NCBI GenBank assembly: GCA_965247145.1
Contig: CBDFGH010000006.1
Coordinates: forward strand, 104,778-168,777
DNA from: Rickettsiales bacterium
Lineage (GTDB): Bacteria > Pseudomonadota > Alphaproteobacteria > Rickettsiales > JAIXRX01
Direction of reading: 5' to 3'
Length of the DNA stretch: 64,000 nucleotides
Shown: positions 1 through 64,000 of the stretch, in pieces
Position numbering within the stretch: position 1 is the stretch's first letter
Layout of the letters: the number at the start of each line of letters is the position of its first letter
Notes under the pieces: model-generated
Databases searched by the model: none
What the model was told of the DNA's origin: nothing
Seen by the model: the letters and a program-made list of their open reading frames with translations, nothing else
Translations under genes and position numbers: made by a program

Positions 1-635
1 CTTTGCATGCCGAACTTCACCACGGCGGCGAGCTGGTAATCCTTGATGCGCGGCACCATGCCGACCACGGTGGCGCGGCCATTCGGGGAAATCAGCGTCA
101 CGCGGTCGCCCAAACGCACGCGCAACTTGCGCGCCAGCCCTTCGCCCAGCGCGATGGGGGGAATGCTCGGCGCGTTCATCCAGTCATCGTCCGCTGCGGG
201 CGGAGCGGCCAGGGCACTCAATTCGCCCGCCACCACTTTTTCCAGCACATGCTGTTTCTTTGGCAGATCTTGCGGGCGGAAGGCGGTGGCTTGCGCGCCG
301 CTGGCCTGGCCGTTGGCCGAAACCATCACCTGCCCTTCCACATTCGGCAGGGCCTGCGTCACGCCGGGTATTTTTTCGATGTTGGCGGCCATCGCATCGT
401 AATCCGCGATCGAATCGCGCAGCCCGTACACCGCGATATGCCCGCCGAATCCGATGAAATGCTGGATCATTTCGGAGCGCACGCCGTTCATCACCGAAGT
501 GACCACGATCAGCGTCATCACCCCAAGCGCGATGCCCACACGGGAAAACCCGCTGATGATGCGGATGAACCGATCCGCCGCCTGGGGCTTGAGGTAGCGC
601 TGCGCGATGAGACGTTCGACGGGGGTTAAGAGCAT
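1..635 (-). CDS. lolE: Lipoprotein-releasing system permease, LolC/LolE family, N-terminal part (gene continues past the left window edge)
   Basis: Absent from the ORF track because it has no stop inside the window. My minus-strand translation from ATG 635..633 reads MLLTPVERLIAQRYLKPQAADRFIRIISGFSRVGIALGVMTLIVVTSVMNGVRSEM... This is the canonical LolC/E N-terminus (RY..x..DRF, TM1, SVMNG). AGGA lies a few nt upstream. It sits downstream of proS. Confidence 0.75.
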   Translation of the reverse strand, partial: MLLTPVERLIAQRYLKPQAADRFIRIISGFSRVGIALGVMTLIVVTSVMNGVRSEMIQHFIGFGGHIAVYGLRDSIADYDAMAANIEKIPGVTQALPNVEGQVMVSANGQASGAQATAFRPQDLPKKQHVLEKVVAGELSALAAPPAADDDWMNAPSIPPIALGEGLARKLRVRLGDRVTLISPNGRATVVGMVPRIKDYQLAAVVKFGMQ

Positions 636-664
636 GGATACATCCTGAGGTCGGTGCACGTGGC

Positions 665-750
665 CTCACCCCCCTCCAACCTCCCCCCCTCGAGGGGGGA
701 GGCTTTAAGCCCTCCCCCTTGAGGGGGGAGGGTGGGGTGGGGGTGGGGCC
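665..750. repeat. G/C-rich double-hairpin repeat (CCTCCCCCCCTCGAGGGGGGAGG and CCCTCCCCCTTGAGGGGGGAGGG, then a G-tract)
   Basis: Two near-perfect palindromes at 680-702 and 710-732 between lolE and proS. The same motif recurs at 37735-37758 and 52543-52567. Confidence 0.8.
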
Positions 751-765
751 GCTCGCGAGAACCCA

Positions 766-2085
766 TCATCCCACCAACTTCGCCAATGCCGCTTCGCGGC
801 TGAGTTCGCTTTTCTCGCCCGTGCGGCGGTATTTCAATTCGACCATGCCGCTCGCCGCACCGCGGGGGCCGACGGTGAGTTGCCAGGGGAGGCCGATGAT
901 ATCCATGCCCGCGAATTTCTTGCCCGCGCTTTCTTCGGTATCGTCCATCAGTACCGTCACACCTTGGGCAGTGAGGTCATTATAAAGCGATTCGGCCAGG
1001 GCGCTGGTCGCTGCATCCGCCGGTTTGATGTTGATGATGCCGACCTTGAAAGGCGCGACCGATTCGGGCCAGATGATGCCCGCTTCGTCATGGCTGGCTT
1101 CGATGATACTGCCGACGAGGCGGGAAACGCCGATGCCGTAGGAGCCCATTTCCAGCACCACTTCCTGCCCGTCCGGTCCGGTGACTTTCGCGCCCATCGG
1201 GGCGGAGTATTTTTTGCCGAAATAGAAGATATGCCCGACCTCGATGCCGCGCGCGGAGAGGCGCTTGTCTTTCGGCACCTCGGCCTCGAAACGCGCCGCA
1301 TCATGCATGTCTTCGGTCGCGGCATAGAGCTGGGTACGCGCTTCGGCCAGGCCCTGCAGGTCACCCGCCCAATCCAGATCCGGGCCCGGCGCGGGCATAT
1401 CCACGAGATCCTTGTGGCAGAAGACTTCGCTCTCGCCCGTTTCGGCCAGGATGATGAATTCGTGGCTGAGATCGCCGCCGATGGGGCCGGTTTCGGCGCG
1501 CATCGGCACCGCTTTCAGACCCAGACGGGCGAAAGTGTTGAGGTAGGCGGCGAACATGCGCCAGTAGGCCCGGCGGGCGGAGGCCTCGTCGATATCGAAG
1601 GAATAGGCGTCCTTCATCAGGAATTCCCGCCCGCGCATCACGCCGAAACGGGGGCGGACTTCATCGCGGAATTTCCATTGGATGTGGTAGAGATTCTTCG
1701 GCAATTGCTTGTAACTGCGCACCGAACTGCGGAAAATGTCGGTGATCATTTCTTCGTTCGTCGGGCCGTAGAGCATTTCGCGTTCGGCGCGGTCGGTGAT
1801 GCGCAGCATCTCTTTGCCGTAGGCTTCGTAGCGGCCGGATTCCTTCCAGAGTTCGGCGGATTGCAGCGTGGGCATCAGCACTTCCTGCGCCCCTGCCCGG
1901 TTCATCTCCTCGCGGATGACGCGCTCTATGTTGCGCAACACCATCAACCCCAGCGGCAGCCAGGAATAAATCCCCGCCGATTGCTGCTTGATCATCCCGG
2001 CCCGCAGCATAAAACGGTGCGACGCGATCTGCGCCTCGGCGGGGGTTTCTTTGAGGAGGGGAAGGAAGAATTGGGAGAGGCGCAT
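766..2085 (-). CDS. proS: Prolyl-tRNA synthetase, short alphaproteobacterial type (439 aa)
   Basis: Full-length ORF starting [34 protein letters not shown] with class II aaRS core motifs. Its length indicates it lacks the large editing insertion. Confidence 0.95.
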
Positions 2086-2164
2086 GGGATATCCGAAATG
2101 AAATTCGGCGCGACTATACGCATAGCCAACGGGCGGCGCAAAGCAATTTGCCCCAAATGATTAA

Positions 2165-2198
2165 TAAGAAAACCCCGATCATATGATCGGGGTTTTTG
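2165..2198 (-). terminator. Rho-independent terminator of the AT-rich gene 2217..2675
   Basis: Perfect 10-bp stem AACCCCGATC/GATCGGGGTT (2171-2180 / 2185-2194) with an ATAT loop. A- and T-runs lie on both sides, and it sits just downstream of the minus-strand stop at 2217. Confidence 0.7.
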
Positions 2199-2216
2199 AG
2201 GCAAAAAAGATTCGAC

Positions 2217-2675
2217 CTAAGGAAGCCTTATATAGAATCCGCGCAATTCGTCGGAGTCTATTAATGTATAAGCTCCAATTTTAAGCGTACGCTTCTTATT
2301 GTCCCACTCACTGTCTAGCATGACATCCACTAAAGGAAATATGTGCATGGTCAGTTGGTCAATAAGGCCATTTTTGTCTAAGTAGAATTTAGGTTGGCCA
2401 AACGTGGCAACACAACTCCAATTTTTTCTACATGCGACATTAACAAATTTCGTATCAGGCATTCTAATGCGAAACGTGAAGTATTGTCCTTTTTTTATCA
2501 ATGAATCGATCGTAGTTTTGACCACAATCGAATCCAGATTCAGTCCCGAATTGCCTTCAATCCATTTCTGGACCTCTACGGCTTGTCCAATTCGTAATTC
2601 TTTTGGCACTATGTTCTGAGCGATGCAGATTGTTGTGACCATTGATAGTAATAGCGCTGTGAGGTTTGTCCTCAT
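2217..2675 (-). CDS. Hypothetical secreted protein (152 aa) in an AT-rich islet
   Basis: N-terminal signal-like segment MRTNLTALLLSMVTTICIAQN. Hand count of 2221-2340 gives 49/120 GC (about 41%), against about 60% in the flanks. It has its own terminator and an AT-rich upstream region (2676-2752). I recognise no family. Confidence 0.6.
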   Translation of the reverse strand: MRTNLTALLLSMVTTICIAQNIVPKELRIGQAVEVQKWIEGNSGLNLDSIVVKTTIDSLIKKGQYFTFRIRMPDTKFVNVACRKNWSCVATFGQPKFYLDKNGLIDQLTMHIFPLVDVMLDSEWDNKKRTLKIGAYTLIDSDELRGFYIRLP

Positions 2676-2752
2676 GTTTTTAGTAATTTTAAATAAGACA
2701 GAGTTGTCGTACTCAAAGAGTTTAATATATCTTCATGAAAGTTTGATGACGC

Positions 2753-3121
2753 TTAATCCGGGCAGGCATCCGGGGGAGATAGCGGTTCCCTGTTCAACGT
2801 GGCCTGATTCCCCCGCACCTGCACCTGACCGAAGCTCGCGAAGCTGCCCGCTTTCTGCGCAGCCTTATTGCCGGTGACCTGGCCCAGCGGGATATCCAGC
2901 GAGACGGTCGGGTTTTCCAGTTGAGCGCTGGCGGCGGCGGGTTGGCCGAGATCGGCGGGCGCGAGGCGGTTGCCCGAGGCGTCGATCCCGCCTTGGTAGG
3001 CCACATCCGGCGCGGTGGTGGCGGCCACGCGGTCGCGGCAGGGGCGCACATCCACTCGGGTGGGGGTTTGTGCGCAGGCGAGGCCGGGGGCGATCAGCGC
3101 GGCGAGCAGCAGATATTTCAT
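2753..3121 (-). CDS. Hypothetical secreted protein (122 aa)
   Basis: I trimmed track ORF 2753..3574 to the internal ATG at 3121, which gives MKYLLLAALIAPGLACAQ, a signal peptide. Its start overlaps the upstream stop in an ATGA (3118-3121). Confidence 0.55.
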   Translation of the reverse strand: MKYLLLAALIAPGLACAQTPTRVDVRPCRDRVAATTAPDVAYQGGIDASGNRLAPADLGQPAAASAQLENPTVSLDIPLGQVTGNKAAQKAGSFASFGQVQVRGNQATLNREPLSPPDACPD

Positions 3122-3336
3122 AGCGGCGCTCCGTGGCGGTGCCAATAGACGACGAGGGCGGTGAGGCAGGCGGCGAGCAGCGTGTTGGCCACCAGTTTCC
3201 ACTTCAGATTCGCCCGTTTCGGCGCGCTCAGCGGCTGGCCGGGCACGGGGGCGTGGTCCCTCTCGAAACCGATGGACAGCCAGGGATACAAAGTGACGAA
3301 CCAGATGGTGACGAAGATGGCGGCGGTGAGGAGCAT
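3118..3336 (-). CDS. Hypothetical small membrane protein (72 aa, two hydrophobic helices)
   Basis: MLLTAAIFVTIWFVTLYPWL ... LVANTLLAACLTALVVYW. The stop is coupled to the next gene by an ATGA overlap. Confidence 0.5.
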   Translation of the reverse strand: MLLTAAIFVTIWFVTLYPWLSIGFERDHAPVPGQPLSAPKRANLKWKLVANTLLAACLTALVVYWHRHGAPL

Positions 3337-3478
3337 GATGCTTGATCGTTCCGTGGGTTAGAGAGCCAGAGCAGCGGCGGCTGTCATAAAAGCTTAACAC
3401 TGGCGAGACGTCGCCCGCGTTATACTGCAAGGGTACTCTTCTGCCCGCTTTTCCGCCAGTCACACTTTTCATGCAGCG

Positions 3479-5338
3479 ATGATCGATCCCACCCATAGTA
3501 TCAACGACACGGTGCACGTTCCCGAAGAGGGGACGCACAAATACCGTGACTTCTGGGGCGCGTATAAAGGCCATGTGCTCGGCCTGATGCGCGGCACCCT
3601 GAGCGGCGGCCTGTTGGGCGCGCTGATGGGCGGCGCTTTCGTGGGGCTTGCCCTACTCGCGGGCATGACGCTGGCCGCACCCTTGGCCGTGGTGGCGGGA
3701 TTTTCGGTGCTCGGCATCTTCGTGGGTGGCGATATCATGGGACGAGCGGGCTATTCCGCCGGTGTGGCCGCCGCCGACAAAGCGGAGATGGAACTGCGCA
3801 TGCGCTATCCCGGCTCCGGCACCGGCATCGTGCGCGATCCGCTGAACCCGCCGATGGGCGAAGGCCACCATTACGAAGTGCCGCCCGAACGCGACGAAGG
3901 CAAATGGTATCATTGGCAGACCGGATTGCCGATGACCGTGCTGGGCCTGGGCGTGGGCGCGCTCGCCGCTTTCGCCTTCACCGGCCTGGTCGGGCCGCTG
4001 ATCGCCGCCGCCGGAGCGGCCAAGGGTGTATTGGCTGTCGGTGCCGCAGCCAAGGTTGCCACGGCGGGCAGCATGATCGCCGAACATGGTGTGGTGCATC
4101 TCATCGCCGAACACGGCATCGGGCTGGCCAGTTCGCTGCTGCCCTTCATGGGTGGCACGCTCGGCTTTTCCTACGGTGTCAACCGCGCGCGTTTCAAGGA
4201 CGTGTTCAACCCGATCGACCGCGTGCTGGATGGCGGCCTCATCCGTTCCCGCGCCAAAACGCTGGAACTCGAAAGCTATCAACAGGAACTGACCCCTGAG
4301 GCAGAGCACGGCAAGAACCACCCGACCATCAACACGCTGCAGCGCCAGGAAGAAGGCCACCGGCTGTTCTACGATTATTTCGAGCGCTCCTTCTGGCGCG
4401 CCACGCGCGACAGCATCAAAGGCAGTCTCGACGGCGGTCTGGTGGGCGGCCTGCTTGGGGTCACCATGGGCGCGCTCAGCTTCCTGATTCCGCCACTCAT
4501 TCCCTTCGCCCCGGTCATCACCGCGCTGGTCGCTGGCCTGGGCGCGCATGAGGGGATGAAAATCTTCACCGAAGCGGGCATGCGTTCGGGCGCCACATCC
4601 ACTGCCACCGATCTGCTTGAAGTGAAACGCCAGCGGCTGCTCAAAGGCCTGGACCCGGAAATGGATATGCCGGACGGGCGCGGCAAAGACACCCGTTTCA
4701 ATATCAAGCGTGCTTTGTTCGGTGCGGCGATCGGTCTGGTCGTCGGCGCGGCGATGTTCTCGGTCATGGGGCCCTTGGTGGCGCTTACAGGCCTTGGCGT
4801 CACCGCAGGTTCGGGCTTGGCCGCAATGGCTACCGGGCTACTCGGCACGGCGGGCGTGCCGCTACTGGCGGGCGGCATCGCGGGCATGCTTGCGGGTGCG
4901 GTGGCGGGGGTCAGCAGCCGTACGCTGAAAAGCATGGCCGGGTTGGCGGACAGCATTTACGAAGGCCGCATTTTGAAGGGCGATATTTTTCACCATACGC
5001 AAGAGCCTTGCCGCCTGCCCTATCTCGCACCCAATTCGCCCTGGCTGCCCACCGAAGGCACCGCGCAGGACCGCGCGACGGAACTGACCACCACCGTGCT
5101 GCAGCCCAAGCCCTATCAACCGGGCATGGTGCAGGCCGCACCTGAGCCCGATGCTGCCATTGCGCCGGAACCATCTCCCCGCCCCGCGCAACCGGATTAT
5201 CCCGTCTCCGCCCCCATGGCGCAGCGCGTGCAGCACCTGATCCGCGAGCGCGAGCAGAACAATGCCAGCGCCATGCAGCGCGAAGACGAGCGCAAGGTGA
5301 AGCGCGAGGCGCAGACGTCGGTGGTGATCGGCGTTTAG
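3479..5338 (+). CDS. Hypothetical polytopic membrane protein (619 aa) with glycine-zipper-like repeats and a Pro-rich C-terminal region
   Basis: Natural amino-acid composition, unlike the R/H/G-rich opposite-strand ORF 3653..4549. Repeated segments are RGTLSGGLLGALMGGAFVG, KGSLDGGLVGGLLGVTMGAL and KRALFGAAIGLVVGAAMF. The tail reads PKPYQPGMVQAAPEPDAAIAPEPSPRPAQPDYP. Confidence 0.65.
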   Translation: MIDPTHSINDTVHVPEEGTHKYRDFWGAYKGHVLGLMRGTLSGGLLGALMGGAFVGLALLAGMTLAAPLAVVAGFSVLGIFVGGDIMGRAGYSAGVAAADKAEMELRMRYPGSGTGIVRDPLNPPMGEGHHYEVPPERDEGKWYHWQTGLPMTVLGLGVGALAAFAFTGLVGPLIAAAGAAKGVLAVGAAAKVATAGSMIAEHGVVHLIAEHGIGLASSLLPFMGGTLGFSYGVNRARFKDVFNPIDRVLDGGLIRSRAKTLELESYQQELTPEAEHGKNHPTINTLQRQEEGHRLFYDYFERSFWRATRDSIKGSLDGGLVGGLLGVTMGALSFLIPPLIPFAPVITALVAGLGAHEGMKIFTEAGMRSGATSTATDLLEVKRQRLLKGLDPEMDMPDGRGKDTRFNIKRALFGAAIGLVVGAAMFSVMGPLVALTGLGVTAGSGLAAMATGLLGTAGVPLLAGGIAGMLAGAVAGVSSRTLKSMAGLADSIYEGRILKGDIFHHTQEPCRLPYLAPNSPWLPTEGTAQDRATELTTTVLQPKPYQPGMVQAAPEPDAAIAPEPSPRPAQPDYPVSAPMAQRVQHLIREREQNNASAMQREDERKVKREAQTSVVIGV

Positions 5339-5357
5339 GCAGCTTTTCCCTTTTGTT

Positions 5358-6212
5358 CTATTTGCCCGTGCCGCGATGTATCACCGCATCCGAGGACAAA
5401 ACTGCCCCCGCAGGAATGGTCTCCGCCATTTCCAATGCTGCATAGATCGGCTTGAAATCCTGTAAGGTCGACTCATAGAGCGACTCGAAACTATCGATGA
5501 CGAAATAGCTTTCCTGATAATCGTCGATGCGGTAATCCGTGCGCATTACGCGTTCCAACTGAAAGCCCAAGCGATTGGGCTTGGCGCTTTGCAGACTGTA
5601 TTCCACCTCACCCTTCGAGGAGAGGATACCCGCCCCGTAGATGCGCAATCCCTCGGGGTTTTGAATCAGACCGAATTCCACGCTGTACCAGTAGAGCCGC
5701 GAAATCTGGTCGAGATAGTTCCGCCCACCCAGGCGCAATGCCCGCGTGCCGCCCCGCCCGAAAGTGACGAGATATTCGGCGAAGACGGGATGCATGAGCA
5801 AGGGCACATGGCCGAAGAGATCATGAAAAAGATCCGGTTCCTGCAGGTAATCCAGCTTCTCCCGCGCGCGGATCCAGTGGCTGACGGGAAAGGATTTGTT
5901 GGCCAGATGATTGAAAAAAGTATCGTCCGGTATCAGCCCCGGCACGGCCACCAGTTCCCAGCCCGTGCTTTTGTACAGCAGTTCGTTCAACTCCTCGAAT
6001 CGGGGAATACGGCCTTCCGGCAGCTTCAGCGCGCGCGCGCCCTGCACATATTCCCGGCACGCCGCCCCCTCGATGATCGGCATCTGGCGCCGGTACAATT
6101 CGGCCCACACCGCATGATTCTCCGGGGTGTAACGCTCGTAATACTGCTCCACCGTAAAATCCGGTTTCATATGCGGATAGTCGGGATACTGGTAGTAACT
6201 GGCGTCCTGCAT
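5358..6212 (-). CDS. phhA: Phenylalanine 4-hydroxylase
   Basis: Aromatic amino-acid hydroxylase core (EPDLFHDLFGHVPLL, YWYSVEFGL). I chose the ATG at 6212 because GAGGAGG lies 7 nt upstream; the track start at 6230 is less likely. Confidence 0.9.
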   Translation of the reverse strand: MQDASYYQYPDYPHMKPDFTVEQYYERYTPENHAVWAELYRRQMPIIEGAACREYVQGARALKLPEGRIPRFEELNELLYKSTGWELVAVPGLIPDDTFFNHLANKSFPVSHWIRAREKLDYLQEPDLFHDLFGHVPLLMHPVFAEYLVTFGRGGTRALRLGGRNYLDQISRLYWYSVEFGLIQNPEGLRIYGAGILSSKGEVEYSLQSAKPNRLGFQLERVMRTDYRIDDYQESYFVIDSFESLYESTLQDFKPIYAALEMAETIPAGAVLSSDAVIHRGTGK

Positions 6213-6214
6213 GA

Positions 6215-6568
6215 CTATTCCTCCTCCCAACCGCCATTTTGCGGATCGTATTTGGCGAATTCTCCCTCATCGGTGAATTCGGAAGCGGTCATGCCCGCTT
6301 CGAACGCGCCCTCGCCCTGGGCGGAGAAATAGAGGCCGCGATCGCTTAGCAAGACGCTGATGCTGTATTCGGCATGCGTGAAATGCCAGCCGTCGCCATC
6401 TTCCTGCGCAAATGTATAATCGTTGTCGATCAGCCGCTTCTTCAAGGATTCCCGCTGCTGATGGCTAAAGGGAATCAAATTCTCCTTCCGGTCGAAGAAC
6501 GAATCGTCTCCCGCCGCCTGTTCCCGCTGCTTGGTTTGAACGGTGTAAAGTTCAATGTCGAAACTCAT
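6215..6568 (-). CDS. Hypothetical acidic protein (117 aa) immediately upstream of phhA
   Basis: MSFDIELYTVQTKQ...GGWEEE. The terminal EEE codons (GAGGAGGAA) double as the phhA ribosome-binding site. No pterin dehydratase (PhhB) signature is visible. Confidence 0.5.
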   Translation of the reverse strand: MSFDIELYTVQTKQREQAAGDDSFFDRKENLIPFSHQQRESLKKRLIDNDYTFAQEDGDGWHFTHAEYSISVLLSDRGLYFSAQGEGAFEAGMTASEFTDEGEFAKYDPQNGGWEEE

Positions 6569-6726
6569 CGGTAATCCCTCAGGCAAGCCAATCGGCGCGG
6601 CATGGACGAAGCCGCCATGATACCATGAAACGATCTTTGCCAAAATGGGGGATTTGCGTTCGGCATGATTGGGCTTTTCTCTTGGCCCGATCCTGGGCAG
6701 AATAGCTCAAACGCCAGGAGCATCAC

Positions 6727-7797
6727 ATGACCATTCACGAAAACCCCATGGGCACTGACGGATTCGAGTTCGTCGAATATTCTTCCGCCGAACCCGCGCG
6801 TCTCGCCGCCTTGTTCGAGCAGATGGGCTTTACCGCCATCGCCAAGCACCGCAGCAAGAACGTGACGCTGTATCGCCAGGGCGATGTGAATTTCATTCTG
6901 AACGCCGAGCCTTACGGCCAAGCGAAACGTTTCAACGAAACCCACGGCCCCAGCGCCAACGCCATGGCCTTCCGGGTGGCGGATTCCGCTTTCGCGCTGA
7001 AGCGCGCGAAGGAACTGGGCTACGAAGTGGTGGAGAGCACTGCCGGGCCGATGGAACTGAACATCCCCGCCCTCGTCGGCATCGGCGGTTCCCTGGTCTA
7101 TCTGGTGGATCGCTACGCCGACAAGGGATCGATCTATGAAATCGATTTCACGCCTTTCCCGGGGGTAGACCAGCACCCCGAAGGGGCGGGCCTCACGCTC
7201 ATCGACCACCTCACCCACAATGTCGAAATCGGCAATATGGACAAATGGGCGCAGTATTATGAGCGTTTGTTCAACTTCCGCGAAATTCGGTATTTCGACA
7301 TCGCAGGCAAGGTCACCGGCCTGAAAAGCCGCGCCATGACCAGCCCGGACGGCAAAATCCGCATCCCCCTCAACGAATCTTCCGACGAGCAAAGCCAGAT
7401 CGCGGAATATCTGCGCGAACATAAAGGGGAAGGCATCCAGCATATCGCGCTCGGTACCGAAGGCATCTACGACACGGTGGAAATTCTGCGCGCGCAGGGC
7501 GTCGCTTTCCTCGACACGCCGGATACCTATTACGAAAAGATCGAAAGCCGCCTGCCCGGCCACCGGGAAGACGTGGCGCGCATGGCAAAAAATCGCATTC
7601 TTATCGACGGCGAAGCCATCGACCGCACCAACCGCGAAGAGATTCTCCTGCAGATTTTCACCAAGACCGTCATCGGGCCTTTGTTCTTCGAGATCATTCA
7701 GCGCAAAGGAAACGAAGGCTTCGGCGAGGGAAATTTCAAAGCACTTTTTGAAAGCATCGAGGAAGATCAAATTCGGCGGGGGGTGGTGAAGGCGTGA
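6727..7797 (+). CDS. hppD: 4-hydroxyphenylpyruvate dioxygenase
   Basis: 356 aa with a HPPD C-terminal signature (GIQHIALGT..., FFEIIQRKGNEGFGEGNFKALFESIE). Divergent from phhA. Confidence 0.93.
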   Translation: MTIHENPMGTDGFEFVEYSSAEPARLAALFEQMGFTAIAKHRSKNVTLYRQGDVNFILNAEPYGQAKRFNETHGPSANAMAFRVADSAFALKRAKELGYEVVESTAGPMELNIPALVGIGGSLVYLVDRYADKGSIYEIDFTPFPGVDQHPEGAGLTLIDHLTHNVEIGNMDKWAQYYERLFNFREIRYFDIAGKVTGLKSRAMTSPDGKIRIPLNESSDEQSQIAEYLREHKGEGIQHIALGTEGIYDTVEILRAQGVAFLDTPDTYYEKIESRLPGHREDVARMAKNRILIDGEAIDRTNREEILLQIFTKTVIGPLFFEIIQRKGNEGFGEGNFKALFESIEEDQIRRGVVKA

Positions 7798-7821
7798 TTC
7801 TCTGCTTACGTTTCGTCCCGA

Positions 7822-8986
7822 TCACGCATCCACCAGCAAAATCTGCAGTTCCGGCGCGAGTTCGTCGAGGATGCCGTGCGGGTCGTCCAGGCGGGTGGTG
7901 AGGGTTTGGACGGCGGCGGCGCCCATGGCCACCCCAAGTGCGGCGGCGCGCGGCAGCGGGAAGCCGCGCAGATAGCCCGCCAGGAATCCGGCGAAGCTCG
8001 CATCCCCCGCCCCGGTGGGGGTTGGTGATCCGGTCTTTCGGCACATGCATCACGCTCACATGATAGGCGCGTTCGGGCATCACGATGATCGCGCCTTCGT
8101 CTCCGCGCGTGATGAAGGCGCAGGGCGGGTCTTCGGTTTCCAGGTCGCGCGCCAGCATCGCTTCCCGCTGCAAGGTCAGGTCGAGTTGCAGATCGGCGAT
8201 GGTTTTCTGCAAGGTCTGGCCGGAGCCATAGATCTCGCGCAGTTCCGATTCGTTGCCCAGAATCAGTTGCGCGCGGCTGCGGATGAGCGCGCGCACCTGC
8301 TCGCGGTGCGCCTCCGGCAGCGGGCGGCGGGTGGGCAAGGTTAGCCACAGATCGCAATGATATTCTTCCGAAAGACGCAGTAATTTTTCCGGCACGTCGC
8401 GGCTGAATTTATTGAAGGTGCTGGCGGCGAACAGCACCACGTCCGAGGCGTGGATCAGCATATCGGGGATCATCTCGGCGCTTAGCCAGCGGCGCGCATG
8501 CCCGTCATCCAGCGTGATGGTGCGGCTTTGACCGTTTCCGTCCACCAACACGCAGGCGGTGGCGTGGGTGGGCAGCACCATTTCACCCGCCTCGTTGGTA
8601 ATCTCGGGGTTGGGCAACAAGGGTGGTTCGATGAGGAACACACCTGCTTTGTGATAAGAATCGCGGATCGCCGCGCTGTGGGACGAATCGCCGATGATGC
8701 CGAGCAATTGGCATTCCGCACGCTCCGGCAGCAGGGAAGCGAGCGTGTAAAGCGTATTGCCTGCGCTCCCGCCCGCGCAGGCGATGATATGGGCGGGATC
8801 GAGCGCATCGAGGAATTGCTGGCGCATTTCGGGGAAAGGGGAAATATCGCGCTTGGCGCCGGGGGGCAGGTTGAAATCCGCCAGCAGCGGCTTCAGTTTC
8901 GGCTGATCGGCCTCCCGCGTGACGAGATCGATGCTGTGATAATCCAGCGAGAAAATACGGGTGCGGCGGGGCGCGCTACGGGGCAT
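7822..8986 (-). pseudogene. PfkB-family carbohydrate/nucleoside kinase, disrupted by a 1-nt frameshift
   Basis: The N-terminal 320 or so aa lie in the frame of track ORF 7736..8986. The PfkB signature-2 region (PTGAGDASFAGFLAGYL) lies in the frame of ORF 7822..8046. The frames meet at a G5 run on the plus strand at 8017-8021. After the shift the long ORF reads R/P/G-rich nonsense. Confidence 0.7.
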
Positions 8987-9077
8987 GCGGCTTGTCAGTC
9001 TCCGAAATGTCTTCTCTCGCGAGTTTGACTGAAAAACGCGGGCGGCTCAAGGTAGCTTTTCAACAATCGTGCAGTAA

Positions 9078-9881
9078 TTATCCGTTCAGCAAATCCAACA
9101 CTGAAGCCTGCAGCCGATTGCCCTGCGCGGCGGCGGCTGTGCTGGATTGCTGGTTGAGCAGCAAGCCGATGTTCAGATTGTCGCTCTCGCTCAAGCTGGA
9201 CCGCGCCGCATCTTGATTCTGCAAAGCGGAAGCAAGCGTGGCGGAGGCCAGGCTGCGGTCTTCCACTTGGGCGGCGATGTTGTTTTTACCCGCACCGATA
9301 CCATCCAATGCATCGTCGCTCAACGTCAGCGCCTTGTTGGCGGCGGAGATGCTGGTGAGATCGAAGTTCTGGCCTTACAGCAGCGTGAAGCTGCGCAGAT
9401 CGGGCAAGGTGATGCTGAGCGCATTGGAGATCGCGCTATTGCCAAAGCCACCATCCAGCAACGCATTGTTTTGGAAAGTATGGGAGGAAACCGCCGCATC
9501 GGACGCTTGAAGCAGAGCGTCGGCCTGTTTCTGCAAACCCTGGCGCTGCGCCTGAGTGGTTTCGGATTTGGCGGCTTGTGCGGCCAATGCCTGCAATTGC
9601 TCGAACTGGGTTTGCACCGCATCCGCGCCCTGGCCCGCCACTTGCAGCAAGCTGCCGGATTGCGCAATCTGGTTCGAAGCGGTGCGCAGTGCAAGCGCGT
9701 TGCTTTGCAGATCGATCGCCTGACTCAGCCCGCCAATATCCACAGCCGATGGGAACAAGCGTTCTCCGCCATTCACCCCGAGCAACGTGGCGATAACCGA
9801 CGATTTGCCCGTGCTGCCGGTGGCGCGGTTTCCGCTGGATGAAAATACGTTGGCCAGATCCACTAGCGATGTAATCGCCAT
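9078..9881 (-). pseudogene. Short flagellin-like protein (267 codons) interrupted by one in-frame TAA
   Basis: Track ORFs 9375..9881 and 9078..9323 are in the same frame (558 nt apart) and are separated only by TAA at 9375-9377. The N part resembles flagellin D0/D1 (LRTASNQIAQSGSLLQVAGQGADAVQTQFEQLQALAAQAA...FQNNALLDGGF). The C part resembles the flagellin C-terminus (LLLNQQSSTAAAAQGNRLQASVLDLL). A strong RBS, GAGGGAGA, precedes the ATG at 9881. Confidence 0.65.
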
Positions 9882-10186
9882 GTCGATTCTCCCTCAATGC
9901 TCCGTGCGGAGCGGATTACCTATCACATATACTATTCAAATGCCGCATGCTTACATGCCACGACTTACTAACACCATACTCCCCTTGCCCCTGACTTGGC
10001 GAGAGAATTTTTTGTGACAACCGCGTAGGCAACGGTAAATGTTGCAAATTCGCCATGACTTGCCCATAAACGGCACAATTTCGCGCCTTTCCACATCGCG
10101 GCGGGCCTGATATAGCGCATGTCCGGCCCCAGCCCACCCGCAATTCTGGAACGATTCCAGCGCAAAGACCACATTGTCAGGACGTT

Positions 10187-11992
10187 ATGACCACGCCGCT
10201 TTCCCATATCCGCAATTTCTCCATCATCGCCCATATCGATCACGGCAAATCCACCTTGGCGGACCGGCTGATCGAGCAAGCGGGCGATATCGAGATGCGG
10301 GATATGAAGTCCCAGCATCTGGACAGTATGGATATTGAGCGCGAGCGCGGCATCACCATCAAAGCCCAGACCGTGCGCCTGAAATACAAAGCGAAAAATG
10401 GCGAAACCTACATCTACAACCTGATGGACACACCCGGCCACGTCGATTTCGCCTATGAAGTCAGCCGTTCTCTGGCCGCTTGCGAAGGCTCCCTGCTGGT
10501 GGTGGATGCTTCCCAAGGCGTGGAAGCGCAGACGCTGGCGAACGTCTATCAGGCCATCGACAACAACCACGAAATCATCCCCGTCCTCAATAAGATCGAC
10601 CTCCCCGCCGCCGAGCCGGAAAGGGTGAAGGAGCAGATCGAGGACGTGATCGGGCTGGATTGTTCGGATGCGCTGGAGGTTTCGGCCAAAGCGGGCATCG
10701 GCATCGCCGAGCTGCTCGAAGCCATTTCCGTGCGCCTGCCCGCCCCCAAAGGCGTGGCGGATTCCACGCTGAAAGCCATGCTGGTGGATAGCTGGTACGA
10801 TGCCTATCTCGGCGTCGTCATCCTGGTCCGCATCGTGGATGGGGTGTTGAAAAAAGGCATGAAGATCCGTTTCATGTCGAACGGCCATTCCTATCATGTC
10901 GAACAGACCGGAGTCTTCACGCCGAAGAAAGTGCCGGTCGATACGTTGGGACCGGGCGAGGTTGGCTACATCATCTGCGGTATTAAGCTGGTGGCGGATT
11001 GCCGGGTGGGCGACACGGTGACGGACGACCGCAACCCCTGCACCGAATCCCTCCCCGGCTTCCGCCCCGCCATGCCTGTGGTCTTCTGCGGGTTGTATCC
11101 GACGGACGCCTCCGATTTCGAAAATCTGCGCGATTCCCTGGGTAAACTGCAATTGAACGATGCGAGCTTCGGCTATGAGACCGAAAGCAGCTCCGCGCTC
11201 GGCTTCGGTTTCCGCTGCGGCTTCCTCGGGCTGCTGCATCTGGAAATCATCCAGGAACGCCTCGAGCGCGAATTCAACCTCGACCTCATCACCACGGCCC
11301 CCAGCGTGGTCTATAAACTCACCATGACCAATGGCGAGGAGATGGAGCTGCACAACCCGGCAGACATGCCGGAAGTCACCCGCATCGAAGCCATGTATGA
11401 GCCCTGGATCAAGGCGACCGTGATGGTGCCGGACGAATTCCTCGGCAACGTGCTTTCCCTGTGCCAGGAAAAGCGCGGCGAGCAGGTCGATCTGACGTAT
11501 GTGGGCAATCGCGCCATGGTGGTGTATCGCCTGCCGCTGAACGAAGTGGTGTATGATTTCTACGACCGTCTCAAATCCGGCACCAAAGGATATGCCAGCT
11601 TCGATTACGCGATGGACGGTTATGCCGAATCCGACCTCGTGAAACTCTCCATCCTGGTCAATGCCGAGCCGGTGGACGCCCTCTCCATCATCGTCCACAA
11701 ATCCCAGGCCGATTACCGGGGCCGCGGGCTGTGCGAGCGCCTCAAGAAACTCATCCCCCGCCAGATGTTCCAGATCGCCATCCAAGCCGCCATCGGCGGC
11801 AAAGTCATCGCCCGCGAAACCATCAGCGCCCTGCGCAAGGACGTGACGGCGAAATGCTACGGCGGGGATATCTCGCGGAAGCGGAAGCTGCTGGATAAGC
11901 AGAAGGAAGGGAAGAAGAAGATGCGTTCAGTGGGGAATGTGGATATTCCGAAAAGCGCATTCATCGCGGCGTTGAAGATGGATAACAGCTAA
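10187..11992 (+). CDS. lepA: Elongation factor 4
   Basis: 601 aa with GTPase motifs AHIDHGKST and DTPGHVDF. It has the LepA-specific C-terminal domain. Confidence 0.97.
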
Positions 11993-12054
11993 GCCGCCAT
12001 CATTCCGTAACATTGGTGCGGTAAACTGCGGCACGAACCAGTCGCGGAATCACC

Positions 12055-13692
12055 ATGCATCCCATCGAAGAAAAGATCGACCGACTCGTTCGCGCCGTGC
12101 GGGCTGGGGAGATAAAGAAAAGCGAAGCCATCCTCGCGGTGACGTCGGAGGAAATGAACCTGTTCTGCCATCCGCAAATCGCACGCCAGGGCGATGAGCG
12201 AATGTTCGCCGATCATTTACTTGCGGACTCTCCCGGCACTTCCTCCGGTATCGCGGTATTCGATATGAAAGAGGCTGCCGCGCGCACCGCACGCGGCGAG
12301 CAGGTCATCCTCATTCGCCCCGAGACGGGCGCGGAAGATACGGCCATCATGAAAAAATGCGCCGGTGTCGTCACTCTAGGCGGCGGGCGCACATCGCATT
12401 CCAAAGTGGTCAGCCGAGGGGCGGGCATCCCCTGCGTCAGTTCGCCCGAGATGCGCATCGCGCAGGGCCAGCTCATCTGTGGCGAGCAAATCATCGAGGC
12501 GGGCGCGCATATCACGATCGATGGCACCAGCGGCGCGATCTACCATGGCGAAGTTCCCTCCTACACCCTCATGCCGACGAAAGCGCTGAATACACTGCTT
12601 TCCTGGTCGGACGAAATTGCGCGCATCAAGACCTATGTAATTCTGGATAGTAAGGAAGAGCTCGAAAAAGCCCTTCGCGAGGGCGCAAAAGGCATCAGTA
12701 TTCTGCGCACGGAACATATGTTCTTCGCACCCGAACGCTTGGCGGTTTTTCAAAGCCTGCTTTTGACGCCGAAAGACAAACCGGAATGGCGGGCGCCGAT
12801 GCTGGTGGAACTGCAGGAAGCCCAGCGCCAAGATTTCACCGAGATCTTTGCCAGCGCCATGAAAAGCCAGCAGGATTTCCCGGTCAATATCCGTCTGCTC
12901 GACCCGCCGCAGCACGAATTCATGCCGCAACCGGCGCATTGGGATGAATTTCTGGAACGCAGCCATCTGGGTATCGACCGCGCCGAACTGGCCGAACGCA
13001 TTGGGCGGTTGAAAGAAAAAAATCCCATGTTCGGCAAGCGCGGCGTGCGCCTCCTGCTCGACCAGCCCGACCTCATGCGCATGCAATTGCGGGCCATTTT
13101 CGAGGCGGCAGCCGCCACGCGGAGCAAGTTCGGCCAAGCACCCAATCTCGGTATCTGCATCCCGATGACGGAAAATGCGCAGCAATTGAAAGACTGCCGC
13201 GAAATCATCCAGGGCGCACGCGCGCAGGTGGCGCAGGAATTGGGCTTGAGCCCGGCGGATTTGCCGTATTTCTACAGTACGATGATCGAGACGCCAGCTG
13301 CCGCCATCAACGCGGAAAACCTCGCCAAACTTTGCGACAGCTTCAATTTCGGTGGGCACGACATGGCGGCCAGCGTGCATGCGGCGGACCGCGATTCCTG
13401 CGACCATCCGGAAATCTTCGCTGCGCTTTCGGATGAAACGCTGTATATGGCGAAAATCGCTGCGAGCGGCGGCAAGGCAGGCAACCGGCGACTCAACTTC
13501 GCTTTCTGCGGCGATCAGGGAAGAGACCCCGATTCCCTCACCCGCATCCTGAGCGAGATCAAACAGGTCGATAGCGTTACCGCCAATGCGCATGACGTGA
13601 TGCGCACGCGCCTCATCGCCGCGCAGGCCACGATCAAAGCGCGTGGGCATGCATTGAGCATCAACCGCACCACCGGCCCAAGCCTGCTTTAG
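12055..13692 (+). CDS. Pyruvate phosphate dikinase-like protein lacking the N-terminal ATP-grasp domain (545 aa)
   Basis: The swivel phospho-His domain (GGGRTSHSKVVSRGAGIPCV) is followed by a PPDK-type PEP/pyruvate barrel (LRTEHMFF, RLLDPPQHEFMP, NPMFGKRGVRLL, MIETPAAA, FCGDQGRDP). The alignable region starts at the PPDK linker (SEAILAVTSEEMNLFCHP). Only 62 nt separate the gene from lepA, so no nucleotide-binding domain is encoded upstream. Confidence 0.8.
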   Translation: MHPIEEKIDRLVRAVRAGEIKKSEAILAVTSEEMNLFCHPQIARQGDERMFADHLLADSPGTSSGIAVFDMKEAAARTARGEQVILIRPETGAEDTAIMKKCAGVVTLGGGRTSHSKVVSRGAGIPCVSSPEMRIAQGQLICGEQIIEAGAHITIDGTSGAIYHGEVPSYTLMPTKALNTLLSWSDEIARIKTYVILDSKEELEKALREGAKGISILRTEHMFFAPERLAVFQSLLLTPKDKPEWRAPMLVELQEAQRQDFTEIFASAMKSQQDFPVNIRLLDPPQHEFMPQPAHWDEFLERSHLGIDRAELAERIGRLKEKNPMFGKRGVRLLLDQPDLMRMQLRAIFEAAAATRSKFGQAPNLGICIPMTENAQQLKDCREIIQGARAQVAQELGLSPADLPYFYSTMIETPAAAINAENLAKLCDSFNFGGHDMAASVHAADRDSCDHPEIFAALSDETLYMAKIAASGGKAGNRRLNFAFCGDQGRDPDSLTRILSEIKQVDSVTANAHDVMRTRLIAAQATIKARGHALSINRTTGPSLL

Positions 13693-13737
13693 CGCGCAAC
13701 AACTTCGGCATTGCCGGACAATACATTATTCATGCGC

Positions 13738-14394
13738 TCAAGCCCGCCGTTCCGTCGCGGCGCATCCTTTGCACACCGCATAAAGCACCACCGCATTCAA
13801 TCCGTGCCACGCCCAATGTGTGCCCAGCGGCACGGCTTCGCACCATTCCAGATCGAGCGTGCGCAGCGTGAGGGAGAGGATGAAGGTAAGGCTGGCGAGG
13901 GCGAAGGGGCGGAAGGCAGCGGGTTGGCGGCGGGTGAGCGCGGCGAAGCCGAGAAGCGCAAGAAGCGCGGCGAAGTAGCCGGAGGAGCCGTGGGTGGGCA
14001 CGTCGCGCAAGAGATAGGGCAGTCCGGCGCTGGCAGCGAAGAAGAATCCCCAAGCCAGCCCGATTTTCCACCACACCCAGTCGAACAAGCGCCGCAGAAT
14101 CAGCGCGATGGCGGCGAGCTGGAAGGCGAGGATGGGCAGCACATCTGCCCATTCGGCCCACCGAGTGGCGAAGGTGTGGAAGAGAAAACTACCGATGCCG
14201 ATGACGAAAAGCAGGATGGGCAGGATCAACAAGGCCCGCGCGTTTCGGTTATTCTCGCTTTGGCGGCGCACCATGCGCCATGCGCAATAGGCGGCGACGA
14301 AGAAAGCGGCGTTGCTGATCGCATTGACCGGTTCGGCCCAGAATTCCGGCCCGAGGCGCTCGCAATATTGATCGAGATGGTCGGTTAGGGCCAT
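13738..14394 (-). CDS. Ceramidase-family (alkaline ceramidase-like) integral membrane protein
   Basis: MALTDHLDQYCERLGPEFWAEPVNAISNAAFFVAAY, followed by several more TM helices. I chose the ATG at 14394, which lies 10 nt after the upstream gene's stop. Confidence 0.55.
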   Translation of the reverse strand: MALTDHLDQYCERLGPEFWAEPVNAISNAAFFVAAYCAWRMVRRQSENNRNARALLILPILLFVIGIGSFLFHTFATRWAEWADVLPILAFQLAAIALILRRLFDWVWWKIGLAWGFFFAASAGLPYLLRDVPTHGSSGYFAALLALLGFAALTRRQPAAFRPFALASLTFILSLTLRTLDLEWCEAVPLGTHWAWHGLNAVVLYAVCKGCAATERRA

Positions 14395-14404
14395 GGAAGA
14401 ACCT

Positions 14405-15238
14405 CTAGGGTTGAACGCCATTATCCTTCAACATACCGCGCATGGCGTCGATGACCTCTGCGCTGGGGAAGCCGTGATGGCCGAGATTGGCGAAGAAGAT
14501 ACCCCGCTTGGGGCTGTTTGCCGCCGCCAGCATGGCGCGACCCTGGGTGACGGGGATCACGGCATCCGCTTCCCCGTGCAGGATGAGCACCGGCGCATGC
14601 ACTTTGGGAAGGTAGGCCAGGCTCTCGAAACGGTCGCGGATCAGCAGGTTTACCGGCACGTAATAGTAAATCTCCTGCGCGCGGGCGGCGATGGAAGTGT
14701 AGGGGGATTGCAGCACCAGCAGGCGTGGCGCGGTTTCCGAAGCCATGCGCACGGCCACGCCGGTGCCCAAAGATTCGCCGTAGAAAATCATCTCGCGCGC
14801 CTGCAAGCCCAGTGTTTTCTCCGCGTAAACCAGCGCGGCGCGGGCATCGCTCAAAATACCCGCCTCGCCCGGGCTGCCGCCGCTGCCGCCAAAACCGCGA
14901 TAGCTGATGGCGACGATACCGAAGCCCGCATCCATCCAGGCATGGAACAAGGCGCTGTGACCGCCGAGATTACCCGCATTACCATGAAAGAAAGCAATGG
15001 TGGGCTGGCCGGGGCGGGCGGGAATGCTCCACATCACCAGTTGCGTTTTGTCGGCGGCTTGAATACGTGCTTCCTGCATGTCGAACAACCCATATTCGGC
15101 GGGTTTCTGCATGGCCGCGACCGGATGATAGAGCAGGGATTGCTGGCCGAAATAGAGGGTGAGCAGCACCACGGCATAAAGTGCGGCACAAAGCAGCAGG
15201 AACAGTTTCGCGGCGCGGATGTGTTTGGGGTTCAGCAC
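14405..15238 (-). CDS. Alpha/beta hydrolase (membrane-anchored, ABHD/BEM46-like)
   Basis: N-terminal TM helix, nucleophile elbow GESLGTG, an HGNAGN oxyanion region and a late HGEADAVIP...GHH triad region. Confidence 0.8.
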   Translation of the reverse strand: MLNPKHIRAAKLFLLLCAALYAVVLLTLYFGQQSLLYHPVAAMQKPAEYGLFDMQEARIQAADKTQLVMWSIPARPGQPTIAFFHGNAGNLGGHSALFHAWMDAGFGIVAISYRGFGGSGGSPGEAGILSDARAALVYAEKTLGLQAREMIFYGESLGTGVAVRMASETAPRLLVLQSPYTSIAARAQEIYYYVPVNLLIRDRFESLAYLPKVHAPVLILHGEADAVIPVTQGRAMLAAANSPKRGIFFANLGHHGFPSAEVIDAMRGMLKDNGVQP

Positions 15239-15346
15239 CGAATGGCGCTCCTGCGGCAGATGTGTGGTGAGTTGAGGTTAATGCAAATAGTCACGCTTCG
15301 CCACCGCTGGCTTGCGTGGCTTGCGTGACCCGCGAAACCGCATCCC

Positions 15347-15440
15347 CCTCATCCCACTCCGCACTTGATGCGGAGTATGGCCACTTGCGTGGGGGAGAGG
15401 ACCGGGCGGCACTCCGCATCAAGTGCGGAGTGGGATGAGG
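15347..15440. repeat. Compound palindrome: perfect 30-nt inverted repeat, each arm itself a hairpin
   Basis: CCTCATCCCACTCCGCACTTGATGCGGAGT (15347-15376) is the exact reverse complement of 15411-15440. A single-arm relative (CCCACTCCGCATCGCGTGCGGAGCGGG) is at 32908-32934. Confidence 0.9.
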
Positions 15441-15485
15441 TGGCGTGGATGTGCAAGAGTGGGTAGTAGAGGTGGCTATGCCGCG

Positions 15486-18400
15486 TTAGCTCAAGGCCTG
15501 CGCCGCCGCCACGCCGGGGAGTTTTTCCAGTTGCGCGAGATCGGCTTGGCTCAAGCGATAGGTGCCGGGCAACATGACCACGGCTTGCGATGCTTCGCCC
15601 ACCGCCAGGCTGAAGCTCACGCGCACACCTTGTCCGTTGGGTTCACCCAGCAAGGTCTTCAGCGGCGCCAGCGCCCGCATGTCCGAAAGCGTCACGCGCC
15701 AATGACCGCTGGGTCCGGCCTTGGCGCGGCCTTCGTATTTGGCCAAAGTCGCTTCCATCGACATGATCTGCCGCGCCACGATACGCGCACCGGAATCATC
15801 CACCTTGCCTTCGGCTTTGATGAGCAGCAGCTGGCCGTTTTCCAGCAGACCCTGCTGCGCGTTCAGGATCTGCTCGTCGTAGATCGCGATCTCGTACAGC
15901 CCCGTGGGGTCGGAGAGCGAGAGGAAGGCGAAGCGCCCGCGCTCGCTGGCGCGGATTTTCCTGCCCATGACGATGCCTGCCAGCGTGATCGGCGTGTAGG
16001 CGGGCCCGAGCGCATCCATCAACGCGGCATAATGCGTGACACCCTGCCCCACCAGCGCTTCCTGATAATCGCTGATCGGGTGAGCGGAGAGGTAGAAACC
16101 GATGGCCTCGAATTCCTGCTCGAGCTTTTCCAGATGTTTCCAATCCTCGCCGCCCGGCATGTTCGGGCGGGGCGCGGCGATGGCGGATTCGCTGGGTCCG
16201 CCGAAGAGACTGCTCTGCTGGCTTTCCCGGTCGCGCGCCATGGACTGGCCGTGGGCCAGCAGCATCTCCAGCGCCAGCATCAGCTGCTTGCGGTTGGGGA
16301 AGAGGGAGTCGAACGCGCCGGCTTTGATGAGATGTTCCATCTGGCGGCGGTTGAGAATCTTCGGGTCGGCGCGCTCGACGAAGTCGAACATGTCGCGGAA
16401 GAGGCCGTTGGCGCGTCGCTCCTCGACCAGCGCCCGCATCGCCTCCGCGCCCACGTTGCGCACGGCGGCAAGGCCGTAGCGGATGGCGCCAGCAGACTCC
16501 TTCTCCCTCTGGGAGACGGCTGGGATGAGGGCCTCACCACCCGCAACTGAACCAGCGGATAAACCCTCATCCAACCTTCTCCCAGGGGGAGAAGGCTTTT
16601 CACCCGCAAACAATACATCGCTCTTATTCACATCCGGCGGCAGCACGGCGATGCCGAATTTGTTCGCTTCCTCGCGGAACATGGCGAGCTTGTCCGTGTT
16701 ATGCGTATCGTAATTCATCGAAGCCGCGAGGAATTCGACCGTGTGGTTCGCCTTCAGATACGCCGTCTGGTAAGCGATCAACGCATAAGCCGCCGCGTGG
16801 CTTTTGTTGAAACCATATTCCGCGAATTTCGCCATCAAATCGAAAATCTGCGTGGCGATATGTTTGGGCACTTTGCGCGCGGTGGCGCCCGCCACGAAGC
16901 TTTCGCGCTGCGCTTCCATCTCGGCGCGGATCTTTTTACCCATCGCCCGGCGCAGCAGATCCGCCTGTGCCAGCGAATAGCCGGACAACTTCTGCGCGAT
17001 CTGCATCACCTGTTCCTGGTAGATGATGACGCCGTAGGTTTCTTTCAGGATTTCTTCCACATCCGGGTGCGGGTATTGTGGCACTTCCAGGCCGTGCTTG
17101 CGGGCGATGTAGGTGGGGATGTTGCTCATCGGGCCCGGCCGATACAGTGAAACGAGCGCGATGATGTCTTCGATATTATCCGGCTTTAGCTTGCGCAGCG
17201 TGTCGCGCATCCCGGCGGATTCGAGCTGGAAGACGCCCGCCGCCTCGCCTCGGCCCAAGAGTTCATAGGTTTTCTTATCGCCTTCGGGCAGTTTCAACAA
17301 ATCGAGCGCAGGGCCACCGACTTGGGCAATCATCTTCACCGCCTGATGCAGCACGCTCAGCGTTTTCAGCCCCAGAAAATCGAACTTCACCAGCCCGGCC
17401 AGCTCGGCGTATTTCATCGAATATTGCACCACCGGCATATCCGAATTCGGATCGCGGTACATCGGCACCAATTGGCTTAAGGGCCGATCCGCGATGACGA
17501 CGCCTGCGGCATGCATGGAAGCATGGCGGTAGAGACCTTCGAGCTTCAGCGCGATGTCCACCATGTGGCTCACCTGCTCGTCCTTCTTGATCGCCTCTTT
17601 CAGGTTGGGCTCGATCTCGATGGCTTCGGCGAGTTTGGTGGGGTGGGCCGGGTTGTTCGGCACCATTTTGCACACGCGATCGACCAGACCATACGGCAAT
17701 TGCAGCACGCGCCCCACATCGCGCAGGGCGGCGCGGGCCTGCAGGGTGCCGAAGGTGATGATCTGCGCCACCTGGTCGCGGCCATATTTTTGCTGGACGT
17801 ATTGAATGACCTCGCCCCGCCGGTCCTGACAGAAATCGACGTCGAAATCCGGCATGCTCACGCGCTCGGGGTTCAGGAAACGCTCGAACAGCAAGCCGTA
17901 GCGCAACGGGTCGAGATCCGTGATCAGCAGCGACCAGGCGACCAGCGACCCCGCCCCCGAACCCCGCCCGGGGCCCACGGGAATATCGTGCTCTTTGCTC
18001 CAGGTGATGAAGTCGGAGACGATGAGGAAGTAGCCGGGGAACTTCATCTTGCAGATGACGTCGAGCTCGAAGGCGAGGCGTTTGGTGTATTCCTCGCGCA
18101 ACTCGGCCTTGCGCGTCGCGTCCATCTCAGCGTTGAAGACATAATGCTCCAGGCGGTATTCCAGGCCTTCGGCGGCGCGGCGGCGGAGCTGGTCGTCTTC
18201 CGTGCCGCCTTCGCCGAAGTTGGGAAGGATGGGGTCGCGCTTGGCCGCCATCACCGCGCAGCGCTGCGCGATGGCAAGAGTATTGGCCACGGCCTCGGGC
18301 AGATCGGCGAAGATTTCGTGCATTTCCTTGGGGGATTTGAAGCGGAAATGCGGGTTCAGCCGCGCACGATCCCCCTCCCCCAGATAGCGCCCCTGCGCGA

Positions 18401-19163
18401 TGCACATCAGCGCGTCATGCGCTTCGAACATATCTTTATCGAAAAACTCTACATCGTTGGTCGCGACGATGGGCAGACGGTGGCTCTGCGCCAGGGCCAG
18501 GAATTTCGGCTCCAACGTTTTTTCTTCCGCCAGCTGGTGGCGCATCAGTTCGATGTAGAGCCGGTCGGGGAAATGGGTCTGCAGCATGCCCAGCAATTCC
18601 TCGGCGGAAGCATCCTGCCCCGCCAGCAACCGCTGGCCCAGGCCACCATAACGCCCGGCAGTGAGGCACAGCAATCCATCGCAGCGCCCTTCCAACACGC
18701 CATAATCCAGCACCGGGCCTTGCGCACCGGATTCGACGGGGGCGAGATAGACGTCGCTCGCCAGCGAAAGCAGATTGGTCAGACCCGCTTCGTCCTTGGC
18801 GATCAGCAGCAATTGTTCGGGCTTCGGGCCCTGCCCGCGGCGCTGCTCCGCGCCCGGCGGCTGGAAATGCAGCAGCACGCCCAGGATCGGCTGCACGCCG
18901 GAGCCCGCCGCTTCGGCCGAGAATTCCAGGCTGCCGAACAGATTGTTGGTATCCGAAATCCCCAAAGCGGGCATGCCCGCCGCCACCGCCTTTTTCACCA
19001 GGGGTTTGATCTGGCACGCGCCTTCCAGCAGCGAATAGGCCGTATGCACGCGCAAATGCACGAATTGCGGCTGGCCGGTGCGGCTGGTGGGAAGGGGTGG
19101 GAGCATGGAATTATAGGTAGCGAAGAAGGGCGGCGGCGGCAAGGGCGGCGCATGTAATGACAT
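15486..19163 (-). CDS. dnaE: DNA polymerase III alpha subunit
   Basis: PHP domain start FVHLRVHTAYSLLEGA and polymerase core throughout. The start is uncertain: GTG 19175, ATG 19163 or ATG 19106. Confidence 0.95.
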   Translation of the reverse strand: MSLHAPPLPPPPFFATYNSMLPPLPTSRTGQPQFVHLRVHTAYSLLEGACQIKPLVKKAVAAGMPALGISDTNNLFGSLEFSAEAAGSGVQPILGVLLHFQPPGAEQRRGQGPKPEQLLLIAKDEAGLTNLLSLASDVYLAPVESGAQGPVLDYGVLEGRCDGLLCLTAGRYGGLGQRLLAGQDASAEELLGMLQTHFPDRLYIELMRHQLAEEKTLEPKFLALAQSHRLPIVATNDVEFFDKDMFEAHDALMCIAQGRYLGEGDRARLNPHFRFKSPKEMHEIFADLPEAVANTLAIAQRCAVMAAKRDPILPNFGEGGTEDDQLRRRAAEGLEYRLEHYVFNAEMDATRKAELREEYTKRLAFELDVICKMKFPGYFLIVSDFITWSKEHDIPVGPGRGSGAGSLVAWSLLITDLDPLRYGLLFERFLNPERVSMPDFDVDFCQDRRGEVIQYVQQKYGRDQVAQIITFGTLQARAALRDVGRVLQLPYGLVDRVCKMVPNNPAHPTKLAEAIEIEPNLKEAIKKDEQVSHMVDIALKLEGLYRHASMHAAGVVIADRPLSQLVPMYRDPNSDMPVVQYSMKYAELAGLVKFDFLGLKTLSVLHQAVKMIAQVGGPALDLLKLPEGDKKTYELLGRGEAAGVFQLESAGMRDTLRKLKPDNIEDIIALVSLYRPGPMSNIPTYIARKHGLEVPQYPHPDVEEILKETYGVIIYQEQVMQIAQKLSGYSLAQADLLRRAMGKKIRAEMEAQRESFVAGATARKVPKHIATQIFDLMAKFAEYGFNKSHAAAYALIAYQTAYLKANHTVEFLAASMNYDTHNTDKLAMFREEANKFGIAVLPPDVNKSDVLFAGEKPSPPGRRLDEGLSAGSVAGGEALIPAVSQREKESAGAIRYGLAAVRNVGAEAMRALVEERRANGLFRDMFDFVERADPKILNRRQMEHLIKAGAFDSLFPNRKQLMLALEMLLAHGQSMARDRESQQSSLFGGPSESAIAAPRPNMPGGEDWKHLEKLEQEFEAIGFYLSAHPISDYQEALVGQGVTHYAALMDALGPAYTPITLAGIVMGRKIRASERGRFAFLSLSDPTGLYEIAIYDEQILNAQQGLLENGQLLLIKAEGKVDDSGARIVARQIMSMEATLAKYEGRAKAGPSGHWRVTLSDMRALAPLKTLLGEPNGQGVRVSFSLAVGEASQAVVMLPGTYRLSQADLAQLEKLPGVAAAQALS
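16494..16601. repeat. 108-nt palindromic repeat element inserted in frame inside dnaE
   Basis: Contains hairpins TCTCCCTCTGGGAGA (16502-16516), GGATGAGGG/CCCTCATCC (16523-16531 / 16564-16572) and CCTTCTCCCAGGGGGAGAAGG (16575-16595). It has the same architecture as the intergenic element at 30361-30483. It translates as EKPSPPGRRLDEGLSAGSVAGGEALIPAVSQREKES, just before the conserved GAIRYGLAAV. Confidence 0.75.
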
Positions 19164-19260
19164 TGCGGAACACACCTATTTTTACACGGTGTCACATTCC
19201 GTCGTCATCATTCCGTCACAAAGCAGGAGTATAAATAAGATTGATCATACGGAGAGATCT

Positions 19261-19686
19261 GTGGCCAACGAACAAATGCAAACCCCTGCAATCAACCATG
19301 CCGATTTGGCGCGGTTGCTTCAACCGGCCGCTCAAACGGCAACCGGTGGCGTCAGCACGGGTTCGCATGCTACGGATACCTTCGTTGCGGGCGTTGAAAA
19401 ACTTACGGGTTTCAAAGGCTCTCCTGGCTTGCTTCCAGACGCACAGGGATTGTGGCGGCATCAAATGGAAGGGTTGCTCAAAAGATCGCTTGGACGTGGA
19501 TTGGATGATTTCCTGCAAAAGCGTTTTGTACGTGAGCATGATCAAAACGCCGCTTTTGCAGGTTTGCAGGAGTTGCGGATCGAGCATGTAGAAATTGGAA
19601 CTGGTGGTATGCCACCCGGCTCGCCGATTCAGACGCCGGAAATTTCTGCCCCCAGCGGTGGGCGCGGCATGGGCGACTGGGCATAG
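19261..19686 (+). CDS. Hypothetical protein (141 aa)
   Basis: Open frame 19189..19686. I prefer the GTG at 19261, which lies 5 nt after GGAGAG (19250-19255). I recognise no family. Confidence 0.4.
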   Translation: MANEQMQTPAINHADLARLLQPAAQTATGGVSTGSHATDTFVAGVEKLTGFKGSPGLLPDAQGLWRHQMEGLLKRSLGRGLDDFLQKRFVREHDQNAAFAGLQELRIEHVEIGTGGMPPGSPIQTPEISAPSGGRGMGDWA

Positions 19687-19829
19687 CCGCCTGCATTTTA
19701 TCCGTGATTTTAAGCAAATTTTATGGCATGCTTGCAGCCTGATTTTTTCGTGGGCCTGGTGAATGCCGCCCGCGTTGGGATGCCCGCTTCGGGCGGTAGT
19801 TCACGTTCGGCTGAGGGGCCTCGCACGCA

Positions 19830-20030
19830 ATGATGGAAGAAATTACGCTGACCAAGCGCCTGGATGGCCTTCGCAACAAGCACCAGGAAATCGACGACGA
19901 GATCGACGATCTGATGCGCCAGAGCTATTACGATCAACTCTACGTCGCCCGCCGCAAGAAAGAGCGTGCCCAGTTGCGCACCATGATGGCCGAGATCGAA
20001 TCCCAGCTATACCCGGATATTATCGCATAG
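19830..20030 (+). CDS. DUF465 (YdcH-like) small coiled-coil protein
   Basis: 66 aa: LRNKHQEIDDEIDDL...YDQLYVARRKKERAQLR. This matches the DUF465 pattern H-x-x-[IL]D..I ... KK.[KR]L.L[KR]. Confidence 0.7.
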   Translation: MMEEITLTKRLDGLRNKHQEIDDEIDDLMRQSYYDQLYVARRKKERAQLRTMMAEIESQLYPDIIA

Positions 20031-20124
20031 CGATACGTTTAGACGAGCGAGCCATCGCGTTCTACTTCGTGTCGGGCCTGCGAGCTTCCACATGAGCCTA
20101 GACACTTGGCGAAAGCTAAACGTA

Positions 20125-20168
20125 AAATAAATAAGGGCCACCCAACGGGTGGCCCTTATTATTATTGG
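20125..20168. terminator. Bidirectional intrinsic terminator between the DUF465 gene and ompA-like gene
   Basis: Perfect 13-bp stem ATAAGGGCCACCC/GGGTGGCCCTTAT (20131-20143 / 20147-20159) with an AAC loop. The flanks are A/T-rich on both sides, and it lies between convergent genes. Confidence 0.75.
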
Positions 20169-20180
20169 TGGCCGATGCCT

Positions 20181-21239
20181 TTATTTGGGCTGGATCACAT
20201 AGGTGATTTCGGCGCGGCGGTTTTGCGGCTCTTTCACGCCATCATCGGTCGAAACCAACGGATCGCTTTCACCTTTGGCTTCGGTCTTGATCATTTTGCC
20301 CGAGATGCCGAGGTGGGCCAGTTCGGCCTTCACGGTCGCGGCGCGCTTGGCCGAGAGCTTGTTGTTGTAGCTGTCGCTACCCGAACGGTCGGTGTGACCG
20401 GTGACATCGAGCTGTACGGCCTGACCGTTGCCAGCGTCAGCAGCGGCTTGCTTCAGCACTTCCACTGCTTCCGGGGTCAAGGTCGCTTTGTTGAAGTCGA
20501 AGAACACCAGATACTTGCGCGAGACGGGCCCGTGCTCTTGTACGGTGGCAGGAGCAGCAGCCACAGGACGCGGAGCGGGAGCAGGCTCAGCCATCGGCGC
20601 AGGTGCGCTGCCGAAGGTGTAGCGCAGACCGGCAACCACCGAATTGTTGTGATAATCGGACTTCACGTCGCCGATCGCGCCGGGACCGCTGTATTTGGTG
20701 TTGAAGGCATGCAGGTAACGATAGTCGGCGAATACGCCCCAGTTGTTGTCTAGATCGTACGACATACCGGCGATACCCTGCATCGCAAAGCTCCAGTCGT
20801 GGTCGTCCAGAGCGCCGAAGGAGAAGCCACCGGCATCCACTTTGGTGCGAATCGCACCCGCGCCGATACCGACATAGGGCTTCACTTTGGAATCCGCGCC
20901 GAAGAGGGGGATGTCATACAAAGCGTTGTACATGAAATTCCATGCGCCAACATCACCGCTTTCCTGACCGGTGCCGGTGCTGTCGAGGTTGTTGTGGCGA
21001 TAGGTGGCTTCCAATTCGTTGCGCAGGCCATTGCCGAAATTATACCCGGCGCTGACGCCGCCCAGCCAACCTTCGTTCCACTTGGTGGGGTTGTCGCGGG
21101 TGGTAGCGGATTTGGTAGGCTCGTTTTGCAGCGTGCTGAGACCGCCGTGTGCACCCAAGTACCAGCCTTCAGCGGCCATGGCGGGCGCGCCGAGCAATGC
21201 GATGGCCGAAGCCGTCAGTACGAGTTTCTTCAATTGCAT
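20181..21239 (-). CDS. Outer-membrane protein: N-terminal beta-barrel plus C-terminal OmpA domain
   Basis: Start moved to the ATG at 21239, which gives MQLKKLVLTASAIALLGAPAMAAEG (signal peptide) with a GAGGAG RBS. The C-terminal OmpA domain reads FDFNKATLTPEA...TGHTDRSGSDSYNNKLSAKRA...NRRAEI. Confidence 0.85.
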   Translation of the reverse strand: MQLKKLVLTASAIALLGAPAMAAEGWYLGAHGGLSTLQNEPTKSATTRDNPTKWNEGWLGGVSAGYNFGNGLRNELEATYRHNNLDSTGTGQESGDVGAWNFMYNALYDIPLFGADSKVKPYVGIGAGAIRTKVDAGGFSFGALDDHDWSFAMQGIAGMSYDLDNNWGVFADYRYLHAFNTKYSGPGAIGDVKSDYHNNSVVAGLRYTFGSAPAPMAEPAPAPRPVAAAPATVQEHGPVSRKYLVFFDFNKATLTPEAVEVLKQAAADAGNGQAVQLDVTGHTDRSGSDSYNNKLSAKRAATVKAELAHLGISGKMIKTEAKGESDPLVSTDDGVKEPQNRRAEITYVIQPK

Positions 21240-21518
21240 GGTCGTCTCCTCGAATCGTCGATTGAAAATGATGGAACAGTGCTTGTCTGTGTGATTCGGA
21301 GCATACCGATCCAAGGCGGTGTAACAACCGCAAAACCGCAGTTTTACGCTCGTTTTATGCGCCAGCCCCGTGCTATGTTGCATTATTACATCATGGAACG
21401 GAGTGGGGGCCTCGGAGGCTGTGATTCAATTGCGTCACATAGATCGCTTTTGCGGCACTATTCATGATTTGTTAGGGAAACAGCCCGTATTCTGGCCCCT
21501 GCCGATCAGGAGCTGTGC

Positions 21519-22739
21519 ATGAACGAATCCGCCTTCTTTACCCCCCAAGACGTAACCGCAATCCGCGACAACCCCACCATTGAAGCCAAAATGGGCGTAG
21601 CACGGCGGCTGGGTTCCCACTTCCGCGAGCTGCCTCGCCAAAGCGCCGCCTACCGCATGGCCGTAGAAATCGCCATGCTGCTGCAACGCGATACCCGCGA
21701 CGAGGTACGCGCCGCACTCTCCGAATCCATCGCAGCCGAGGCGAAAACGCCAACCAGCCTCGCCACACTGCTCGCCAACGATAATGCCGACACAGTGGCC
21801 GTGCCGATCCTCACCCATTCGCCCAAGCTGACGGACGCCCTGCTGTTACCTTTGATCCATGCCACGCAAGCGAGCTTGCGGTTGCTTGCCATCGCCGCGC
21901 GCACCAAGCTTTCCAGCCCCGCCTGTCTGGCGCTGATCGAGAAACAATTCGAAGAAGTCGCACTAGCGGTGCTGAACCGCCATGCCGATACGCTCGACGA
22001 GCCTTGCTACGGCATGATCGTACGGCATTATGCGCGCAGCGTGCAGATCATGCAGCTCGCACAGGAAACGGCGATGCAGCGCCGCACTCATTTTCCCGAT
22101 CCCCAACATGGGGCGGGCGATGCGATGTCGCGCATGCAATCCCCCGCCAATGACAGAGAAAATCTCGATACGGCCGACCGACCGCTATTGGGCCGCAACG
22201 ATCTGAGCGATGGGTTGCTGGGCTGGCGAATGATGATGCAGCGCTGCCAACAAGGACTTCCACTGGAGGATGGGTTCGCCACGCCTTGGCCGGGCGAGGA
22301 ACAACACCAGATGGAAACCGATTTGGCCGGGGAAACTTTCGGTAATTGGCAGAATATGGTAAATCGCATGAACCGCGAGGGGGCGCTTCAGGCCCCGGTG
22401 ATGTTGATGGCGTTGAGTATGGGTCTTGTGCCGCTTTTTGCGTTGTGCCTGGCGCGACATGCGCGCGCCAGCGTGGAAGATACCATGGCCGCCTGCACCA
22501 ACAACGAAACCGATTTCCGCCAACTTTATCAACGCTCCCACTTGCCTTCTGCCCTGTATCGCTTGTGCTGGTGGACCTTGGCCGCGGCACGCGAGCAACT
22601 GGCCCGCGGTATCATGCCCTGCAGTGAAGAAATGCGCAGCGCCATGGCGCGCAAGCTGGCCCAGGCGGAAGGCTTGAAGATCAATTTCGCCCGCACCATC
22701 GGGCAGCCCGTGATGGAAGCGCTGCTGCGCGCCGATTAG
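21519..22739 (+). CDS. DUF2336-like helical-repeat protein
   Basis: 406 aa. The N-terminal half shows a HEAT-like pattern (VRAALSESIAAEAKTPTSLATLLANDNADTVAVPILTHSPKLTDALLLPLI) that I associate with alphaproteobacterial DUF2336. Confidence 0.55.
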   Translation: MNESAFFTPQDVTAIRDNPTIEAKMGVARRLGSHFRELPRQSAAYRMAVEIAMLLQRDTRDEVRAALSESIAAEAKTPTSLATLLANDNADTVAVPILTHSPKLTDALLLPLIHATQASLRLLAIAARTKLSSPACLALIEKQFEEVALAVLNRHADTLDEPCYGMIVRHYARSVQIMQLAQETAMQRRTHFPDPQHGAGDAMSRMQSPANDRENLDTADRPLLGRNDLSDGLLGWRMMMQRCQQGLPLEDGFATPWPGEEQHQMETDLAGETFGNWQNMVNRMNREGALQAPVMLMALSMGLVPLFALCLARHARASVEDTMAACTNNETDFRQLYQRSHLPSALYRLCWWTLAAAREQLARGIMPCSEEMRSAMARKLAQAEGLKINFARTIGQPVMEALLRAD

Positions 22740-22757
22740 GTAGGACTGGCCTCTGCC

Positions 22758-23603
22758 TCAGGACTGACCCCTGCCGGTTTCCACCGGCCACTCCGGACGC
22801 GATCCCCACTCCGCCCAGGAACCGTCATAGACCCGCACATCCGCACGGCCCGTTTCATGCAGGCCCAAAGCGAGGATGCAGGCGGTCACGCCCGAGCCGC
22901 AACTGGCGATGACGGGGAGACGCGGTTGGGTGACCGTGGCAAAAAGATTCGTCAACGCAGCTGCCGGTAGCAATCCCCCCTGCGCATCCAGCAATTTCGC
23001 ATAATGCAGGGAAACGCCGCCGGGTATGTGTCCGGCGCGCAGGCCCGGGCGCGGTTCGGGTTCTTCGCCCGCGAAACGCGGCAGGGAACGCGCATCGAGC
23101 AGGGTCGCATGCCGGCGCATGGTTTCCACCATCGCCGCATCCGCCACCAGCGCAGGCTGTAGATGGGCTTGGTAGATTGCGGGTTGGGAAGATGACGGAC
23201 CGGGCTGCACTTCTCCGCCCGCCGCGAGCCAGGCGGGCAAACCGCCATTCAGTACTTTTAGCGAACCGCGATGGCCCATGGCGCGCAGCATCCACCATGC
23301 ACGCGGCGCGGAGAACATGCCCAGGCTGTCATAGATCACCACCGCATCCGTCTCCCGCACACCCAGCGCGCCGAGATGATCCGCAAAAACCTCCGCCATG
23401 GGCAGCATGTGAGGATACGGGCTTGCCGCATCGCGGATGGTGTCGATGTCGAAGAAGCGCGCGCCGGGAATGTGGCGCGCAAGGAATTCTTCGCGGCCGC
23501 TGCGCCCGGTGGCGGGCATGTGCCAGCTGGCATCCAGCAGAGCGAAATCCTGCCGCCCGGCCATCAGCGCAGCGGCGGAAATAAGCGCGGAATCGTGCGG
23601 CAT
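22758..23603 (-). CDS. sseA: 3-mercaptopyruvate/thiosulfate sulfurtransferase (tandem rhodanese)
   Basis: 281 aa with two rhodanese domains and the active-site loop SCGSGVTAC. Confidence 0.85.
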   Translation of the reverse strand: MPHDSALISAAALMAGRQDFALLDASWHMPATGRSGREEFLARHIPGARFFDIDTIRDAASPYPHMLPMAEVFADHLGALGVRETDAVVIYDSLGMFSAPRAWWMLRAMGHRGSLKVLNGGLPAWLAAGGEVQPGPSSSQPAIYQAHLQPALVADAAMVETMRRHATLLDARSLPRFAGEEPEPRPGLRAGHIPGGVSLHYAKLLDAQGGLLPAAALTNLFATVTQPRLPVIASCGSGVTACILALGLHETGRADVRVYDGSWAEWGSRPEWPVETGRGQS

Positions 23604-23618
23604 GAGACGCGCTTTCCT

Positions 23619-24251
23619 TTATTGCTTGAAGGGTTCTTTGCCGGGCAGCGCCATGTCCAGGCTGGCGCTCAGTGTGCCGTTCGGCTGCGGCACCACGCGC
23701 AGCATCAGCGCTTCGGCCTGCCCTGCCCCCAGTTTACGCAGCACGGGGTCGCCGTCGTTGCGCTGGTCGGCTTCGAAGAAAAGCTCGGTCGCCAGCTTGG
23801 GGAAAGCGGCATGGCGCACCAGCAGGTGCAGGTGCGGCGCGCGCGGGCCTTGCGGGTCTTGGTAGGCACCGGGGAAGATGGTGATGAAACGGAAACGTCC
23901 CGTATTGTCCGTGACCGTGCGGCCTGCGCCGATGAATACGGCGTAGGGCGTGGCCATCGCTGCCGCATCCGCCGTCTGGTATATTCCATCGCGGTTGGTC
24001 TGCCACAGATCGATCACCGCGTTGGAGATTGGGTTGCAGCGCGCATCCGTCAGCCTTCCCTCCAGCGTGATCGTCTGCCCTTCGGCGGCCAGCGGCTTGC
24101 CCGCGCCCTGGATCAGATCGTTACCGGTGGGCATGTTTTCGCGACCGGGATAGGCTTCCATCGCCCCCGGCACGGAAGGTGTGGGCGGGCATGCGGCCTG
24201 GGCCAGGCCTGCACAGAAAATCATGGTCGCGATGGCGAAAATCAGCCGCAT
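23619..24251 (-). CDS. Secreted intradiol ring-cleavage dioxygenase-like protein
   Basis: Start at the ATG at 24251 gives MRLIFAIATMIFCAGLAQAAC (signal peptide). It has the family motifs IDLWQTNRDGIY and PRAPHLHLLV. Confidence 0.7.
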   Translation of the reverse strand: MRLIFAIATMIFCAGLAQAACPPTPSVPGAMEAYPGRENMPTGNDLIQGAGKPLAAEGQTITLEGRLTDARCNPISNAVIDLWQTNRDGIYQTADAAAMATPYAVFIGAGRTVTDNTGRFRFITIFPGAYQDPQGPRAPHLHLLVRHAAFPKLATELFFEADQRNDGDPVLRKLGAGQAEALMLRVVPQPNGTLSASLDMALPGKEPFKQ

Positions 24252-24331
24252 GGAAACCCCCGGAATATCGTTTGCCCGCTGAGAGCATAGGCGATCAGCG
24301 CTAGCAGAAAAGCGCCAGCCCGCCAAGCGGC

Positions 24332-25171
24332 CTAAAGCACGCGCTCGATGGAGGCGGCCGCGGCCTTGCGCGAATCCATCAACCGCTGACGAAAATTGCC
24401 GATATCTGCCGCATAGTGGCTGGGCACCAATTCTGCGTATCCCTGGGCGCGCGCTTCCTCTGCCATGTTTTCATCTTTCGCGCGTTCTTTCCTCTGGCCA
24501 CGGGTTTCGCTGGTCAGCCATTTGGTGACTGCATACACGACAGCACCGATGGCCGTCGCCGCCATCAGGCTGTAGATCAACACATTGGTGCGGGTCTCTT
24601 TCGAAAGATTTTTCCACCGCAGCGAAAGGATGTTGTTGTTGTGCAATTCGTCGACGACTTTTTCATCCACCACATTGCGGAATGGACGACGCGACATCTG
24701 TTCGTTATTGGCTTTGTAAACTGCCTTCAATCGCTCATCGACGGAAATCTGTTCTATGGTTGAAAAATGCTTGGACAGCCCCAAGAACGTTTCATCCGTA
24801 GGAATCGCTTTACCACCAGCCAGTTTTTGTATTTCCGCGCTTTTCTGGGCAAGTTGTTCATACACGCCTCTGATTTCCGGTAGTTCCTTTAATTCAGCCA
24901 GGCGATGTCTATCGATATCGTTCTCCGCATGCCGCAACTGGCGGGCGAGATCAACCAGCTTGTGGTATTTCTCCTGCAGATAGACGCCATACCCCACGAT
25001 GCCGGAGGTAATGCCGGCGAGAATGAACGGGGTCCATTCACGCTTGCCGTCCGCCACCACACGGCGCTCGCGGCGTTTCTGCAAAGCGAGCAATTCCTCA
25101 CGCATCGCTTCGGGCGTGGCCGAATCGGGCGGGGTTTGCTGCGTTGAGGTTTTGAGCGGGGATTCGACCAT
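24332..25171 (-). CDS. Hypothetical two-TM coiled-coil membrane protein (279 aa)
   Basis: Hydrophobic helices WTPFILAGITSGIVGYGVYL and NVLIYSLMAATAIGAVVYAV flank a charged helical region of about 140 aa. The ATG (25169-25171) overlaps the TAA of the upstream 735-aa gene as TAATG. Confidence 0.6.
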   Translation of the reverse strand: MVESPLKTSTQQTPPDSATPEAMREELLALQKRRERRVVADGKREWTPFILAGITSGIVGYGVYLQEKYHKLVDLARQLRHAENDIDRHRLAELKELPEIRGVYEQLAQKSAEIQKLAGGKAIPTDETFLGLSKHFSTIEQISVDERLKAVYKANNEQMSRRPFRNVVDEKVVDELHNNNILSLRWKNLSKETRTNVLIYSLMAATAIGAVVYAVTKWLTSETRGQRKERAKDENMAEEARAQGYAELVPSHYAADIGNFRQRLMDSRKAAAASIERVL

Positions 25172-27378
25172 TACGAGATAGACGGGCTTGAGTTGATTTC
25201 GGAGGGGGCGGCGGCATTGCGGTCGCGCCAGCTTTCTTGGGTTGCCTTAGGTTTGGGGGCCGCAACCTGGGCCGGGGATGCAAGCGTGCGCGAAGCCAGC
25301 GGCACGGAAGTGCGCGCCGCGACATGGTTCATCTGCGCGGGGTCGACGATATCGCCGATCACGCGTTTCGACCATGGGGTGGCACCTATCGTATCTGCGT
25401 TGTCGCGGCCGAAGACCGAGCCCGCGCCCGTGTTTTTACTGGGTTTGATGAATTCGCGCGCAATGCCTTTCAAACCGTCGACGAATTTACGGCCGTCCAG
25501 CTCGGCGATGCCGTCCTGCAAAGTATCGATCTGGCGATCCATCTCCGGCGTGTCGCGCTGCCCCAACTCGGTCTTCACCACGAAGTAGGCGGTATAGGGC
25601 ATAATGGCGTTCACCCCGGCGACGGAAGCGCTTTTCAAATCCTTTTCCGCCTCCGCGATGTCTTTGCTGTTGGCCGCGTCGCGCGATCCGTAATTGATGT
25701 CGGAAAGACGGTCATACAATGCCGCGCCGAGCTCGTTCGATTTTTTGCCGAGGTTGTTGAGCAGACGCACGGGGCTCAAAGCAGCGCGGCCCTGATTGGA
25801 ATGATCGTAGGGATCGAAACTATCGAACGGCTTATCGGCGCGCGAAGGATCGAGGGGCTTGGCGAAGGGGTTCTGCAAATCCTTCGCGGTCGATGCCCGC
25901 GCCGCAGGATCATTTCTTTCTTCGAAGAAATGCATCTGCATCGGTTGCGCGTTTGCCCCTACGCCGACTGGAACGAATCGATCGTTTTCAATTTTATAAA
26001 ATTCGTTGCCATCCGTCAGTTTGCTGCTTTCGTTCATCTTGGCACGAAAATCCGGAGTCAACGGGCGAATGGCGCTTCCGCTGGGCAAATGCGAGGAGTC
26101 GATCATCATCGGCCCCAATTGCGGATTGATCGCCATGCCGCCAAACGCTCCGTTCTTCGCCTGCGGCACCCGCAGGAACGAGAAGAAAGGCACCGTCAGC
26201 GTCATCATCACATAGCCTTTGATGGTGCTGTGCACCACATAACGCGCCGCATCCTTTATGAATTGGCCCACATGGCCCAGCGCTTCACCCGGCGAATCCG
26301 GCAAAGTAAATTTCGGCGTGTTACCGTCCTTCACCCAACTGTTGATGCGGTCCCCGATACTGTTGTAGGTCTCGCGGAACATCAGCGTCATGACGTTGTA
26401 GTTGCTGAAGCGCAGCTGGTAGTCGATGATGTTTTCTTTATAGTACGTCTCGCCCGTCAGCTTGCCGGTTTTGTCGACCCTATAGGCGTCGCTGTTGCCG
26501 TAATCGAAGGCGTATTTGAAACCGGGCGAGAATTTGTTCATCGCCTCGCGCTGCAGTTTCATCGAATAGATGTAGGGGAGGCCGACGATGAAATCCTCGC
26601 CTGCGAAATAGCTGATCGTCTTCCACAGCGCCTTGCCCTGGGAAATCATCATCTTCTTCACATCCCACTTCCCGCCTTCCAGCCAGGAGATGGGTTTGTT
26701 GGGATCGATCAACCCGGCCAGGTTGCGCGCGGTCGAATCCCCGATGGAGGCGGCGGCGAAGTTGAAGACCACATCCACATATTCATGGCCCAGGGAACGC
26801 CCCGGCTGCTCCATTCCAGCAGCGTCCGTGCGCCCGAAAAAGCGGGTGTTGCGGAAGGTCACCCAATCGCCGCGCGTCGCGCCCGCGCTGCCGATAAGGC
26901 CGCCACCGATGACGCGGCCCACGGTTTTGTCGAGCAGCATCGCAGCGCCGCGGATGAAGCGGTGCCAGGGTTTGTTGGCGAATTTGTAATGCTCGGCATC
27001 GTCGATATTTTTGTGCGGCGTGTAGCGCTGCATGGCGCGCTCTACCGCCATCGAGGCCAGTGCGTAGGCAAGCGAACCGGCGAGGCCGCGCGAGAAAAGA
27101 CGGGTGCCCATGCGGCCATGGGTGGATTCCCACCAGGTTTTGCCTGTGCTTTTGCGCAGCGGCGCGGCCAGCATCTCCGTCACATGCGCATTCGATGCGG
27201 CGAGAGCTTTCTGCGGATTGACATTGAGCGCCATGATGCTGGGCGCCGGCACTTCGCCCGGCTTGTTTCCGGTGAATGCAACCCCGGGCGCCATCCCGCC
27301 ATACGCACGCGTAGGCACAGGCGCGGAGGTGCGCGCGGGCTCTATCGTGGGAGAAAGGGTGGCGGGGCTGTCGCTCAC
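25171..27378 (-). CDS. Hypothetical large polytopic membrane protein (735 aa)
   Basis: Balanced composition rich in K/N/Y/F/W/M, whereas the overlapping plus-strand ORF 25237..27387 is R/H/G/V-rich antisense-type sequence. Several hydrophobic helices are present (LAGSLAYALASMAV, GYVMMTLTVPFFSFL, VNAIMPYTAYFVV). I recognise no family. Confidence 0.65.
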   Translation of the reverse strand: MSDSPATLSPTIEPARTSAPVPTRAYGGMAPGVAFTGNKPGEVPAPSIMALNVNPQKALAASNAHVTEMLAAPLRKSTGKTWWESTHGRMGTRLFSRGLAGSLAYALASMAVERAMQRYTPHKNIDDAEHYKFANKPWHRFIRGAAMLLDKTVGRVIGGGLIGSAGATRGDWVTFRNTRFFGRTDAAGMEQPGRSLGHEYVDVVFNFAAASIGDSTARNLAGLIDPNKPISWLEGGKWDVKKMMISQGKALWKTISYFAGEDFIVGLPYIYSMKLQREAMNKFSPGFKYAFDYGNSDAYRVDKTGKLTGETYYKENIIDYQLRFSNYNVMTLMFRETYNSIGDRINSWVKDGNTPKFTLPDSPGEALGHVGQFIKDAARYVVHSTIKGYVMMTLTVPFFSFLRVPQAKNGAFGGMAINPQLGPMMIDSSHLPSGSAIRPLTPDFRAKMNESSKLTDGNEFYKIENDRFVPVGVGANAQPMQMHFFEERNDPAARASTAKDLQNPFAKPLDPSRADKPFDSFDPYDHSNQGRAALSPVRLLNNLGKKSNELGAALYDRLSDINYGSRDAANSKDIAEAEKDLKSASVAGVNAIMPYTAYFVVKTELGQRDTPEMDRQIDTLQDGIAELDGRKFVDGLKGIAREFIKPSKNTGAGSVFGRDNADTIGATPWSKRVIGDIVDPAQMNHVAARTSVPLASRTLASPAQVAAPKPKATQESWRDRNAAAPSEINSSPSIS

Positions 27379-27632
27379 GCGCTCTGAGGGCCTTTCGGGA
27401 TGGGTATTTCTACCCTTCCGTTATACCACTGGCGTAAGCCTGCCTTGCATGAAGTTTGTGTTACGGTTCCGTGAATGTTAACGCGCATTCATCTTCATTG
27501 TTACAGCCATATGAAGATTGTGTGACACCCCATGGTTGCGTTTGCGGGCACAGGGGAACGCATGGTAAATTAAGGGTGCTTCAATGAATGGCATGTTGCC
27601 CAACGAATGACCTTTGAGAGATTCCACTTCAC
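27379..27632. promoter_or_regulatory. Divergent control region between the 735-aa and 907-aa genes
   Basis: 254-bp gap that is visibly AT-richer than the flanks. It holds an inverted repeat ATCTTCAT-N12-ATGAAGAT (27491-27498 / 27511-27518). A possible sigma70-like pair, TTGCGG-N18-TAAATT (27542-27571), faces the 907-aa gene. The promoter call is weak. Confidence 0.3.
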
Positions 27633-36955: not shown

Positions 36956-37714
36956 ATGAACTGGTTCTCCTCTCTTCGCCCCAAGCCCGCGCGCCCGGAT
37001 ATGCCGGAGGCGCCGCCGCGCCATGTCGCCATCATCATGGACGGCAACGGGCGCTGGGCGAAGAGCCGCCACCTGCCGCGCAGCGCCGGTCACCAGCGCG
37101 GGGCGGAATCTCTGCGCCGTACCCTGCGCGCCTGTCATGCCGCCGGGGTGCAATGCCTCACGGTCTATGCCTTCTCGGCCGAAAACTGGCAGCGCCCGGC
37201 TTCCGAGGTCAAGGATCTGATGGGCTTGCTGCAGGCTTATCTGACGCGTGAGGTCGAAGAATTGCACGGCAACGGCGTGCGCCTGCGCTTCATCGGAGAC
37301 CGGTCGGCGCTGGATGCAGGCATCATCCGCCAGTTGGAAGCGGTCGAGGAAAAAACGCGCGGCAACGAAGATTTCCACCTGACCATCGCGCTGAGTTATG
37401 GCGCGCGGCAGGAACTGGCCCATGCGGCGCAAAGCCTCGCGCATGAAGTGGCCAGCGGTACTCTGAAGCTGGAAGAGGTGACGGAAGAAGCCCTGGCCGC
37501 GCGCCTCTACACCGCCGACCTGCCAGATCTCGATCTCGTCATCCGCACCGGGGGCGAGCATCGTTTGAGTAATTTCCTGCTGTGGCAGGCGGCCTATGCC
37601 GAATTATATTTCACCAATACGTTGTGGCCCGATTTCGGCGAGGAAGATCTGCACGCCGCGCTGAATGATTTCAGCCGCCGCGAACGCCGCTTCGGAAAGA
37701 CGGAAGCGGCATGA
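36956..37714 (+). CDS. uppS: Undecaprenyl diphosphate synthase
   Basis: HVAIIMDGNGRWA and the RTGGEHRLSNFLLWQ signature. Confidence 0.95.
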   Translation: MNWFSSLRPKPARPDMPEAPPRHVAIIMDGNGRWAKSRHLPRSAGHQRGAESLRRTLRACHAAGVQCLTVYAFSAENWQRPASEVKDLMGLLQAYLTREVEELHGNGVRLRFIGDRSALDAGIIRQLEAVEEKTRGNEDFHLTIALSYGARQELAHAAQSLAHEVASGTLKLEEVTEEALAARLYTADLPDLDLVIRTGGEHRLSNFLLWQAAYAELYFTNTLWPDFGEEDLHAALNDFSRRERRFGKTEAA

Positions 37715-37734
37715 TGGAAGATGATATGAAAAAA

Positions 37735-37860
37735 CCCTCCCCCCTCGAAGGGGGGAGGCCGGGAGGGGGTGGAGCCGCGAGCAACAGAGCCAGCCGCCCC
37801 ACCCCCACCCTACCCTTCGTCGCCCCTGCGACTCAGCCCCTCAAGGGGAAGGGAATCATC
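37735..37860. repeat. G/C-rich palindromic repeat block lying between uppS and the conserved part of cdsA
   Basis: CCCTCCCCCCTCGAAGGGGGGAGG (37735-37758), the CCTGCGACT core (37825-37833) and CCCCTCAAGGGG (37834-37853 region). Confidence 0.7.
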
Positions 37861-37898
37861 CACGTTCCAGCCTGAAATCGCGCATCCTCTCCGCGCTG

Positions 37899-38519
37899 GT
37901 GATGGTGCCGTTGGCGGTGGGATGGGCGTTGTCGCCGCATTGGCTGTTTACGGCGGGTCTGGTCGCGCTCACTTTGCTGCTGTGGTGGGAATGGTGGGGG
38001 ATTGCGCGGAAGACGAGCATGGCGCTGGCGCTGTTCGGCATGCCCTATATCGGCCTCACCGCCGCCGCTTTGTACGACATGCACGCCCATGCGACATCGA
38101 CCCTGCACCCGAACGCACCGCTCGGCCCGATGATCGTGCTGGGTACCGCGCTGCTATTGAGCGTAATCGACGTCTCGGCCTTCATCGCAGGCAAAACCAT
38201 CGGCGGGCCGAAGCTCGCCCCACGCATCAGCCCCGGCAAGACCTGGGCAGGTTTGCTGGGCGCGATGCTGTGCTGCGGGCTGGTGCTGATGCTTACGCAC
38301 CGCCATATACCCGCTTTGGGTATGGTGCTCGGCGGCTATCTCCTCGCCATCGTGGCCCAAATCGGCGATTTGTTCGAATCCTGGGTGAAGCGCCGCGCGG
38401 GCGTAAAGGATTCCGGCCGCCTCATCCCCGGCCATGGCGGCTTGCTCGACCGGCTGGACGGCTACCTCACTGCCGTGCCGATGATCTGGCTGTGGCTCAG
38501 CTGGAAAGGCGTGCTGTGA
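37899..38519 (+). CDS. cdsA: Phosphatidate cytidylyltransferase (start codon problematic, see findings)
   Basis: C-terminal signature SWVKRRAGVKDSGRLIPGHGGLLDRLD. The first canonical start in frame is GTG 37899 / ATG 37902. The conserved N-terminal motif LKSRILSALV is encoded upstream of it, at 37872-37901. Confidence 0.8.
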   Translation: MMVPLAVGWALSPHWLFTAGLVALTLLLWWEWWGIARKTSMALALFGMPYIGLTAAALYDMHAHATSTLHPNAPLGPMIVLGTALLLSVIDVSAFIAGKTIGGPKLAPRISPGKTWAGLLGAMLCCGLVLMLTHRHIPALGMVLGGYLLAIVAQIGDLFESWVKRRAGVKDSGRLIPGHGGLLDRLDGYLTAVPMIWLWLSWKGVL

Positions 38520-39685
38520 GCCCTGCCCCCCAGCGCGTCACGCTCCTTGGCGCGACCGGTTCCATCGGGCAAAGCGCGCTGCGCGTGATCGCGCATGCGG
38601 GCGCGGCTTTCCGGGTAAGCGCAATGACGGCGCAGGATAAAGCGGCCGAACTCGCCGCCCTCGCCCGCCAATGGCAGCCCGAATTCGTCGCCATCGGCAA
38701 TCCGGCGCATTACGCCGCGCTGAAAGAAGCGCTCGGCGGCACCGGCATCGAAGTGGCCGCCGGGCCGGAAGCGCTGGTCGAAGCGGCACGGCGGGAAACC
38801 GATATCGTGGTGGCCGGCATCGTGGGCGCGGCGGGGCTGGGCCCGACCATGGCCGCGCTCGCCCCGGGCCGCCGTTTGCTGCTGGCCAACAAGGAATGTC
38901 TGGTCTGTGCCGGGCCGCTGTTCATGGCGCGGGTGCGCGAGACGGGCACGCTGCTGCTGCCGGTGGATTCGGAACATAACGCGATCTTCCAACTGTTCGA
39001 CCCCGCGCGGGCGAGCGAAGTGGAAAGCATCACGCTCACCGCCTCCGGCGGCCCGTTCCGCGATTGGAGCCTGGCGCGCATGGCCACCGCCACCCCCGCC
39101 CAGGCCGTGGCCCACCCGACCTGGAGCATGGGCGCGAAGATTTCGGTCGATTCGGCGACGATGATGAATAAGGGGCTGGAGGCGATCGAGGCCTTTCACC
39201 TGTTCCCGCTTGCGCCCGATCAAATCCGCATCGTCGTGCACCCCCAATCGGTGGTGCATGGTTTCGTGAGTTTCCGCGACGGCAGCACGCTGGCGCATTT
39301 GAGCGGCACGCAGATGAGCGTGCCCATCGCGCATGCCATGCACTGGCCCCACCGCGGCCCCTGCCCCACTCCGGCGCTGGATCTCACGCAACTCGGCACG
39401 CTTACCTTTGAAGCGCCGGACGAGACGCGATTCTCCGCTTTGCGCCTCGCCCGCGAAGCACTCACCGCCGGAGCAGCCGCCCAGCTGGCGCTGAATGCGG
39501 CAAACGAAGTGGCGGTGGCGGCGTTTCTCGAAGGCCGCCTAAGCTTCACCGGCATCGCCGAATTGGTGGAAGAAACACTCGCCGCTTTGCCCGGCACGAC
39601 GCCCGCTACGCTGGAAGATGTGCTGGCGATGGATGCGGCCATCCGCACCGATGCCACCCACCGCCTCGCCCGCCTCGCCGCCTGA
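38516..39685 (+). CDS. dxr: 1-deoxy-D-xylulose 5-phosphate reductoisomerase
   Basis: The GTG at 38516 overlaps the cdsA stop (GTGA). Motifs LLGATGSIG, LANKE and DSEHNAIFQ are present. The track ORF 37769..39685 is an upstream read-through of this frame. Confidence 0.93.
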   Translation: MSPAPQRVTLLGATGSIGQSALRVIAHAGAAFRVSAMTAQDKAAELAALARQWQPEFVAIGNPAHYAALKEALGGTGIEVAAGPEALVEAARRETDIVVAGIVGAAGLGPTMAALAPGRRLLLANKECLVCAGPLFMARVRETGTLLLPVDSEHNAIFQLFDPARASEVESITLTASGGPFRDWSLARMATATPAQAVAHPTWSMGAKISVDSATMMNKGLEAIEAFHLFPLAPDQIRIVVHPQSVVHGFVSFRDGSTLAHLSGTQMSVPIAHAMHWPHRGPCPTPALDLTQLGTLTFEAPDETRFSALRLAREALTAGAAAQLALNAANEVAVAAFLEGRLSFTGIAELVEETLAALPGTTPATLEDVLAMDAAIRTDATHRLARLAA

Positions 39686-39764
39686 TTGGCAGCGCCCCTT
39701 GGCTATGCTAGATTCCCACCCTATCTAATCATTACGTCATTCAGGCGACCACAAAGGATTTCGC

Positions 39765-40883
39765 ATGCAATCCCTCCTCCATTTTGGCCAGACCATCGGC
39801 GCCTTCGTGCTCATCCTGTCGGTCATCGTGTTCATCCATGAATTCGGGCATTACATCGTGGCGAAGGCGTGCGGGGTGGGCATACAGACCTTCTCCATCG
39901 GCTTCGGGCGCGAGCTGCTCGGCTTCACCGACCGCACGGGCACACGCTGGAAGATCAGCCTATTGCCCTTGGGCGGCTATGTGAAAATGGTGGGGGATGC
40001 AGGCCCGGCGAGCAATGCCGATCATGAGGCTTTGCGTGAACTCTCGCCCGAACAGCGCAAGCGCGCCTTCCATTTCAAGCCGCTATGGCAGAAGGCGCTC
40101 GTCGTGCTGGCCGGGCCCGTAGCGAATTTCATTCTGGCCACCGCCATCTTCTTCGGCTTCCTGCTCTCCAGCGGCATCACCTCCACCGAACCGGTGGCGG
40201 GGGAGATTCTGCCGGGCAGCGCGGCGCAGGAAGCGGGTATTATGCCGGGCGACCGGATATTGAGCGTGGACGGCCAGGAGATCGCGCGCTTCAACGATAT
40301 TCCCTTTGCGGTGATGCCCAACCTCGGCACCCCCATCCCCATCCGTCTACAGCGCGGAGAAACCACGCTCAACCTCACCATCACCCCGCATGTGGAAGAA
40401 GTGGCGGATGGCGGCGAGCATGTCGGCCATCAGGGCCGTTTGGGCATCCGCAGCCAGATCCAGACCTTCGAACAGGTCGGCGTGGTCGGTGCGCTGAAAG
40501 AATCCATCTCCAAAATCTGGCAGATCAGCGCCATGTCACTCCGCGTGGTGGGGCAGATGATTACGGGCCACCGCGCGCCGAACGAACTGACCGGGCCCGT
40601 CGGCATCGCCAAAATGTCGGGTGAGGCGGCGAGCAATGGCTGGCAGACCATCCTGTGGTTCATCGCGCTACTTTCGGTCAATCTTGGCATGGTGAACCTC
40701 TTCCCCATCCCCATGCTGGACGGGGGGCACCTCGTGCTCTACGGCATCGAAGCCGTGCGTGGCCGCCCGCTGCCGCCCAAATTCGTGGAATACAGCTTCC
40801 GCGTCGGCACCGCGATGCTGGCGATGCTGATGACCTACACATTCCTGAACGATATTTTCCATCTGGCAGGCAGCAGTTTGTAG
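39765..40883 (+). CDS. rseP: RIP zinc metalloprotease RseP
   Basis: HEFGHY zinc site at the N-terminus, a PDZ region, and a C-terminal NLFPIPMLDGGH motif. Confidence 0.92.
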   Translation: MQSLLHFGQTIGAFVLILSVIVFIHEFGHYIVAKACGVGIQTFSIGFGRELLGFTDRTGTRWKISLLPLGGYVKMVGDAGPASNADHEALRELSPEQRKRAFHFKPLWQKALVVLAGPVANFILATAIFFGFLLSSGITSTEPVAGEILPGSAAQEAGIMPGDRILSVDGQEIARFNDIPFAVMPNLGTPIPIRLQRGETTLNLTITPHVEEVADGGEHVGHQGRLGIRSQIQTFEQVGVVGALKESISKIWQISAMSLRVVGQMITGHRAPNELTGPVGIAKMSGEAASNGWQTILWFIALLSVNLGMVNLFPIPMLDGGHLVLYGIEAVRGRPLPPKFVEYSFRVGTAMLAMLMTYTFLNDIFHLAGSSL

Positions 40884-41159
40884 AGGCAGAGGTTACACAG
40901 GCGGCCGAGTTCGCCGCAGCATTCTCATCGGTTCGAAAAGGTAATGGGCACGCTACCGGTGCAGTTCATTGGTCGCACTGTGATGGGAGAGCAGTAGGCC
41001 CGAGCCAGCCCTGAGCTCGCATAGCGTCAGGCCCATCGTGGGCGCAGTAGCGCCTATGGGGGCAAATGCAATAACCCAACCACGCTTTCTTCTTGCAGCC
41101 CGGCTGCTTTCGGCTAAAACACCTGCATCGATCGACTTACCCCTTTTTTACAGGGAATC

Positions 41160-43460
41160 ATGCGCGCGTTTTTCCGCCATTTCTCCATCCCGCTTTTCGC
41201 CTGTGTTCTGGCGTTTCCCTGTATCGCGCTTTCCGGTGCAGCGCTCGCCGTGGAAACCAGCCGTGTTTCGGACGTGACCGTGCATGGCAACCAGCGCATC
41301 GAACAAAGCACCATCCAGTCTTATCTCGGCATTCAGCCCGGCGCGAATGTGGGGCAGTACGAGCTCGACAACGCGCTGCGCCGTTTGTTCGAAACCGGCT
41401 TTTTCAGCGACGTGCAGATCGTGCCGAAAGCAGGGGCGAACGGCACCAGCCTCGATGTGCGCATCGTCGAAAACCCGGTCATCAACCAGATCAGTTTCGA
41501 AGGCAACAAAAACATCGAGGACAAAGACATCCAGGCCGAGCTGGAACTGAAGCCGCGCGTGATCTACACCCGCACCCGCGCGCAGAACGACACGCGCCGC
41601 ATCCTCGACCTCTACCGCAAGCAAGGCCGCTATTCGGCGACCGTGGATCCCAAGCTCATCAAGCGCGACCAGAACCGCGTCGATCTCGTCTTCGAGATCA
41701 ACGAAGGCCCCACCGCGAAGGTGGAGCGCATCGGTTTCGTGGGCAACAAAATGTTTTCGGCGGATGATCTGCGCCGCGCCATTCGCACCGCCGAACGCCG
41801 CTGGTACAAATTCCTCAGCTCGGACGACACCTACGACACCGACAAGCTGCAATACGACCAGGAATTGCTGCGCCGTTATTACGTCTCGCAAGGTTACGCC
41901 GATTTCCAGGTGAAATCCGCCGTGGCCGAGCTCAGCCCGCAGAAGGACGCTTTCAACATCACCTTCACCATCGAAGAAGGCGAGAAATACGATTTCGGCG
42001 CGGTGGAAGTGCAAAGCGCCCTCAAAGGCATCAGCGGCGATCAATTCACCGACAAACTCACCGTGCGCGAGGGCGAGCTGTACAACGCCAGCGAAGTCGA
42101 AAACAGCGTGGACGCCATCGTGCGCGATCTCGGCGACCGGGGCTATGCCTTCATCGACGTTTCACCCGATTTCAAGCGCGACGCGGCGAACAAGAAAGTG
42201 GGCGTGGTCTTCAACATCAAGGAAGGCCCGAAAGTCTATGTCGAACGCATCGACATCAAAGGCAACAGCCGTACGCTCGATAAAGTCATCCGCCGCGAAT
42301 TCCGCCTCGCCGAGGGCGATCCCTACAGCACTTCCAAGCTGGCCCGCACGCAGGAACGTTTGAACAATCTAGGCTATTTCGAGAAGGTCAATATCGCCAA
42401 CAAGCCGGGCAGCGCGCCGGATAAAGCGGTGCTGGACGTGGATGTGACCGAGAAATCCACCGGTGAACTTTCCTTAGGCGGCGGCTATTCGTCGGTCGAC
42501 GGGGCCTTGGCCGATTTCGGGATTCGCGAGACCAACCTGCTGGGCCGCGGCCAGGATCTGCGCCTGCGCGCCATGCTCGCCGTGCGCCGCCAGGAATACG
42601 ATGTCGGCTTCACCGAGCCCTATTTCCTGAATCGCGAAATCTCCGCCGGGGTCGATCTATTCAAGACCAGCCAGGATTTCAGCCAGCAAAGCTCGTTCGA
42701 CCGTAAATCCAACGGCGGCCGTCTGCGCATGGGCTATGCCTTGACCGAGCATACCCGCCACAGTTTCAACTATACGCTCGACGACACCAGCATCGATAAC
42801 GTCTCCGCCACCGCCAGCCGCTTCATCCGTGAACAAGCGGGTTCGACGCTCACCTCCAGCGTCGGCCAGAGCATCAGCTACGATACGCGCAACAATCGTT
42901 TCGATCCCAGCAGCGGCATGCTGCTCTCGCTGCGCCAGGACGTGGCGGGCGTGGGCGGAGACTCGCATTTCCTGCGTCACGAAGCGGACGCCGCGTTCTA
43001 TTATCCTTTCGCCAAGCAATGGACGGGATCGCTTAGCGGGTCCGCGGGTTACATCCAGGGCCTGGGCGAAGATGTGCGCATCCAGAACCGCTTCTTCATC
43101 GGCGAGCGCCAATTCCGCGGCTTCAACCAAGCCGGTATCGGCCCGCGCGACACGACCACGCGCGATGCGCTGGGAGGAAATTCTTATTATATCGGCACCG
43201 CCGAACTTCTCTTCCCGCTGGGACTACCGGAAGATCTCGGCTTCCGCGGCGCGATCTTCACGGATGTCGGCAGCTTGTGGAACGCCGCCGACAAAGGCCC
43301 CGACGTGGCCGACAGCAGCGCCATGCGCGTCAGCAGCGGGGTCGGCCTTGCCTGGACCTCTCCCTTCGGCCCCATCCGCATCGATCTGGCGAAAGCCATC
43401 GCCAAGCAGAAAGAAGACGAAACGCAATTGATCCGTTTCAGCTTCGGCACCCGTTTCTAA
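41160..43460 (+). CDS. bamA: Outer-membrane protein assembly factor BamA
   Basis: 766 aa: signal peptide, five POTRA-like repeats, and a C-terminal barrel ending ...IRFSFGTRF. Confidence 0.95.
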   Translation: MRAFFRHFSIPLFACVLAFPCIALSGAALAVETSRVSDVTVHGNQRIEQSTIQSYLGIQPGANVGQYELDNALRRLFETGFFSDVQIVPKAGANGTSLDVRIVENPVINQISFEGNKNIEDKDIQAELELKPRVIYTRTRAQNDTRRILDLYRKQGRYSATVDPKLIKRDQNRVDLVFEINEGPTAKVERIGFVGNKMFSADDLRRAIRTAERRWYKFLSSDDTYDTDKLQYDQELLRRYYVSQGYADFQVKSAVAELSPQKDAFNITFTIEEGEKYDFGAVEVQSALKGISGDQFTDKLTVREGELYNASEVENSVDAIVRDLGDRGYAFIDVSPDFKRDAANKKVGVVFNIKEGPKVYVERIDIKGNSRTLDKVIRREFRLAEGDPYSTSKLARTQERLNNLGYFEKVNIANKPGSAPDKAVLDVDVTEKSTGELSLGGGYSSVDGALADFGIRETNLLGRGQDLRLRAMLAVRRQEYDVGFTEPYFLNREISAGVDLFKTSQDFSQQSSFDRKSNGGRLRMGYALTEHTRHSFNYTLDDTSIDNVSATASRFIREQAGSTLTSSVGQSISYDTRNNRFDPSSGMLLSLRQDVAGVGGDSHFLRHEADAAFYYPFAKQWTGSLSGSAGYIQGLGEDVRIQNRFFIGERQFRGFNQAGIGPRDTTTRDALGGNSYYIGTAELLFPLGLPEDLGFRGAIFTDVGSLWNAADKGPDVADSSAMRVSSGVGLAWTSPFGPIRIDLAKAIAKQKEDETQLIRFSFGTRF

Positions 43461-43494
43461 TCACTTTGTTCTTTTCATCTTGAAAGGTTTTTCC

Positions 43495-44046
43495 ATGACT
43501 TTGCTTCCCCTGCGCCGCGCTCTCGCCACCGCCAGCCTGTCGCTCGCCCTTGCCTTCGCCGCCACTGCCGCACATGCGGCAGACGTGGCCGTGGCTGCGG
43601 TCAATACCCAGGACATTCTTAACAAATCCACCGCCGCCCAATCGCTGAAAAGCCAAGCCGAAGCCAAAGGCAAGGAATTCCAAGCCTCATTGAAAGCGAA
43701 ATCGGATGCGCTGAACAAGGAAGAAGCCGAACTCGCCAAACAGCGCTCCGTACTGGCCCAAGACGCCTTCGAAGCCAAAGTGAAAGCATTCCGCACCAAA
43801 GCGACCGACGCACAGAAAGACGCCCAGGACAAGAAAGCCAGCATCGACAAAGCCCTCAATAAAGGTTTCGCCGAAATCCAGAAAAGCTTCCTCGAAATCG
43901 TCAGCGGCATTGCGAAGACCAAAGGCTACAAAGCGGTGGTTACCACCAACGCACTCGCTTTCATGGACCCGTCGATCGATATTTCCGAAGAAGTGCTGAC
44001 CCAGCTGAACGCCAAGCTGCCCAAAGTGACCGTCAAGTTCGAGTAG
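43495..44046 (+). CDS. skp: OmpH/Skp-family periplasmic chaperone
   Basis: Signal peptide MTLLPLRRALATASLSLALAFAATAAHA followed by a Lys/Ala/Glu-rich coiled coil. It is in the conserved position between bamA and lpxD. Confidence 0.8.
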   Translation: MTLLPLRRALATASLSLALAFAATAAHAADVAVAAVNTQDILNKSTAAQSLKSQAEAKGKEFQASLKAKSDALNKEEAELAKQRSVLAQDAFEAKVKAFRTKATDAQKDAQDKKASIDKALNKGFAEIQKSFLEIVSGIAKTKGYKAVVTTNALAFMDPSIDISEEVLTQLNAKLPKVTVKFE

Positions 44047-44105
44047 CATTCCATTCCGGCGCGGCGGCCCTAATCGTCGCGCCAGAATAAAAACGGCGCA
44101 TACCC

Positions 44106-45179
44106 ATGACAGACGCACGCTTTTTTACCAATCATGGCCCCTTCACCGTCGCACATCTCGCGGCGTTGGCGGGGTGCGAAGCAATGGTGAATGCAGGCGG
44201 TACGCTCATGCCTGCCAACGACGCCAGACTTGCCGCTGCGGTCGAGGACGTCGCCCCGTTGGATCGCGCCGGGCCGAGCGAGCTAAGCTTCCTCGACAAT
44301 CCGAAATACATCGATTCCTTCCGCGCCTCAAAGGCGGGTTTCTGCCTCGTGCGTCCCAAACAAGCCGCCGCCGCGCCGGAAGACATGTTGCTGCTGGTCA
44401 CGCCCGATCCCTATCGGGCGTATGCCGTCGTCGCTACCGCTTTCTATCCCCGTCCACGCGGCACCGGCATCGTCGCCCCGCAAGCGGTGATCCATCCCAC
44501 CGCCACCATCGGCGAAAATGCGCAGATCGATGCTTATGCCGTGATCGGCGAAGGTGCGGAAATCGGCGCGCGCACGATCATCGGAGCGGGCAGCGTCATC
44601 GGCCCCGGCGTCGTCATCGGCGAAGATAGCCAGATCGGCTGTCATAGCACGCTCAGCCATTGCCTTGTCGGGTCGCGCGTGCTCATCCATCACGGCGTGC
44701 ATATCGGGCAGGACGGTTTCGGCTTCGCCTCCGACCGCAGCGGCCATATGAAAGTGCCGCAGCTGGGCCGCGTCCTCATCGAGGACGATGTCGAAATCGG
44801 CTCCGGAAGCTGCATCGACCGCGGCGCGAGTACCGACACGCGCGTCGGTGCGGGCACCAAGATCGACAATCTCGTCATGCTCGGCCACAATGTACAGGTG
44901 GGCCGCATGAGCATCATCGTTTCGCAATCCGGTATTGCCGGTTCCACCAAGCTGGGGGATGGCGTGGTGCTGGGTGCGCAGGCGGGACTGGCGGGGCATT
45001 TGAATATCGGCAGCGGCGCCAAGCTCGCGGCGCGCTCCGGCTTGATGCACGATGTGCCGGCAGGCGCCGTGTGGGGCGGCGCACCCGCCATGCCCATCAA
45101 ACAATGGCACCGCCAGACCCTGGCGCTGCAACGAATGAACAAGCAAACGCCCAAAAGCGACACGAAGGACGAAGCATGA
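44106..45179 (+). CDS. lpxD: UDP-3-O-acylglucosamine N-acyltransferase
   Basis: 357 aa with left-handed beta-helix hexapeptide repeats, in the conserved position. Confidence 0.93.
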   Translation: MTDARFFTNHGPFTVAHLAALAGCEAMVNAGGTLMPANDARLAAAVEDVAPLDRAGPSELSFLDNPKYIDSFRASKAGFCLVRPKQAAAAPEDMLLLVTPDPYRAYAVVATAFYPRPRGTGIVAPQAVIHPTATIGENAQIDAYAVIGEGAEIGARTIIGAGSVIGPGVVIGEDSQIGCHSTLSHCLVGSRVLIHHGVHIGQDGFGFASDRSGHMKVPQLGRVLIEDDVEIGSGSCIDRGASTDTRVGAGTKIDNLVMLGHNVQVGRMSIIVSQSGIAGSTKLGDGVVLGAQAGLAGHLNIGSGAKLAARSGLMHDVPAGAVWGGAPAMPIKQWHRQTLALQRMNKQTPKSDTKDEA

Positions 45180-45646
45180 CCGAGACCACGCCATCCTCCG
45201 CCCATACCGGCAAGATCGACATCCTGCGGATCCTCGAACTCATCCCCCACCGCTATCCGTTTCTGCTGGTGGACAAAGCACAGGATTTCGTGGCAGGCGA
45301 AAGCGTGGTCGGCATCAAGAACGTGACGTACAACGAGCAGTTTTTCGTCGGCCATTTCCCCTCCCAGCCCGTCATGCCCGGCGTGCTGATCATCGAGGCC
45401 ATGGCGCAGACTTCGGCCATTCTGGTGGTGGAAACCCTGGGCGGCGCTTTCGCCGGCAAGATCGTCTATTTCATGTCGGTCGAGGAAGCGAAGTTCCGCA
45501 AGCCGGTGGGCCCGGGCGACCAATTGCACATTCATGTGAAAGTGCTGAAAAGCCGGGGCAACATCTGGAAATGCGCCTGCGAAGCGAAGGTGGACGGGCT
45601 GAAAGTGGCCGAAGCCACCATCACCGCCATGATCATGGACCGCTAG
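45176..45646 (+). CDS. fabZ: 3-hydroxyacyl-ACP dehydratase
   Basis: The ATG at 45176 overlaps the lpxD stop (ATGA). Motifs: [31 protein letters not shown]. Confidence 0.95.
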
Positions 45647-45647
45647 A

Positions 45648-46448
45648 GTGAGTATTCACCCCACCGCCATCGTCGCTTCCGGCGCGCGCATCCACGAAAG
45701 CGCCGAGATCGGGCCTTATTGCATCGTGGGCGAACATGTCGAACTGGCAGCAAACGTGGTGCTGAAATCGCATGTTTCCTTAGATGGTCGCACCAGCATC
45801 GGCGAAGGCACCGTGGTGCATCCCTTTGCTTCCTTGGGCTCCCCGCCGCAGGATCTCAAATACAGGGGCGAGCCGTCGCAGCTCATCATCGGCGCGCGCA
45901 ACCAGATCCGCGAGCACGTCACGATGAATCCCGGCACCGAGGGCGGCGGTATGATCACCCGCGTGGGGGATGACAATCTGTTCATGGTCGGCATCCATCT
46001 CGGGCATGATTGCCAGGTGGGCAACCGCGTGATCCTCGCCAATAATTGCATCGTTGCGGGCCATGTGACGATCGGCGATTATGCGCTGCTGGGCGGACAT
46101 TCCGCCGTGCATCAATTCGTCCGCATCGGCGCGCATGCCATCATCGGCGGCATGACCGGGATCGATCACGATGTCATTCCGTACGGCTCGGTACTGGGAG
46201 AACGCGGATATCTGGCGGGTTTGAATCTGGTTGGGCTGAAACGTCGCGGCTTCGAGCGCGAAACCATCCACGCCTTGCGCAACGCGTTTAAATTTCTCTT
46301 CGAGTCCGACGAAGGTGTGCTCGCGGACCGTCTGCGCGCGGGGCGCGAGAAATACGGTGCCGTGCCGGAAGTGACGGAAATACTCGATTTCCTTTCGGCT
46401 GAAAGTGCGCGCTCCTTCACCATGCCCAAACAAGCCGGCAATATGTAA
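45648..46448 (+). CDS. lpxA: UDP-N-acetylglucosamine O-acyltransferase
   Basis: GTG start 2 nt after the fabZ stop. Hexapeptide repeats and a helical C-terminal domain. Confidence 0.95.
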   Translation: MSIHPTAIVASGARIHESAEIGPYCIVGEHVELAANVVLKSHVSLDGRTSIGEGTVVHPFASLGSPPQDLKYRGEPSQLIIGARNQIREHVTMNPGTEGGGMITRVGDDNLFMVGIHLGHDCQVGNRVILANNCIVAGHVTIGDYALLGGHSAVHQFVRIGAHAIIGGMTGIDHDVIPYGSVLGERGYLAGLNLVGLKRRGFERETIHALRNAFKFLFESDEGVLADRLRAGREKYGAVPEVTEILDFLSAESARSFTMPKQAGNM

Positions 46449-46452
46449 CTTC

Positions 46453-46540
46453 GTCATCCTGCGGCCGCGCAGCGGAGCGCAGGATGACTTTCTGCCATAA
46501 CACCGAGATCCTGTGCTGCCCTCCGGGCCCGCAGGATGAC
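46453..46540. repeat. REP-like palindromes of the GTCATCCTGCG...CGCAGGATGAC family
   Basis: Hairpin at 46453-46488 plus a half-copy GCAGGATGAC at 31-40 of line 46501 (46531-46540). The same arms occur at 60772-60851. Confidence 0.7.
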
Positions 46541-46543
46541 GAG

Positions 46544-47407
46544 ATGAACCGCATGACGCTTCCCGCCCAAACCCCTTCCCCCCTCCCCAAGCTTGGCATC
46601 GTCGCCGGAGCGGGGCTGTTGCCCGGTATGATCCGCAGCGTGTGCCTGCAGCAAGGCCGCGAGGTCTTCGCACTCGCCGTCGAAGGCACGACCGACCCGG
46701 CGGCGGTGGAAGGCATTCCCCATATCTGGATGCGGATGGGAGAGATCGCGCATGCGCTGGACCGCCTGAAGGAACAGCATCTCGGGGAGATCGTCATGGC
46801 GGGTCATCTGCCGCGCCCCAGCCTCAGTTCGCTGAAGCCGAGCCTGGCCACCACCCGCCTGCTCGCCCGCGTGGGCGCGGCCTTCTTCAGCGGAGACGAC
46901 GCACTGCTCTCGACCATCACGCGCATATTCGAGGAAGAAAACATCCGCGTGGTCGGCGCAGACGAAATCCTCACCGACCTCATCGCGCCCGCCGGGCCCA
47001 TCGGCCGCCACCTGCCGGACCGGCATGCGCAGGGCGACATTCGCGTGGGCGTGGAAGCCGCCCATGTGCTGGGCCAGCTCGATATCGGGCAGGCCACCAT
47101 CGTGCAGCAGGGCCGCATTCTTGGGGTGGAGGCCGCCGAAGGCACGGACGAACTCATCCACCGCTGCAAACCCTACATCGAGGCGGGCGAAAAAGGCGGG
47201 GTGCTGGTGAAAGCCAAGAAACCCGGCCAGGAACGCCGCGTCGACCTCCCCGCCATCGGCGTGCAGACCGTGCGCCTGGCCGCCGAAGCAGGCCTGAGCG
47301 GCATCGCCATCGAAGCCGGCGGCGCCCTGGTCATCGACCGCAAAGCGGTGGCCGAAGCCGCCAACGAAGCGGGTATTTTCGTGATCGGGTTCAGCCGGGA
47401 TCAGTAA
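46544..47407 (+). CDS. lpxI: UDP-2,3-diacylglucosamine hydrolase LpxI (DUF1009)
   Basis: LGIVAGAGLLP ... GGVLVKAKKPGQERRVDLPAIG ... AGLSGIAIEAGGALVID. I moved the start to the ATG at 46544 because the first 20 track codons lie inside the repeat. Confidence 0.8.
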   Translation: MNRMTLPAQTPSPLPKLGIVAGAGLLPGMIRSVCLQQGREVFALAVEGTTDPAAVEGIPHIWMRMGEIAHALDRLKEQHLGEIVMAGHLPRPSLSSLKPSLATTRLLARVGAAFFSGDDALLSTITRIFEEENIRVVGADEILTDLIAPAGPIGRHLPDRHAQGDIRVGVEAAHVLGQLDIGQATIVQQGRILGVEAAEGTDELIHRCKPYIEAGEKGGVLVKAKKPGQERRVDLPAIGVQTVRLAAEAGLSGIAIEAGGALVIDRKAVAEAANEAGIFVIGFSRDQ

Positions 47408-47427
47408 GTCCGCATAATCTTCGCTTT

Positions 47428-47504
47428 GTCATTCCAGCGAAAGCTGGAACCCAGTCTTTACCCACCATTCAAAATTACTGAATCCCAGCTTTCGCTGGGA
47501 TGAC
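47428..47504. repeat. REP-like inverted repeat (GTCATTCCAGCGAAAGCTGGAACCCAG / CTGAATCCCAGCTTTCGCTGGGATGAC)
   Basis: Arms at 47428-47454 and 47478-47504, directly after lpxI. Confidence 0.8.
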
Positions 47505-47524
47505 AGCATTTGTCGACCACCCAT

Positions 47525-47562
47525 GAAAAAAGCCCCCTTCGTTTCCAAAGAGGGCTTTTTTT
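47525..47562. terminator. Probable bidirectional intrinsic terminator
   Basis: A6, then an AGCCC(C)CTT ... AAG(A)GGGCT hairpin, then T7. It lies between lpxI (+) and the convergent ORFan 47576..48514 (-). Confidence 0.6.
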
Positions 47563-47575
47563 GTTTGGCTGCTGA

Positions 47576-48514
47576 CTAACGCTGGAAAGCGTTCCCACCC
47601 ATCCAGTTGCTGCTGTTGATCGTTTTATCGACCCAGGAGCGGACGCCGGCCACCGTGGAATTATTCCCCACTGCTGCACCCATTGCTTGGCGGGCGAGCA
47701 CTGCACCCCCTACCATCAAAGCCGCGCTCAATACGGTATTGACGGTTTTCTTCAGCAAGGTCGGTTCTTTCACATTGCCCTCTTCATCCACCGTTTTGCC
47801 TTTGAAGGGGCTGGTCACGGTTTTGTAGAGGCCATAGCCGGTCGCCACTGCGGCGGCGGCCAGAAGCGTGCTGGACCCACCCATACCCATCTGCGAAATG
47901 CCGCCGGTAATGGAGCGGGCATGCGCTTTGATGCCTGCGGTCGCGGTCTGGAAAACGCTTTTCGCTTGATCGGCAACCGGCTTGTCTTTGGTTACTTCAA
48001 GCGTCTTTTTCATCCGCTCGCCGATACCTTGGACGTTGGTGGTGACAGGCTTGCCGTCTTTCATTTTGATCGTGTCATTGGCCAGCGCACGCACTGTGCC
48101 GTTGTGAGCGCTGCGCGTCACGTCGACATCCGGGGCAGCGGCGACGGTCGCGCCATTGATGCTGGTTTCTTTGCTGGTTACGGTCGCATTCAAATCCAAG
48201 CCGCTGGTCTTGATTTCTTCCGCCACTTTATTGCCATGCTCGGTCACGGCTTTGAAATCCGCATTGAATTGATCGCGGGTCATGGTCTTGGTGCCCTGAT
48301 TTTTTACAATCTCACGGCGCTCAGCAAAAGTGGCGCGGGCCTTTGTGGGCGACTCAGTCATCGCTTTGCTTACTGCGCGCTGCTCGTCAGTAAGACTGGG
48401 ATTGTCAGCATAACGCAACAGCTGCTTCTTGGCTTGGCGATGCGCGTCATACACCGACATCGTATTCGGTGGAGTAACAGCAGCTGCAGGAGTGGTAGAA
48501 GTTGCGTCGGCCAT
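47576..48514 (-). CDS. Hypothetical protein (312 aa) with a C-terminal pair of hydrophobic helices, inserted between lpxI and lpxB
   Basis: Natural K/T/N/D-rich composition, whereas the plus-strand ORF 47687..48532 is antisense-type. The C-terminus reads GGSSTLLAAAAVATGYGLY - 30 aa - TVNTVLSAALMVGGAVLA. Confidence 0.6.
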   Translation of the reverse strand: MADATSTTPAAAVTPPNTMSVYDAHRQAKKQLLRYADNPSLTDEQRAVSKAMTESPTKARATFAERREIVKNQGTKTMTRDQFNADFKAVTEHGNKVAEEIKTSGLDLNATVTSKETSINGATVAAAPDVDVTRSAHNGTVRALANDTIKMKDGKPVTTNVQGIGERMKKTLEVTKDKPVADQAKSVFQTATAGIKAHARSITGGISQMGMGGSSTLLAAAAVATGYGLYKTVTSPFKGKTVDEEGNVKEPTLLKKTVNTVLSAALMVGGAVLARQAMGAAVGNNSTVAGVRSWVDKTINSSNWMGGNAFQR

Positions 48515-48604
48515 TGGATTGCCCCTTTTTGAGCTTTGGTATGATCCCTTTATGCACCCCGTTCGTTACGATTTCGTGACGGTTCGATGAAAAAAGTGTG
48601 ACGG

Positions 48605-49873
48605 GTGAATTTTTTTCGCGCTTGGCCCGGGCCTTGGTTTGGGGCAGAGTGGCGGAAATTCTTGGCATTGTTGAAGGTTATCGTGGCAAATCATCAGGTT
48701 AACAACCGCATTCGCATCGTCCTCCTTGCAGGCGAACCTTCGGGGGATTTTCTGGGAGCCAATCTAATGCGGGCGATTCGCACGGTGTTTCCGCGCCCGG
48801 TGGAATTCAGCGGCGTGGGCGGGCCGATGATGGCGCGCGAGGGGTTGAACAGCTTGTTCGATTACAGTGATCTTTCGCTGATCGGCGCGGCGGAATTGTT
48901 GCCGCATCTACGCATGATCTACCGGCGGATCGATACGATGGTGGAGCATATCCACGCCACCGGGCCGGATCTGTTCGTAACCATCGACGTGCCGGGATTC
49001 GCGCGCCGCGTGGTGAAGCGCGTGCGCGCGGCGCGCCTGCCGGGCCAGGGGCCGCGCCTGGTGCATATCGTGGCGCCCAGCGTGTGGGCCTACAAGCCGA
49101 AGCGCGCCGAACATTTCGCCGAATTGTACGACATGCTGCTGGCGCTGCTGCCGTTCGAGCCACCTTATTTCGAGGCGGTGGGACTGCCTTGCCGCTTCAT
49201 CGGCCACCCGGTGGCCTGGGAATGGCGCACCAAGGGCGACGGCGCGGCGTTTCGCGAGGAACACAAGATTGCGGCGCAGGCCAAGCTGCTCGGCGTCTTC
49301 CTCGGCAGCCGCCGGGGCGAGATCGTGCGGCATTGGTCGATCTTCCGCGAAACCGTGCAGCAGCTGGCCCTGAACCACCCCGATCTCGTTTGCATCCTTC
49401 CCCTGCCCGCCGCGCGCCGCGCGCAGGTGGATTTCCTGATGGCGCAGGAGCCCTGGCCCACGCCCTATACGCTGATCGATGCGGGCTTCGACAAGAAAGA
49501 CGCTTTCGCGGCGATGGATGCGGCTTTGGCCAAATCCGGCACTGTGTCCTTGGAGCTGGGCTTGGCGGGCGTGCCGATGGTGGTGGCCTACAAAGTGGCG
49601 GCCTTCACCGGCTGGCTGGTGCGCAAACTCTTTCTCATCCCCTACATTTCGCTGCCGAACGTGCTGGCGGGCAAATTCGTGGTGCCGGAAATGCTGCAGG
49701 CGGATTGCGCGCCGGAAAAATTGGCTCCGGCGCTGGATGCGTTGCTCAATAATTCCGGCTTGGGCATAAAGCAGCGCGAGGATATGGCAGCCGCGCTGGC
49801 GACGTTGTTGCCGGCGGACGGGCACAATCCCAGCGTGCTGGCGGCGAAACAATTGCTGGACGTGCTGGGATAA
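48605..49873 (+). CDS. lpxB: Lipid-A-disaccharide synthase
   Basis: IVLLAGEPSGDFLGANL and the GT19 core. The true start may be the internal GTG at 48683 or the TTG at 48671. Confidence 0.9.
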   Translation: MNFFRAWPGPWFGAEWRKFLALLKVIVANHQVNNRIRIVLLAGEPSGDFLGANLMRAIRTVFPRPVEFSGVGGPMMAREGLNSLFDYSDLSLIGAAELLPHLRMIYRRIDTMVEHIHATGPDLFVTIDVPGFARRVVKRVRAARLPGQGPRLVHIVAPSVWAYKPKRAEHFAELYDMLLALLPFEPPYFEAVGLPCRFIGHPVAWEWRTKGDGAAFREEHKIAAQAKLLGVFLGSRRGEIVRHWSIFRETVQQLALNHPDLVCILPLPAARRAQVDFLMAQEPWPTPYTLIDAGFDKKDAFAAMDAALAKSGTVSLELGLAGVPMVVAYKVAAFTGWLVRKLFLIPYISLPNVLAGKFVVPEMLQADCAPEKLAPALDALLNNSGLGIKQREDMAAALATLLPADGHNPSVLAAKQLLDVLG

Positions 49874-49925
49874 GAAAAATTAACGAATGGGTGTCATACT
49901 GGCGATAGTCAATTGAGGAGCCAAC

Positions 49926-50321
49926 ATGAGTACGACATTCAGCCCACTGTTACCCTTCCCTCTGAAATCGGTGCTTGGGCACCAGCCCAAAGCCTATCCT
50001 TCGGGTGTCGGCCCATCGGGTGTCGGCCCATCGGGTGTCGGCCCATCGGGTATTGACAGAGTGAAATTTGAGATTCAGTTGCCTGAGCGCCAAGCGTTGC
50101 AATGGTGCGAAACCATGAACAGCATCCTGCCAGATTTGGCCAAGCCCCTTTTGGGAGACGGCGATGCAATATATGTAGACATCGACCTCCATAAGCTGGC
50201 GTTGGAACTTCGCGATCCCAAACAACAATTCAGTGCCTCTGAAACGCAATATTTGAAGGTGCTTCAGTCGGCCTTGCTGGTGTCCCTGCCGGAAAAAGTC
50301 AAAGAACAAAAAACTCGGTAG
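49926..50321 (+). CDS. Hypothetical protein (131 aa) containing a PSGVG tandem repeat
   Basis: ORF between lpxB and the end of recG. I recognise no family. Confidence 0.5.
   Translation: MSTTFSPLLPFPLKSVLGHQPKAYPSGVGPSGVGPSGVGPSGIDRVKFEIQLPERQALQWCETMNSILPDLAKPLLGDGDAIYVDIDLHKLALELRDPKQQFSASETQYLKVLQSALLVSLPEKVKEQKTR
50001..50051 (+). repeat. Perfect 15-bp tandem repeat, 3.4 copies (TCGGGTGTCGGCCCA)
   Basis: Read directly: units at 50001-50015, 50016-50030 and 50031-50045, plus a partial unit at 50046-50051. In frame it encodes (SGVGP)n. Confidence 0.95.
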
Positions 50322-50371
50322 AACAAGCAGTACAACAGCGACTAGCAAACTGCCGCACATCCGACGGTGGC

Positions 50372-52525
50372 CTAACCCCCCGCCAGATACCGCGCCATTG
50401 CGTCCTGGTTGAACAGATACAGCAGCTGCCGCAGCGCTTCGCCGCGCTCGCTTTTCAGCTCGGGGTCGCGGTTCAGGATAAGTTTCACATCGTCATGCGC
50501 CACACCGATGAGATCGGCGTTGGCCTGCAGGCTGGCGAAAAGAAAATCCGGCACGCCGCTTTGCTTAGTGCCGAGGATTTCGCCGGGACCGCGCAATCGC
50601 AGATCTTCTTCGGCGATGCGGAAGCCGTCTTCCGTGTCGCGCATCGCGTTCAGGCGGGCCTTGCTGTGTTCGCCGACCTTGTCGCCATACAGCAGAATGC
50701 AGCTGCTAGCCTTACTGCCGCGCCCTACGCGGCCACGCAGCTGGTGCAGCTGGCTGAGGCCGAAGCGTTCGGCCTGTTCGATGACGATGATGGTGGCGCT
50801 GGGCACGTTCACCCCCACTTCCACCACCGTGGTCGCCACCAGAATATCCGCCTTGTCGCCCGCGAAGGCTTCCATCGCCACTTCGCGCGCGGGTTGTTTC
50901 ATGCGGCCATGGACCAGCGCCACGCGGCCGCCGAAGCGGGCGGCGAATTTGGTGTAGCGCGTCTCGGCGGCGGCGAGATCGGTGCCGAAGAGTTCTTCGG
51001 ATTCCTCCACCATCGGGCAGATCCAATAGATCTTGTCGCCATTGGCGATGGCGCGCGTCAGGCCCTGCAGCACTTCTTCCGTGCGCGCGCGGGGGATGGC
51101 GCGGGTGGTGATGGGTTGGCGGCCCGGCGGTTTCTCGCGCAGAATCGAGCTGTCCATATCCCCGAAAGCGGTCATGGTCAGGCTGCGGGGGATCGGCGTG
51201 GCGGTCATCAGCAACAGGTGCGGCACGGTGGCTTTTTCGGTCAGCGTCAGCCGCTGCGCCACGCCGAAACGGTGCTGCTCGTCGATCACCGCCATCTGCA
51301 GATTGTGAAACTGGGCGGATTCCTGAAAGAGCGCGTGCGTGCCGATGACGATCTGCGCCGAACCGTCCGCCGCCGCGAGCAGCGCCTGGCGCTTTTCCGG
51401 CGCTTTCAGGCTGCCGGTGAGCAGGGTCACCTTGATGCCGAGCGGGGTGCAGAGTGCGCCGAGCGTGGCCAGATGCTGGCGGGCGAGGATTTCGGTGGGA
51501 GCCATGATGGCGGCTTGGCCACCCGCCTCCACCACCATCAGCATCGCCATCAGCGCCACCAAGGTCTTGCCGCTGCCCACATCCCCCTGCAGCAGCCGCT
51601 GCATGCGCTGGCCGCTGGCCAGGTCGGCCGCGATGTCTTTCAGCACGTCCTTCTGCCCCTGGGTAAGGTCGTAGGGCAGTTGCGCCAGCACGGCGCGCTG
51701 CAAGTGTCCATCTGCGGGAAGTTTCGGCGTGTTCATGCGCTTGGTGCGGGCGCGCATAAGGTTCAGCGCCAATTGGCTGGCGAGCAATTCGTCGTAGGCC
51801 AGCCGCTGGCGCGCGGGGTTGGTGGAGAGAAAATCTTCCGGCACGCTTGGCTGATGGGCGGCTTTCAGCGCCTGCAGGAAATCGGGCCAGTTACGCTGGC
51901 GGCGCAGGGTTTCGTCCTGCCATTCGGGCAGCGGCGGCAACTGGGCCAGCGCCATCTGCGTCACTCGTTTTACTTGGCGCGAGGAAACCCCGGCGGTGAG
52001 CGGATAGACCGGCTCCGGCTTGCCGCTGCTTTCGAACTTCTCCGGCACGGCGACCAGATCGGGATGCACCATCTGCAGGCCCTGGTTCGCATGATCGAGC
52101 ACGCCGCCCACCACGCGGGTTTCGCCCACGGGAAGTTGCTCTTTCAACTGGGTGGGGCGGGCATTGAAAAAGACCAATTGCAGCGCCTGGCCCGCCGCAT
52201 CCAGCGCCATGACGCGGTAGGGAATGCGCGGTCCGCCCCGGCTGCGCTGCCAGCCGCCGAAACCGGTGCGGTCGTGGTAAGCGGCCGGGTGGTGGGACTG
52301 GATGGTGAGCAGCAGCAGCACCGGCACGCCCAGCGGCGCTTCCGCCAGATTGGCCGAAGTGGTGCGCGCCAGCATGCCCACCGGCAGATGAAAGACCAGA
52401 TCGCGCTGTTTCGGCATGGAGGGCGCGGTGCCCAGCAGCCGCGCCAATTGCACGGCCAAGGCCTCCCCCACCCCTTTCAGGGCGGTGACCGGGCGGAAAT
52501 AAGCATCGAGCGATGGGGCGCGCAT
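50372..52525 (-). CDS. recG: ATP-dependent DNA helicase RecG
   Basis: GDVGSGKT, DEQHRFGV, TATPIPRSL and QLHQLRGRVGRG motifs. I moved the start to the ATG at 52525 (MRAPSLDAYFRPV) because the 21 upstream track codons lie in a repeat. Confidence 0.93.
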   Translation of the reverse strand: MRAPSLDAYFRPVTALKGVGEALAVQLARLLGTAPSMPKQRDLVFHLPVGMLARTTSANLAEAPLGVPVLLLLTIQSHHPAAYHDRTGFGGWQRSRGGPRIPYRVMALDAAGQALQLVFFNARPTQLKEQLPVGETRVVGGVLDHANQGLQMVHPDLVAVPEKFESSGKPEPVYPLTAGVSSRQVKRVTQMALAQLPPLPEWQDETLRRQRNWPDFLQALKAAHQPSVPEDFLSTNPARQRLAYDELLASQLALNLMRARTKRMNTPKLPADGHLQRAVLAQLPYDLTQGQKDVLKDIAADLASGQRMQRLLQGDVGSGKTLVALMAMLMVVEAGGQAAIMAPTEILARQHLATLGALCTPLGIKVTLLTGSLKAPEKRQALLAAADGSAQIVIGTHALFQESAQFHNLQMAVIDEQHRFGVAQRLTLTEKATVPHLLLMTATPIPRSLTMTAFGDMDSSILREKPPGRQPITTRAIPRARTEEVLQGLTRAIANGDKIYWICPMVEESEELFGTDLAAAETRYTKFAARFGGRVALVHGRMKQPAREVAMEAFAGDKADILVATTVVEVGVNVPSATIIVIEQAERFGLSQLHQLRGRVGRGSKASSCILLYGDKVGEHSKARLNAMRDTEDGFRIAEEDLRLRGPGEILGTKQSGVPDFLFASLQANADLIGVAHDDVKLILNRDPELKSERGEALRQLLYLFNQDAMARYLAGG

Positions 52526-52542
52526 AGGTAGTTCCAACTGAC

Positions 52543-52647
52543 TCCCTCTCCCTAGAAGGGGGAGGGTTGGGAGGGGGTGACTACCCACAAGCGCTGGCGT
52601 TCGTTGCGGCTCACCCTCTCCCTGCCCTCTCCCTTCTCAGGGAGAGG
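52543..52647. repeat. G/C-rich palindromic repeat block upstream of recG
   Basis: CTCCCTCTCCCTAGAAGGGGGAGGG (52543-52567) and CCTCTCCCTTCTCAGGGAGAGG (52626-52647). Confidence 0.6.
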
Positions 52648-52718
52648 AGATACTTCTATGTGGCACCCCGGATGCGATTTGTCATCGTTTCGTCATACGA
52701 TTTGGGTAGAATACGGGC

Positions 52719-53651
52719 ATGAGCGCGCAAACCAAATCTCCCTTCCCCCCTCGCCCCGGCTCCGTGCCGGAGCAGGAGGAAGCGCGCATCATCCCGCTCA
52801 ACGCCGCACAAACCGCGCCGGGCGACGCGGCGGAGGATGGGGAAAGCGAATCCTGTACCCCGGAAATGCAGGGGAACGACGCGGATCTGGCGCGGCAGGT
52901 AATGGAACAGATCGACCAGAAACTGGCCGCAGCGGATGACCGCGTGGAAGGCGAAGTCGCGCGCGATCTGCGCGCCGGCATGATCGCCGAAGCCATGGCG
53001 ACCGCGCGCGCCGAACTGGCCACCGAACAGCGCAAGCTGCAGGAACAGAAGCCTCTGCCCGGCAGCAAAGGAAAGCCCCGCAAATTACAGAAACCCGACA
53101 CCACCAACATCGCGCGCCACGCGGTGGATGCCTCCAAGGGCGCCGCTGCCATCGGCACGGACGAACAGACACGCCTTAGTGAGCTGGAAACCAAGCAGCG
53201 CAAACCCAAGACGAAAAGCCTGACGGTCGAAGTCGCCGAGGACATGGCGCAGGCCAAGGCCCCACCCCCGGTGGATTATGCCGCCATGCCGTCGGAACAG
53301 GTGGTGCGCGTGCAGGGGCCGGACGGGGAAGTGATGTTCATGACCGCCGCTGCGGTAGTCGCCGCCGGGCTGGTGGGCGCGCATATGATTGCCAAAACGC
53401 CGAAGGGCGAGATGGGCAAACTGCATTTTGAACCGGCCAGCCTGGCCGACCTCAGCAAGATGTTCGATGACAATCCGAGCCCGGTCTATTTCCAGCAGCT
53501 GGTGGACGAGCGCAAAGCGGAAGCGGAGAAACGCAAGCAGGAGGCCCAAGCCGCCGCACGTCTTCAAGGCGATGCGCCGGAGGGGTGGTCGGGGAAGGTC
53601 GAGGAAGACCGCGCCAAAACCGATGCGCTGGAAACCGAAACGACCGTATAA
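52719..53651 (+). CDS. Hypothetical charged, probably largely disordered protein (310 aa)
   Basis: Glu/Lys/Ala/Gln-rich with a single hydrophobic stretch AAAVVAAGLVGAHMIA. No family recognised. Confidence 0.45.
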   Translation: MSAQTKSPFPPRPGSVPEQEEARIIPLNAAQTAPGDAAEDGESESCTPEMQGNDADLARQVMEQIDQKLAAADDRVEGEVARDLRAGMIAEAMATARAELATEQRKLQEQKPLPGSKGKPRKLQKPDTTNIARHAVDASKGAAAIGTDEQTRLSELETKQRKPKTKSLTVEVAEDMAQAKAPPPVDYAAMPSEQVVRVQGPDGEVMFMTAAAVVAAGLVGAHMIAKTPKGEMGKLHFEPASLADLSKMFDDNPSPVYFQQLVDERKAEAEKRKQEAQAAARLQGDAPEGWSGKVEEDRAKTDALETETTV

Positions 53652-53654
53652 CAG

Positions 53655-54545
53655 TTACGCCGCCGAGGCCCAGAGCTGGTTCGGCGCGGTGCGGTGGCCT
53701 TCGGCGAGCAGCCGCTCGCATTCCCGCAATTGCGCCTCGGGCGGGTGGGCCATATCCAGCGGAGCGAAGGCAGCGGAAAGCGTGGTGCTCACTTGCCCCA
53801 CGCCGGGGATGCTCACCGGCAGGCTGGCGGTTTCCCAACGCAGGCGGTTTAGCACCAGGCGCGCAATGTCGGACTCCACATCCAGCATCACCACGCCCAA
53901 GCTATGCGGCTCCATCGTCAGCACATAATCATAGCCGCGCAGTTTCTGGCGCACGGCCTGGGCCACATGGTCGAGCAGTCCTTGCACCGCTTTCTTGCCG
54001 TGCCATTCCATGATCTGCTCGTGCTGGTCGATCATCATCATGCACAAAGCCGAGGGCAGGCGCGCTTCTTCTTCCACGCTCTGCCAGGCTTCGATCTGCT
54101 GGGCCAGGCGCTGGCGGGGCAGTGGCGTATTGTCCGCATCCGGCATATGTTCCGCCATCGCCGCGCGCAGCTGCACGCCTTCGCGCGGTGCGGCGCGGGG
54201 CTGCAGCAGCAAATGGAAGGCGATCTTGCCTTCTGTCGCTTCGCCGGGGATGAGTTTGGGGAAGAAGGGCAGCGCGTTGCCCGCATGATCGAGCAAGTGA
54301 AAATCGCTCACCCGGCCCAGCACGCGGGCCACGTCGTTTCCCTGGTCGCTGTATTCCACATATTCGTTGAGCAGGCCCGCGATGCGTTCGGGCAGCAGCG
54401 CACTGAGTGGCTTGCCTTCCATGCTCGCGCCATAGCCCAGCATATGGCTGGCATTCTCATTCATCGAGAGAAGGTCGATCCGGCGCGCGATATTGTCTTG
54501 TTGGATGACGAGCACGATGTCGTTCGCCCGGTAATTTCCCAGCAT
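53655..54545 (-). CDS. PAS-like sensor fused to a degenerate GGDEF-like domain
   Basis: The N-terminus has a PAS-like pattern (LLSMNENASHMLGYGASMEGKPLSALLP). The C-terminal half follows the GGDEF fold pattern (MMMIDQHEQIMEWHGKKAVQGLLDHVAQAVRQKLRGYDYV) but carries EPHSLG where GGDEF is expected. Confidence 0.5.
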   Translation of the reverse strand: MLGNYRANDIVLVIQQDNIARRIDLLSMNENASHMLGYGASMEGKPLSALLPERIAGLLNEYVEYSDQGNDVARVLGRVSDFHLLDHAGNALPFFPKLIPGEATEGKIAFHLLLQPRAAPREGVQLRAAMAEHMPDADNTPLPRQRLAQQIEAWQSVEEEARLPSALCMMMIDQHEQIMEWHGKKAVQGLLDHVAQAVRQKLRGYDYVLTMEPHSLGVVMLDVESDIARLVLNRLRWETASLPVSIPGVGQVSTTLSAAFAPLDMAHPPEAQLRECERLLAEGHRTAPNQLWASAA

Positions 54546-54695
54546 GCCAGTCCCCAGAAAAAGTCCGATTTTATCATCCTATGCCCCGAGCGCTTAACGG
54601 GGAGTTAACGTGGGCAGCAGGGATTACATATGATTTGGCGAGATTCCCGCCATTTTCGCGCTTCACAGAGGCTGAAAACACGCTAAACCCATGGC

Positions 54696-54980
54696 ATGGA
54701 AACCATGCCCGACCTGCCCGAACTGCCGCCTGCCCGCAAAAAGCTGCTTTATCGCAGTTGGTACCGGGGCAACCGCGAGATGGACAATGTGCTGGGGCAT
54801 TATGCCATCGCGCATCTGGCCAGCATGGACGAGCCCGCGCTCGAGACATTTCGCGAGTTTTTGGAAGAAAACGACATCGATCTGTGGAACTGGGTTTCCG
54901 GCCAGCATGCGCTGCCACCAGAATATGCCGTGCTGATTACGGATCTCTGCGCCTTCCAGCAATCGCGGTTCGGGGCCTAG
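54696..54980 (+). CDS. sdhE: Succinate dehydrogenase flavinylation factor SdhE/SDHAF2 (DUF339)
   Basis: 94 aa: LLYRSWYRGNREMDNVLG ... ENDIDLWNW. Its stop abuts the mfd ATG. Confidence 0.8.
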   Translation: METMPDLPELPPARKKLLYRSWYRGNREMDNVLGHYAIAHLASMDEPALETFREFLEENDIDLWNWVSGQHALPPEYAVLITDLCAFQQSRFGA

Positions 54981-57900
54981 ATGCTGCTGGCGCGCGATCT
55001 TTCCCAGCCCGGCTATCACCGTTTGCACGGCGTGGCGACCGGTGCGGAAGCGCTGGCATTGCGCGAAATCCTCGCCGTATCCCCCAAGAAATTTGTGCTG
55101 ATGGCCGCGACGAACGACCGCGAGGCCCAGCGCATCCAGCAATCTCTCGCCTTCTTCGTGCCGGAAGCGGAAGTGCTCTCTTTCCCCGCCTGGGATTGCA
55201 TGCCCTACGACCGCACCTCGCCCAATGCGGCGATCTCGGCGGCGCGGGTGGCGACGCTGGCGCGGCTGCTGCTGCGCAAGAAAGACACCAGCCCGCTCAT
55301 CGTCATCACCACCGTGAACGCCCTGATCCAGAAGCTGCCGCCGATGGATCTGCTGACGAAGAATGTGCAGCAGATCAAGAAGGGCTCGCGGCTGGATACG
55401 GCCAAGCTGCAGCAGACATTGGTCGAGCTGGGCTACAACCGCGTGAGCAAGGTGATGGAAGCGGGCGAATATGCGCTGCGCGGGGACATCGTCGATCTCT
55501 TCGTGCCGGGGCAAACCAGCGGCTGCCGCATCGATCTGTTCGGCGACGAGGTGGAAAGCATCCGCGCGTTCGACCCCCTCACCCAGCGCACCGAAGGCAC
55601 GGTGGAGGGTTTCCTGCTGCAACCGGCGGGCGAGATTCTGCTGAACCAGATGGCGATCAATACCTTCCGCACCAAATACCGCGAACTGTTCGGCATGCCG
55701 GGCAACAATGACATGCTGTACGAGGCGGTGACCGCAGGCCGCCACTATCCCGGCGCGGAACATTGGCTGCCGCTGTTCTATCCGCGGCTGGATACGCTGA
55801 TGGATTATGCCGAAGGCGCGGTGCTGGTGCTGGATGCGCAATCCGAGGAAATGCGCCGCGAGCGCTTGGAAACCGTGCGCGATTATTTCGCTGCCCGCCA
55901 GGGCATGGACAGCAAGCCGAAGAACAAGGTGCTGGAATCGGCGGTCTATCATCCCCTGCCTCCGGAAATGCTCTATCTCGACAAGCGCCCCTGGGAAAAA
56001 GCCATCGAAACCCTGCCCATGGTGCAGCTCACGCCCTTCGTGCCGGACGACAATAAGCGCGATATGGCGAACCTCGCCACCAAGCCCGCGCGTAATTTCA
56101 CCGGCGAACGCCGCGAAGGCGCGAAGGTGTTCGAGGCGTTGAAGGAATACCTGACCGAAGCCAACAAGCTGCACCAGCCCGTGCTCTTCGCCAGCGCCAG
56201 CGCAGGCACGCGCACCCGTTTCGGACAGATTCTGCTGGATCAGGGCATCACCACCAAGCCGGTGGAAAGCTGGGAAGACGCCACCCGCCTGCCGGAAGGC
56301 TTGGCCGGGCTCGCCATCTTCCCGCTGGAGCGCGGATTCGAAGGCCCGCGCGGGCGCTTTCTGAGTGAGCAGGATATCCTCGGCGAACGCATCAAGCGCA
56401 CCACCAAGCGCAAAAAAGCGACCGACTATTTCATGGCCGAGGCGGCGAGTTTGGCCGAGGGCGATCTGGTCGTGCACCGCGACCATGGCATCGGCCGCTT
56501 CGAAGGCCTCATCACCATGGAGGTGCAGGGGCTGAAGCGCGATTGCCTGAAGATCGTCTATGACGGCGAGGACAAGCTTTTCATCCCGGTCGAAAACATC
56601 GAGATCGTCAGCCGTTACGGCAACCCGACCGAGGACGGCGCGGTGGCGCTCGATCGCCTCGGCAGCGTCAGCTGGCAGAACCGCAAGGCCAAGCTGAAGG
56701 AGCGCATTCTGCTGGCCGCAGAAGATCTGCTGCGCGTGGCGGCGGAACGCAACGTGCAGAAAGCGCCGGAATACCACCCCAATGCCGGACTGTACGGCGA
56801 ATTCACCGACCGCTTTCCCTATTCGGAAACAGAAGACCAGGAAAAAGCCATCGAAGACGTATTGGCCGATCTCGCCGCCGGGCAGCCGATGGACCGGTTG
56901 GTGTGCGGAGACGTAGGCTTCGGCAAAACGGAAGTGGCCCTGCGCGCCGCCGCCGCCGTGGTTTTCGCCGAGAGCGACACGCCCGCCCAGGTGGCGGTCA
57001 TCGCCCCCACCACCTTGCTCGCCCGCCAGCATTTCGCCAACTTCACCAAACGCTTCGAAGGCCTGCCCGTGACCGTGCGGCAGATGTCGCGGATGGTGAC
57101 GCCGAAGAAGATGAAGGAAACGCAGGAAGAGCTGCGCCACGGCAAGGTGGATATCGTCATCGGCACCCATGCCATCCTCGGCAAGTCGGTCGAGTTCCCC
57201 AATCTGGGGCTGATGGTGGTGGATGAGGAACAGCATTTCGGCGTGGCGCAGAAAGAAAAGCTGAAAGCCCTGCGCGCGCAGGTGCATGTGCTCACGCTCT
57301 CCGCTACGCCCATACCCCGCACATTGCAGATGGCGCTTTCCGGTGTGCGCGAGCTTAGCCTCATCACCACCCCGCCGGTGGACCGCCTGGCCGTGCGCAC
57401 CTTCGTGCTGCCGTTCGATGCGCTGGTGCTGAAAGAAGCGGTGCTGCGCGAGCGCCATCGCGGGGGCCAAGTCTTCTACGTTGCGCCGCGCATTTCCGAT
57501 CTCGCGCTGGTTTCCAGCCGCATCAAGGAAATGGTGCCGGACATCCGCATGGCGGTGGCCCACGGCCAGATGCCGCCTGCGGCGCTCGATGAGATCATGA
57601 CCGAATTTTACGAAGGCAAATACGATCTGCTGCTCTCCACCAGCATCGTCGAATCCGGCCTAGATGTGCCGAGCGCGAACACGCTGATCGTGCACCGGGC
57701 GGACCGTTTCGGCCTCAGCCAGCTCTATCAGCTGCGTGGCCGGGTGGGCCGGGGTAAAATCCGTGCCTATGCCTATTTCACGCTGCAGCACCAGAAAACC
57801 CTCACCGCCACTGCCCTGCGCCGCTTGGAAGTGATGCAATCGCTCGATACGTTGGGCGCGGGTTTTACGGTGGCCAGCCACGATATGGATATTCGCGGCT

Positions 57901-58508
57901 TCGGGAATCTGCTGGGCGAGGAGCAAAGCGGGCATGTGAAGGAAGTCGGCATCGAGCTGTATCAGCAGATGCTGGAAGAAGCGGTGGAAGCCGCGCGCCG
58001 CAAGGCCAAGCGCGTGGGGTTGGAGATTCAGGATGCCGCCGCCCCCGCCACGGAGGAAAGCTGGACGCCACAGATCAATCTCGGCCTCAGCGTGCTCATC
58101 CCCGAGGAATATATCTCCGATCTCGAGCTGCGCATGGGCCTGTATCGCCGCGCGGGCACGCTGCATATGGAAGAGGATGTGGATGCGTTCGAGACCGAAC
58201 TGATCGACCGTTTCGGCCCCATCCCCGAAGAGGTGGCGCATCTGCTCACCGTCATCAAAACCAAAATCCTCTGCCGCCGCGCGGGCATCGAAAAGCTGGA
58301 TGCGGGGCCGAAGGGCATTACCCTCACCTTCCGCCCCGAATCCGCCGTGGAACCCACCGCCCTCCTCGGCTTCATCGCCCGCTCCTCCGGCAAAGCCAAG
58401 CTGCGCCCGGATAACAAACTGGTGATTCTGGAAGAATGGAAGAACGAGAAGGAACGATTGAAAGGCGTGCAAAAATCGGTGAGCGATCTGGCGGGATTGG
58501 CGGCTTAA
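54981..58508 (+). CDS. mfd: Transcription-repair coupling factor
   Basis: 1175 aa with CGDVGFGKTEVA, DEEQHFGV, SATPIPRTL and QLRGRVGRG motifs. Confidence 0.96.
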   Translation: MLLARDLSQPGYHRLHGVATGAEALALREILAVSPKKFVLMAATNDREAQRIQQSLAFFVPEAEVLSFPAWDCMPYDRTSPNAAISAARVATLARLLLRKKDTSPLIVITTVNALIQKLPPMDLLTKNVQQIKKGSRLDTAKLQQTLVELGYNRVSKVMEAGEYALRGDIVDLFVPGQTSGCRIDLFGDEVESIRAFDPLTQRTEGTVEGFLLQPAGEILLNQMAINTFRTKYRELFGMPGNNDMLYEAVTAGRHYPGAEHWLPLFYPRLDTLMDYAEGAVLVLDAQSEEMRRERLETVRDYFAARQGMDSKPKNKVLESAVYHPLPPEMLYLDKRPWEKAIETLPMVQLTPFVPDDNKRDMANLATKPARNFTGERREGAKVFEALKEYLTEANKLHQPVLFASASAGTRTRFGQILLDQGITTKPVESWEDATRLPEGLAGLAIFPLERGFEGPRGRFLSEQDILGERIKRTTKRKKATDYFMAEAASLAEGDLVVHRDHGIGRFEGLITMEVQGLKRDCLKIVYDGEDKLFIPVENIEIVSRYGNPTEDGAVALDRLGSVSWQNRKAKLKERILLAAEDLLRVAAERNVQKAPEYHPNAGLYGEFTDRFPYSETEDQEKAIEDVLADLAAGQPMDRLVCGDVGFGKTEVALRAAAAVVFAESDTPAQVAVIAPTTLLARQHFANFTKRFEGLPVTVRQMSRMVTPKKMKETQEELRHGKVDIVIGTHAILGKSVEFPNLGLMVVDEEQHFGVAQKEKLKALRAQVHVLTLSATPIPRTLQMALSGVRELSLITTPPVDRLAVRTFVLPFDALVLKEAVLRERHRGGQVFYVAPRISDLALVSSRIKEMVPDIRMAVAHGQMPPAALDEIMTEFYEGKYDLLLSTSIVESGLDVPSANTLIVHRADRFGLSQLYQLRGRVGRGKIRAYAYFTLQHQKTLTATALRRLEVMQSLDTLGAGFTVASHDMDIRGFGNLLGEEQSGHVKEVGIELYQQMLEEAVEAARRKAKRVGLEIQDAAAPATEESWTPQINLGLSVLIPEEYISDLELRMGLYRRAGTLHMEEDVDAFETELIDRFGPIPEEVAHLLTVIKTKILCRRAGIEKLDAGPKGITLTFRPESAVEPTALLGFIARSSGKAKLRPDNKLVILEEWKNEKERLKGVQKSVSDLAGLAA

Positions 58509-59896
58509 CCGACGCTGGGGCCGAGGCCGATCATATCGCCCAGCTTGCGCGCCAGGTGGTTGATGTTCGCGCCCACGCGATGCGGCAGACTGTTGCCCAT
58601 CAAACCCGCCACGCCAAAGACGATGGCGGTGCCCACCGCGATCACGCCTACGGTCATTACCGTGTTGCTCATCGCCATCTTGGAAGTGCTGACCTTGCCG
58701 CCATTCCTGGCCGCGCGCTCTTCTTCGATCTTCTTGGTATGCGCGCCGCTGGCTTTAAGCGCACTGCCCATAGCAAATAACCCGATGGTGGCCGCCGTGG
58801 CCGCGATCATGTTGTTGTCGTGCGATTTCTGCGTGGGCACGGTGCGCGGGTCGATCTTCGCCTCGGTCGCCACAACGCTAAGGAACTCGCTGACATCCAG
58901 TTGCTTGCCGTAGTGCGATTCTTCGTTTTCGAAACGGTTCGCCGCCATCTTGGCCATTTCGCTTTCCAGCGTATCGCGGCTGACATGGCGAATTTTCTGC
59001 GCTTCCCGGCCCGGCAATTGATCCACGAACTGGTGCAGTGTGGAGATGATGATAGCGCGTGTATCCTTATCGACCAGTTTCGACTGCTGAATGAAAGCAT
59101 AGACCGCGTTCACGTTGGCGAAGGTTTCGCTTTCCGGGCGTTCAGATTCAGTCGCCTCATACTGCGCCTTCGTCATCCTCTCGTACTTCTTATCTTTTGA
59201 AGCCTCTACCTTCGGCTCTTCGGTTTCCTTTGGGCTCTGATCCGCGGGAGTTTTTCCCGTGGCCGCAGGCTTTTCTTTTTCCGCTTTCGGCGTTTCTTTC
59301 GGTGCCGCTGCTTCTAATTTTTTTTCAAATTGCTGAGTGATGGCCTTTGCGGCTTCCGGCAGGAAGATGGCGGCGAAGGCCGAGGTGCCCTTGCCGTCTT
59401 CCGCCAGGGTTTTGGGATCGACCGCCATCAGCTCTTTGGCCAGATTGCCGTAAATTTCCAGCGTCAATCCCGCACCGCGCAGCGGCGTATCCTTCGGAAT
59501 TGCAGCTTTTGCTGCATCGATCAAGGGTTGGGCGAGATATTGCAGGGCGTCTTCACCATGGGCCGAACCTTTGGCCCGCTTTTCCGCCACCGCCGCTTCC
59601 ATCCATTGCACCATGGCAGCGCGACTATCCGCCAAATGGGGCTTGGGATGGGTTTTCTTGTCCGGCTCCGTGCCATTCTCTTTGCACTCCGCCAGGTAAG
59701 CGTCATGGGCGGTGCGTTCCTGCTCGAAGCGATCATGGCTTATAGCATGGTGCAGCACTTCCAGCGCCTGATAGCGCTGATCGATTTCCTTAGTATATTG
59801 ACCACCATCCACTTCTTTGCCGAACGCCACGGCATCAATGATCGCGAAGCGATCATGGTCGGGGAAAACGATGAAGGGAGAGGATTTGACGACCAT
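58505..59896 (-). CDS. Hypothetical protein (463 aa) with a C-terminal pair of hydrophobic helices
   Basis: Natural composition. It has a Lys/Glu/Pro-rich middle (PKETPKAEKEKPAATGKTPADQSPKETEEPK). The C-terminus reads MIAATAATIGLFAMGSAL - 30 aa - SNTVMTVGVIAVGTAIVFGVAGL. The stop shares a TTAA with the mfd stop. Confidence 0.6.
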   Translation of the reverse strand: MVVKSSPFIVFPDHDRFAIIDAVAFGKEVDGGQYTKEIDQRYQALEVLHHAISHDRFEQERTAHDAYLAECKENGTEPDKKTHPKPHLADSRAAMVQWMEAAVAEKRAKGSAHGEDALQYLAQPLIDAAKAAIPKDTPLRGAGLTLEIYGNLAKELMAVDPKTLAEDGKGTSAFAAIFLPEAAKAITQQFEKKLEAAAPKETPKAEKEKPAATGKTPADQSPKETEEPKVEASKDKKYERMTKAQYEATESERPESETFANVNAVYAFIQQSKLVDKDTRAIIISTLHQFVDQLPGREAQKIRHVSRDTLESEMAKMAANRFENEESHYGKQLDVSEFLSVVATEAKIDPRTVPTQKSHDNNMIAATAATIGLFAMGSALKASGAHTKKIEEERAARNGGKVSTSKMAMSNTVMTVGVIAVGTAIVFGVAGLMGNSLPHRVGANINHLARKLGDMIGLGPSVG

Positions 59897-60056
59897 GCAA
59901 AACCGGCTGGGGAAGAAGATTGAGTCCTCATCCTACCTGCATATCGTTACGATTGTGTGACGGTGGCGGCACTTTCCGCATCTACTTTCCCCTTGCCCGC
60001 CTGCCCGCCCGATGCTACCAAAGCCGCAGATTTCCGCCACAAATGCGCGAGTTGCC

Positions 60057-60758
60057 ATGAAAGCCGCCGTCATCACCTTCCCCGGATCGAACTGCGACCG
60101 CGACGGCCTGACCGCGCTGCGCAGCCAGGCCCGCCGCCTCGGGCTGAAAGACGATGCGGTGATTTCCGTGTGGCATGGGGATGCGAGTTTGCCGAAGGTC
60201 GATCTCGTGCTCGTGCCAGGCGGCTTCACTTATGGCGATTACCTGCGCACCGGCGCGTTGGCCGCCCATTCCCCCGTCATGCAGGAAGTGAAGGCCCATG
60301 CCGCGCGCGGCGGGCTGGTGCTCGGCATCTGCAACGGCTTTCAGATTCTTACCGAAGCGGGCCTGCTGCCCGGCGCGCTGATGCGCAATGCGGGGCTGAA
60401 ATTCGTCTGCCGCAACGTGCATCTGCGCGTGGAAGACACCAGCAGCGTCTTCACCCAAAGCTACACGCCCGGCCAGATCATCGACATCCCCATCGCCCAT
60501 CACGACGGGAATTATTTCGCGGATGCGGACACGCTGAAACGCCTGGAAGACAACCACCAAGTCGCCTTCCGCTACGTGAACGCCGAAGGCGAACCGACCG
60601 GAGACGCCAACCCCAACGGTTCCCAGCACAACATCGCCGGAATCGTGAACGAAGGCTGCAACGTACTCGGCATGATGCCCCACCCCGAACGCCACGTAGA
60701 CGCATTGGTCGGCGGCGAAGACGGGGCAGCATTGCTGAGCGGGCTGCTGGCGGCATAA
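60057..60758 (+). CDS. purQ: Phosphoribosylformylglycinamidine synthase, glutaminase subunit
   Basis: The ATG at 60057 gives [16 protein letters not shown]. Catalytic motifs GICNGFQ and MMPHPER are present. Confidence 0.93.
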
Positions 60759-60771
60759 CCCAACACGCACC

Positions 60772-60851
60772 GTCATCCTGCGCGCAGTCGCAGGATCTCC
60801 GAGCGCTTCCCGCACCAGATCCTGCGACTCCCGTTGGTCGCGCAGGATGAC
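60772..60851. repeat. Nested palindromic element between purQ and purL
   Basis: Outer arms GTCATCCTGCGCG / CGCGCAGGATGAC (60772-60784 / 60839-60851). Inner arms GTCGCAGGATCT / AGATCCTGCGAC (60787-60798 / 60817-60828). Both pairs are perfect. Confidence 0.85.
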
Positions 60852-60870
60852 GAATAAGAGGATAACGATC

Positions 60871-63186
60871 ATGAATGCCCCCGCCCGCACCGAATCCGCG
60901 AAACTCTACGACCAGATCGACGGCTCCGCCGCCATGGCGAAGGAGTTTGGATTGAAGGAGGAGGAATATGCGAAAGTCCTGAGCATCCTCGGGCGCACGC
61001 CGAACATGACCGAACTGGGCATCTTCTCGGTGATGTGGAGCGAGCATTGCTCGTATAAAACCACGCGCAAGCACCTCTCCAAACTCCCCACCAAGGCCCC
61101 TTGGGTCATCTGCGGCCCGGGCGAGAATGCGGGCGTGATCGATATCGGGGACGGTCAGGCGGCGATCTTCAAGATGGAGTCGCACAACCACCCCAGCTAC
61201 ATCGAACCCTACCAGGGTGCGGCCACCGGCGTCGGCGGCATTCTGCGCGACGTCTTCACCATGGGCGCACGGCCCGTGGCGAATCTGAACGCGCTGCGCT
61301 TCGGCTCGCCGGATCATGCGAAAACCCGCCACCTCGTTTCCGGCGTCGTCGCTGGCATCGGCGGCTACGGGAATTGCGTGGGCGTGCCCACCGTGGGCGG
61401 CGAATGCAGCTTCCATGAAAGCTACAACGGCAACATCCTGGTCAACGCCATGAATGTCGGCGTGGCGGATGCGGATAAGATTTTCTATTCCACGGCGGCG
61501 GGCATCGGCAATCCGGTCATCTATGTCGGCAGCAAAACCGGGCGGGACGGCATACATGGCGCGACCATGGCCAGCACAGAATTCACCGAAGGCATGGAAG
61601 AAAAGCGCCCCACCGTGCAGGTGGGCGACCCCTTCACCGAAAAGCTGCTGATCGAAGCCTGCCTGGAATTGATGGCGACAGACGCCATCATCGCCATCCA
61701 GGACATGGGCGCGGCGGGCCTCACCTCCTCCAGCCTCGAGATGGCGGGCAAAGGCGAACTCGGCATCGAACTCGCGATGGACAAAGTTCCCGCCCGCGAG
61801 ACGGGCATGACCCCGTATGAATTCATGCTCTCCGAAAGCCAGGAACGCATGCTGATGATTCTGAAGCCGGAAAAGCAGGAAATGGCGCGCGCGATCTTCG
61901 AGAAATGGGGCCTGGATTTCGCCACCATCGGCACGCTCACCGACACCGGTCGCCTCGTCCTCACCATGCATGGCGAGATCGCCTGCGACATTCCCGTAGG
62001 CCCACTCAGCCACGACGCGCCGATTTACGACCGTCCGTGGGTCATCGAAACCTGGGAGACTAGGCAGTCGCAAGTCGCAAGCCGCAAGTCGCAAGGTAGT
62101 GATGATGCGAAACCAAATGACAAAGACACCCAAGCCCCCCCTGCGACTTGCGACTTGCGACTTGCGACTACCAGCGCCCCGATCATCGACAGCCTCAAAA
62201 CCCTCATCGCCTGCCCCGATCTCGCCAGCAAACGCTGGATCTGGGAGCAGTATGACCGCATGGTCGGCAACGATACGGTGGCCAGCTCCGGCAGCGCGGA
62301 CGCCGCCATCGTGCGCGTGCACGGCACCGGCAAAGCGCTGGCGATGACCACCGATTGCACCCCGCGCTATGTCGCGGCCGACCCCCGCCTGGGCGGCATG
62401 CAGGCCGTCGTCGAATCCTGGCGCAACCTCACCGCCGTGGGCGCAACCCCGCTCGCCATCACCAACTGCCTGAATTTCGGCAACCCCGAAAAACCCGAAG
62501 TGATGGGCCAGATCGTCGGCGCGATCGAAGGCATCGCCGAAGCCTGCCGCGCGCTGGACTACCCCGTCGTCTCCGGCAACGTCTCGCTCTACAACGACAC
62601 CAACGGCCAGAGCGTGCAGCCCACCCCGGCCATCGGCGGTGTCGGCGTATTGAAAGACGTGACGAAACGCACCGGCAACGCCGTGACCGAAGAAGGCCTC
62701 GCGCTGATCCTCCTCGGTGAAACCCAAGGCCATCTCGGCAGCAGCCTCTATCTCCGCGAAATCCAGCGCCGCGAAGACGGCGCGCCCCCGCCCATCGACC
62801 TCGCGCAGGAACGCAAAACCGGCGATTTCGTGCGCGCCCAGATCGTCGCGGGCCACGTCGCCGCCTGCCATGATGTGAGCGACGGCGGACTTCTCGTCGC
62901 CATCGCCGAAATGCTCATGCCCCACGGCATCGGCGCGCATGTCACGCTGCCCGAAGGCCCGGCCCACGCCATAGCGTTCGGCGAAGACCAGGGCCGTTAC
63001 ATTCTGGCCGTGAAAGACGCCAACGTGCTTCTTGCCACTGCCCAATCCGCCGACATCTCCGCCGTCCAACTCGGCACCACCAGCGGCACTGAACTCGGCG
63101 TCGAAGACCATGGCGAGATCAATGTTAAATCCCTCCGCAGCGCCAACGAAGCCTGGCTGCCGGAATATATGGCGGGGGCGAAGTGA
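60871..63186 (+). CDS. purL: Phosphoribosylformylglycinamidine synthase subunit PurL
   Basis: WSEHCSYK and [25 protein letters not shown] motifs. I chose the ATG at 60871, after AAGAGGA, because the track start at 60847 lies in the repeat. Confidence 0.95.
62063..62172. repeat. In-frame hairpin element inside purL built from heptamer microsatellites
   Basis: The left arm, GGCAGTCGCAAGTCGCAAGCCGCAAGTCGCAAGG (62063-62096), is four GTCGCAA-type heptamers. The right arm, CCCTGCGACTTGCGACTTGCGACTTGCGACTACC (62139-62172), is its reverse complement at 31 of 34 positions. The loop is 42 nt. Confidence 0.9.
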
Positions 63187-64000
63187 ATCGAGTTTCTACC
63201 GTAATTATCGCTTTGATACTTTCACTCTTCCAAACTTATGGAGCGGAAGCCGCCTCGCACAAAGCGGTAAGTACATCAGAAATCGTTTTTGATACGCCGT
63301 CTGGTGCGAATTCCGATAACGCAACAAATTATAGAAGCACGGTAAACAATCATTATTACCGTGTATTAGGCGGACATATATTCTCGATTGGAGAAGCATT
63401 TCAGATTCAGGCCCCATATTGGGAAGGCGATGAACATATCCGGTATTCAGCGGATATTTATGAAATGAAACAGAACAAGCAAGTTCCCATTCTGCAACCT
63501 GTCAGCAACATACCCATAGAAATGGCGGCAAAACCGATTCTTCGTATTCCTTATGCAGACTCCATTCATGTGTTTTTTAATGGCCAGATCCTGAAACTTC
63601 CCAATGCCATCGAAACAGAATCAAAACCATTGACCGACGCGTTGATAATTTCGAATTCATCGAGTTGCTGTGGGGGTGGTGATGATACGAATTATTACGA
63701 CCTTAAAACGAAGAAGCGAATCTTCTCTATTTCTTACGCGCCGAGCGAGGAAAATAGGGAGGATGCCTTACCTATGCAAAAAGATGGGCAATGGGTTCTA
63801 CTGACATTGACCGCTCAATCTCCCACTGAATCTCATCCGGGCAAAAATGGAGGCAGGGGCATGGTCGGGCGTCGCGCGACTTTACGTATGGATCTACTGA
63901 GCGCCGACGCTAAAAGTTCTATCGGCACTACAGTGTTTTTGCCGAAAGATCTCGAAACGATGTGCCAAGAAGGGTGTAATTTTGAAATAGAAAAAGATGA
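63183..64000 (+). CDS. Hypothetical secreted protein, AT-rich gene, partial (runs off the right edge)
   Basis: Absent from the ORF track (no stop in the window). The frame is open from the GTG at 63183, which overlaps the purL TGA (GTGA), to the end of the window. It translates [25 protein letters not shown] (signal-like), then ...[16 protein letters not shown]...[15 protein letters not shown]. Line 63301-63360 hand-counts to 23/60 GC. Confidence 0.5.

Follow-up and report, generated by a model that had tools for sequence, protein, structure and literature searches.

A rare PPDK-type protein without an ATP-grasp domain from a Rickettsiales genome: conserved short architecture and a possible role in PEP-dependent phosphotransfer

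The locus and its product

The window (the whole 64,000-nucleotide stretch of Rickettsiales DNA that was analysed) carries, just downstream of lepA, a gene for a protein related to pyruvate phosphate dikinase (PPDK) but devoid of the ATP-grasp domain (Table 1). The open reading frame at 12055-13692 (+) begins with an ATG, ends with a TAG and runs unbroken over 545 codons. An in-frame stop stands 10 codons 5' of the ATG and the gap to lepA is 62 nt, so that no space is left for an N-terminal domain; the first-pass annotation had judged this gap too small for an ATP-grasp domain, in agreement with the upstream stop. Neither a promoter-like nor a terminator-like site was detected in the spacer at 11993-12054, and co-transcription with lepA is therefore possible, as far as the sequence can indicate.

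In the Pfam scan, the 545-aa protein matched PF00391 at aa 82-160 (E 3e-16) and PF02896 at aa 177-525 (E 6e-47), and no match to PPDK_N (PF01326) was obtained. Thus, the lack of an ATP-grasp domain and the retention of the His swivel domain and of the PEP barrel, both claimed from the first reading of the sequence, hold, and all the motifs quoted at that time are present: GGGRTSHSKVVSRGAG at aa 109-124, RTEHMFF at 218-224, RLLDPPQHEF at 280-289, FGGHDMAAS at 432-440 and FCGDQGRDP at 484-492. The PPDK equivalog model TIGR01828 is covered over model positions 350-865 only. Solved PPDKs align with the window protein from residues 353-354 (379 for some of them) through to the C-terminal end, in agreement with the earlier statement that the alignment starts in the inter-domain linker. 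The match to the C-terminal two-thirds of PPDK is far beyond chance. As for the start codon at 12055, it is supported by the conservation of the N-terminus in all four members of the family described below.

Table 1. Features of the locus, with positions in the window
Feature	Position	Strand	Details
ATP-grasp-less PPDK-type protein, complete gene including stop	12055-13692	+	545 aa; ORF, Pfam, TIGR01828 and PDB alignment
Spacer between lepA and the gene	11993-12054	+	62 nt; lepA ends at 11992
Helical linker, aa 1-60	12055-12234	+	Homologous to PPDK residues about 350-395, the linker between nucleotide domain and His domain
Phospho-histidine swivel domain PF00391, aa 61-170	12235-12564	+	Motif GGGRTSH
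Thr113 codon	12391-12393	+	In GGGRTSH
Phosphocarrier His115 codon	12397-12399	+	In GGGRTSH; invariant in family and superfamily
PEP/pyruvate TIM barrel PF02896, aa 177-525	12583-13629	+	R218, E220, R280, D283, N323, R329, E412, D436, R446 and C485 kept
Ile196 codon	12640-12642	+	In place of a superfamily-invariant Asn, where the first barrel strand ends; fixed in 4/4 members
His435 codon	13357-13359	+	Replaces invariant Asn beside Mg-ligand Asp436; fixed in 4/4 members
Family-specific deletion of 13 residues, approximate site around aa 449-454	13399-13416	+	Alignment
Cys485 codon	13507-13509	+	Catalytic-type Cys in barrel
Asp487-Gln488	13513-13518	+	After Cys485; CGDQG versus CGEHG in PPDK; fixed in 4/4 members

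Genomic context

The window genome (2.36 Mb, 94 % complete) encodes a full-length canonical PPDK whose motifs are standard, a GAF-domain EI-Ntr, one HPr/NPr and one PPDK regulatory protein; no pyruvate kinase was found in it. The rest of the genome was also searched, as proposed with the first annotation, for a complete ppdK and for an isolated nucleotide-binding domain: the former is present elsewhere, whereas no stand-alone PPDK_N gene occurs in this 94 %-complete genome, where PF01326 matches full-length ppdK only. Because of this combination, the protein is not considered to be half of a split enzyme having a dedicated partner.

The neighbours differ at all four loci where the family occurs. 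The window gene is flanked by lepA and by a ceramidase-like gene in convergent orientation. Locus L023, encoding the relative P0121, includes a 95-aa ORF, a gene for a MeaB-like GTPase and thiE, and lipA is found beside the gene at locus L020. Across the four loci, no conserved neighbour hints at an acceptor or partner, and none of them has an adjacent ATP-grasp gene. The 95-aa ORF lies 8 nt 5' of P0121 and has a homolog of 39 % identity on another contig of the window genome. Its candidacy as a conserved partner was rejected, as neither of the other two loci contains it and no Pfam or PADLOC match was obtained.

A rare family of four members

Relatives were sought among 5.8 billion protein clusters with a word index and, exhaustively, among 1.84 billion representatives with an HMM. 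Only three were found, namely P0002, P0003 and P0121, giving a family of four among about 15 billion proteins. Between the family members and ordinary full-length PPDKs, the score falls from 986 to 406 bits. All four proteins have 545-557 aa, the same conserved N-terminus and the same short architecture. Upstream of P0002, P0003 and P0121, the DNA is non-coding or carries an unrelated small gene, and PPDK_N coding is absent 5' of all three starts. Pairwise identities within the family range from 46 to 86 % and the genomes span 36-59 % GC: those of the relatives have 36-39 %, and the window gene has 59 % with a codon-position GC like that of its host genome.

When 400 genomes of the order, belonging to 190 genera, were surveyed with a profile, the gene was recovered in one of them, the window genome itself. 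The 16 nearest genomes possess the canonical enzyme only, and no additional member was found among 185,579 species genomes or among 241 million JGI metagenome records. The ThiE encoded beside P0121 is 76-79 % identical to that of genomes from another family of the same order, which indicates that the AT-rich members stem from organisms related to that of the window. Five other short sequences (P0077, P0094, P0074, P0032 and P0213) were rejected as members because they start inside PPDK_N or have cluster mates of 821-914 aa; they are cut-off gene calls of canonical PPDKs. The literature yielded nothing usable on natural or engineered PPDK truncations, and a library of defence systems gave no match. 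The family is a previously undescribed, very rare variant within the PEP-utilising superfamily.

Descent from the PPDK lineage

Among the models of the superfamily, the best score of the window protein is for PPDK (TIGR01828, 355.8 bits for a cut-off of 843.45), followed by PEP synthase (108-122 bits with TIGR01418 and NF005057, the cut-offs of which are 598-740 bits) and Enzyme I (EI; TIGR01417, 101.9 bits for a cut-off of 341.7). An alignment with outgroups revealed that the family contains the PPDK-specific insertion between DPPxHEF and NPMxG, which is absent from PEP synthase and EI. When PEP synthase and EI served as outgroups, the four proteins grouped on the PPDK side of the tree as a clade with 100/100 support (99/97 in another tree), whereas PEP synthases make up their own 100/100 clade apart from the family. 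From the final outgroup tree, four outgroup rows were left out, since at those loci the longest ORF was something other than the target gene. The first tree had placed the family beside a long-branched row, a position treated as possible long-branch attraction.

The family stem measures 1.9-3.6 substitutions per site. Identity to the PPDK of the same genome is 34-44 % in the His domain and barrel, and that to any PPDK is 29-38 %, whereas bacterial and archaeal PPDKs share 58-63 % with each other. A position as sister to the PPDK crown has a support of only 36/16, and the AU test does not reject a grouping with PPDKs of the own order (p = 0.375). These data support a protein of PPDK type, descended from a PPDK-type ancestor that lost its ATP-grasp domain. 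The assignment to the PPDK lineage rather than to EI, made before any phylogeny, agrees with the placement of the four proteins in trees with all three families as well as with the scores (356 versus 102 bits), the insertion and the fold (TM 0.87 versus 0.58).

Active site, dimer interface and structural model

In the aligned region, 32 columns show no variation across PPDK, PEP synthase and EI, and all four members retain 21 of them, including His115, Arg121, Arg218, Glu220, Arg280, Asp283, Asn323, Arg329, Glu412, Asp436, Arg446 and Cys485. From the structures of Clostridium symbiosum PPDK and Escherichia coli EI, we take the phosphocarrier His, the Arg pair that binds phosphate, the two Mg ligands and the Cys that donates the proton to be among them. 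In the barrel, R218, R280, E412, D436 and C485 are kept in 4/4 members, and the Thr-Ser-His motif of the swivel domain is likewise invariant in the family.

Two asparagines invariant in the superfamily are replaced throughout the family, N196I and N435H. The latter substitution breaks the NDL motif, whose Asn stands just before the Mg-ligand Asp and does not vary in PPDK, PEP synthase or EI. A third family-wide change turns CGEHG into CGDQG; as the EI-Ntr of the same genome also has CGD, this change need not alter the chemistry. The two lost asparagines may mean that PEP is not the substrate or that catalysis is impaired.

The dimer interface was mapped from a published PPDK table (PMC5556012, Table S3). 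Of the 23 interface positions showing at least 95 % conservation in PPDK, no more than 10 are retained, and the loss is similar elsewhere in the protein (76 of 141 conserved columns kept). Changed interface residues include R751, S781, D784, G779 and Q775, while the 13-residue deletion removes a PPDK helix bearing the interface residues K787, Y792 and E795-Q799 (Flaveria numbering). As the protein has also lost about 45 % of the conserved positions elsewhere, the change of interface is only suggestive. Together, N196I, N435H and the altered, partly deleted interface suggest that the specificity for substrate or metal has changed and that the quaternary structure differs from that of PPDK.

The AlphaFold2 model has a confident fold (pLDDT 91.7, pTM 0.90) in which the His domain is docked on the barrel, and its match is closer to PPDK (TM 0.87) than to EI (TM 0.58). 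Superposed on PPDK structures whose His domain sits at the PEP barrel, it gives TM 0.86-0.87 and an rmsd of 2.3-2.7 Å, versus an rmsd of about 11 Å for structures with the His domain at the nucleotide domain. The docking on the barrel in the model may be an artefact, as no other domain is present to which the His domain could attach.

Evolutionary constraint

The two closest members, P0002 and P0121, have a dN/dS of 0.12 for a dS of 0.79, which indicates purifying selection. The window copy has no near relative, and its constraint was thus gauged independently through per-column conservation in 46 canonical PPDKs. From the most to the least constrained columns, the window protein keeps the residue on which P0002 and P0003 agree, inferred to be ancestral, at 85, 73, 49 and 22 % of the columns, and the gradient is nearly identical for the other family members. 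At the 141 columns with a conservation of at least 93 % in PPDKs, all four members retain the residue in 76 cases and share one and the same substitution in a further 21; these shared substitutions are the signature of an altered yet constrained protein. The window copy has the longest terminal branch of the family, about twice those of its relatives, and additional changes beside the metal site (FGGHDMA versus FGTHDLT).

Proposed mechanism

PPDK carries out two partial reactions at separate sites borne by separate domains, the ATP/Pi reaction at the ATP-grasp domain and that of PEP/pyruvate at the barrel (PMC5556012). Judged by its residues and domains, the window protein appears to keep everything for the PEP/pyruvate half-reaction and nothing for the ATP/Pi one. 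The most likely mechanism of this two-domain protein would be the second partial reaction of PPDK on its own. PEP and a divalent metal would bind to the barrel through Arg218, Arg280, Glu412 and Asp436, after which the swivel domain would dock on the barrel and take the phosphoryl group onto His115. The enolate would be protonated by Cys485 and pyruvate released, and phospho-His115 would then hand its phosphate to a non-nucleotide acceptor. Indeed, phospho-His cannot make ATP as there is no nucleotide site, and the phosphate must therefore reach another acceptor. This could be water, a protein or, in a PEP:X phospho-exchange, a second small molecule that enters the same barrel.

A precedent is provided by two-component dikinases, in which the component HpeH, formed of a swivel and a substrate domain, catalyses substrate phospho-exchange alone (PMC12167813). 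We infer PEP-dependent autophosphorylation of His115 with release of pyruvate, a flux in that direction and a transfer to a non-nucleotide acceptor, a reading that we hold to have about an even chance of being right. More tentatively, the family might constitute a fourth functional branch beside PPDK, PEP synthase and Enzyme I, a natural 'half dikinase' passing phosphate from PEP through His115 to an acceptor other than a nucleotide or HPr. This broader proposal is possible rather than probable; a new small molecule bound in the altered barrel, or else a new protein partner, could serve as the acceptor.

Alternative explanations

The earliest doubt about this gene was that it might be a decaying remnant, that is, a pseudogene left by a duplicated ppdK, and the long terminal branch of the window copy together with its absence from 399 of the 400 genomes of the order could be read that way. 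This view is, however, largely refuted and very improbable, since the frame is intact over 545 codons, the same shortened architecture recurs in four sequences of 46-86 % identity from genomes of 36-59 % GC, dN/dS is 0.12 between P0002 and P0121, the window lineage itself shows the constraint gradient, the 21 family-wide fixed changes do not resemble scattered damage and AlphaFold2 predicts a confident fold (pLDDT 91.7). The check for relaxed selection thus came out clean, with a dN/dS of 0.12 within the family and 545 codons without stops. The divergence of barrel motifs that had been pointed out is real, but it consists of changes fixed family-wide and not of random ones, so that its interpretation as erosion does not stand. 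The gene very probably encodes a working protein and not a dead remnant. The barrel may have adopted a related pair of phospho-enol and alpha-keto acids, or another metal, and perform a new phosphotransfer via His115, an idea that draws on N435H next to the Mg ligand in 4/4 members, on N196I and the CGEHG to CGDQG change, and on a stem of 1.9-3.6 substitutions per site followed by conservation, a pattern typical of a change of function. Nevertheless, most of the other residues common to the three PEP-using families are retained, CGD also occurs in the organism's own EI-Ntr and no pathway context points to a substrate, which makes a switch of substrate rather unlikely.

Two further explanations call upon the canonical enzyme of the same genome. 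On the one hand, the protein could be non-catalytic and regulatory, acting as a sensor of PEP/pyruvate, as a decoy or substrate of the PPDK regulatory protein, or as a modulator of canonical PPDK. Both a canonical PPDK and a single PPDK regulatory protein are encoded in the genome, the target of the latter being the Thr that precedes the catalytic His. The Thr-Ser-His motif does not vary within the family, and as pyruvate kinase is absent, control of PPDK matters for the host. We nonetheless find such a role quite unlikely: the full catalytic set, including Cys485 and the metal ligands, is conserved although a pure binding protein would not need it, and the retention of 10 of 23 interface residues with deletion of the interface helix argues against heterodimers with PPDK, even if the enrichment of change over the rest of the protein is modest. 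On the other hand, the His domain could be served in trans by full-length PPDK's ATP-grasp domain or by an unrecognised partner, thereby restoring dikinase chemistry. Dikinases with a separate ATP-grasp subunit do exist (HpeHI, CreHI and PpsAB; PMC12167813) and the full-length PPDK of the genome could supply that domain. However, PF01326 matches only full-length ppdK in the 94 %-complete genome, no ATP-grasp gene is adjacent at any of the four loci and the canonical dimer interface that would join both proteins is altered; this arrangement is accordingly held to be distinctly improbable.

Significance

PPDK is a textbook enzyme in which a swivelling domain shuttles between two remote active sites during catalysis. 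A version with one of these sites has been retained by selection in genomes that also contain the complete enzyme, as shown for the window genome, and this implies that the half-reaction between PEP and phospho-His is useful by itself. The host, an alphaproteobacterium with a small genome, lacks pyruvate kinase, and very few enzymes control its PEP/pyruvate node. Identifying the acceptor of PEP-driven phosphotransfer could reveal a new route, and the fixed Asn to His replacement beside the metal site offers a defined entry point for studies of specificity in the superfamily. The importance of the family is limited by its rarity, with four sequences and one of 400 genomes in the order.

Comparison with known systems

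PPDK (TIGR01828; PDB 5JVL, 5JVJ, 2R82 and 1DIK) is the best match of the window protein by HMM, sequence and fold, and both share the linker, the swivel domain with its TSH motif and the PEP/pyruvate barrel. Unlike PPDK, the window protein is devoid of an ATP-grasp domain, reaches 356 bits where the cut-off is 843, carries N435H, N196I and CGDQG, and lacks 13 residues of an interface helix. Enzymatically, it is therefore not a PPDK, given the missing ATP-grasp domain, the score below the cut-off and the changed invariant Asn. Nor is it a PEP synthase, having no ATP-grasp domain and reaching 108-122 bits against cut-offs of 598-740.

The resemblance to an Enzyme I of the phosphotransferase system (PTS), put forward when the gene was first annotated, is upheld in part. 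PTS Enzyme I and EI-Ntr (TIGR01417; PDB 2HWG) also consist of a His domain and a PEP barrel without a nucleotide domain, EI itself autophosphorylates from PEP, and the window protein shows EI-like residue states in GGRTSH, TPAAA and DRD. However, the HPr-binding helical subdomain that defines EI is absent (no PF05524 match in the Pfam scan), PPDK-type insertions are present, the score is 102 bits against a cut-off of 342, the TM-score is 0.58 and the His domain is of PPDK type. Thus, the two shared domains stand, whereas the protein is not an Enzyme I, for want of the HPr-binding subdomain.

HpeHI, CreHI and the phenylphosphate synthase PpsAB likewise combine a swivel His and a second-substrate domain on one chain lacking ATP-grasp (PMC12167813). 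Their substrate domain is of the rifampin-phosphotransferase type, and they rely on a dedicated ATP-grasp partner gene that is absent from the window genome. With a different substrate domain and no partner gene, the window protein is not a subunit of a two-component dikinase of known type.

Naturally shortened relatives of PPDK are also represented by NF004531 (PRK05878, 534 positions), of which model positions 314-492 correspond to aa 14-198 of the window protein. Judging from the length of the model, which stops shortly past the His domain, its architecture would be the mirror image, with ATP-grasp and His domains and no PEP barrel; this is the mycobacterial type. An identical domain make-up is seen in P0167, from a JGI metagenome (locus L114), which also matches PF00391 and PF02896 only and whose upstream gene encodes an NrtR-type regulator and not a PPDK_N fragment. 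Unlike the family, P0167 retains FGTNDLTQ and CGEHGG in their canonical form and is nested within the ordinary PPDKs, outside the four-member family. It is a case of separate and more recent loss of the ATP-grasp domain in an otherwise canonical PPDK.

PEP/pyruvate enzymes in the window organism and its relatives

No pyruvate kinase (PF00224) was found in the whole genome of the window organism (94 % complete), a control search recovering the enzyme in 14 of 14 reference genomes. Because pyruvate kinase was not found, PEP-pyruvate interconversion in this organism appears to be carried by PPDK-type enzymes and EI-Ntr. Among the 16 related genomes searched, six (G018, G187, G171, G104, G153 and G131) carry canonical PPDK frames with one or two in-frame stop codons each, which could correspond to pseudogenes, sequencing errors or recoding.

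Genes surrounding the ATP-grasp-less PPDK-type proteins

The window gene is convergent to a gene for a membrane protein that matches the ceramidase family, itself followed by an alpha/beta hydrolase gene (see table). Ceramidase-like genes are unusual in small alphaproteobacterial genomes. The long antisense frame inside the PPDK-type gene does not count as a candidate gene; such shadow ORFs are common where DNA is GC-rich.

Features at the loci of the window gene, P0121 and P0167
Feature	Location	Strand	Details
Membrane protein with ceramidase-family match	window 13738-14421	-	227 aa; PF05875, E 7e-10
Alpha/beta hydrolase	window 14405-15238	-	next after ceramidase-like gene
Antisense open frame	window 12376-13650	-	424 codons; within the ATP-grasp-less PPDK-type gene
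Small ORF	L023:492-779		95 aa; 8 nt upstream of P0121
ThiE	L023:3463-4194		adjoins P0121
P0167	L114:805-2430		541 aa; JGI metagenome 3300009868

At the locus of P0121, another member of the four-member family, the small ORF has no match in Pfam or PADLOC. A homolog (39 % identical) lies on another contig of the window organism's genome (C1:548684-549037), and the ORF adjoins none of the remaining family members. In the neighbouring ThiE, aa 43-71 form an insert about 29 residues long; many relatives match only the segments on either side (aa 1-42 and about 72-242), leaving this stretch unaligned. The insert may be an in-frame repeat-element insertion.

A second ATP-grasp-less PPDK

The metagenomic protein P0167, encoded downstream of an NrtR-type winged-helix regulator, is a second ATP-grasp-less PPDK, of independent origin. 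In the first tree it is surrounded by ordinary PPDKs; it retains the canonical FGTNDLTQ and CGEHGG motifs, and the CRTEHMFF position reads CRSEYMLL.

Follow-up and report, generated by a model that had tools for sequence, protein, structure and literature searches.

Palindromic repeats that sit in frame within essential genes are already known, both as the palindromic elements (RPEs) of Rickettsia and as REP sequences in DnaE and DnaE2. RPE-1 to RPE-10 (Ogata et al. 2000, 2002; via PMC10969869, PMC3733652) are described as palindromic and as occurring also in frame in protein genes, and in-frame REPs have been published for the DnaE of R. conorii (RC1211) and the DnaE2 of O. terrae. The R. conorii DnaE, RC1211, carries its palindromic element at residues 853-861; whether this is the same loop as the one discussed here is unsettled. 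The BoxC/PIT/TM_ECO motif (Bachellier 1990s; Hoyne and Maher 2000; Holder et al. 2015, PMC4666352) has been recorded in over 260 genomes besides that of E. coli, and triplex formation in solution has been shown by CD and NMR for the E. coli BoxC/TM oligonucleotides only. The E. coli TM motifs are reported to be always intergenic and to have no mobility genes nearby (Holder et al., PMC4666352). REP and REPIN sequences have been described together with RAYT (Nunvar 2010; Bertels and Rainey 2011, PMC3116915, PMC3337134; Di Nocera 2013, PMC3733652), and the bacterial MITEs Correia, ERIC, RUP and Nezha are covered by a review (PMC10969869). I-Bth0305I (PDB 3r3p), a Vsr-fold homing endonuclease, is grouped with DUF559 in PMC3424549.

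Here we describe a palindromic element in the dnaE gene of an alphaproteobacterium of 60% GC, within a 64 kb stretch of DNA that was analysed as a whole (the window). We think it highly probable that the element is a non-autonomous palindromic BoxC/PIT/TM doublet kept in frame in a permissive loop of dnaE. A doublet would have landed in the loop, where a length divisible by three and an open frame would have permitted survival; the insert may have no function for the polymerase and would persist because the loop is the most permissive site of a constrained essential protein. Three points add to what is known. First, a single beta-hairpin turn of Pol III alpha emerges as the main landing and survival site for unrelated repeat families across lineages. 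Second, the inserted unit is the BoxC/TM triplex motif, earlier described as strictly intergenic; here an essential gene is transcribed, and probably translated, with the motif inside it. Third, there is a tight linkage between the motif and genes for DUF559 nucleases, E. coli ycjD included.

The sequence-only reading had likened the insert to the RPEs. The parallel is sound as regards mechanism, a palindrome in frame in a permissive loop: the dnaE element is likewise a palindrome of about 100-150 nt with intergenic and in-frame copies, adding a peptide to a tolerant region. It fails as regards family, the unit being of BoxC/PIT/TM type. The dnaE element is G/C-rich, polypurine/polypyrimidine and triplex-type, whereas RPEs are A/T-rich and have a Rickettsia host; a further difference is that only one of the five window copies of the dnaE family is intragenic. 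Membership of an RPE family is very unlikely, a judgement based on composition and host and not on comparison with an RPE consensus.

The dnaE insert and its architecture

The gene for DNA polymerase III alpha occupies 15486-19175 on the minus strand as an intact ORF of 1229 codons, according to the ORF list and translation. A database protein of 1206 aa (P0001) is 100% identical to this DnaE and starts 23 codons later, at 19106; the Pfam domains PHP, DNA_pol3_alpha, finger and HHH_6 are assigned to it. The ORF translation reproduces, in coordinates and peptide, the 36-codon in-frame segment that had been placed directly before GAIRYGLAAV: across the insert it reads ...PDVNKSDVLFAG-EKPSPPGRRLDEGLSAGSVAGGEALIPAVSQREKES-AGAIRYGLAAV..., and the element at 16494-16601 (minus strand; EKPSPP...REKES) forms residues 859-894 of the 1229-aa protein. 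It adds 35-36 codons (105-108 nt) and leaves the rest of the ORF intact. Its composition is 59% GC and polypurine/polypyrimidine. GC3 is 0.56 within the insert as against 0.79 across the remainder of dnaE, so codon-level adaptation of the insert is not evident. The description of the segment as palindromic is borne out by folding: the insert strand forms a single 97-nt hairpin, the hairpin proper spanning 16499-16595, with an energy of -81.8 kcal/mol (shuffle mean -50.2; z -7.7), and none of 200 shuffles folded as well.

Is the segment retained in the protein? We infer, without peptide data, that it is translated as a flexible surface loop of about 35 residues that the polymerase tolerates; an example of a peptide expected from such translation is LDEGLSAGSVAGGEALIPAVSQR. 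That the insert should be missing from the mature protein, by ribosomal bypassing or by removal at the RNA or protein level, or that this dnaE should be decaying behind a second copy, seems to us very improbable. The mRNA hairpin is indeed very stable, and AAG codons stand before it and, in frame, close to its 3' end, features that would suit bypassing, and the 160-residue insert in the DnaE or PriA of relatives that bear DUF559 looks burdensome enough to favor removal. However, no stop codon follows the take-off site, the kept frame would be unnecessary if the segment were removed, and the ORF is intact over its whole length with a GC3 of 0.79. Nor are there intein motifs, and 36 residues are too few for an intein; an intein was rejected as such, as EKPSPP...REKES, followed by AGAIRY, offers no N-terminal Cys/Ser/Thr, no C-terminal His-Asn and no splicing blocks.

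The element reads as an inverted doublet of BoxC/PIT/'TM' modules around a 32-nt spacer, each module consisting of a hairpin with a C/T stem and then a G-rich arm in mirror symmetry with that stem. Module 1, of BoxC/TM type, was identified by direct reading at 16499-16531 on the plus strand. It consists of the pyrimidine-stem hairpin CCTTCTCCC-TCT-GGGAGACGG (16499-16519), CTG and the purine arm GGATGAGGG (16523-31), and is the same in form as the TM_ECO consensus; the arm mirrors the purine stem at 8/9 positions, as an intrastrand triplex requires. The spacer (16532-16563), delimited by alignment and by the repeat family, makes up the loop of the long hairpin and is weakly similar to the spacers of the copies at 30361 and 37735 (..GC.A..GA.CCAGC..). 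Beyond it, on the plus strand, lie the arm CCCTCATCC (16564-72) and the hairpin CCTTCTCCC-AGG-GGGAGAAGG (16575-95). On the minus strand these constitute the inverted Module 2 (16564-16595), which reads CCTTCTCCC-CCT-GGGAGAAGG-TT-GGATGAGGG, with a pattern match at 16564-16591 and, by direct reading, a mirror symmetry of 9/9.

A repeat family dispersed through the window

The dnaE insert is a genuine copy of a dispersed repeat family in this genome. The 64 kb window contains five copies, the four outside dnaE being intergenic. One, at 30361-30483 (plus strand), comes immediately after the gene at 27633-30356 and its stop codon; the others are at 37735-37855 (plus strand; alignment and profile search), at 52544-52650 (plus strand; alignment, profile search and pattern match) and at 655-760, where a composite copy without assigned strand consists of two hairpins joined by GGCTTTAAGCC with the arms outside. 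Four copies in the window are full doublets and share one architecture and order: hairpin, arm, spacer, arm, hairpin. The three-block form is present in both dnaE modules and in all intergenic modules, and in every one of them the arm matches the purine stem in mirror at 8-9 of 9 positions. The published motif has the same form, CCCTCNCCC, N3-6, GGGNGAGGG, N2-3, GGGNGAGGG, with an arm that likewise mirrors the purine stem, and E. coli, too, has inverted doublets, TM_ECO 1+2 (164547-164631) being one of them. The modules of the window differ from the published TM consensus at one stem position, and the present doublet differs from those of E. coli in lying inside an essential gene, its translation being inferred.

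Evidence for kinship comes from an nhmmer profile whose seeds were 30352-30495, 37726-37865 and 52535-52660 only, the dnaE copy having been left out. This profile matches 16494-16602 end to end (model positions 5-121, E 3.9e-12); the opposite-strand match to the dnaE copy reaches only E 2e-4, which indicates a preferred orientation. A single-sequence search matches 30411-30489 with E 4.8e-7. Both searches uphold the earlier proposal that the dnaE segment is built from the same units as 30361-30483, and the four related copies in the 64 kb window mean that the idea also outlived the refutation attached to it, namely that no other copies would be found beyond chance. The hairpin-plus-arm pattern has four matches in the window as opposed to none in 100 shuffles. 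Chance compositional similarity to the intergenic hairpins is excluded by the profile E-value and by the common architecture. No Rfam family matched anywhere in the window at gathering thresholds.

A related proposal is that template switching, slippage or a similar process expanded the loop in situ, and that its resemblance to the intergenic hairpins reflects G/C-rich composition alone. Loop length does vary among bacteria, and the long inserts of three other loci (L141, L185, L191) are non-palindromic. Even so, we give this proposal scarcely any credence. Composition alone does not account for a full-length match to a model from which the dnaE copy was absent, with its preferred orientation, or for the shared order of hairpin, arm, spacer, arm and hairpin; nor does it account for a near-identical module in an unrelated phylum, Module 2 differing by one loop base over 32 nt from a DUF559-adjacent module in a Nitrospinaceae genome (L075).

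With the insert taken as a copy of the family, its length can be reconsidered. The sequence-only reading had stressed that the length is an exact multiple of three. The dnaE frame is indeed preserved, but divisibility by three is not a property of the family, the four other copies measuring 123, 121, 107 and 106 nt. These lengths, together with the three of six reading frames that are open in the dnaE copy, indicate that the length acts as a filter on survivors. The intergenic copies contain stops in most reading frames.

The element shares with MITEs a small, non-coding, hairpin-forming structure with terminal inverted repeats, the inverted modules being its ends. It differs in that neither the dnaE copy nor the intergenic copies are bordered by visible direct repeats indicative of a target-site duplication. 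With REPs and REPINs the family has in common short structured units, arranged singly or as inverted doublets and mostly intergenic, and occasional in-frame copies in DNA replication and repair genes are likewise known for REPs. Modules of the dnaE family, unlike REPs, have no GTAG or CGTC head at their ends. Separate REPs of the CGTC type are present elsewhere in the window.

The loop before the HhH motif

In the fingers domain, the insert takes the place of a two-residue beta-hairpin turn directly before the HhH DNA-binding motif. The site maps between residues 818 and 828 of E. coli alpha and between 879 and 886 of Taq alpha. As had been stated, E. coli DnaE has only a few residues here: its loop comprises nine (819-827), compared with 43 in the present DnaE. 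In an AlphaFold fragment of the protein (mean pLDDT 88.4; fragment numbering) insert residues 274-291 fall below 50, and this low-confidence stretch sits between the short strands 258-260 and 298-300. The suggestion that the insertion might map to a surface loop is thus met by a hairpin turn bearing an insert of low predicted confidence.

The closest relatives (P0002 and P0043, 72% identity) lack the insert. Their short loops, VELQGPDKDA and VEMQPDGERA, are non-palindromic (fold z +0.1), and no such hairpins were found in the 23.5 kb of the P0002 locus (L001). The possibility that close relatives would carry an equivalent segment without palindromic structure, which would have refuted the claim, is therefore not realized in these two proteins. 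The databases contain no relative above 72% identity, which precludes dating the insertion or showing the empty site in a sister strain. A metagenome scan with the DnaE loop alignment yielded mostly distant DnaEs (41-56% identity), which serve as a general background sample, and no close relatives.

Among 104 parsed alphaproteobacterial DnaEs the loop is minimal in 57 and holds a long insert in 16, this one included, and in an alignment of 118 DnaEs most long inserts fall in this loop. Strong hairpins in the insert DNA were found in the same loop at L002 (z -7.9), L004 (-5.0), L005 (-12.1), L006 (-5.4), L160 (-5.4) and L207 (-5.5), and a weaker one at L007 (-2.0). The inserts of other lineages represent different repeat families that recur elsewhere on the same contigs; in L002 and L005 related families are also found inside UDG, FtsX-type and dnaE genes. 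From these comparisons the loop is read as the main permissive site in DnaE, palindromic inserts of unrelated repeat families, acquired independently, being present there in frame in at least seven other lineages. The permissiveness of the loop would allow unrelated palindromic repeats, presumably moved by different machineries, to persist at the same spot in other bacteria. Insertion targeted to a sequence at the loop was rejected, since the families inserted there are unrelated and their junctions have different sequences.

Could the insert have been co-opted? The loop might modulate contacts with DNA or the clamp, or the hairpin or triplex DNA might regulate dnaE expression or local replication. 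The loop lies directly before the HhH motif, the dnaE hairpin has remained almost perfect, triplex formation in vitro and polymerase stalling are known for TM motifs, and inserts recur at this loop in many lineages. Yet the inserts of different lineages have no common peptide or DNA sequence, in most relatives the turn is minimal, with two residues, the insert has no confident structure in AlphaFold, and GC3 reveals no codon-level adaptation. We regard co-option as unlikely, somewhat less so than the other alternatives considered above; an influence on polymerase function stays possible, as the loop borders a DNA-binding motif. A tolerated insert in a permissive turn remains the reading that we prefer. 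In practical terms, the loop is a natural permissive site for engineered tags, and its inserts call for caution in annotation and in dnaE-based phylogenies.

Modules around DUF559 nuclease genes

What might have moved such modules? The motif itself is widespread: a family-level pattern scan of genome contigs found it in many phyla among the matches listed, and inverted doublets were likewise found in many phyla. In 120 loci selected by motif, all six DUF559 genes lay at 14-56 nt from a motif, and none occurred in 535 kb of control loci. The flanked gene encodes DUF559 (PF04480, E 5e-42), a Vsr-fold PD-(D/E)xK nuclease. A sample that started from DUF559 instead, 28 loci drawn from IMG/VR, gave a hairpin density of 2.10/kb at distances up to 200 nt from the ORF, compared with 0.26/kb further away (p 1.5e-10); hairpins accompanied 15 of the 28 genes, on both sides and in inverted orientation at nine. 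DUF559 genes are typically bracketed by BoxC/TM modules, which is an association only. The orientation of the modules varies: the arms point outward in the majority of loci but inward in P0097, and at some loci a module stands on a single side. No DUF559 gene lies within the 64 kb window, no paper linking DUF559 to repeats was found in the open-access literature searched, and these motifs have no known intermediate of transposition or homing.

That the repeat family was spread by the nuclease, or co-evolves with it, is an inference with less support, resting on association alone. We propose tentatively, and as a possibility that we would not yet favor, that BoxC/PIT/TM repeats are non-autonomous partners of DUF559 (YcjD-type) nucleases in many phyla and that the dnaE insert is an empty shell. 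The dnaE element would then be the empty form of a module-DUF559-module cassette, and the ORF-bearing form could sit, unspliced and in frame, in replication proteins such as DnaE and PriA. Such a cassette is found in frame in the same DnaE loop (P0097/L208), and another in PriA (L041).

Several known systems resemble this arrangement. Like inteins and homing cassettes, P0097 and L041 are nuclease ORFs in frame in essential replication proteins, and the DUF559 nuclease fold is already known to support homing. They differ from inteins in having no splicing motifs, so that they are presumably retained in the protein, and in occupying variable loops, not conserved active-site motifs; the dnaE element of the window, unlike a homing cassette, carries no ORF. 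A related longer unit with an ORF, and the possibility of in-frame fusions, also recall MITEs, except that the partner ORF is a nuclease and not a recognised transposase. A further parallel is with RAYT, where inverted copies of the repeat flank the gene for a small enzyme. The proposed relation of TM module to DUF559 would correspond to that of REP/REPIN to the RAYT transposase, a second repeat-plus-enzyme system built on a PD-(D/E)xK nuclease. The enzyme flanked by TM modules is, however, a Vsr-fold nuclease and not an HUH Y1 transposase, and no mobilisation has been shown. DUF559 is a testable candidate enzyme for the BoxC/PIT/TM repeats, whose origin and means of spread have been open for some 30 years, and the link suggests what the members of this very large family of uncharacterized domains might do.

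Traces of the modules are seen within and beside DUF559 genes themselves. Pro-rich C-terminal tails are present in 72 of 119 DUF559 homologues, and many read PSPQPSP..GEG, which corresponds to a translated module. In E. coli, a degenerate module lies over the stop codon of ycjD, and the published TM_ECO no. 9 is located 165 nt downstream.

The palindromic element and its family

The dnaE gene lies on the minus strand (15486-19175; an ORF of 1229 codons), and a public protein collection contains an identical sequence of 1206 residues in which the expected domains of Pol III alpha are present. The 108-nt insert at 16494-16601 reads GEKPSPPGRRLDEGLSAGSVAGGEALIPAVSQREKESAGAIRYGLAAV, the same peptide as in the sequence-only reading, which had proposed an in-frame palindromic repeat akin to the Rickettsia palindromic elements (RPEs). 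Read directly on the + strand, a first hairpin (CCTTCTCCC-TCT-GGGAGACGG, 16499-16519) is followed by a purine arm (GGATGAGGG, 16523-16531), a 32-nt spacer between the two arms, a second arm (CCCTCATCC, 16564-16572) and a second hairpin (CCTTCTCCC-AGG-GGGAGAAGG, 16575-16595). The predicted fold of the single strand is one long hairpin at -81.8 kcal/mol against a shuffle mean of -50.2 (z -7.7), a value equalled by none of 200 shuffles. GC3 is 0.56 in the insert and 0.79 in the remainder of dnaE, so the insert has not acquired the codon bias of its host gene.

Related elements, all intergenic by a GC3-based gene map, are found at 655-760, 30361-30483, 37735-37855 and 52544-52650. The four full copies are arranged alike, with a hairpin and arm, a spacer, then an inverted arm and a hairpin. 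When nhmmer was run with a profile of three intergenic copies alone, the dnaE copy left out, it matched 16494-16602 over model positions 5-121 with E 3.9e-12 on the + strand (E 2e-4 on the opposite strand), and the hairpin-plus-arm pattern occurs four times in the window and never in 100 shuffles. The feature is real, and the sequence-only interpretation, including the shared build with the element at 30361-30483, is supported. The copies measure 108, 123, 121, 107 and 106 nt and leave two to three of six frames open, which argues that the 3n length and open frame in dnaE are a residue of selection, not traits of the family.

Judged by form from its sequence, the repeat module is a member of the class known as BoxC, PIT or TM_ECO. 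The published consensus is CCCTCNCCC N3-6 GGGNGAGGG N3 GGGNGAGGG; E. coli MG1655 carries the motif 23 times, and five pairs of copies are inverted doublets (PMC4666352). The motif is known from more than 260 genomes, is associated with rearranged loci and in E. coli is described as always intergenic; formation of an intrastrand triplex in vitro is reported. In the modules of the window, 8-9 of the 9 arm positions are mirror matches to the purine stem, which is the requirement of the published triplex; that they adopt this structure is inferred. Among the matches listed in a genome-wide pattern scan were Alpha-, Gamma- and Deltaproteobacteria, Chloroflexota, Planctomycetota, Nitrospirota, Omnitrophota, candidate phyla and others, and the window-derived profile recovered full doublets in many of the scanned loci. 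Separately, at 43 nt past the dnaE stop codon there is an inverted repeat of 33 nt (15344-15443; 97% complementarity, loop of 34 nt). In its outer arms, CCCTCATCCCAC...GTGGGATGAGG, the dnaE element's arm sequence CCCTCATCC is used again; the structure could be a terminator or a different kind of repeat.

The insertion site in DnaE

Where does the insert fall in the polymerase? Its flanks align with the solved E. coli alpha subunit up to residue 818 and again from 828, and with that of Thermus aquaticus up to 879 and again from 886; the insert thus takes the place of a beta-hairpin turn that immediately precedes the first helix-hairpin-helix motif. Residues 600-1030 were modelled with AlphaFold from 50 aligned sequences (mean pLDDT 88.4), and the model places one short strand on either side of the insert (fragment residues 258-260 and 298-300). 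The flanks of the insert are confident (94-97), and its residues 274-291 fall below 50. The prediction fits a flexible surface loop; its distance to DNA or clamp was not measured.

The lineage is poorly sampled: the best DnaE matches (P0002 and P0043) are 72% identical and the next at most 64%. P0002 and P0043 carry short loops, VELQGPDKDA and VEMQPDGERA, respectively. The P0002 DNA is unstructured at the loop (z +0.1) and has no module-type hairpins in 23.5 kb. The insert is therefore specific to the window's lineage, with no finer dating possible at this distance, and an equivalent non-palindromic segment, which would have made it an ordinary lineage-specific loop, was not found in these relatives.

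Of 104 parsable alphaproteobacterial DnaEs, 57 have a minimal loop; 16, the window's included, carry some 17-39 extra residues at precisely the same turn. This loop also holds most long inserts in a 118-sequence alignment, with minor sites after core columns 289-290, 587-589 and 1121. Where DNA could be fetched, the loop inserts are in-frame hairpins of differing families: two G/C-rich ones of the window's module type (L002, z -7.9; L004, z -5.0), and GGATTC-type (L005, z -12.1), GTGTCAGG-type (L006, z -5.4) and GTCATGAGTCA-type (L007, z -2.0) inserts. Five of 61 more distant metagenomic DnaEs have long loop inserts, three not palindromic and two palindromic (L160, z -5.4; L207, z -5.5, a CTGTAGCGGCG...CGCCGCTACAG REP). 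The L002 and L005 inserts are repeats within their own genomes. Triplex-module doublets of the L002 family (2989-3092, 3332-3423, 10805-10907, 12524-12616) belong to six copies in 23.6 kb of one metagenomic alphaproteobacterium, two of them within a uracil-DNA glycosylase gene and another two at separate positions in dnaE, an intragenic density like that of Rickettsia; the L005 hairpin recurs inside an FtsX/MacB-type permease gene (8454-8634). The inserted families are not related to one another and have different junction sequences. Selective filtering is the simplest interpretation, the turn being the spot in DnaE where an extra loop harms least. These data support the view that Pol III alpha has one dominant permissive loop. 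Repeat-like peptides also occur at the secondary sites after core columns 289-290 and 1121 (P0048, P0053, P0049, P0078 and P0041), among them SPSPLEGEG..., PPPWRGRVGVGG... and CHSREGGNL..., the last similar to Rickettsia CGTC-REP peptides.

Association with DUF559 nucleases

In P0097, a DnaE of 1315 residues from another alphaproteobacterium, the same loop contains a DUF559 domain, and the insertion adds about 160 residues. Its DNA (L208 8446-9018) reads hairpin and arm, a complete in-frame DUF559 ORF, then arm and hairpin; the layout is that of the dnaE element, with modules of BoxC/TM type and the ORF replacing the spacer. The hairpin reading frame is unlike the window's, which indicates an independent event. 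A module-DUF559-module cassette also lies in frame inside PriA of a Gastranaerophilales genome (L041 1774-4404), between the 3' DNA-binding and helicase domains just before the Walker A region, its G/C-rich modules set in A/T-rich host DNA. At a Nitrospinaceae DUF559 locus (L075), CCTTCTCCCCGTGGGAGAAGGTTGGATGAGGG differs from the window's dnaE module by one loop base over the 32 nt compared.

DUF559 gave six matches in the 120 motif-selected genome loci listed, those in L041 and L075 among them, always 14-56 nt from the motif, and was absent from 535 kb of control DnaE loci. In the reverse direction, 28 DUF559 genes were drawn from IMG/VR regardless of motif. Pyrimidine-stem hairpins occur there at 2.10/kb within 200 nt of ORF ends versus 0.26/kb elsewhere (binomial p 1.5e-10), and at 0.015/kb in control DnaE loci. 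They are present in 15 of the 28 loci and in nine stand inverted on both sides, often with triplex arms. Pro-rich C-terminal tails characterize 72 of 119 close DUF559 homologues, and many read PSPQPSP..GEG, the module in translation. In a region of E. coli K-12 (L237 7195-7440; 1,351,194-1,351,439) a degenerate BoxC-like hairpin spans the stop codon of ycjD, an annotated DUF559 gene, and TM_ECO no. 9 (1,351,204-1,351,239) lies 165 nt downstream, adjoining a stretch that partly duplicates the 3' end of ycjD. The triplex-motif paper makes no mention of this adjacency, and Holder et al. state that mobility functions were never found near the motifs (PMC4666352); our searches of open-access literature found no paper tying DUF559 to repeats. 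As DUF559 is classed with Vsr and the homing endonuclease I-Bth0305I (PMC3424549), it is plausible that the nuclease helps to spread or maintain the motifs, on evidence that is associative only. The 64-kb window has no DUF559 gene. The association offers a lead, open to testing, on a long-standing question.

Relation to known repeats

In-frame palindromic repeats in DnaE are already known, and the dnaE element is a variant of them. Di Nocera et al. (PMC3733652) list in-frame REPs in R. conorii DnaE (RC1211, residues 853-861) and O. terrae DnaE2; these and the RPEs share its mechanism. What is added, beside the evidence for one dominant loop and the DUF559 association, is that the inserted unit is recognised as a triplex motif within an essential gene that is translated, translation of the insert itself being inferred. 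Membership of the RPEs is very unlikely, judged from sequence composition and host. The REP/REPIN-RAYT systems have the doublet and flanked-gene logic in common with this family, but two defining features are missing: the element lacks a GTAG or CGTC head and its partner is not an HUH transposase. The window does hold a second, unrelated family of CGTC-headed REP hairpins, CGTCATCCCGGCGAAAGCCGGGAC and TGTCATTCCAGCGAAAGCTGGAA (31649-31760, 32981-33004, 46451-46542 and 47427-47505), corresponding to the CGTC-1 type of Di Nocera et al. (PMC3733652), translated as VIPAKAGI in Rickettsia proteins. Further repeats are an inverted array of tandem heptamers, GTCGCAA/GCAAGTC, with 34-nt arms of 91% complementarity (62063-62172), and an apparently intergenic tandem 15-nt repeat, CCATCGGGTGTCGGC, in more than three copies (49998-50051).

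Follow-up and report, generated by a model that had tools for sequence, protein, structure and literature searches.

Organisation of the uppS-cdsA-dxr locus

The stretch of 64,000 nucleotides that was analysed (hereafter the window) contains the gene order frr-uppS-cdsA-dxr, which is common to relatives. The features at the uppS-cdsA junction and around it are the following (positions are those of the window):

36956-37714, plus strand: uppS, undecaprenyl-diphosphate synthase (252 aa), from the ORF list; TGA stop at 37712-37714
37711-37716, plus strand: ATGATG, ancestral coupled cdsA start; ATG 37711 shares ATGA with the uppS stop, and a second ATG lies at 37714
37711-37875, plus strand: 54-codon ORF as assembled, made up of the leader MMEDDMKK and of the repeat read in its SPLEGGR...PTPTLP...PLKG frame, ending at TGA 37873-37875
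37729-37859, no strand assigned: palindromic repeat element of about 131 nt, supported by copy alignment and RNA folding
37860-37898, plus strand: conserved CdsA N-terminus and start of TM1, 13 codons (PRSSLKSRILSAL) in the cdsA frame, with no start codon upstream
37899-38519, plus strand: cdsA in the form that can be called on the assembly, with 206 aa from GTG 37899 or 205 aa from ATG 37902
38516-39685, plus strand: dxr, coupled to cdsA by a GTGA overlap

The domain PF01255 is recorded on the uppS orthologue, and PF02670, PF08436 and PF13288 are recorded on dxr orthologues. A reading made from the sequence alone had described ATG 37711 as overlapping the uppS stop in an ATGA arrangement and had called this the usual uppS-cdsA coupling. 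Both points agree with the ORF list and with the relatives, distant ones included, in which cdsA also starts at the uppS stop. Translation from ATG 37711 gives MMEDDMKKPSPLEGGRPGGGGAASNRASRPTPTLPFVAPATQPLKGKGIIHVPA, and this frame, as had been noticed, passes through a G/C-rich block, of which close copies exist elsewhere in the genome, and stops at 37873-37875. The conserved N-terminus of CdsA is encoded in another frame, that of LKSRILSALVMVPLAVG, which is open from the stop at 37722-37724 and there aligns with the N-terminus of 119/119 homologues. The distance from ATG 37711 to CTG 37872 is 161 nt, i.e. 2 modulo 3. A codon-by-codon listing of the cdsA frame bears out that no ATG, GTG or TTG precedes GTG 37899, the only near-cognate codons there being CTG 37872, ATC 37884 and CTG 37896, and as assembled none of the three start codons reaches the conserved motif. 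The public gene call (P0002) is the 205-aa CdsA, and cdsA is single-copy in the genome.

Structure and dissemination of the palindromic repeat

The repeat opens with a run of six A (37729-37734), followed by hairpin H1 (37736-37758; CCTCCCCCC/GGGGGGAGG), a central stem in which 37761-37772 is paired with 37799-37810, and hairpin H2 (37813-37853; CCCTTC..CCCC/GGGGAAGGG), which is broken by an extra 18-nt mini-hairpin, GTCGCCCCTGCGACTCAG (37819-37836). The RNA fold of the repeat has a free energy of -91.9 kcal/mol (z = -3.5), and none of 200 shuffled sequences was equally stable. All three reading frames are free of stops across the element in the window, and the homopolymer lengths of its paired arms agree with one another (6C/6G, 5G/5C and 4C/4G).

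Together with the cdsA copy, close copies at C7:118526-118645 and C10:79270-79390 make three (nhmmer E 1e-28 to 1e-31), and partial copies lie within the window at 655-760 and 52540-52660. The profile matches both strands and finds 52 loci at E <= 1e-3 with near full-length matches; 45 of these loci fall between genes or at their edges. The members of the tight subfamily occupy gene junctions: in cdsA and murB the copy follows the gene start, and in a regulator gene it lies at the 3' end. An A-rich 5' flank of the form T(A/G)AA(A/G) recurs, and several copies are followed by TAAAG or TAAAT, which is not the case at the 3' end of the cdsA copies; these TAAAG-like flanks are at most suggestive of target-site duplications. 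When residues 1-56 of P0005, a relative's CdsA that carries the repeat peptide, were searched for in other proteins, only P0005 itself was recovered.

Conservation of the CdsA N-terminus

The pattern L-x-x-R-x-x-S is kept by all 119 CdsA homologues examined, with R invariant, L in 116/119 and S in 112/119, and in the window this helix (TM1) is encoded by 37872-37898. CdsA of T. maritima (PDB 4Q2E), which begins with MDDLKTRVITAS, also contains the motif, and the profile matches 4Q2E/4Q2G. The segment in the window further matches PRSSLK in the three closest relatives, and in the 13 codons upstream of GTG 37899 the changes specific to the window are two synonymous ones and one at a variable residue. 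Judging by these alignments, the resemblance of the segment to CdsA homologues is not due to chance. The remainder of the protein is typical: the catalytic signature S..KR....KD.....PGHGG..DR.D is present, the invariant residues are K177, R178, K183, S185, P190-G194, D197, R198 and D200, and P0002 and all relatives carry a recorded PF01148 domain. Among homologues, the leader in front of the motif is between 3 and 77 residues long.

Taken literally, the sequence describes a real frameshift, in which ribosomes coupled to uppS would translate the 54-codon leader, stop at TGA 37873 and reinitiate at GTG 37899 or ATG 37902, 24-27 nt downstream; this is also what the public gene call implies. Since no Shine-Dalgarno-like sequence was found upstream of 37899/37902 and the distance from stop to start is short, only reinitiation could serve here, and the agreement in homopolymer length between the paired arms of the repeat is consistent with an intact sequence. 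The resulting CdsA of 205-206 aa would be missing nine residues from the beginning of TM1, the invariant Arg among them, and TM1 would shrink to about 10 hydrophobic residues. This reading is unlikely. None of the 119 homologues starts downstream of the motif, which also disposes of the suggestion that orthologous CdsA proteins may normally begin at the equivalent of MVPLAVG; codons 37860-37898 are without decay; no second cdsA exists in the genome; and, as described below, copies of the repeat in a relative and in murB are kept in frame.

Initiation at CTG 37872 would keep LKSRILSAL. This codon stands directly before the LK motif and overlaps the leader stop (TGA 37873-37875) as CTGA, which resembles ATGA/GTGA coupling. 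CTG is a very rare start codon in bacteria, no Shine-Dalgarno sequence lies at a useful distance, and a leader precedes the motif in every close relative. Such a start would moreover not explain the PRSS codons upstream of it, which are conserved with relatives, although that conservation could be historical. Initiation at this CTG is extremely improbable.

Empty and in-frame sites of the repeat

Comparison with the closest relatives upholds the proposal that a repeat was inserted between the uppS-coupled start and the conserved N-terminus. The element is present in the window and in L031; L032 and L033 have empty sites, M(M)Q.A being followed directly by PRS, as seen in the proteins P0003 (223 aa, MQPAPRSGLK) and P0004 (224 aa, MMQAAPRSSLK). 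The start is arranged in an ATGATG-like manner in L033, where it encodes MMQAAPRSSLK, as TGATG in L032 and as TAAATG in L031. In P0005 (269 aa, encoded on an NCBI MAG contig) the repeat occurs at the same place and is read in frame (...GKASPLEGGRLEEGGA...SPTPTPTLPPLGGGSSPRSSLKQRILSAL). The window sequence with one base added gives exactly a 269-aa CdsA.

Two further copies in the genome are read through. Firstly, murB (C7:117565-118650, minus strand) starts at a GTG that overlaps the murC stop and reads about 51 aa of the repeat (SPLEGGRGEGGGA..PTPAPPSPLKGEG) in the same peptide frame as the L031 CdsA and the 54-codon ORF of the window; after the repeat it matches positions 7-301 of the 303 of the MurB model, and the next canonical start is codon 87. 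Secondly, another copy is read through as the C-terminal tail of an OmpR-type regulator. Across three different gene contexts, at coupled junctions, the peptide frame in which the subfamily is read is the same. The cdsA copy of the window, as assembled, is 1 nt short of being in frame, whereas the copies in the L031 CdsA and in murB are in frame.

A quartet analysis modestly favoured the pairing of the window and L031, with 42 informative sites against 29 and 24, a margin too modest to prove a single ancestral insertion. Looked up as exact proteins, UppS and CdsA led to no other assembly of the species, scans of genomes and metagenome contigs with CdsA returned only distant relatives at 62% identity or less, and a genome of the same family (G001, 75% complete) is without the cdsA-dxr region.

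The in-frame copy in the relative also bears on the possibility that the frameshift is real and corrected during expression, either by transcriptional slippage with one base gained in the A6, C6 or G6 runs or by a -1 slip at ATG AAA AAA before H1, which would place a 269-aa protein in a fraction of the product. The shift needed is -1, equal to one additional nucleotide in the mRNA; a 9-bp GC hairpin begins 1-2 nt beyond the A6 run, runs of G6 and C6 occur as well, and any slip site would work because all frames are open across the repeat. Runs of six are, however, poor substrates for transcriptional slippage. No X XXY YYZ heptamer occurs in the frame of ATG 37711 (37711-37875), and the hairpin begins 1-2 nt after A6 and not 5-9 nt downstream, a spacer shorter than classical -1 frameshifting requires. 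No shift is needed in the relative that has the repeat in frame, and an essential enzyme would hang on an event of low efficiency. Correction of this kind is very improbable. The broader claim that the one-base deficit is real and that the essential CdsA is produced by frame correction within a selfish repeat, through slippage during transcription or a -1 slip of the ribosome at the A6/C6/G6 runs beside the GC hairpins of the element, has a slim chance of being right; were it true, a core lipid-synthesis gene would have acquired a recoding site from a mobile palindromic element. In a milder version, CdsA would be functional after termination and reinitiation without its universally conserved N-terminal helix.

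Single-base frameshifts elsewhere in the assembly

The assembly contains at least 12 further single-base frameshifts that interrupt conserved genes, among them gpmI, pccB, sucB, recG, hisC (twice), sbp, scoA and a PfkB kinase gene, and the pieces match consecutive model positions. The best delimited cases are:

gpmI: model positions 2-363 and 364-504; break near C2:296543
pccB: model positions 5-152 and 153-512; break near C2:282301
sucB: model positions 2-84 and 91-407; break near C3:122847
recG: model positions up to 310 and 316-704; break near C1:63835, where the Walker A motif contains A6 in place of A5

In addition, hisC is in three pieces, with breaks near C6:33050 and C6:33532, and sbp/cysP, scoA (on C10, at a C4 run) and the PfkB kinase gene (at the G5 run in window positions 8017-8021) are also broken. 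Some breaks are clustered, recG and sbp being 1.4 kb apart and hisC carrying two. A scan for in-frame nonsense lesions returned essentially only normal gene junctions, so the lesions are almost all indels, as expected of sequencing error. A screen of codon scores upstream of first start codons recovered the programmed shift of prfB and the break in sucB and missed cdsA, because only 13 codons are involved there. The 148-nt interval at the junction holds 3 of the 1856 homopolymers of at least 6 bases in the genome, a 26-fold enrichment.

From these breaks we infer that the one in cdsA is an assembly error like the others. The relative's in-frame repeat and the many similar breaks make a one-base error the most likely cause of the apparent loss of the start, and it is probable that an in-frame insertion in the CdsA leader, similar to the Rickettsia palindromic elements (RPE), is hidden by a one-base deletion in the assembly. 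Among the explanations that the sequence-only reading had left standing, the hidden in-frame insertion is by far the best supported, by the in-frame copies in the relative and in murB and by the other 1-nt frameshifts. Its leading statement, that the insertion separates cdsA from its ancestral start, stands as regards the insertion and the conserved motif; the separation as a biological fact is probably an artefact.

The most likely sequence of events is as follows. A palindromic repeat of about 130 nt, comparable to RPE and MITEs, became inserted within the first codons of cdsA, behind the uppS-coupled start and ahead of the PRSSLK..R..S N-terminus, a site that is permissive given the variable length of the leader. 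In the organism the element is most likely read in frame and adds about 45 Gly/Pro/Ser-rich residues to the cytoplasmic N-terminal tail; translation from ATG 37711/37714 would then give a CdsA of about 269 aa. One base would have been deleted by sequencing or assembly somewhere in 37725-37859; since all three frames are open across the repeat, the error cannot be placed more precisely, and given the agreement of the paired-arm lengths it would have to lie in an unpaired part, be it A6, the central loop, the 18-nt insert or the flank on the 3' side. The loss of a G from the GGGG run of H2 (37845-37848; GGGGG in other copies) was considered and dropped in view of the compensatory pair CCCTTCCCC/GGGGAAGGG and of a gapless alignment to the consensus. 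The 18-nt insert as the source of the shift was also rejected, its length being a multiple of three.

The argument from error weakens if the other frameshifts are real. The genes concerned are all dispensable in principle and could be true pseudogenes that arose recently in a reduced genome; the shift in cdsA could then be real too. Gene by gene, real recent pseudogenisation looks similar to the single-base indels at short mononucleotide runs that split conserved genes in long-read or low-coverage metagenome assemblies; the breaks described here share with such errors their partial clustering and the absence of accompanying nonsense lesions.

If the hidden in-frame insertion is the correct reading, the deposited 205-aa CdsA would be truncated by an assembly indel, and at least a dozen similar one-base breaks in the assembly would be prone to misreading as pseudogenes or split genes. 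The locus would then provide, from a little-known and uncultured lineage of Alphaproteobacteria, a clean case of an essential membrane enzyme whose N-terminus tolerates an RPE-like repeat in frame, supported by empty sites, by a filled site in a relative and by a second gene (murB) in the same genome. The peptide frame shared by three contexts and the siting at coupled junctions are small, testable observations on where such elements survive.

Comparison with known repeats

In the summary given in PMC10969869, RPE (Ogata et al. 2000/2002) are described as short, hairpin-forming and multi-copy, and often in frame in unrelated housekeeping genes. Set against that summary, the present element is alike in size (about 100-150 bp), in forming hairpins, in being multi-copy, in in-frame insertions (the L031 CdsA and murB) that add a conserved peptide at permissive sites, and in presence/absence polymorphism between related genomes. 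This likeness, which goes by description, is functional and architectural only, and a sequence relationship is not expected. The element differs from RPE in being extremely rich in G/C homopolymers, in a genome of 59% GC, and in the intergenic or gene-edge position of most of its loci (45/52). REP/BIME and MITE-type repeats (ERIC, Correia, BOX, RUP) tend to lie at gene boundaries and are occasionally fused in translation to neighbouring ORFs (PMC10969869), and the element resembles them in both respects as well as in its palindromic architecture and its many dispersed copies. It differs from them in that neither terminal inverted repeats nor target-site duplications can be clearly made out and a cognate transposase was not identified for it.

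Another hairpin repeat of about 105-130 nt lies in the same window in dnaE, also in frame in an essential gene. It belongs to another sequence subfamily and differs in occupying an internal surface-loop site instead of an N-terminal leader and in being in frame as assembled; the profile of the cdsA-type copies gives a weak full-length match to it (E = 0.009).

The uppS-cdsA junction

The frame analysis and a codon-by-codon listing confirmed what the sequence-only reading had described at this junction, namely an ATG overlapping the uppS stop, a frame from this ATG ending at 37873-37875 and a CdsA frame with no canonical start before GTG 37899. The features concerned are the following:

36956-37714, plus strand: uppS, its stop overlapped by ATG 37711 as ATGA
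about 37729-37859, in the cdsA leader: palindromic repeat (A-rich lead, hairpin H1, central stem, hairpin H2)

Indeed, the 54-codon frame opened by ATG 37711 encodes MMEDDMKKPSPLEGGRPGGGGAASNRASRPTPTLPFVAPATQPLKGKGIIHVPA and terminates at TGA 37873-37875. The frame coding for ...HPRSSLKSRILSALVMVPLAVG... is stop-free from the stop at 37722 onward and contains, between that stop and GTG 37899, no ATG, GTG or TTG, the only near-cognate codons being CTG 37872, ATC 37884 and CTG 37896. The distance from ATG 37711 to CTG 37872 is 161 nt (frame difference -1); for the two frames to match, the window sequence lacks one base or has two too many. One base added anywhere in 37725-37859 would bring the product to exactly 269 aa, as long as the protein encoded by L031, a relative's locus. 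All three frames are open across the repeat, and the reading frame therefore does not single out the site of an error.

The N-terminus of CdsA

The 119 best CdsA homologues were aligned and counted. An L-x-x-R-x-x-S motif is present in all of them (R, 119/119; L, 116/119; S, 112/119). The N-terminus of Thermotoga maritima CdsA (PDB 4Q2E/4Q2G) reads MDDLKTRVITAS. None of the 119 begins downstream of this motif, which disposes of the possibility, left by the sequence-only reading, that orthologues normally start at MVPLAVG. The leader before the motif measures 3 to 77 residues (median 13), and this variable length explains why an insertion is tolerated there. A real frameshift, with termination at 37873 and then reinitiation at 37899 or 37902, would, according to this alignment, remove the invariant Arg and most of the first transmembrane helix (TM1). 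None of the candidate starts has a Shine-Dalgarno-like sequence ahead of it. The last 13 codons before GTG 37899 differ in the window by two synonymous substitutions and one change at a variable residue, and, judged from these window-specific changes, they bear no sign of decay.

Empty and filled sites in relatives

All relatives of this genome (2.36 Mb, 11 contigs, 59% GC) among the compared species representatives are distant ones, and protein look-ups and contig searches found no second assembly of the species. Three close CdsA relatives were obtained by protein search: P0003 (223 aa, 86% identity, N-terminus MQPAPRSGLKARILSAL), P0004 (224 aa, N-terminus MMQAAPRSSLKARILSAL) and P0005 (269 aa, 84% identity, encoded by L031 on an NCBI MAG contig, N-terminus MDNDLNTRTAGKASPLEGGRLEEGGATYSSARTSSPTPTPTLPPLGGGSSPRSSLKQRILSAL). 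The DNA of the relatives' loci L031-L033 was aligned with the window. The comparison with relatives lacking the repeat, proposed from the sequence alone, revealed two empty sites (L032 and L033), in which cdsA begins at the stop codon of uppS and reaches PRS(S/G)LK after four to five codons. In the two filled sites (window and L031), the same repeat separates PRSSLK from the start. L031 has it in frame with cdsA; in the window, the ATG 37711 frame is the L031 peptide frame (SPLEGGR...PTPTLP...PL.G.G) and PRSSLK is in another frame. Over cdsA and dxr, DNA identity among the four loci is about 77-83%, and the quartet-informative sites (42 vs 29 vs 24) give a modest preference to a pairing of the window with L031. 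A single old insertion common to both would fit these sites, without being proved by them.

The repeat insertion in the cdsA leader, one part of the sequence-only headline, is real and of a known kind. The other part, that cdsA is cut off from its start, is probably a one-base assembly artefact. Initiation at CTG 37872 would keep the LK motif but lose the conserved PRSS. Recoding could restore the CdsA frame, but no canonical slippery heptamer was found, the hairpin is too near the A6 run, and no shift is required in L031, which also carries the repeat. Since the paired arms of the repeat agree in run length, an assembly error would be confined to the unpaired parts (A6 run, central loop, 18-nt insert, AATCAT flank).

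The repeat element and its copies

The repeat has H1 arms CCTCCCCCC/GGGGGGAGG, central stem arms GGGAGGGGGTGG / CCACCCCCACCC and H2 arms CCCTTCCCC/GGGGAAGGG, the last broken up in the cdsA copy by an extra 18-nt mini-hairpin. This mini-hairpin (37819-37836: GTCGC-CCCT-GCGAC + TCAG) lies within the left arm of H2, and its GCGAC/GTCGC units resemble heptamer-hairpin repeats in purL (62063-62172). The predicted fold (-91.9 kcal/mol, z = -3.5) is far better than that of shuffled sequence. The cdsA repeat is unusually rich in long runs: of the 1856 in the genome that measure at least six bases, 3 fall within it, a 26-fold enrichment. Close copies occur on other contigs of assembly GCA_965247145.1 (C7:118526-118645 and C10:79270-79390), and partial copies in the window (655-760 and 52540-52660). 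A profile built from four copies recovered 52 near-full-length loci in the genome at E <= 1e-3, mostly intergenic or at gene edges, four being in frame within genes; it also weakly matches the dnaE-internal repeat.

Two copies outside the window share the peptide frame of the cdsA copies:

C7:117565-118650, minus strand: murB, its GTG start overlapping the murC stop (GTGA)
C10:79270-79390, minus strand: repeat copy forming the C-terminal tail (about 47 aa) of an OmpR-type response regulator

Like the cdsA copy, the C7 copy belongs to a translationally coupled gene pair and directly follows the start codon of the second gene. The murB product begins VKKNSSPLEGGRGEGGGATSTAPSRPTPAPPSPLKGEGVNSAPLKGEGVK..., with about 51 repeat-encoded aa (SPLEGGR..PLKGEG) before the MurB domain, whose model is matched from position 7 at residue 58. 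As the next canonical start is only codon 87, well within the conserved domain, MurB must be translated through the repeat. The conserved part of the regulator presumably ends before its repeat, at the ...IRTVRGLGYVM (IRTVRGLGY) motif.

The closest known phenomenon is the Rickettsia palindromic elements, repeats of ~150 bp found in frame in many unrelated genes (PMC10969869). The likeness is one of behaviour: the cdsA-type repeat has a different sequence, is very G/C-rich and lies mostly at gene boundaries.

Outside the window, a copy of the repeat superfamily (C7:144531-144798) lies directly upstream of a 1074-aa gene. The coding signal of this gene precedes its first canonical start codon by ~36 codons, and it may thus present another instance of the situation at cdsA. 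The frr-uppS spacer (36833-36925) carries a REP-type inverted repeat (TGTCATCCCCCGCGCCAGCGGGGATCCAG ... CTGGATTCCCGCCGGCGCGGGAATGACA) of the GTCATCC..GGATGAC family, with other members at 31649-31760 and 47427-47505.

Frame breaks elsewhere in the assembly

Coding segments that change frame were sought with a codon-usage model, for which 682 long ORFs formed the training set. The scan recovered the normal programmed shift of prfB, as well as one-base splits in many conserved genes, the pieces of each gene aligning to consecutive positions of a single family model:

C2:~296543: gpmI, model 2-363 and 364-504 of 504
C2:~282301: pccB/mmdA, model 5-152 and 153-512
C3:~122847: sucB, model 2-84 and 91-407
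C1:~63835: recG, model ..310 and 316-704
C6:~33050 and ~33532: hisC, three pieces, model 3-118, 130-307 and 317-359
C1:~62445: sbp/cysP, model 12-148 and 156-227
window 7822-9046, minus strand: PfkB-family sugar kinase, PF00294 91-244 and 255-298, one-base insertion in a G5 run (8017-8021)
C10: scoA, break at a C4 run
C2:~419740, C3:~109178 and C6:~93505: CsgG-like, amine oxidase and RimK-associated genes, similar one-base splits judged by eye

Genome-wide, conserved genes are interrupted by single-base frameshifts in at least 12 places. Lesions with an obvious true reading are one-base changes in short mononucleotide runs, both insertions and deletions (A5 to A6 in the recG GSGKT motif, C4 to C5, GG to GGG, CC to CCC, C5 to C4); in the PfkB kinase, the minus strand has AACCCCCACC, and AACCCCACC would restore ..ITNPTGAGDA... 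Clustering is seen in places, with the recG and sbp lesions 1.4 kb apart and two lesions in hisC. The hits of the genome scan for premature in-frame stops within coding sequence were, almost without exception, ordinary gene junctions, and the lesions are thus nearly all indels. The broken genes other than cdsA are all dispensable in principle and could be recent real pseudogenes, but sequencing or assembly error fits better, because pseudogenisation would add nonsense mutations. The assembly therefore probably carries residual indel errors, and its 'pseudogenes' call for checking at read level. The main value of the analysis lies in the corrected cdsA annotation and in this warning.

The sole plausible in-frame-stop candidate, on the minus strand at window 9375-9881 and downstream (C6 minus-strand index ~120530), reads ...ITLPDLRSFTLL*GQNFDLTSISAANKALTLSDD..., lacks a start over a stretch of 17 codons, and may be a real nonsense lesion, a case of readthrough or simply two genes.

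Follow-up and report, generated by a model that had tools for sequence, protein, structure and literature searches.

Inverted heptamer arrays in the linker codons of purL in an uncultured alphaproteobacterial clade

According to our analysis, the pair of inverted heptamer arrays at positions 62063 to 62172 of the window (the whole 64-kb stretch of DNA analyzed, from a genome labeled Rickettsiales bacterium) is very probably this genome's copy of an element specific to one locus, the purL linker codons, in a clade of uncultured alphaproteobacteria. An earlier reading made from the letters of this stretch only, here called the sequence-only reading, had called such a hairpin unusual for an essential purine gene; it is neither an oddity nor a recent insertion of this genome, the feature being found clade-wide at the orthologous site. 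If the pattern holds, the repeat period, the number of units, and the complementarity of the arms are conserved in a coding gene while the sequence and the encoded peptide turn over completely.

The hairpin and its host gene

The host gene purL (60847..63186, plus strand) is an open reading frame of 779 amino acids which encodes small PurL, the FGAM synthase subunit II, and is read through the element. Its product matches the profiles NF002290 (1019 bits; cutoff, 648) and TIGR01736 (932 bits) and aligns with Thermus PurL 3VIU (E = 5e-187) in two blocks on either side of a linker. Residues 397 to 447 are the part without alignment to 3VIU, and the hairpin element falls there; in the AlphaFold model of the protein, pLDDT drops below 50 at residues 416 to 438 of the same linker. 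The codons of this B1-A2 interdomain linker (62038..62214, plus strand) are bounded by the conserved motifs YDRP and (C)PDLASK. They span 177 nt in the window, 144 nt in L001, which is an 87%-identical relative, 93 to 114 nt in the 12 other inverted-repeat loci described below, and about 87 to 93 nt in canonical linkers. The window linker is about 28 amino acids longer than the canonical ones.

The 5′ arm (62063..62096, plus strand) consists of GGC, four heptamers AGTCGCA of which the third is the variant AGCCGCA, and AGG. It is followed by a loop of 42 nt (62097..62138, plus strand) and by the 3′ arm (62139..62172, plus strand), the reverse complement of the first, which consists of CCC, four perfect copies of TGCGACT, and ACC; Watson-Crick pairs form at 31 of 34 positions. 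Tandem Repeats Finder gives 4.3 copies of a period-7 unit at 62066 to 62095 and 4.0 copies at 62142 to 62169, and these two arms are the only period-7 arrays of at least four units in the 64-kb window. Matches to GTCGCAAGTCGCAA at up to two mismatches number six in the window, all of them within the element (0.92 expected by chance). The RNA of positions 62055 to 62180 folds at −58.4 kcal/mol against −29.1 ± 2.9 for shuffled sequences (z = −10.2; 0/200 shuffles as stable), and the corresponding DNA folds at −34.4 kcal/mol (z = −8.4). In simulation, the gain or loss of one heptamer truncates PurL at residue 419 to 497, and a −1/+1 pair of unit changes restores the reading frame. The sequence-only reading had described the same arms, loop, and heptamers, had placed them in frame in the PurL linker with a peptide which agrees with our translation, and had anticipated both a strong stem potential and the frameshift caused by a one-unit change; all of this is borne out.

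The same site in relatives

The DNA of 13 orthologues (L001, L003 to L006, and L088 to L095) was taken on the basis of a hairpin-like linker peptide or of the clade motif APxYDRPYEI. An inverted repeat is present at the orthologous site in all 13 of these selected orthologues, and in 12 of them it is made of heptamer arrays, L088 having instead an irregular 39-nt palindrome at the purL linker site. With the window included, about 4+4 heptamers are found in 13 of 14 loci, L001 among them with 4+4 units. The element is always in frame and without stop codons, and its units among the loci include AGTCGCA, AGTCGCC, CAGTTGC, CAGGTTC, GGAGTGT, GGGATTA, GGGATTC, GGGCTTA, GCGGTCA, and GGGGTCA. According to an ungapped stem finder, loop lengths range from 4 to 42 nt, the loop of the window being unusually long and that of L001 measuring 24 nt. 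Among these uncultured alphaproteobacteria, the sequences that have a name, L006 and several protein matches, carry the NCBI label "Rickettsiales bacterium."

As controls, we used 60 canonical alphaproteobacterial linkers from a PurL search of a genome collection, in which the relatives among the matches listed reached at most 69% identity. None of these 60 linkers contains heptamer inverted arrays, and their mean folding z is −0.32, against −4.9 for the linkers of the 14 loci, where individual values run from −0.2 to −8.1. Some clade members seem to be without the structure: L002/P0003, as seen in its DNA, and P0038, P0056, and P0075, whose short linkers are known from the peptide alone. A lock on the reading frame, therefore, does not prevent loss of the element. 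Scoring hairpins from the peptide alone, by degenerate back-translation, places about 35 of 118 homologues at a z of at least 2, a count which gives no firm prevalence, as the method detects perfect stems and missed the known hairpins P0031, P0067, and P0052. In a neighbor-joining tree of the 118 PurL proteins, hairpin-type and canonical linkers are interleaved and gains and losses are poorly resolved; given this weak tree, a single origin of the hairpin followed by losses is an assumption on our part. A second hairpin just 3′ of the element was considered as a conserved part of it and dropped, being present in only 3 of 14 loci.

Concerted evolution of the arms and its possible causes

The consensus units of the left and right arms match at 6.0 of 7 positions within a locus and at 3.8 of 7 across loci, a difference that none of 20,000 permutations reached (p < 5e-5). 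All 26 stem columns display two to four different types of Watson-Crick pair across 13 loci. RNAalifold, run on a MAFFT alignment, detects compensatory changes in six of nine recovered pairs, and it recovers only nine because the 3′ arms lack sequence alignability. Identity at 4-fold degenerate sites is 0.33 to 0.41 between lineages that still carry the structure, and since the architecture has been kept while synonymous sites came close to saturation, units which differ between lineages and are alike on both arms within a lineage represent concerted evolution. Between the window and L001, 50 of 56 arm positions are identical and identity at 4-fold sites is 0.63. We had considered the hairpin as hypervariable between near-identical proteins, a view that we tempered: a protein identity of 92% goes with only 41% identity at 4-fold sites, so that the pace of change in the arms does not exceed that of neutral sites.

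The linker peptide is not the conserved target, given that the arrays can stand in any of the three phases (0, 1, or 2) to the reading frame, that linker peptides are entirely different between proteins of one 90%-identity cluster, and that the region is disordered in the model. In L090, L092, and L091, each arm is uniform inside and the same two mismatches recur in every unit; arms that are uniform yet mismatched are more suggestive of a mutational drive than of selection on pairing alone. L001 carries the variants GTCGTAA in left unit 3 and TTACGAC in right unit 4, which are complementary only when the register is slipped by two units and which give a hint of out-of-register pairing. Reading the corresponding CGTAAG/CTTACG as a compensatory change was rejected, as the two variants do not face each other when the arms are in register.

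The explanation that we tentatively prefer, and which could well be correct, is that the element is a self-maintaining, "frame-locked," and self-homogenizing palindromic microsatellite tolerated as a linker peptide. Heptamers would have the size that, among longer simple repeats, replication slippage in bacteria favors; PMC4679880 gives heptanucleotide repeats as the most abundant class of 5- to 11-nt simple repeats in most prokaryotic genomes and proposes polymerase slippage as the cause. Out-of-register pairing of the arms would lead, through slippage and intra-strand template switching of the kind that perfects quasipalindromes in E. coli (PMC7202029), to the copying of variants between units and between arms, by which units would be homogenized and complementarity restored. 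One-unit gains and losses, presumably the commonest length changes, would be purged as frameshifts, given that the cell needs purL and that 7 is not divisible by 3, and the array would neither shrink nor expand from about 4+4. As for the peptide, it would be a passenger, any flexible sequence being acceptable in this linker. We infer slippage and template switching at this locus from the patterns in the arms. The mRNA hairpin may have been co-opted, e.g., for slowing ribosomes between the pseudo-symmetric halves of PurL, although nothing here requires co-option. Neutral drive alone leaves unexplained why the element occurs only in purL and why unit number and stem length are uniform, and these properties fit selection on a structure equally.

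Selection of a nucleic acid structure is the next reading to be weighed, and we regard it as unlikely but far from negligible. It supposes a hairpin in the purL mRNA, or in transiently single-stranded DNA, whose stem of about 25 to 31 bp is kept by selection and whose heptamer periodicity is a by-product of stem growth; a ribosome pause at the A1B1/A2B2 boundary for folding or for PurS/PurQ assembly, an RNase III or other processing site, and mRNA stabilization are candidate roles. The retention of site, stem length, and unit number across synonymously saturated lineages speaks for it, as do the abundant covariation, the restriction to purL within 201 kb, and a GAAGAA-like purine motif with which the loop begins in several lineages of the MAFFT alignment; moreover, at 93 to 114 nt against about 90 nt, the hairpin mostly replaces the canonical linker with little lengthening. 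However, stability varies widely among the loci and some clade members are devoid of the structure, stem selection does not require tandem periodicity, and the uniform units of L090 and L092, with their two systematic mismatches each, are unexpected under selection for pairing. Non-Watson-Crick oppositions in the stems comprise 31 A·C and 10 G·T, the opposite of a sense-RNA wobble signature, and the antisense strand folds as well as the sense strand or better, as it does in the controls; neither the wobble counts nor the comparison of the two strands identifies the acting strand. The sequence-only reading had also raised a possible translational roadblock, a role for which the stem mismatches provide no sense-RNA wobble signature. 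The structure also lacks an Rfam family, with no match to Rfam 15 at gathering score across the whole window and, below threshold, a sole match on the hairpin to a plant microRNA-precursor model (31.7 bits versus 90) which reflects a generic hairpin. Likewise, nothing terminator-like was detected on the sense strand at the element, where one weak antisense match to the terminator consensus is within shuffle expectation, and no promoter signal was found there. The stronger claim that the element is a selected, clade-wide, cis-acting one, i.e., a new class of structure internal to open reading frames with a microsatellite architecture, which would govern the speed of translation, the processing of purL mRNA, or the way in which FGAM synthase folds co-translationally or assembles, and whose multi-register arms would be part of its function, is a little less likely still.

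Contingency tracts of simple sequence repeats (SSRs) are typically longer than the purL arrays, vary in length between strains, and lie in surface or restriction-modification genes. The sequence-only reading had proposed a possible contingency or phase-variation site here. On such a view, a slip of one heptamer would turn purL off, a compensating slip in either arm would turn it on, and purine-auxotrophic subpopulations would arise in a host-associated lifestyle. As in the contingency SSRs of host-adapted bacteria, a tandem repeat that is not a multiple of three sits in an open reading frame where slippage shifts the frame, and the simulated truncation and restoration of PurL described above agree with this. 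Concerted evolution implies turnover of units, repeated off/on cycles would also homogenize them, and the L095 locus bears markers of host association (ankyrin-repeat and TrbC genes). When tract variation was looked for among the orthologues, however, unit number was found to stay at about 4+4 in 13 of 14 loci, with the same number in the window and in L001, and four units are few for a useful or high switching rate. Of the truncated PurL cluster members, those checked are C-terminal fragments, none of which starts or ends at the hairpin, and purL is a housekeeping gene, unlike the genes typically subject to contingency. Phase variation is mechanistically possible but unsupported, and we deem it improbable.

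More improbable again is a switch between a G-quadruplex (G4) and a hairpin, with four G-tracts spaced by 7 nt as proposed for four-unit GGGNATC, or a protein that binds one heptad per subunit. The four units per arm match a four-unit preference which has been tied to G4 formation (PMC4692102), G outnumbers C in the 5′ arms overall (156 versus 79), and the arms carry G3-type motifs in L003, L090, and L095 on the sense strand and in L091 on the antisense strand, i.e., in 4 of 14 loci against 0 of 60 controls. Nevertheless, the window, L001, L092, and L093 are without any G-tracts, so that a G4 cannot be the conserved property, and the specificity of a heptad-binding protein would need to evolve anew in every lineage.

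Locus specificity and relation to known repeats

The sequence surrounding the 14 genes, 201.5 kb in all, has period-7 arrays nowhere but in the purL linker; outside the linker, where none was found, a density like that of Xanthomonas would predict about seven. Around 80 other purL genes (1.27 Mb), one unrelated genome (L013) is the only one with period-7 arrays. Searching viral contigs for GTCGCAA arrays returned two unrelated plain tandem arrays without an inverted partner. Within the window, 9-mers of the purL hairpin occur elsewhere 124 times against 113.6 expected, i.e., at chance level, and none of the 14 loci displays an enrichment of them elsewhere. One 9-mer departs from this: CCTGCGACT occurs four times in the window (0.41 expected), and two of these occurrences form the inner arms of a single REP-like hairpin, which lies in the spacer between purQ and purL, 1.2 kb upstream of the element. 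The sequence-only reading had connected the hairpin to the REP families of the window, and what stands of this connection is the one shared 9-mer; overall sharing is at chance level, relatives have quite different units at the same site, and the link is weak. A low-copy dispersed family in the genome of the window, of which we examined 64 kb, is possible.

The least probable of the explanations considered makes the element a palindromic repeat of a mobile or dispersed kind (REP/REPIN, MITE, or similar to Rickettsia palindromic elements) that inserted in frame and is akin to the REP-like hairpins of the window. It could draw on the extra length of the window linker, on the 9-mer CCTGCGACT/AGTCGCAGG that the element shares with the purQ-purL spacer hairpin and with position 37825, and on in-frame palindromic insertions known in Rickettsia (PMC10969869). 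It is opposed by the finding of a single intragenic copy, with no second heptamer hairpin within the 64-kb window, where REP/REPIN families have many near-identical, mostly extragenic ones, by the chance-level 9-mers in the window and the 13 other loci, by a different sequence with the same architecture at the same site of distant relatives, by a linker peptide that is not conserved, and by the lack of target-site duplications or of terminal inverted repeats beyond the arms on reading the sequence.

The closest known kind of element is found in Xanthomonas and Nostoc, whose G-rich heptamer SSRs occur as inverted arrays of four units. In Xanthomonas, the heptamer repeats (GGGAATC) markedly prefer four units and often pair up convergently in inverted orientation (Rehm et al. 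2015, PMC4692102); there are about 180 dispersed sites per genome, mostly intergenic and under-represented in coding regions, with inverted pairs at 70 to 75 sites (PMC4692102). The purL element shares with these and with the Nostoc/Anabaena repeats (GGGGAYT, STRR class) the tandem 7-nt units, at about four per array, and the inverted pairs able to form stem-loops or cruciforms, and the units of some purL lineages have nearly the same sequence (GGGATTC, GGGGATT). In contrast to them, it is confined to a single locus, where it lies in frame in an essential-type open reading frame and is orthologous across a clade, and its varied units are in many cases not rich in G, the AGTCGCA of the window having no G-tract. 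Work by Vioque in 1997 reportedly located STRR heptamers within helix P12 of cyanobacterial RNase P RNA. There, too, heptamers on both arms of one helix lengthen a tolerant region of a functional gene product and leave its function intact; that product is a structural RNA and the repeats are a genome-wide family, whereas the purL element is locus-specific and lies in a protein-coding linker.

Rickettsia palindromic elements, of about 150 bp and with 44 insertions in R. conorii, form sequence families with a conserved peptide (PMC10969869). Like them and like intragenic MITEs, the purL element is a palindrome translated in frame within a housekeeping protein at a structurally permissive surface position, with an open frame and a linker that is disordered in the model. 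Unlike them, it has a microsatellite architecture, lacks other copies in the sequence examined, and differs in peptide and units from one lineage to another. With the quasipalindrome hotspots of E. coli (PMC7202029), finally, it has in common imperfect inverted repeats made more complementary by intra-strand template switching, which we invoke here; those hotspots were studied over laboratory time, whereas long-term maintenance and homogenization of units are proposed for purL.

On our preferred explanation, purL may harbor a non-triplet microsatellite trapped over the long term by reading-frame selection, with its palindrome kept by template switching, as a case of molecular drive in bacteria; on the alternative of a selected structure, it may harbor an unrecognized regulatory or folding device of purine biosynthesis embedded in an open reading frame. 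Both lend themselves to direct tests, since nothing constrains the linker peptide and the hairpin is thus free to be recoded. In practice, such linkers resemble hypervariable insertions when proteins are aligned, and annotation, clustering, and structure prediction can be misled by them. A viral-contig search for PurL yielded only relatives of 46 to 48% identity, and a metagenome search with the degenerate APxYDRPYEI pattern returned three loci.

Structure and setting of the purL hairpin

The ORF at 60847-63186 (+ strand) encodes a small PurL (NF002290, 1019 bits) and contains, in frame within the codons of its interdomain linker, an inverted pair of heptamer arrays. The 5' arm (62063-62096, +), GGC-(AGTCGCA)(AGTCGCA)(AGCCGCA)(AGTCGCA)-AGG, is separated by a 42-nt loop (62097-62138, +) from the 3' arm (62139-62172, +), CCC-(TGCGACT)x4-ACC, and 31 of the 34 opposed positions form Watson-Crick pairs. 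Upon rereading the sequence and running Tandem Repeats Finder, which reports two arrays of period 7 (4.3 and 4.0 copies), we found the heptamers, loop and reverse-complement arms exactly as a first, sequence-only reading had described them. No other heptamer arrays with at least four units were detected by this program in the 64-kb window, and a two-unit probe allowing up to two mismatches gave six matches in the window, all within the element, versus 0.92 expected. The folding-energy check suggested by that reading yielded, for 62055-62180, -58.4 kcal/mol as RNA versus -29.1 +/- 2.9 in dinucleotide shuffles (z = -10.2) and -34.4 kcal/mol as DNA (z = -8.4). No Rfam family matched the element, and no promoter or terminator signal was found at it.

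In the alignment of PurL homologues, the element is flanked by the conserved YDRP and by a second conserved 10-residue motif. It lies within residues 397-447, which stay unaligned against 3VIU, the PurL structure of Thermus thermophilus, and an AlphaFold2 model from 51 sequences shows pLDDT below 50 at residues 416-438; as modeled, the linker bearing the element is disordered. A1B1, the N-terminal half of PurL, is clearly more conserved than the C-terminal half in all close pairs compared (99.2% versus 92.2% identity in one example; 96.5% versus 83.9% between the window and its homologue P0002). This gap probably means that the catalytic and pseudo-symmetric halves evolve at different rates, and a recombination break at the hairpin might also account for it. 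GC content falls from ~0.67 inside purL to 0.43-0.50 directly past the stop codon (63200-64000), where bolA follows purL in relatives.

Inverted repeats at the orthologous position

Many linkers have odd peptides in the alignment of the 60 best protein homologues of the window PurL. Thirteen orthologue DNAs, a selected and not a random sample, were chosen through a hairpin-like linker peptide or the clade motif APxYDRPYEI. The sequence-only reading had proposed aligning orthologues to delimit an insertion; all 13 of those chosen carry an inverted repeat at the orthologous site, and the idea of a one-off insertion has to be abandoned. The repeat is built from heptamers, with about four units per arm, in 12 of them, the exception being L088, where the linker position holds an irregular 39-nt palindrome. 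The unit is AGTCGCA in L001 (87% protein identity to the window), while the 5'-arm and 3'-arm units are NAGTCGC and YAGAGAC in L092, CAGTTGY and ACTGGGA in L093, CAGGTTC and GAAACCY in L091, GGAGTGT and ACACTCY in L094 and L089, GGGATTR and AATCCCC in L003, GGCATTG and TAATGCC in L004, GGGATTC and GAAAYAC in L090, GGGCTTA and AAGCCAC in L005, GCGGTCA and TGACCGC in L006, and GGGGTCA and CCCYGAC in L095. The hairpin largely substitutes for the linker and adds little length, since the whole linker measures 93-114 nt in 12 inverted-repeat loci versus ~87-93 nt in canonical ones; the window (177 nt, with its 42-nt loop) and L001 (144 nt) are long outliers. Heptamer hairpins were found neither in the purL linker of L002, the next-nearest relative past L001 (75% identity), nor in 60 canonical "VPTPKR"-type linkers of named alphaproteobacteria, e.g., Sphingomonas, Azospirillum, and Caulobacter.

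The mean linker folding z is -4.9 in the 14 inverted-repeat loci (the window included) versus -0.32 in the 60 control linkers, of which the lowest reaches -3.0. Comparing the 5'-arm consensus unit with the reverse-complemented 3'-arm unit gave agreement at 6.0/7 positions within a locus versus 3.8/7 across loci, and none of 20,000 permutations attained the observed sum. A register-anchored comparison of 13 loci revealed two to four Watson-Crick pair types in each of the 26 stem columns, whereas RNAalifold on a plain MAFFT alignment recovered just nine pairs, six with double compensatory changes, because the 3' arms fail to align by sequence. Stem mismatches (A.C 31, G.T 10, other 37) display no sense-RNA wobble signature, and the antisense strand folds slightly better than the sense strand, in the inverted-repeat linkers and likewise in the controls.

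L003 (3254-3278), L091 (about 11233-11260), and L094 (about 11230-11255) have an additional hairpin, 11 bp long and perfectly paired (z -4 to -8), within the conserved "LLxxPDL" codons directly downstream of the heptamer one; it is absent from the remaining 11 inverted-repeat loci. The 57-aa linker of homologue P0109 (...SPSGRGRNSAGVSGEGL...SPHPSPLPEGEG...), known from the peptide alone, reads like a translated palindromic insert of another kind at this site.

Mode of evolution and competing explanations

Since PurL is so conserved, protein identity understates divergence: 4-fold-site identity is 0.63 between the window and L001 (87% protein identity) and 0.41 between L004 and L090 (92%), and is essentially saturated (0.33-0.38) in lineage pairs at about 75%. 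The heptamer-hairpin architecture persists across lineages despite such divergence, and the purL linker of this clade contains, in frame, two inverted heptamer arrays of four units each that evolve in concert. Because lineages keep the structure at one orthologous position in the reading frame while the sequence turns over, the finding is of greater interest than a one-off insertion. The arms of the window and L001 are identical at 50 of 56 positions, above their 4-fold-site identity, and hairpin peptides differ even inside 90%-identity clusters (P0120/P0130, P0026/P0132, P0057/P0133, and P0068/P0134). This peptide turnover reflects concerted unit change and an unconstrained peptide, with no raised substitution rate. 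Array phase relative to the reading frame varies among the inverted-repeat loci, and therefore the peptide is not under selection.

We tentatively favor a self-homogenizing palindromic microsatellite, in which slippage and out-of-register template switching would preserve like units and complementary arms, frameshift selection on purL would purge single-unit length changes and so lock the array at ~4+4, and the linker peptide would be a passenger. Perfection of quasipalindromes by template switching is established in E. coli (PMC7202029). The L001 variants GTCGTAA and TTACGAC, complementary only with the hairpin slipped by two units, are what out-of-register templating would produce, although this is a single anecdote. 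In L090, L092, and L091, the units of either arm are uniform among themselves, yet the two arms mismatch at two positions that recur in each unit. Homogenization within arms therefore operates even after complementarity has lapsed, which argues for a homogenizing mutational process over selection for pairing alone. The same loci weigh against a selected mRNA or DNA structure, such as a translational pause between the pseudo-symmetric PurL halves, a less probable explanation than the microsatellite though the likeliest of its rivals. The translational roadblock of the sequence-only reading stays a candidate.

Phase variation of purL, the contingency locus of the sequence-only reading, is mechanistically possible, because in simulations the gain or loss of one unit, whichever the arm, cuts PurL short at residue 419-497, as the frameshift predicted by that reading implies, and a compensating -1/+1 pair brings the reading frame back. 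It is nonetheless improbable, given that ~4+4 units are kept in 13 of the 14 loci, that the truncated PurL cluster members examined are all C-terminal fragments, none starting or ending at the hairpin, that four units make a short tract, and that purL is a housekeeping gene. A G-quadruplex switch or heptad-binding protein is harder still to credit: G3-type (G3N1-7)x4 motifs occur in the arms of L003, L090, and L095 (sense) and L091 (antisense) versus 0/60 control linkers, but with four of 14 loci concerned and none in the window element, quadruplex formation is not a common property of these loci.

Relation to dispersed and described repeats

A full-text literature search found no description of a purL hairpin. 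The element stands closest to inverted heptameric simple repeats, a described class represented by GGGAATC in Xanthomonas and GGGGAYT in Nostoc; those, however, are dispersed, intergenic, under-represented in coding regions, and tied to G-quadruplex formation (PMC4692102), whereas the purL element is single-locus and in frame inside a coding region. In most prokaryotic genomes, heptanucleotide repeats reportedly outnumber every other repeat class of 5-11 nt, an abundance for which polymerase slippage was proposed as the cause (PMC4679880). Rickettsia palindromic elements share the in-frame palindrome but occur as multi-copy families whose peptide is conserved (PMC10969869).

Within the sequence examined (64 kb of the window genome), the purL element is locus-specific and outside any dispersed family. 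Window hairpin 9-mers occur 124 times elsewhere in the window versus 113.6 for shuffled versions, and in none of the 14 loci tested were hairpin 9-mers enriched over shuffled versions in the rest of the locus. REP-like hairpins with GTCATCC...GGATGAC arms are present in the window. One of 79 nt in the purQ-purL spacer, just ahead of the purL start (60772-60850; CGTCATCCTGCGCGCAGTCGCAGGATC...GATCCTGCGACT...GCGCAGGATGACG; RNA dG -46.7 kcal/mol, z -6.6), has AGTCGCAGG/CCTGCGACT of its inner arms in common with the purL hairpin, and the 9-mer AGTCGCAGG occurs four times in the window versus 0.41 expected. The shared arm sequence from which the sequence-only reading had drawn a link to REP families is thus real, but the link itself is not supported, because a single 9-mer is shared and relatives have other units at the orthologous site; a REP/MITE insertion is the least probable origin. 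Long imperfect hairpins also occur at 31645-31764, 46446-46547, 47427-47505, 15344-15443, and 676-736, none with heptamer periodicity; the arms of some are of the GTCATCC(C/T)G... type and resemble the spacer element. Hairpins of this type suggest that a REP-like family is dispersed through the window.

All period-7 arrays in 201.5 kb around the 14 inverted-repeat loci fall inside the purL linker, and among 80 further purL genes with their surroundings (1.27 Mb in total) such arrays were found in one genome only, as (GGTTAGT)n outside purL. This genome (L013) is a "Rickettsiales" MAG from Lake Mendota whose purL linker is of the canonical type. Its longer array, (GGTTAGT)x13 at 10457-10549, lies ~290 nt downstream of the gene; the shorter one, (GGTTAGT)x3 at 3535-3557, lies ~4.5 kb upstream of purL and about 7 kb from the longer array.
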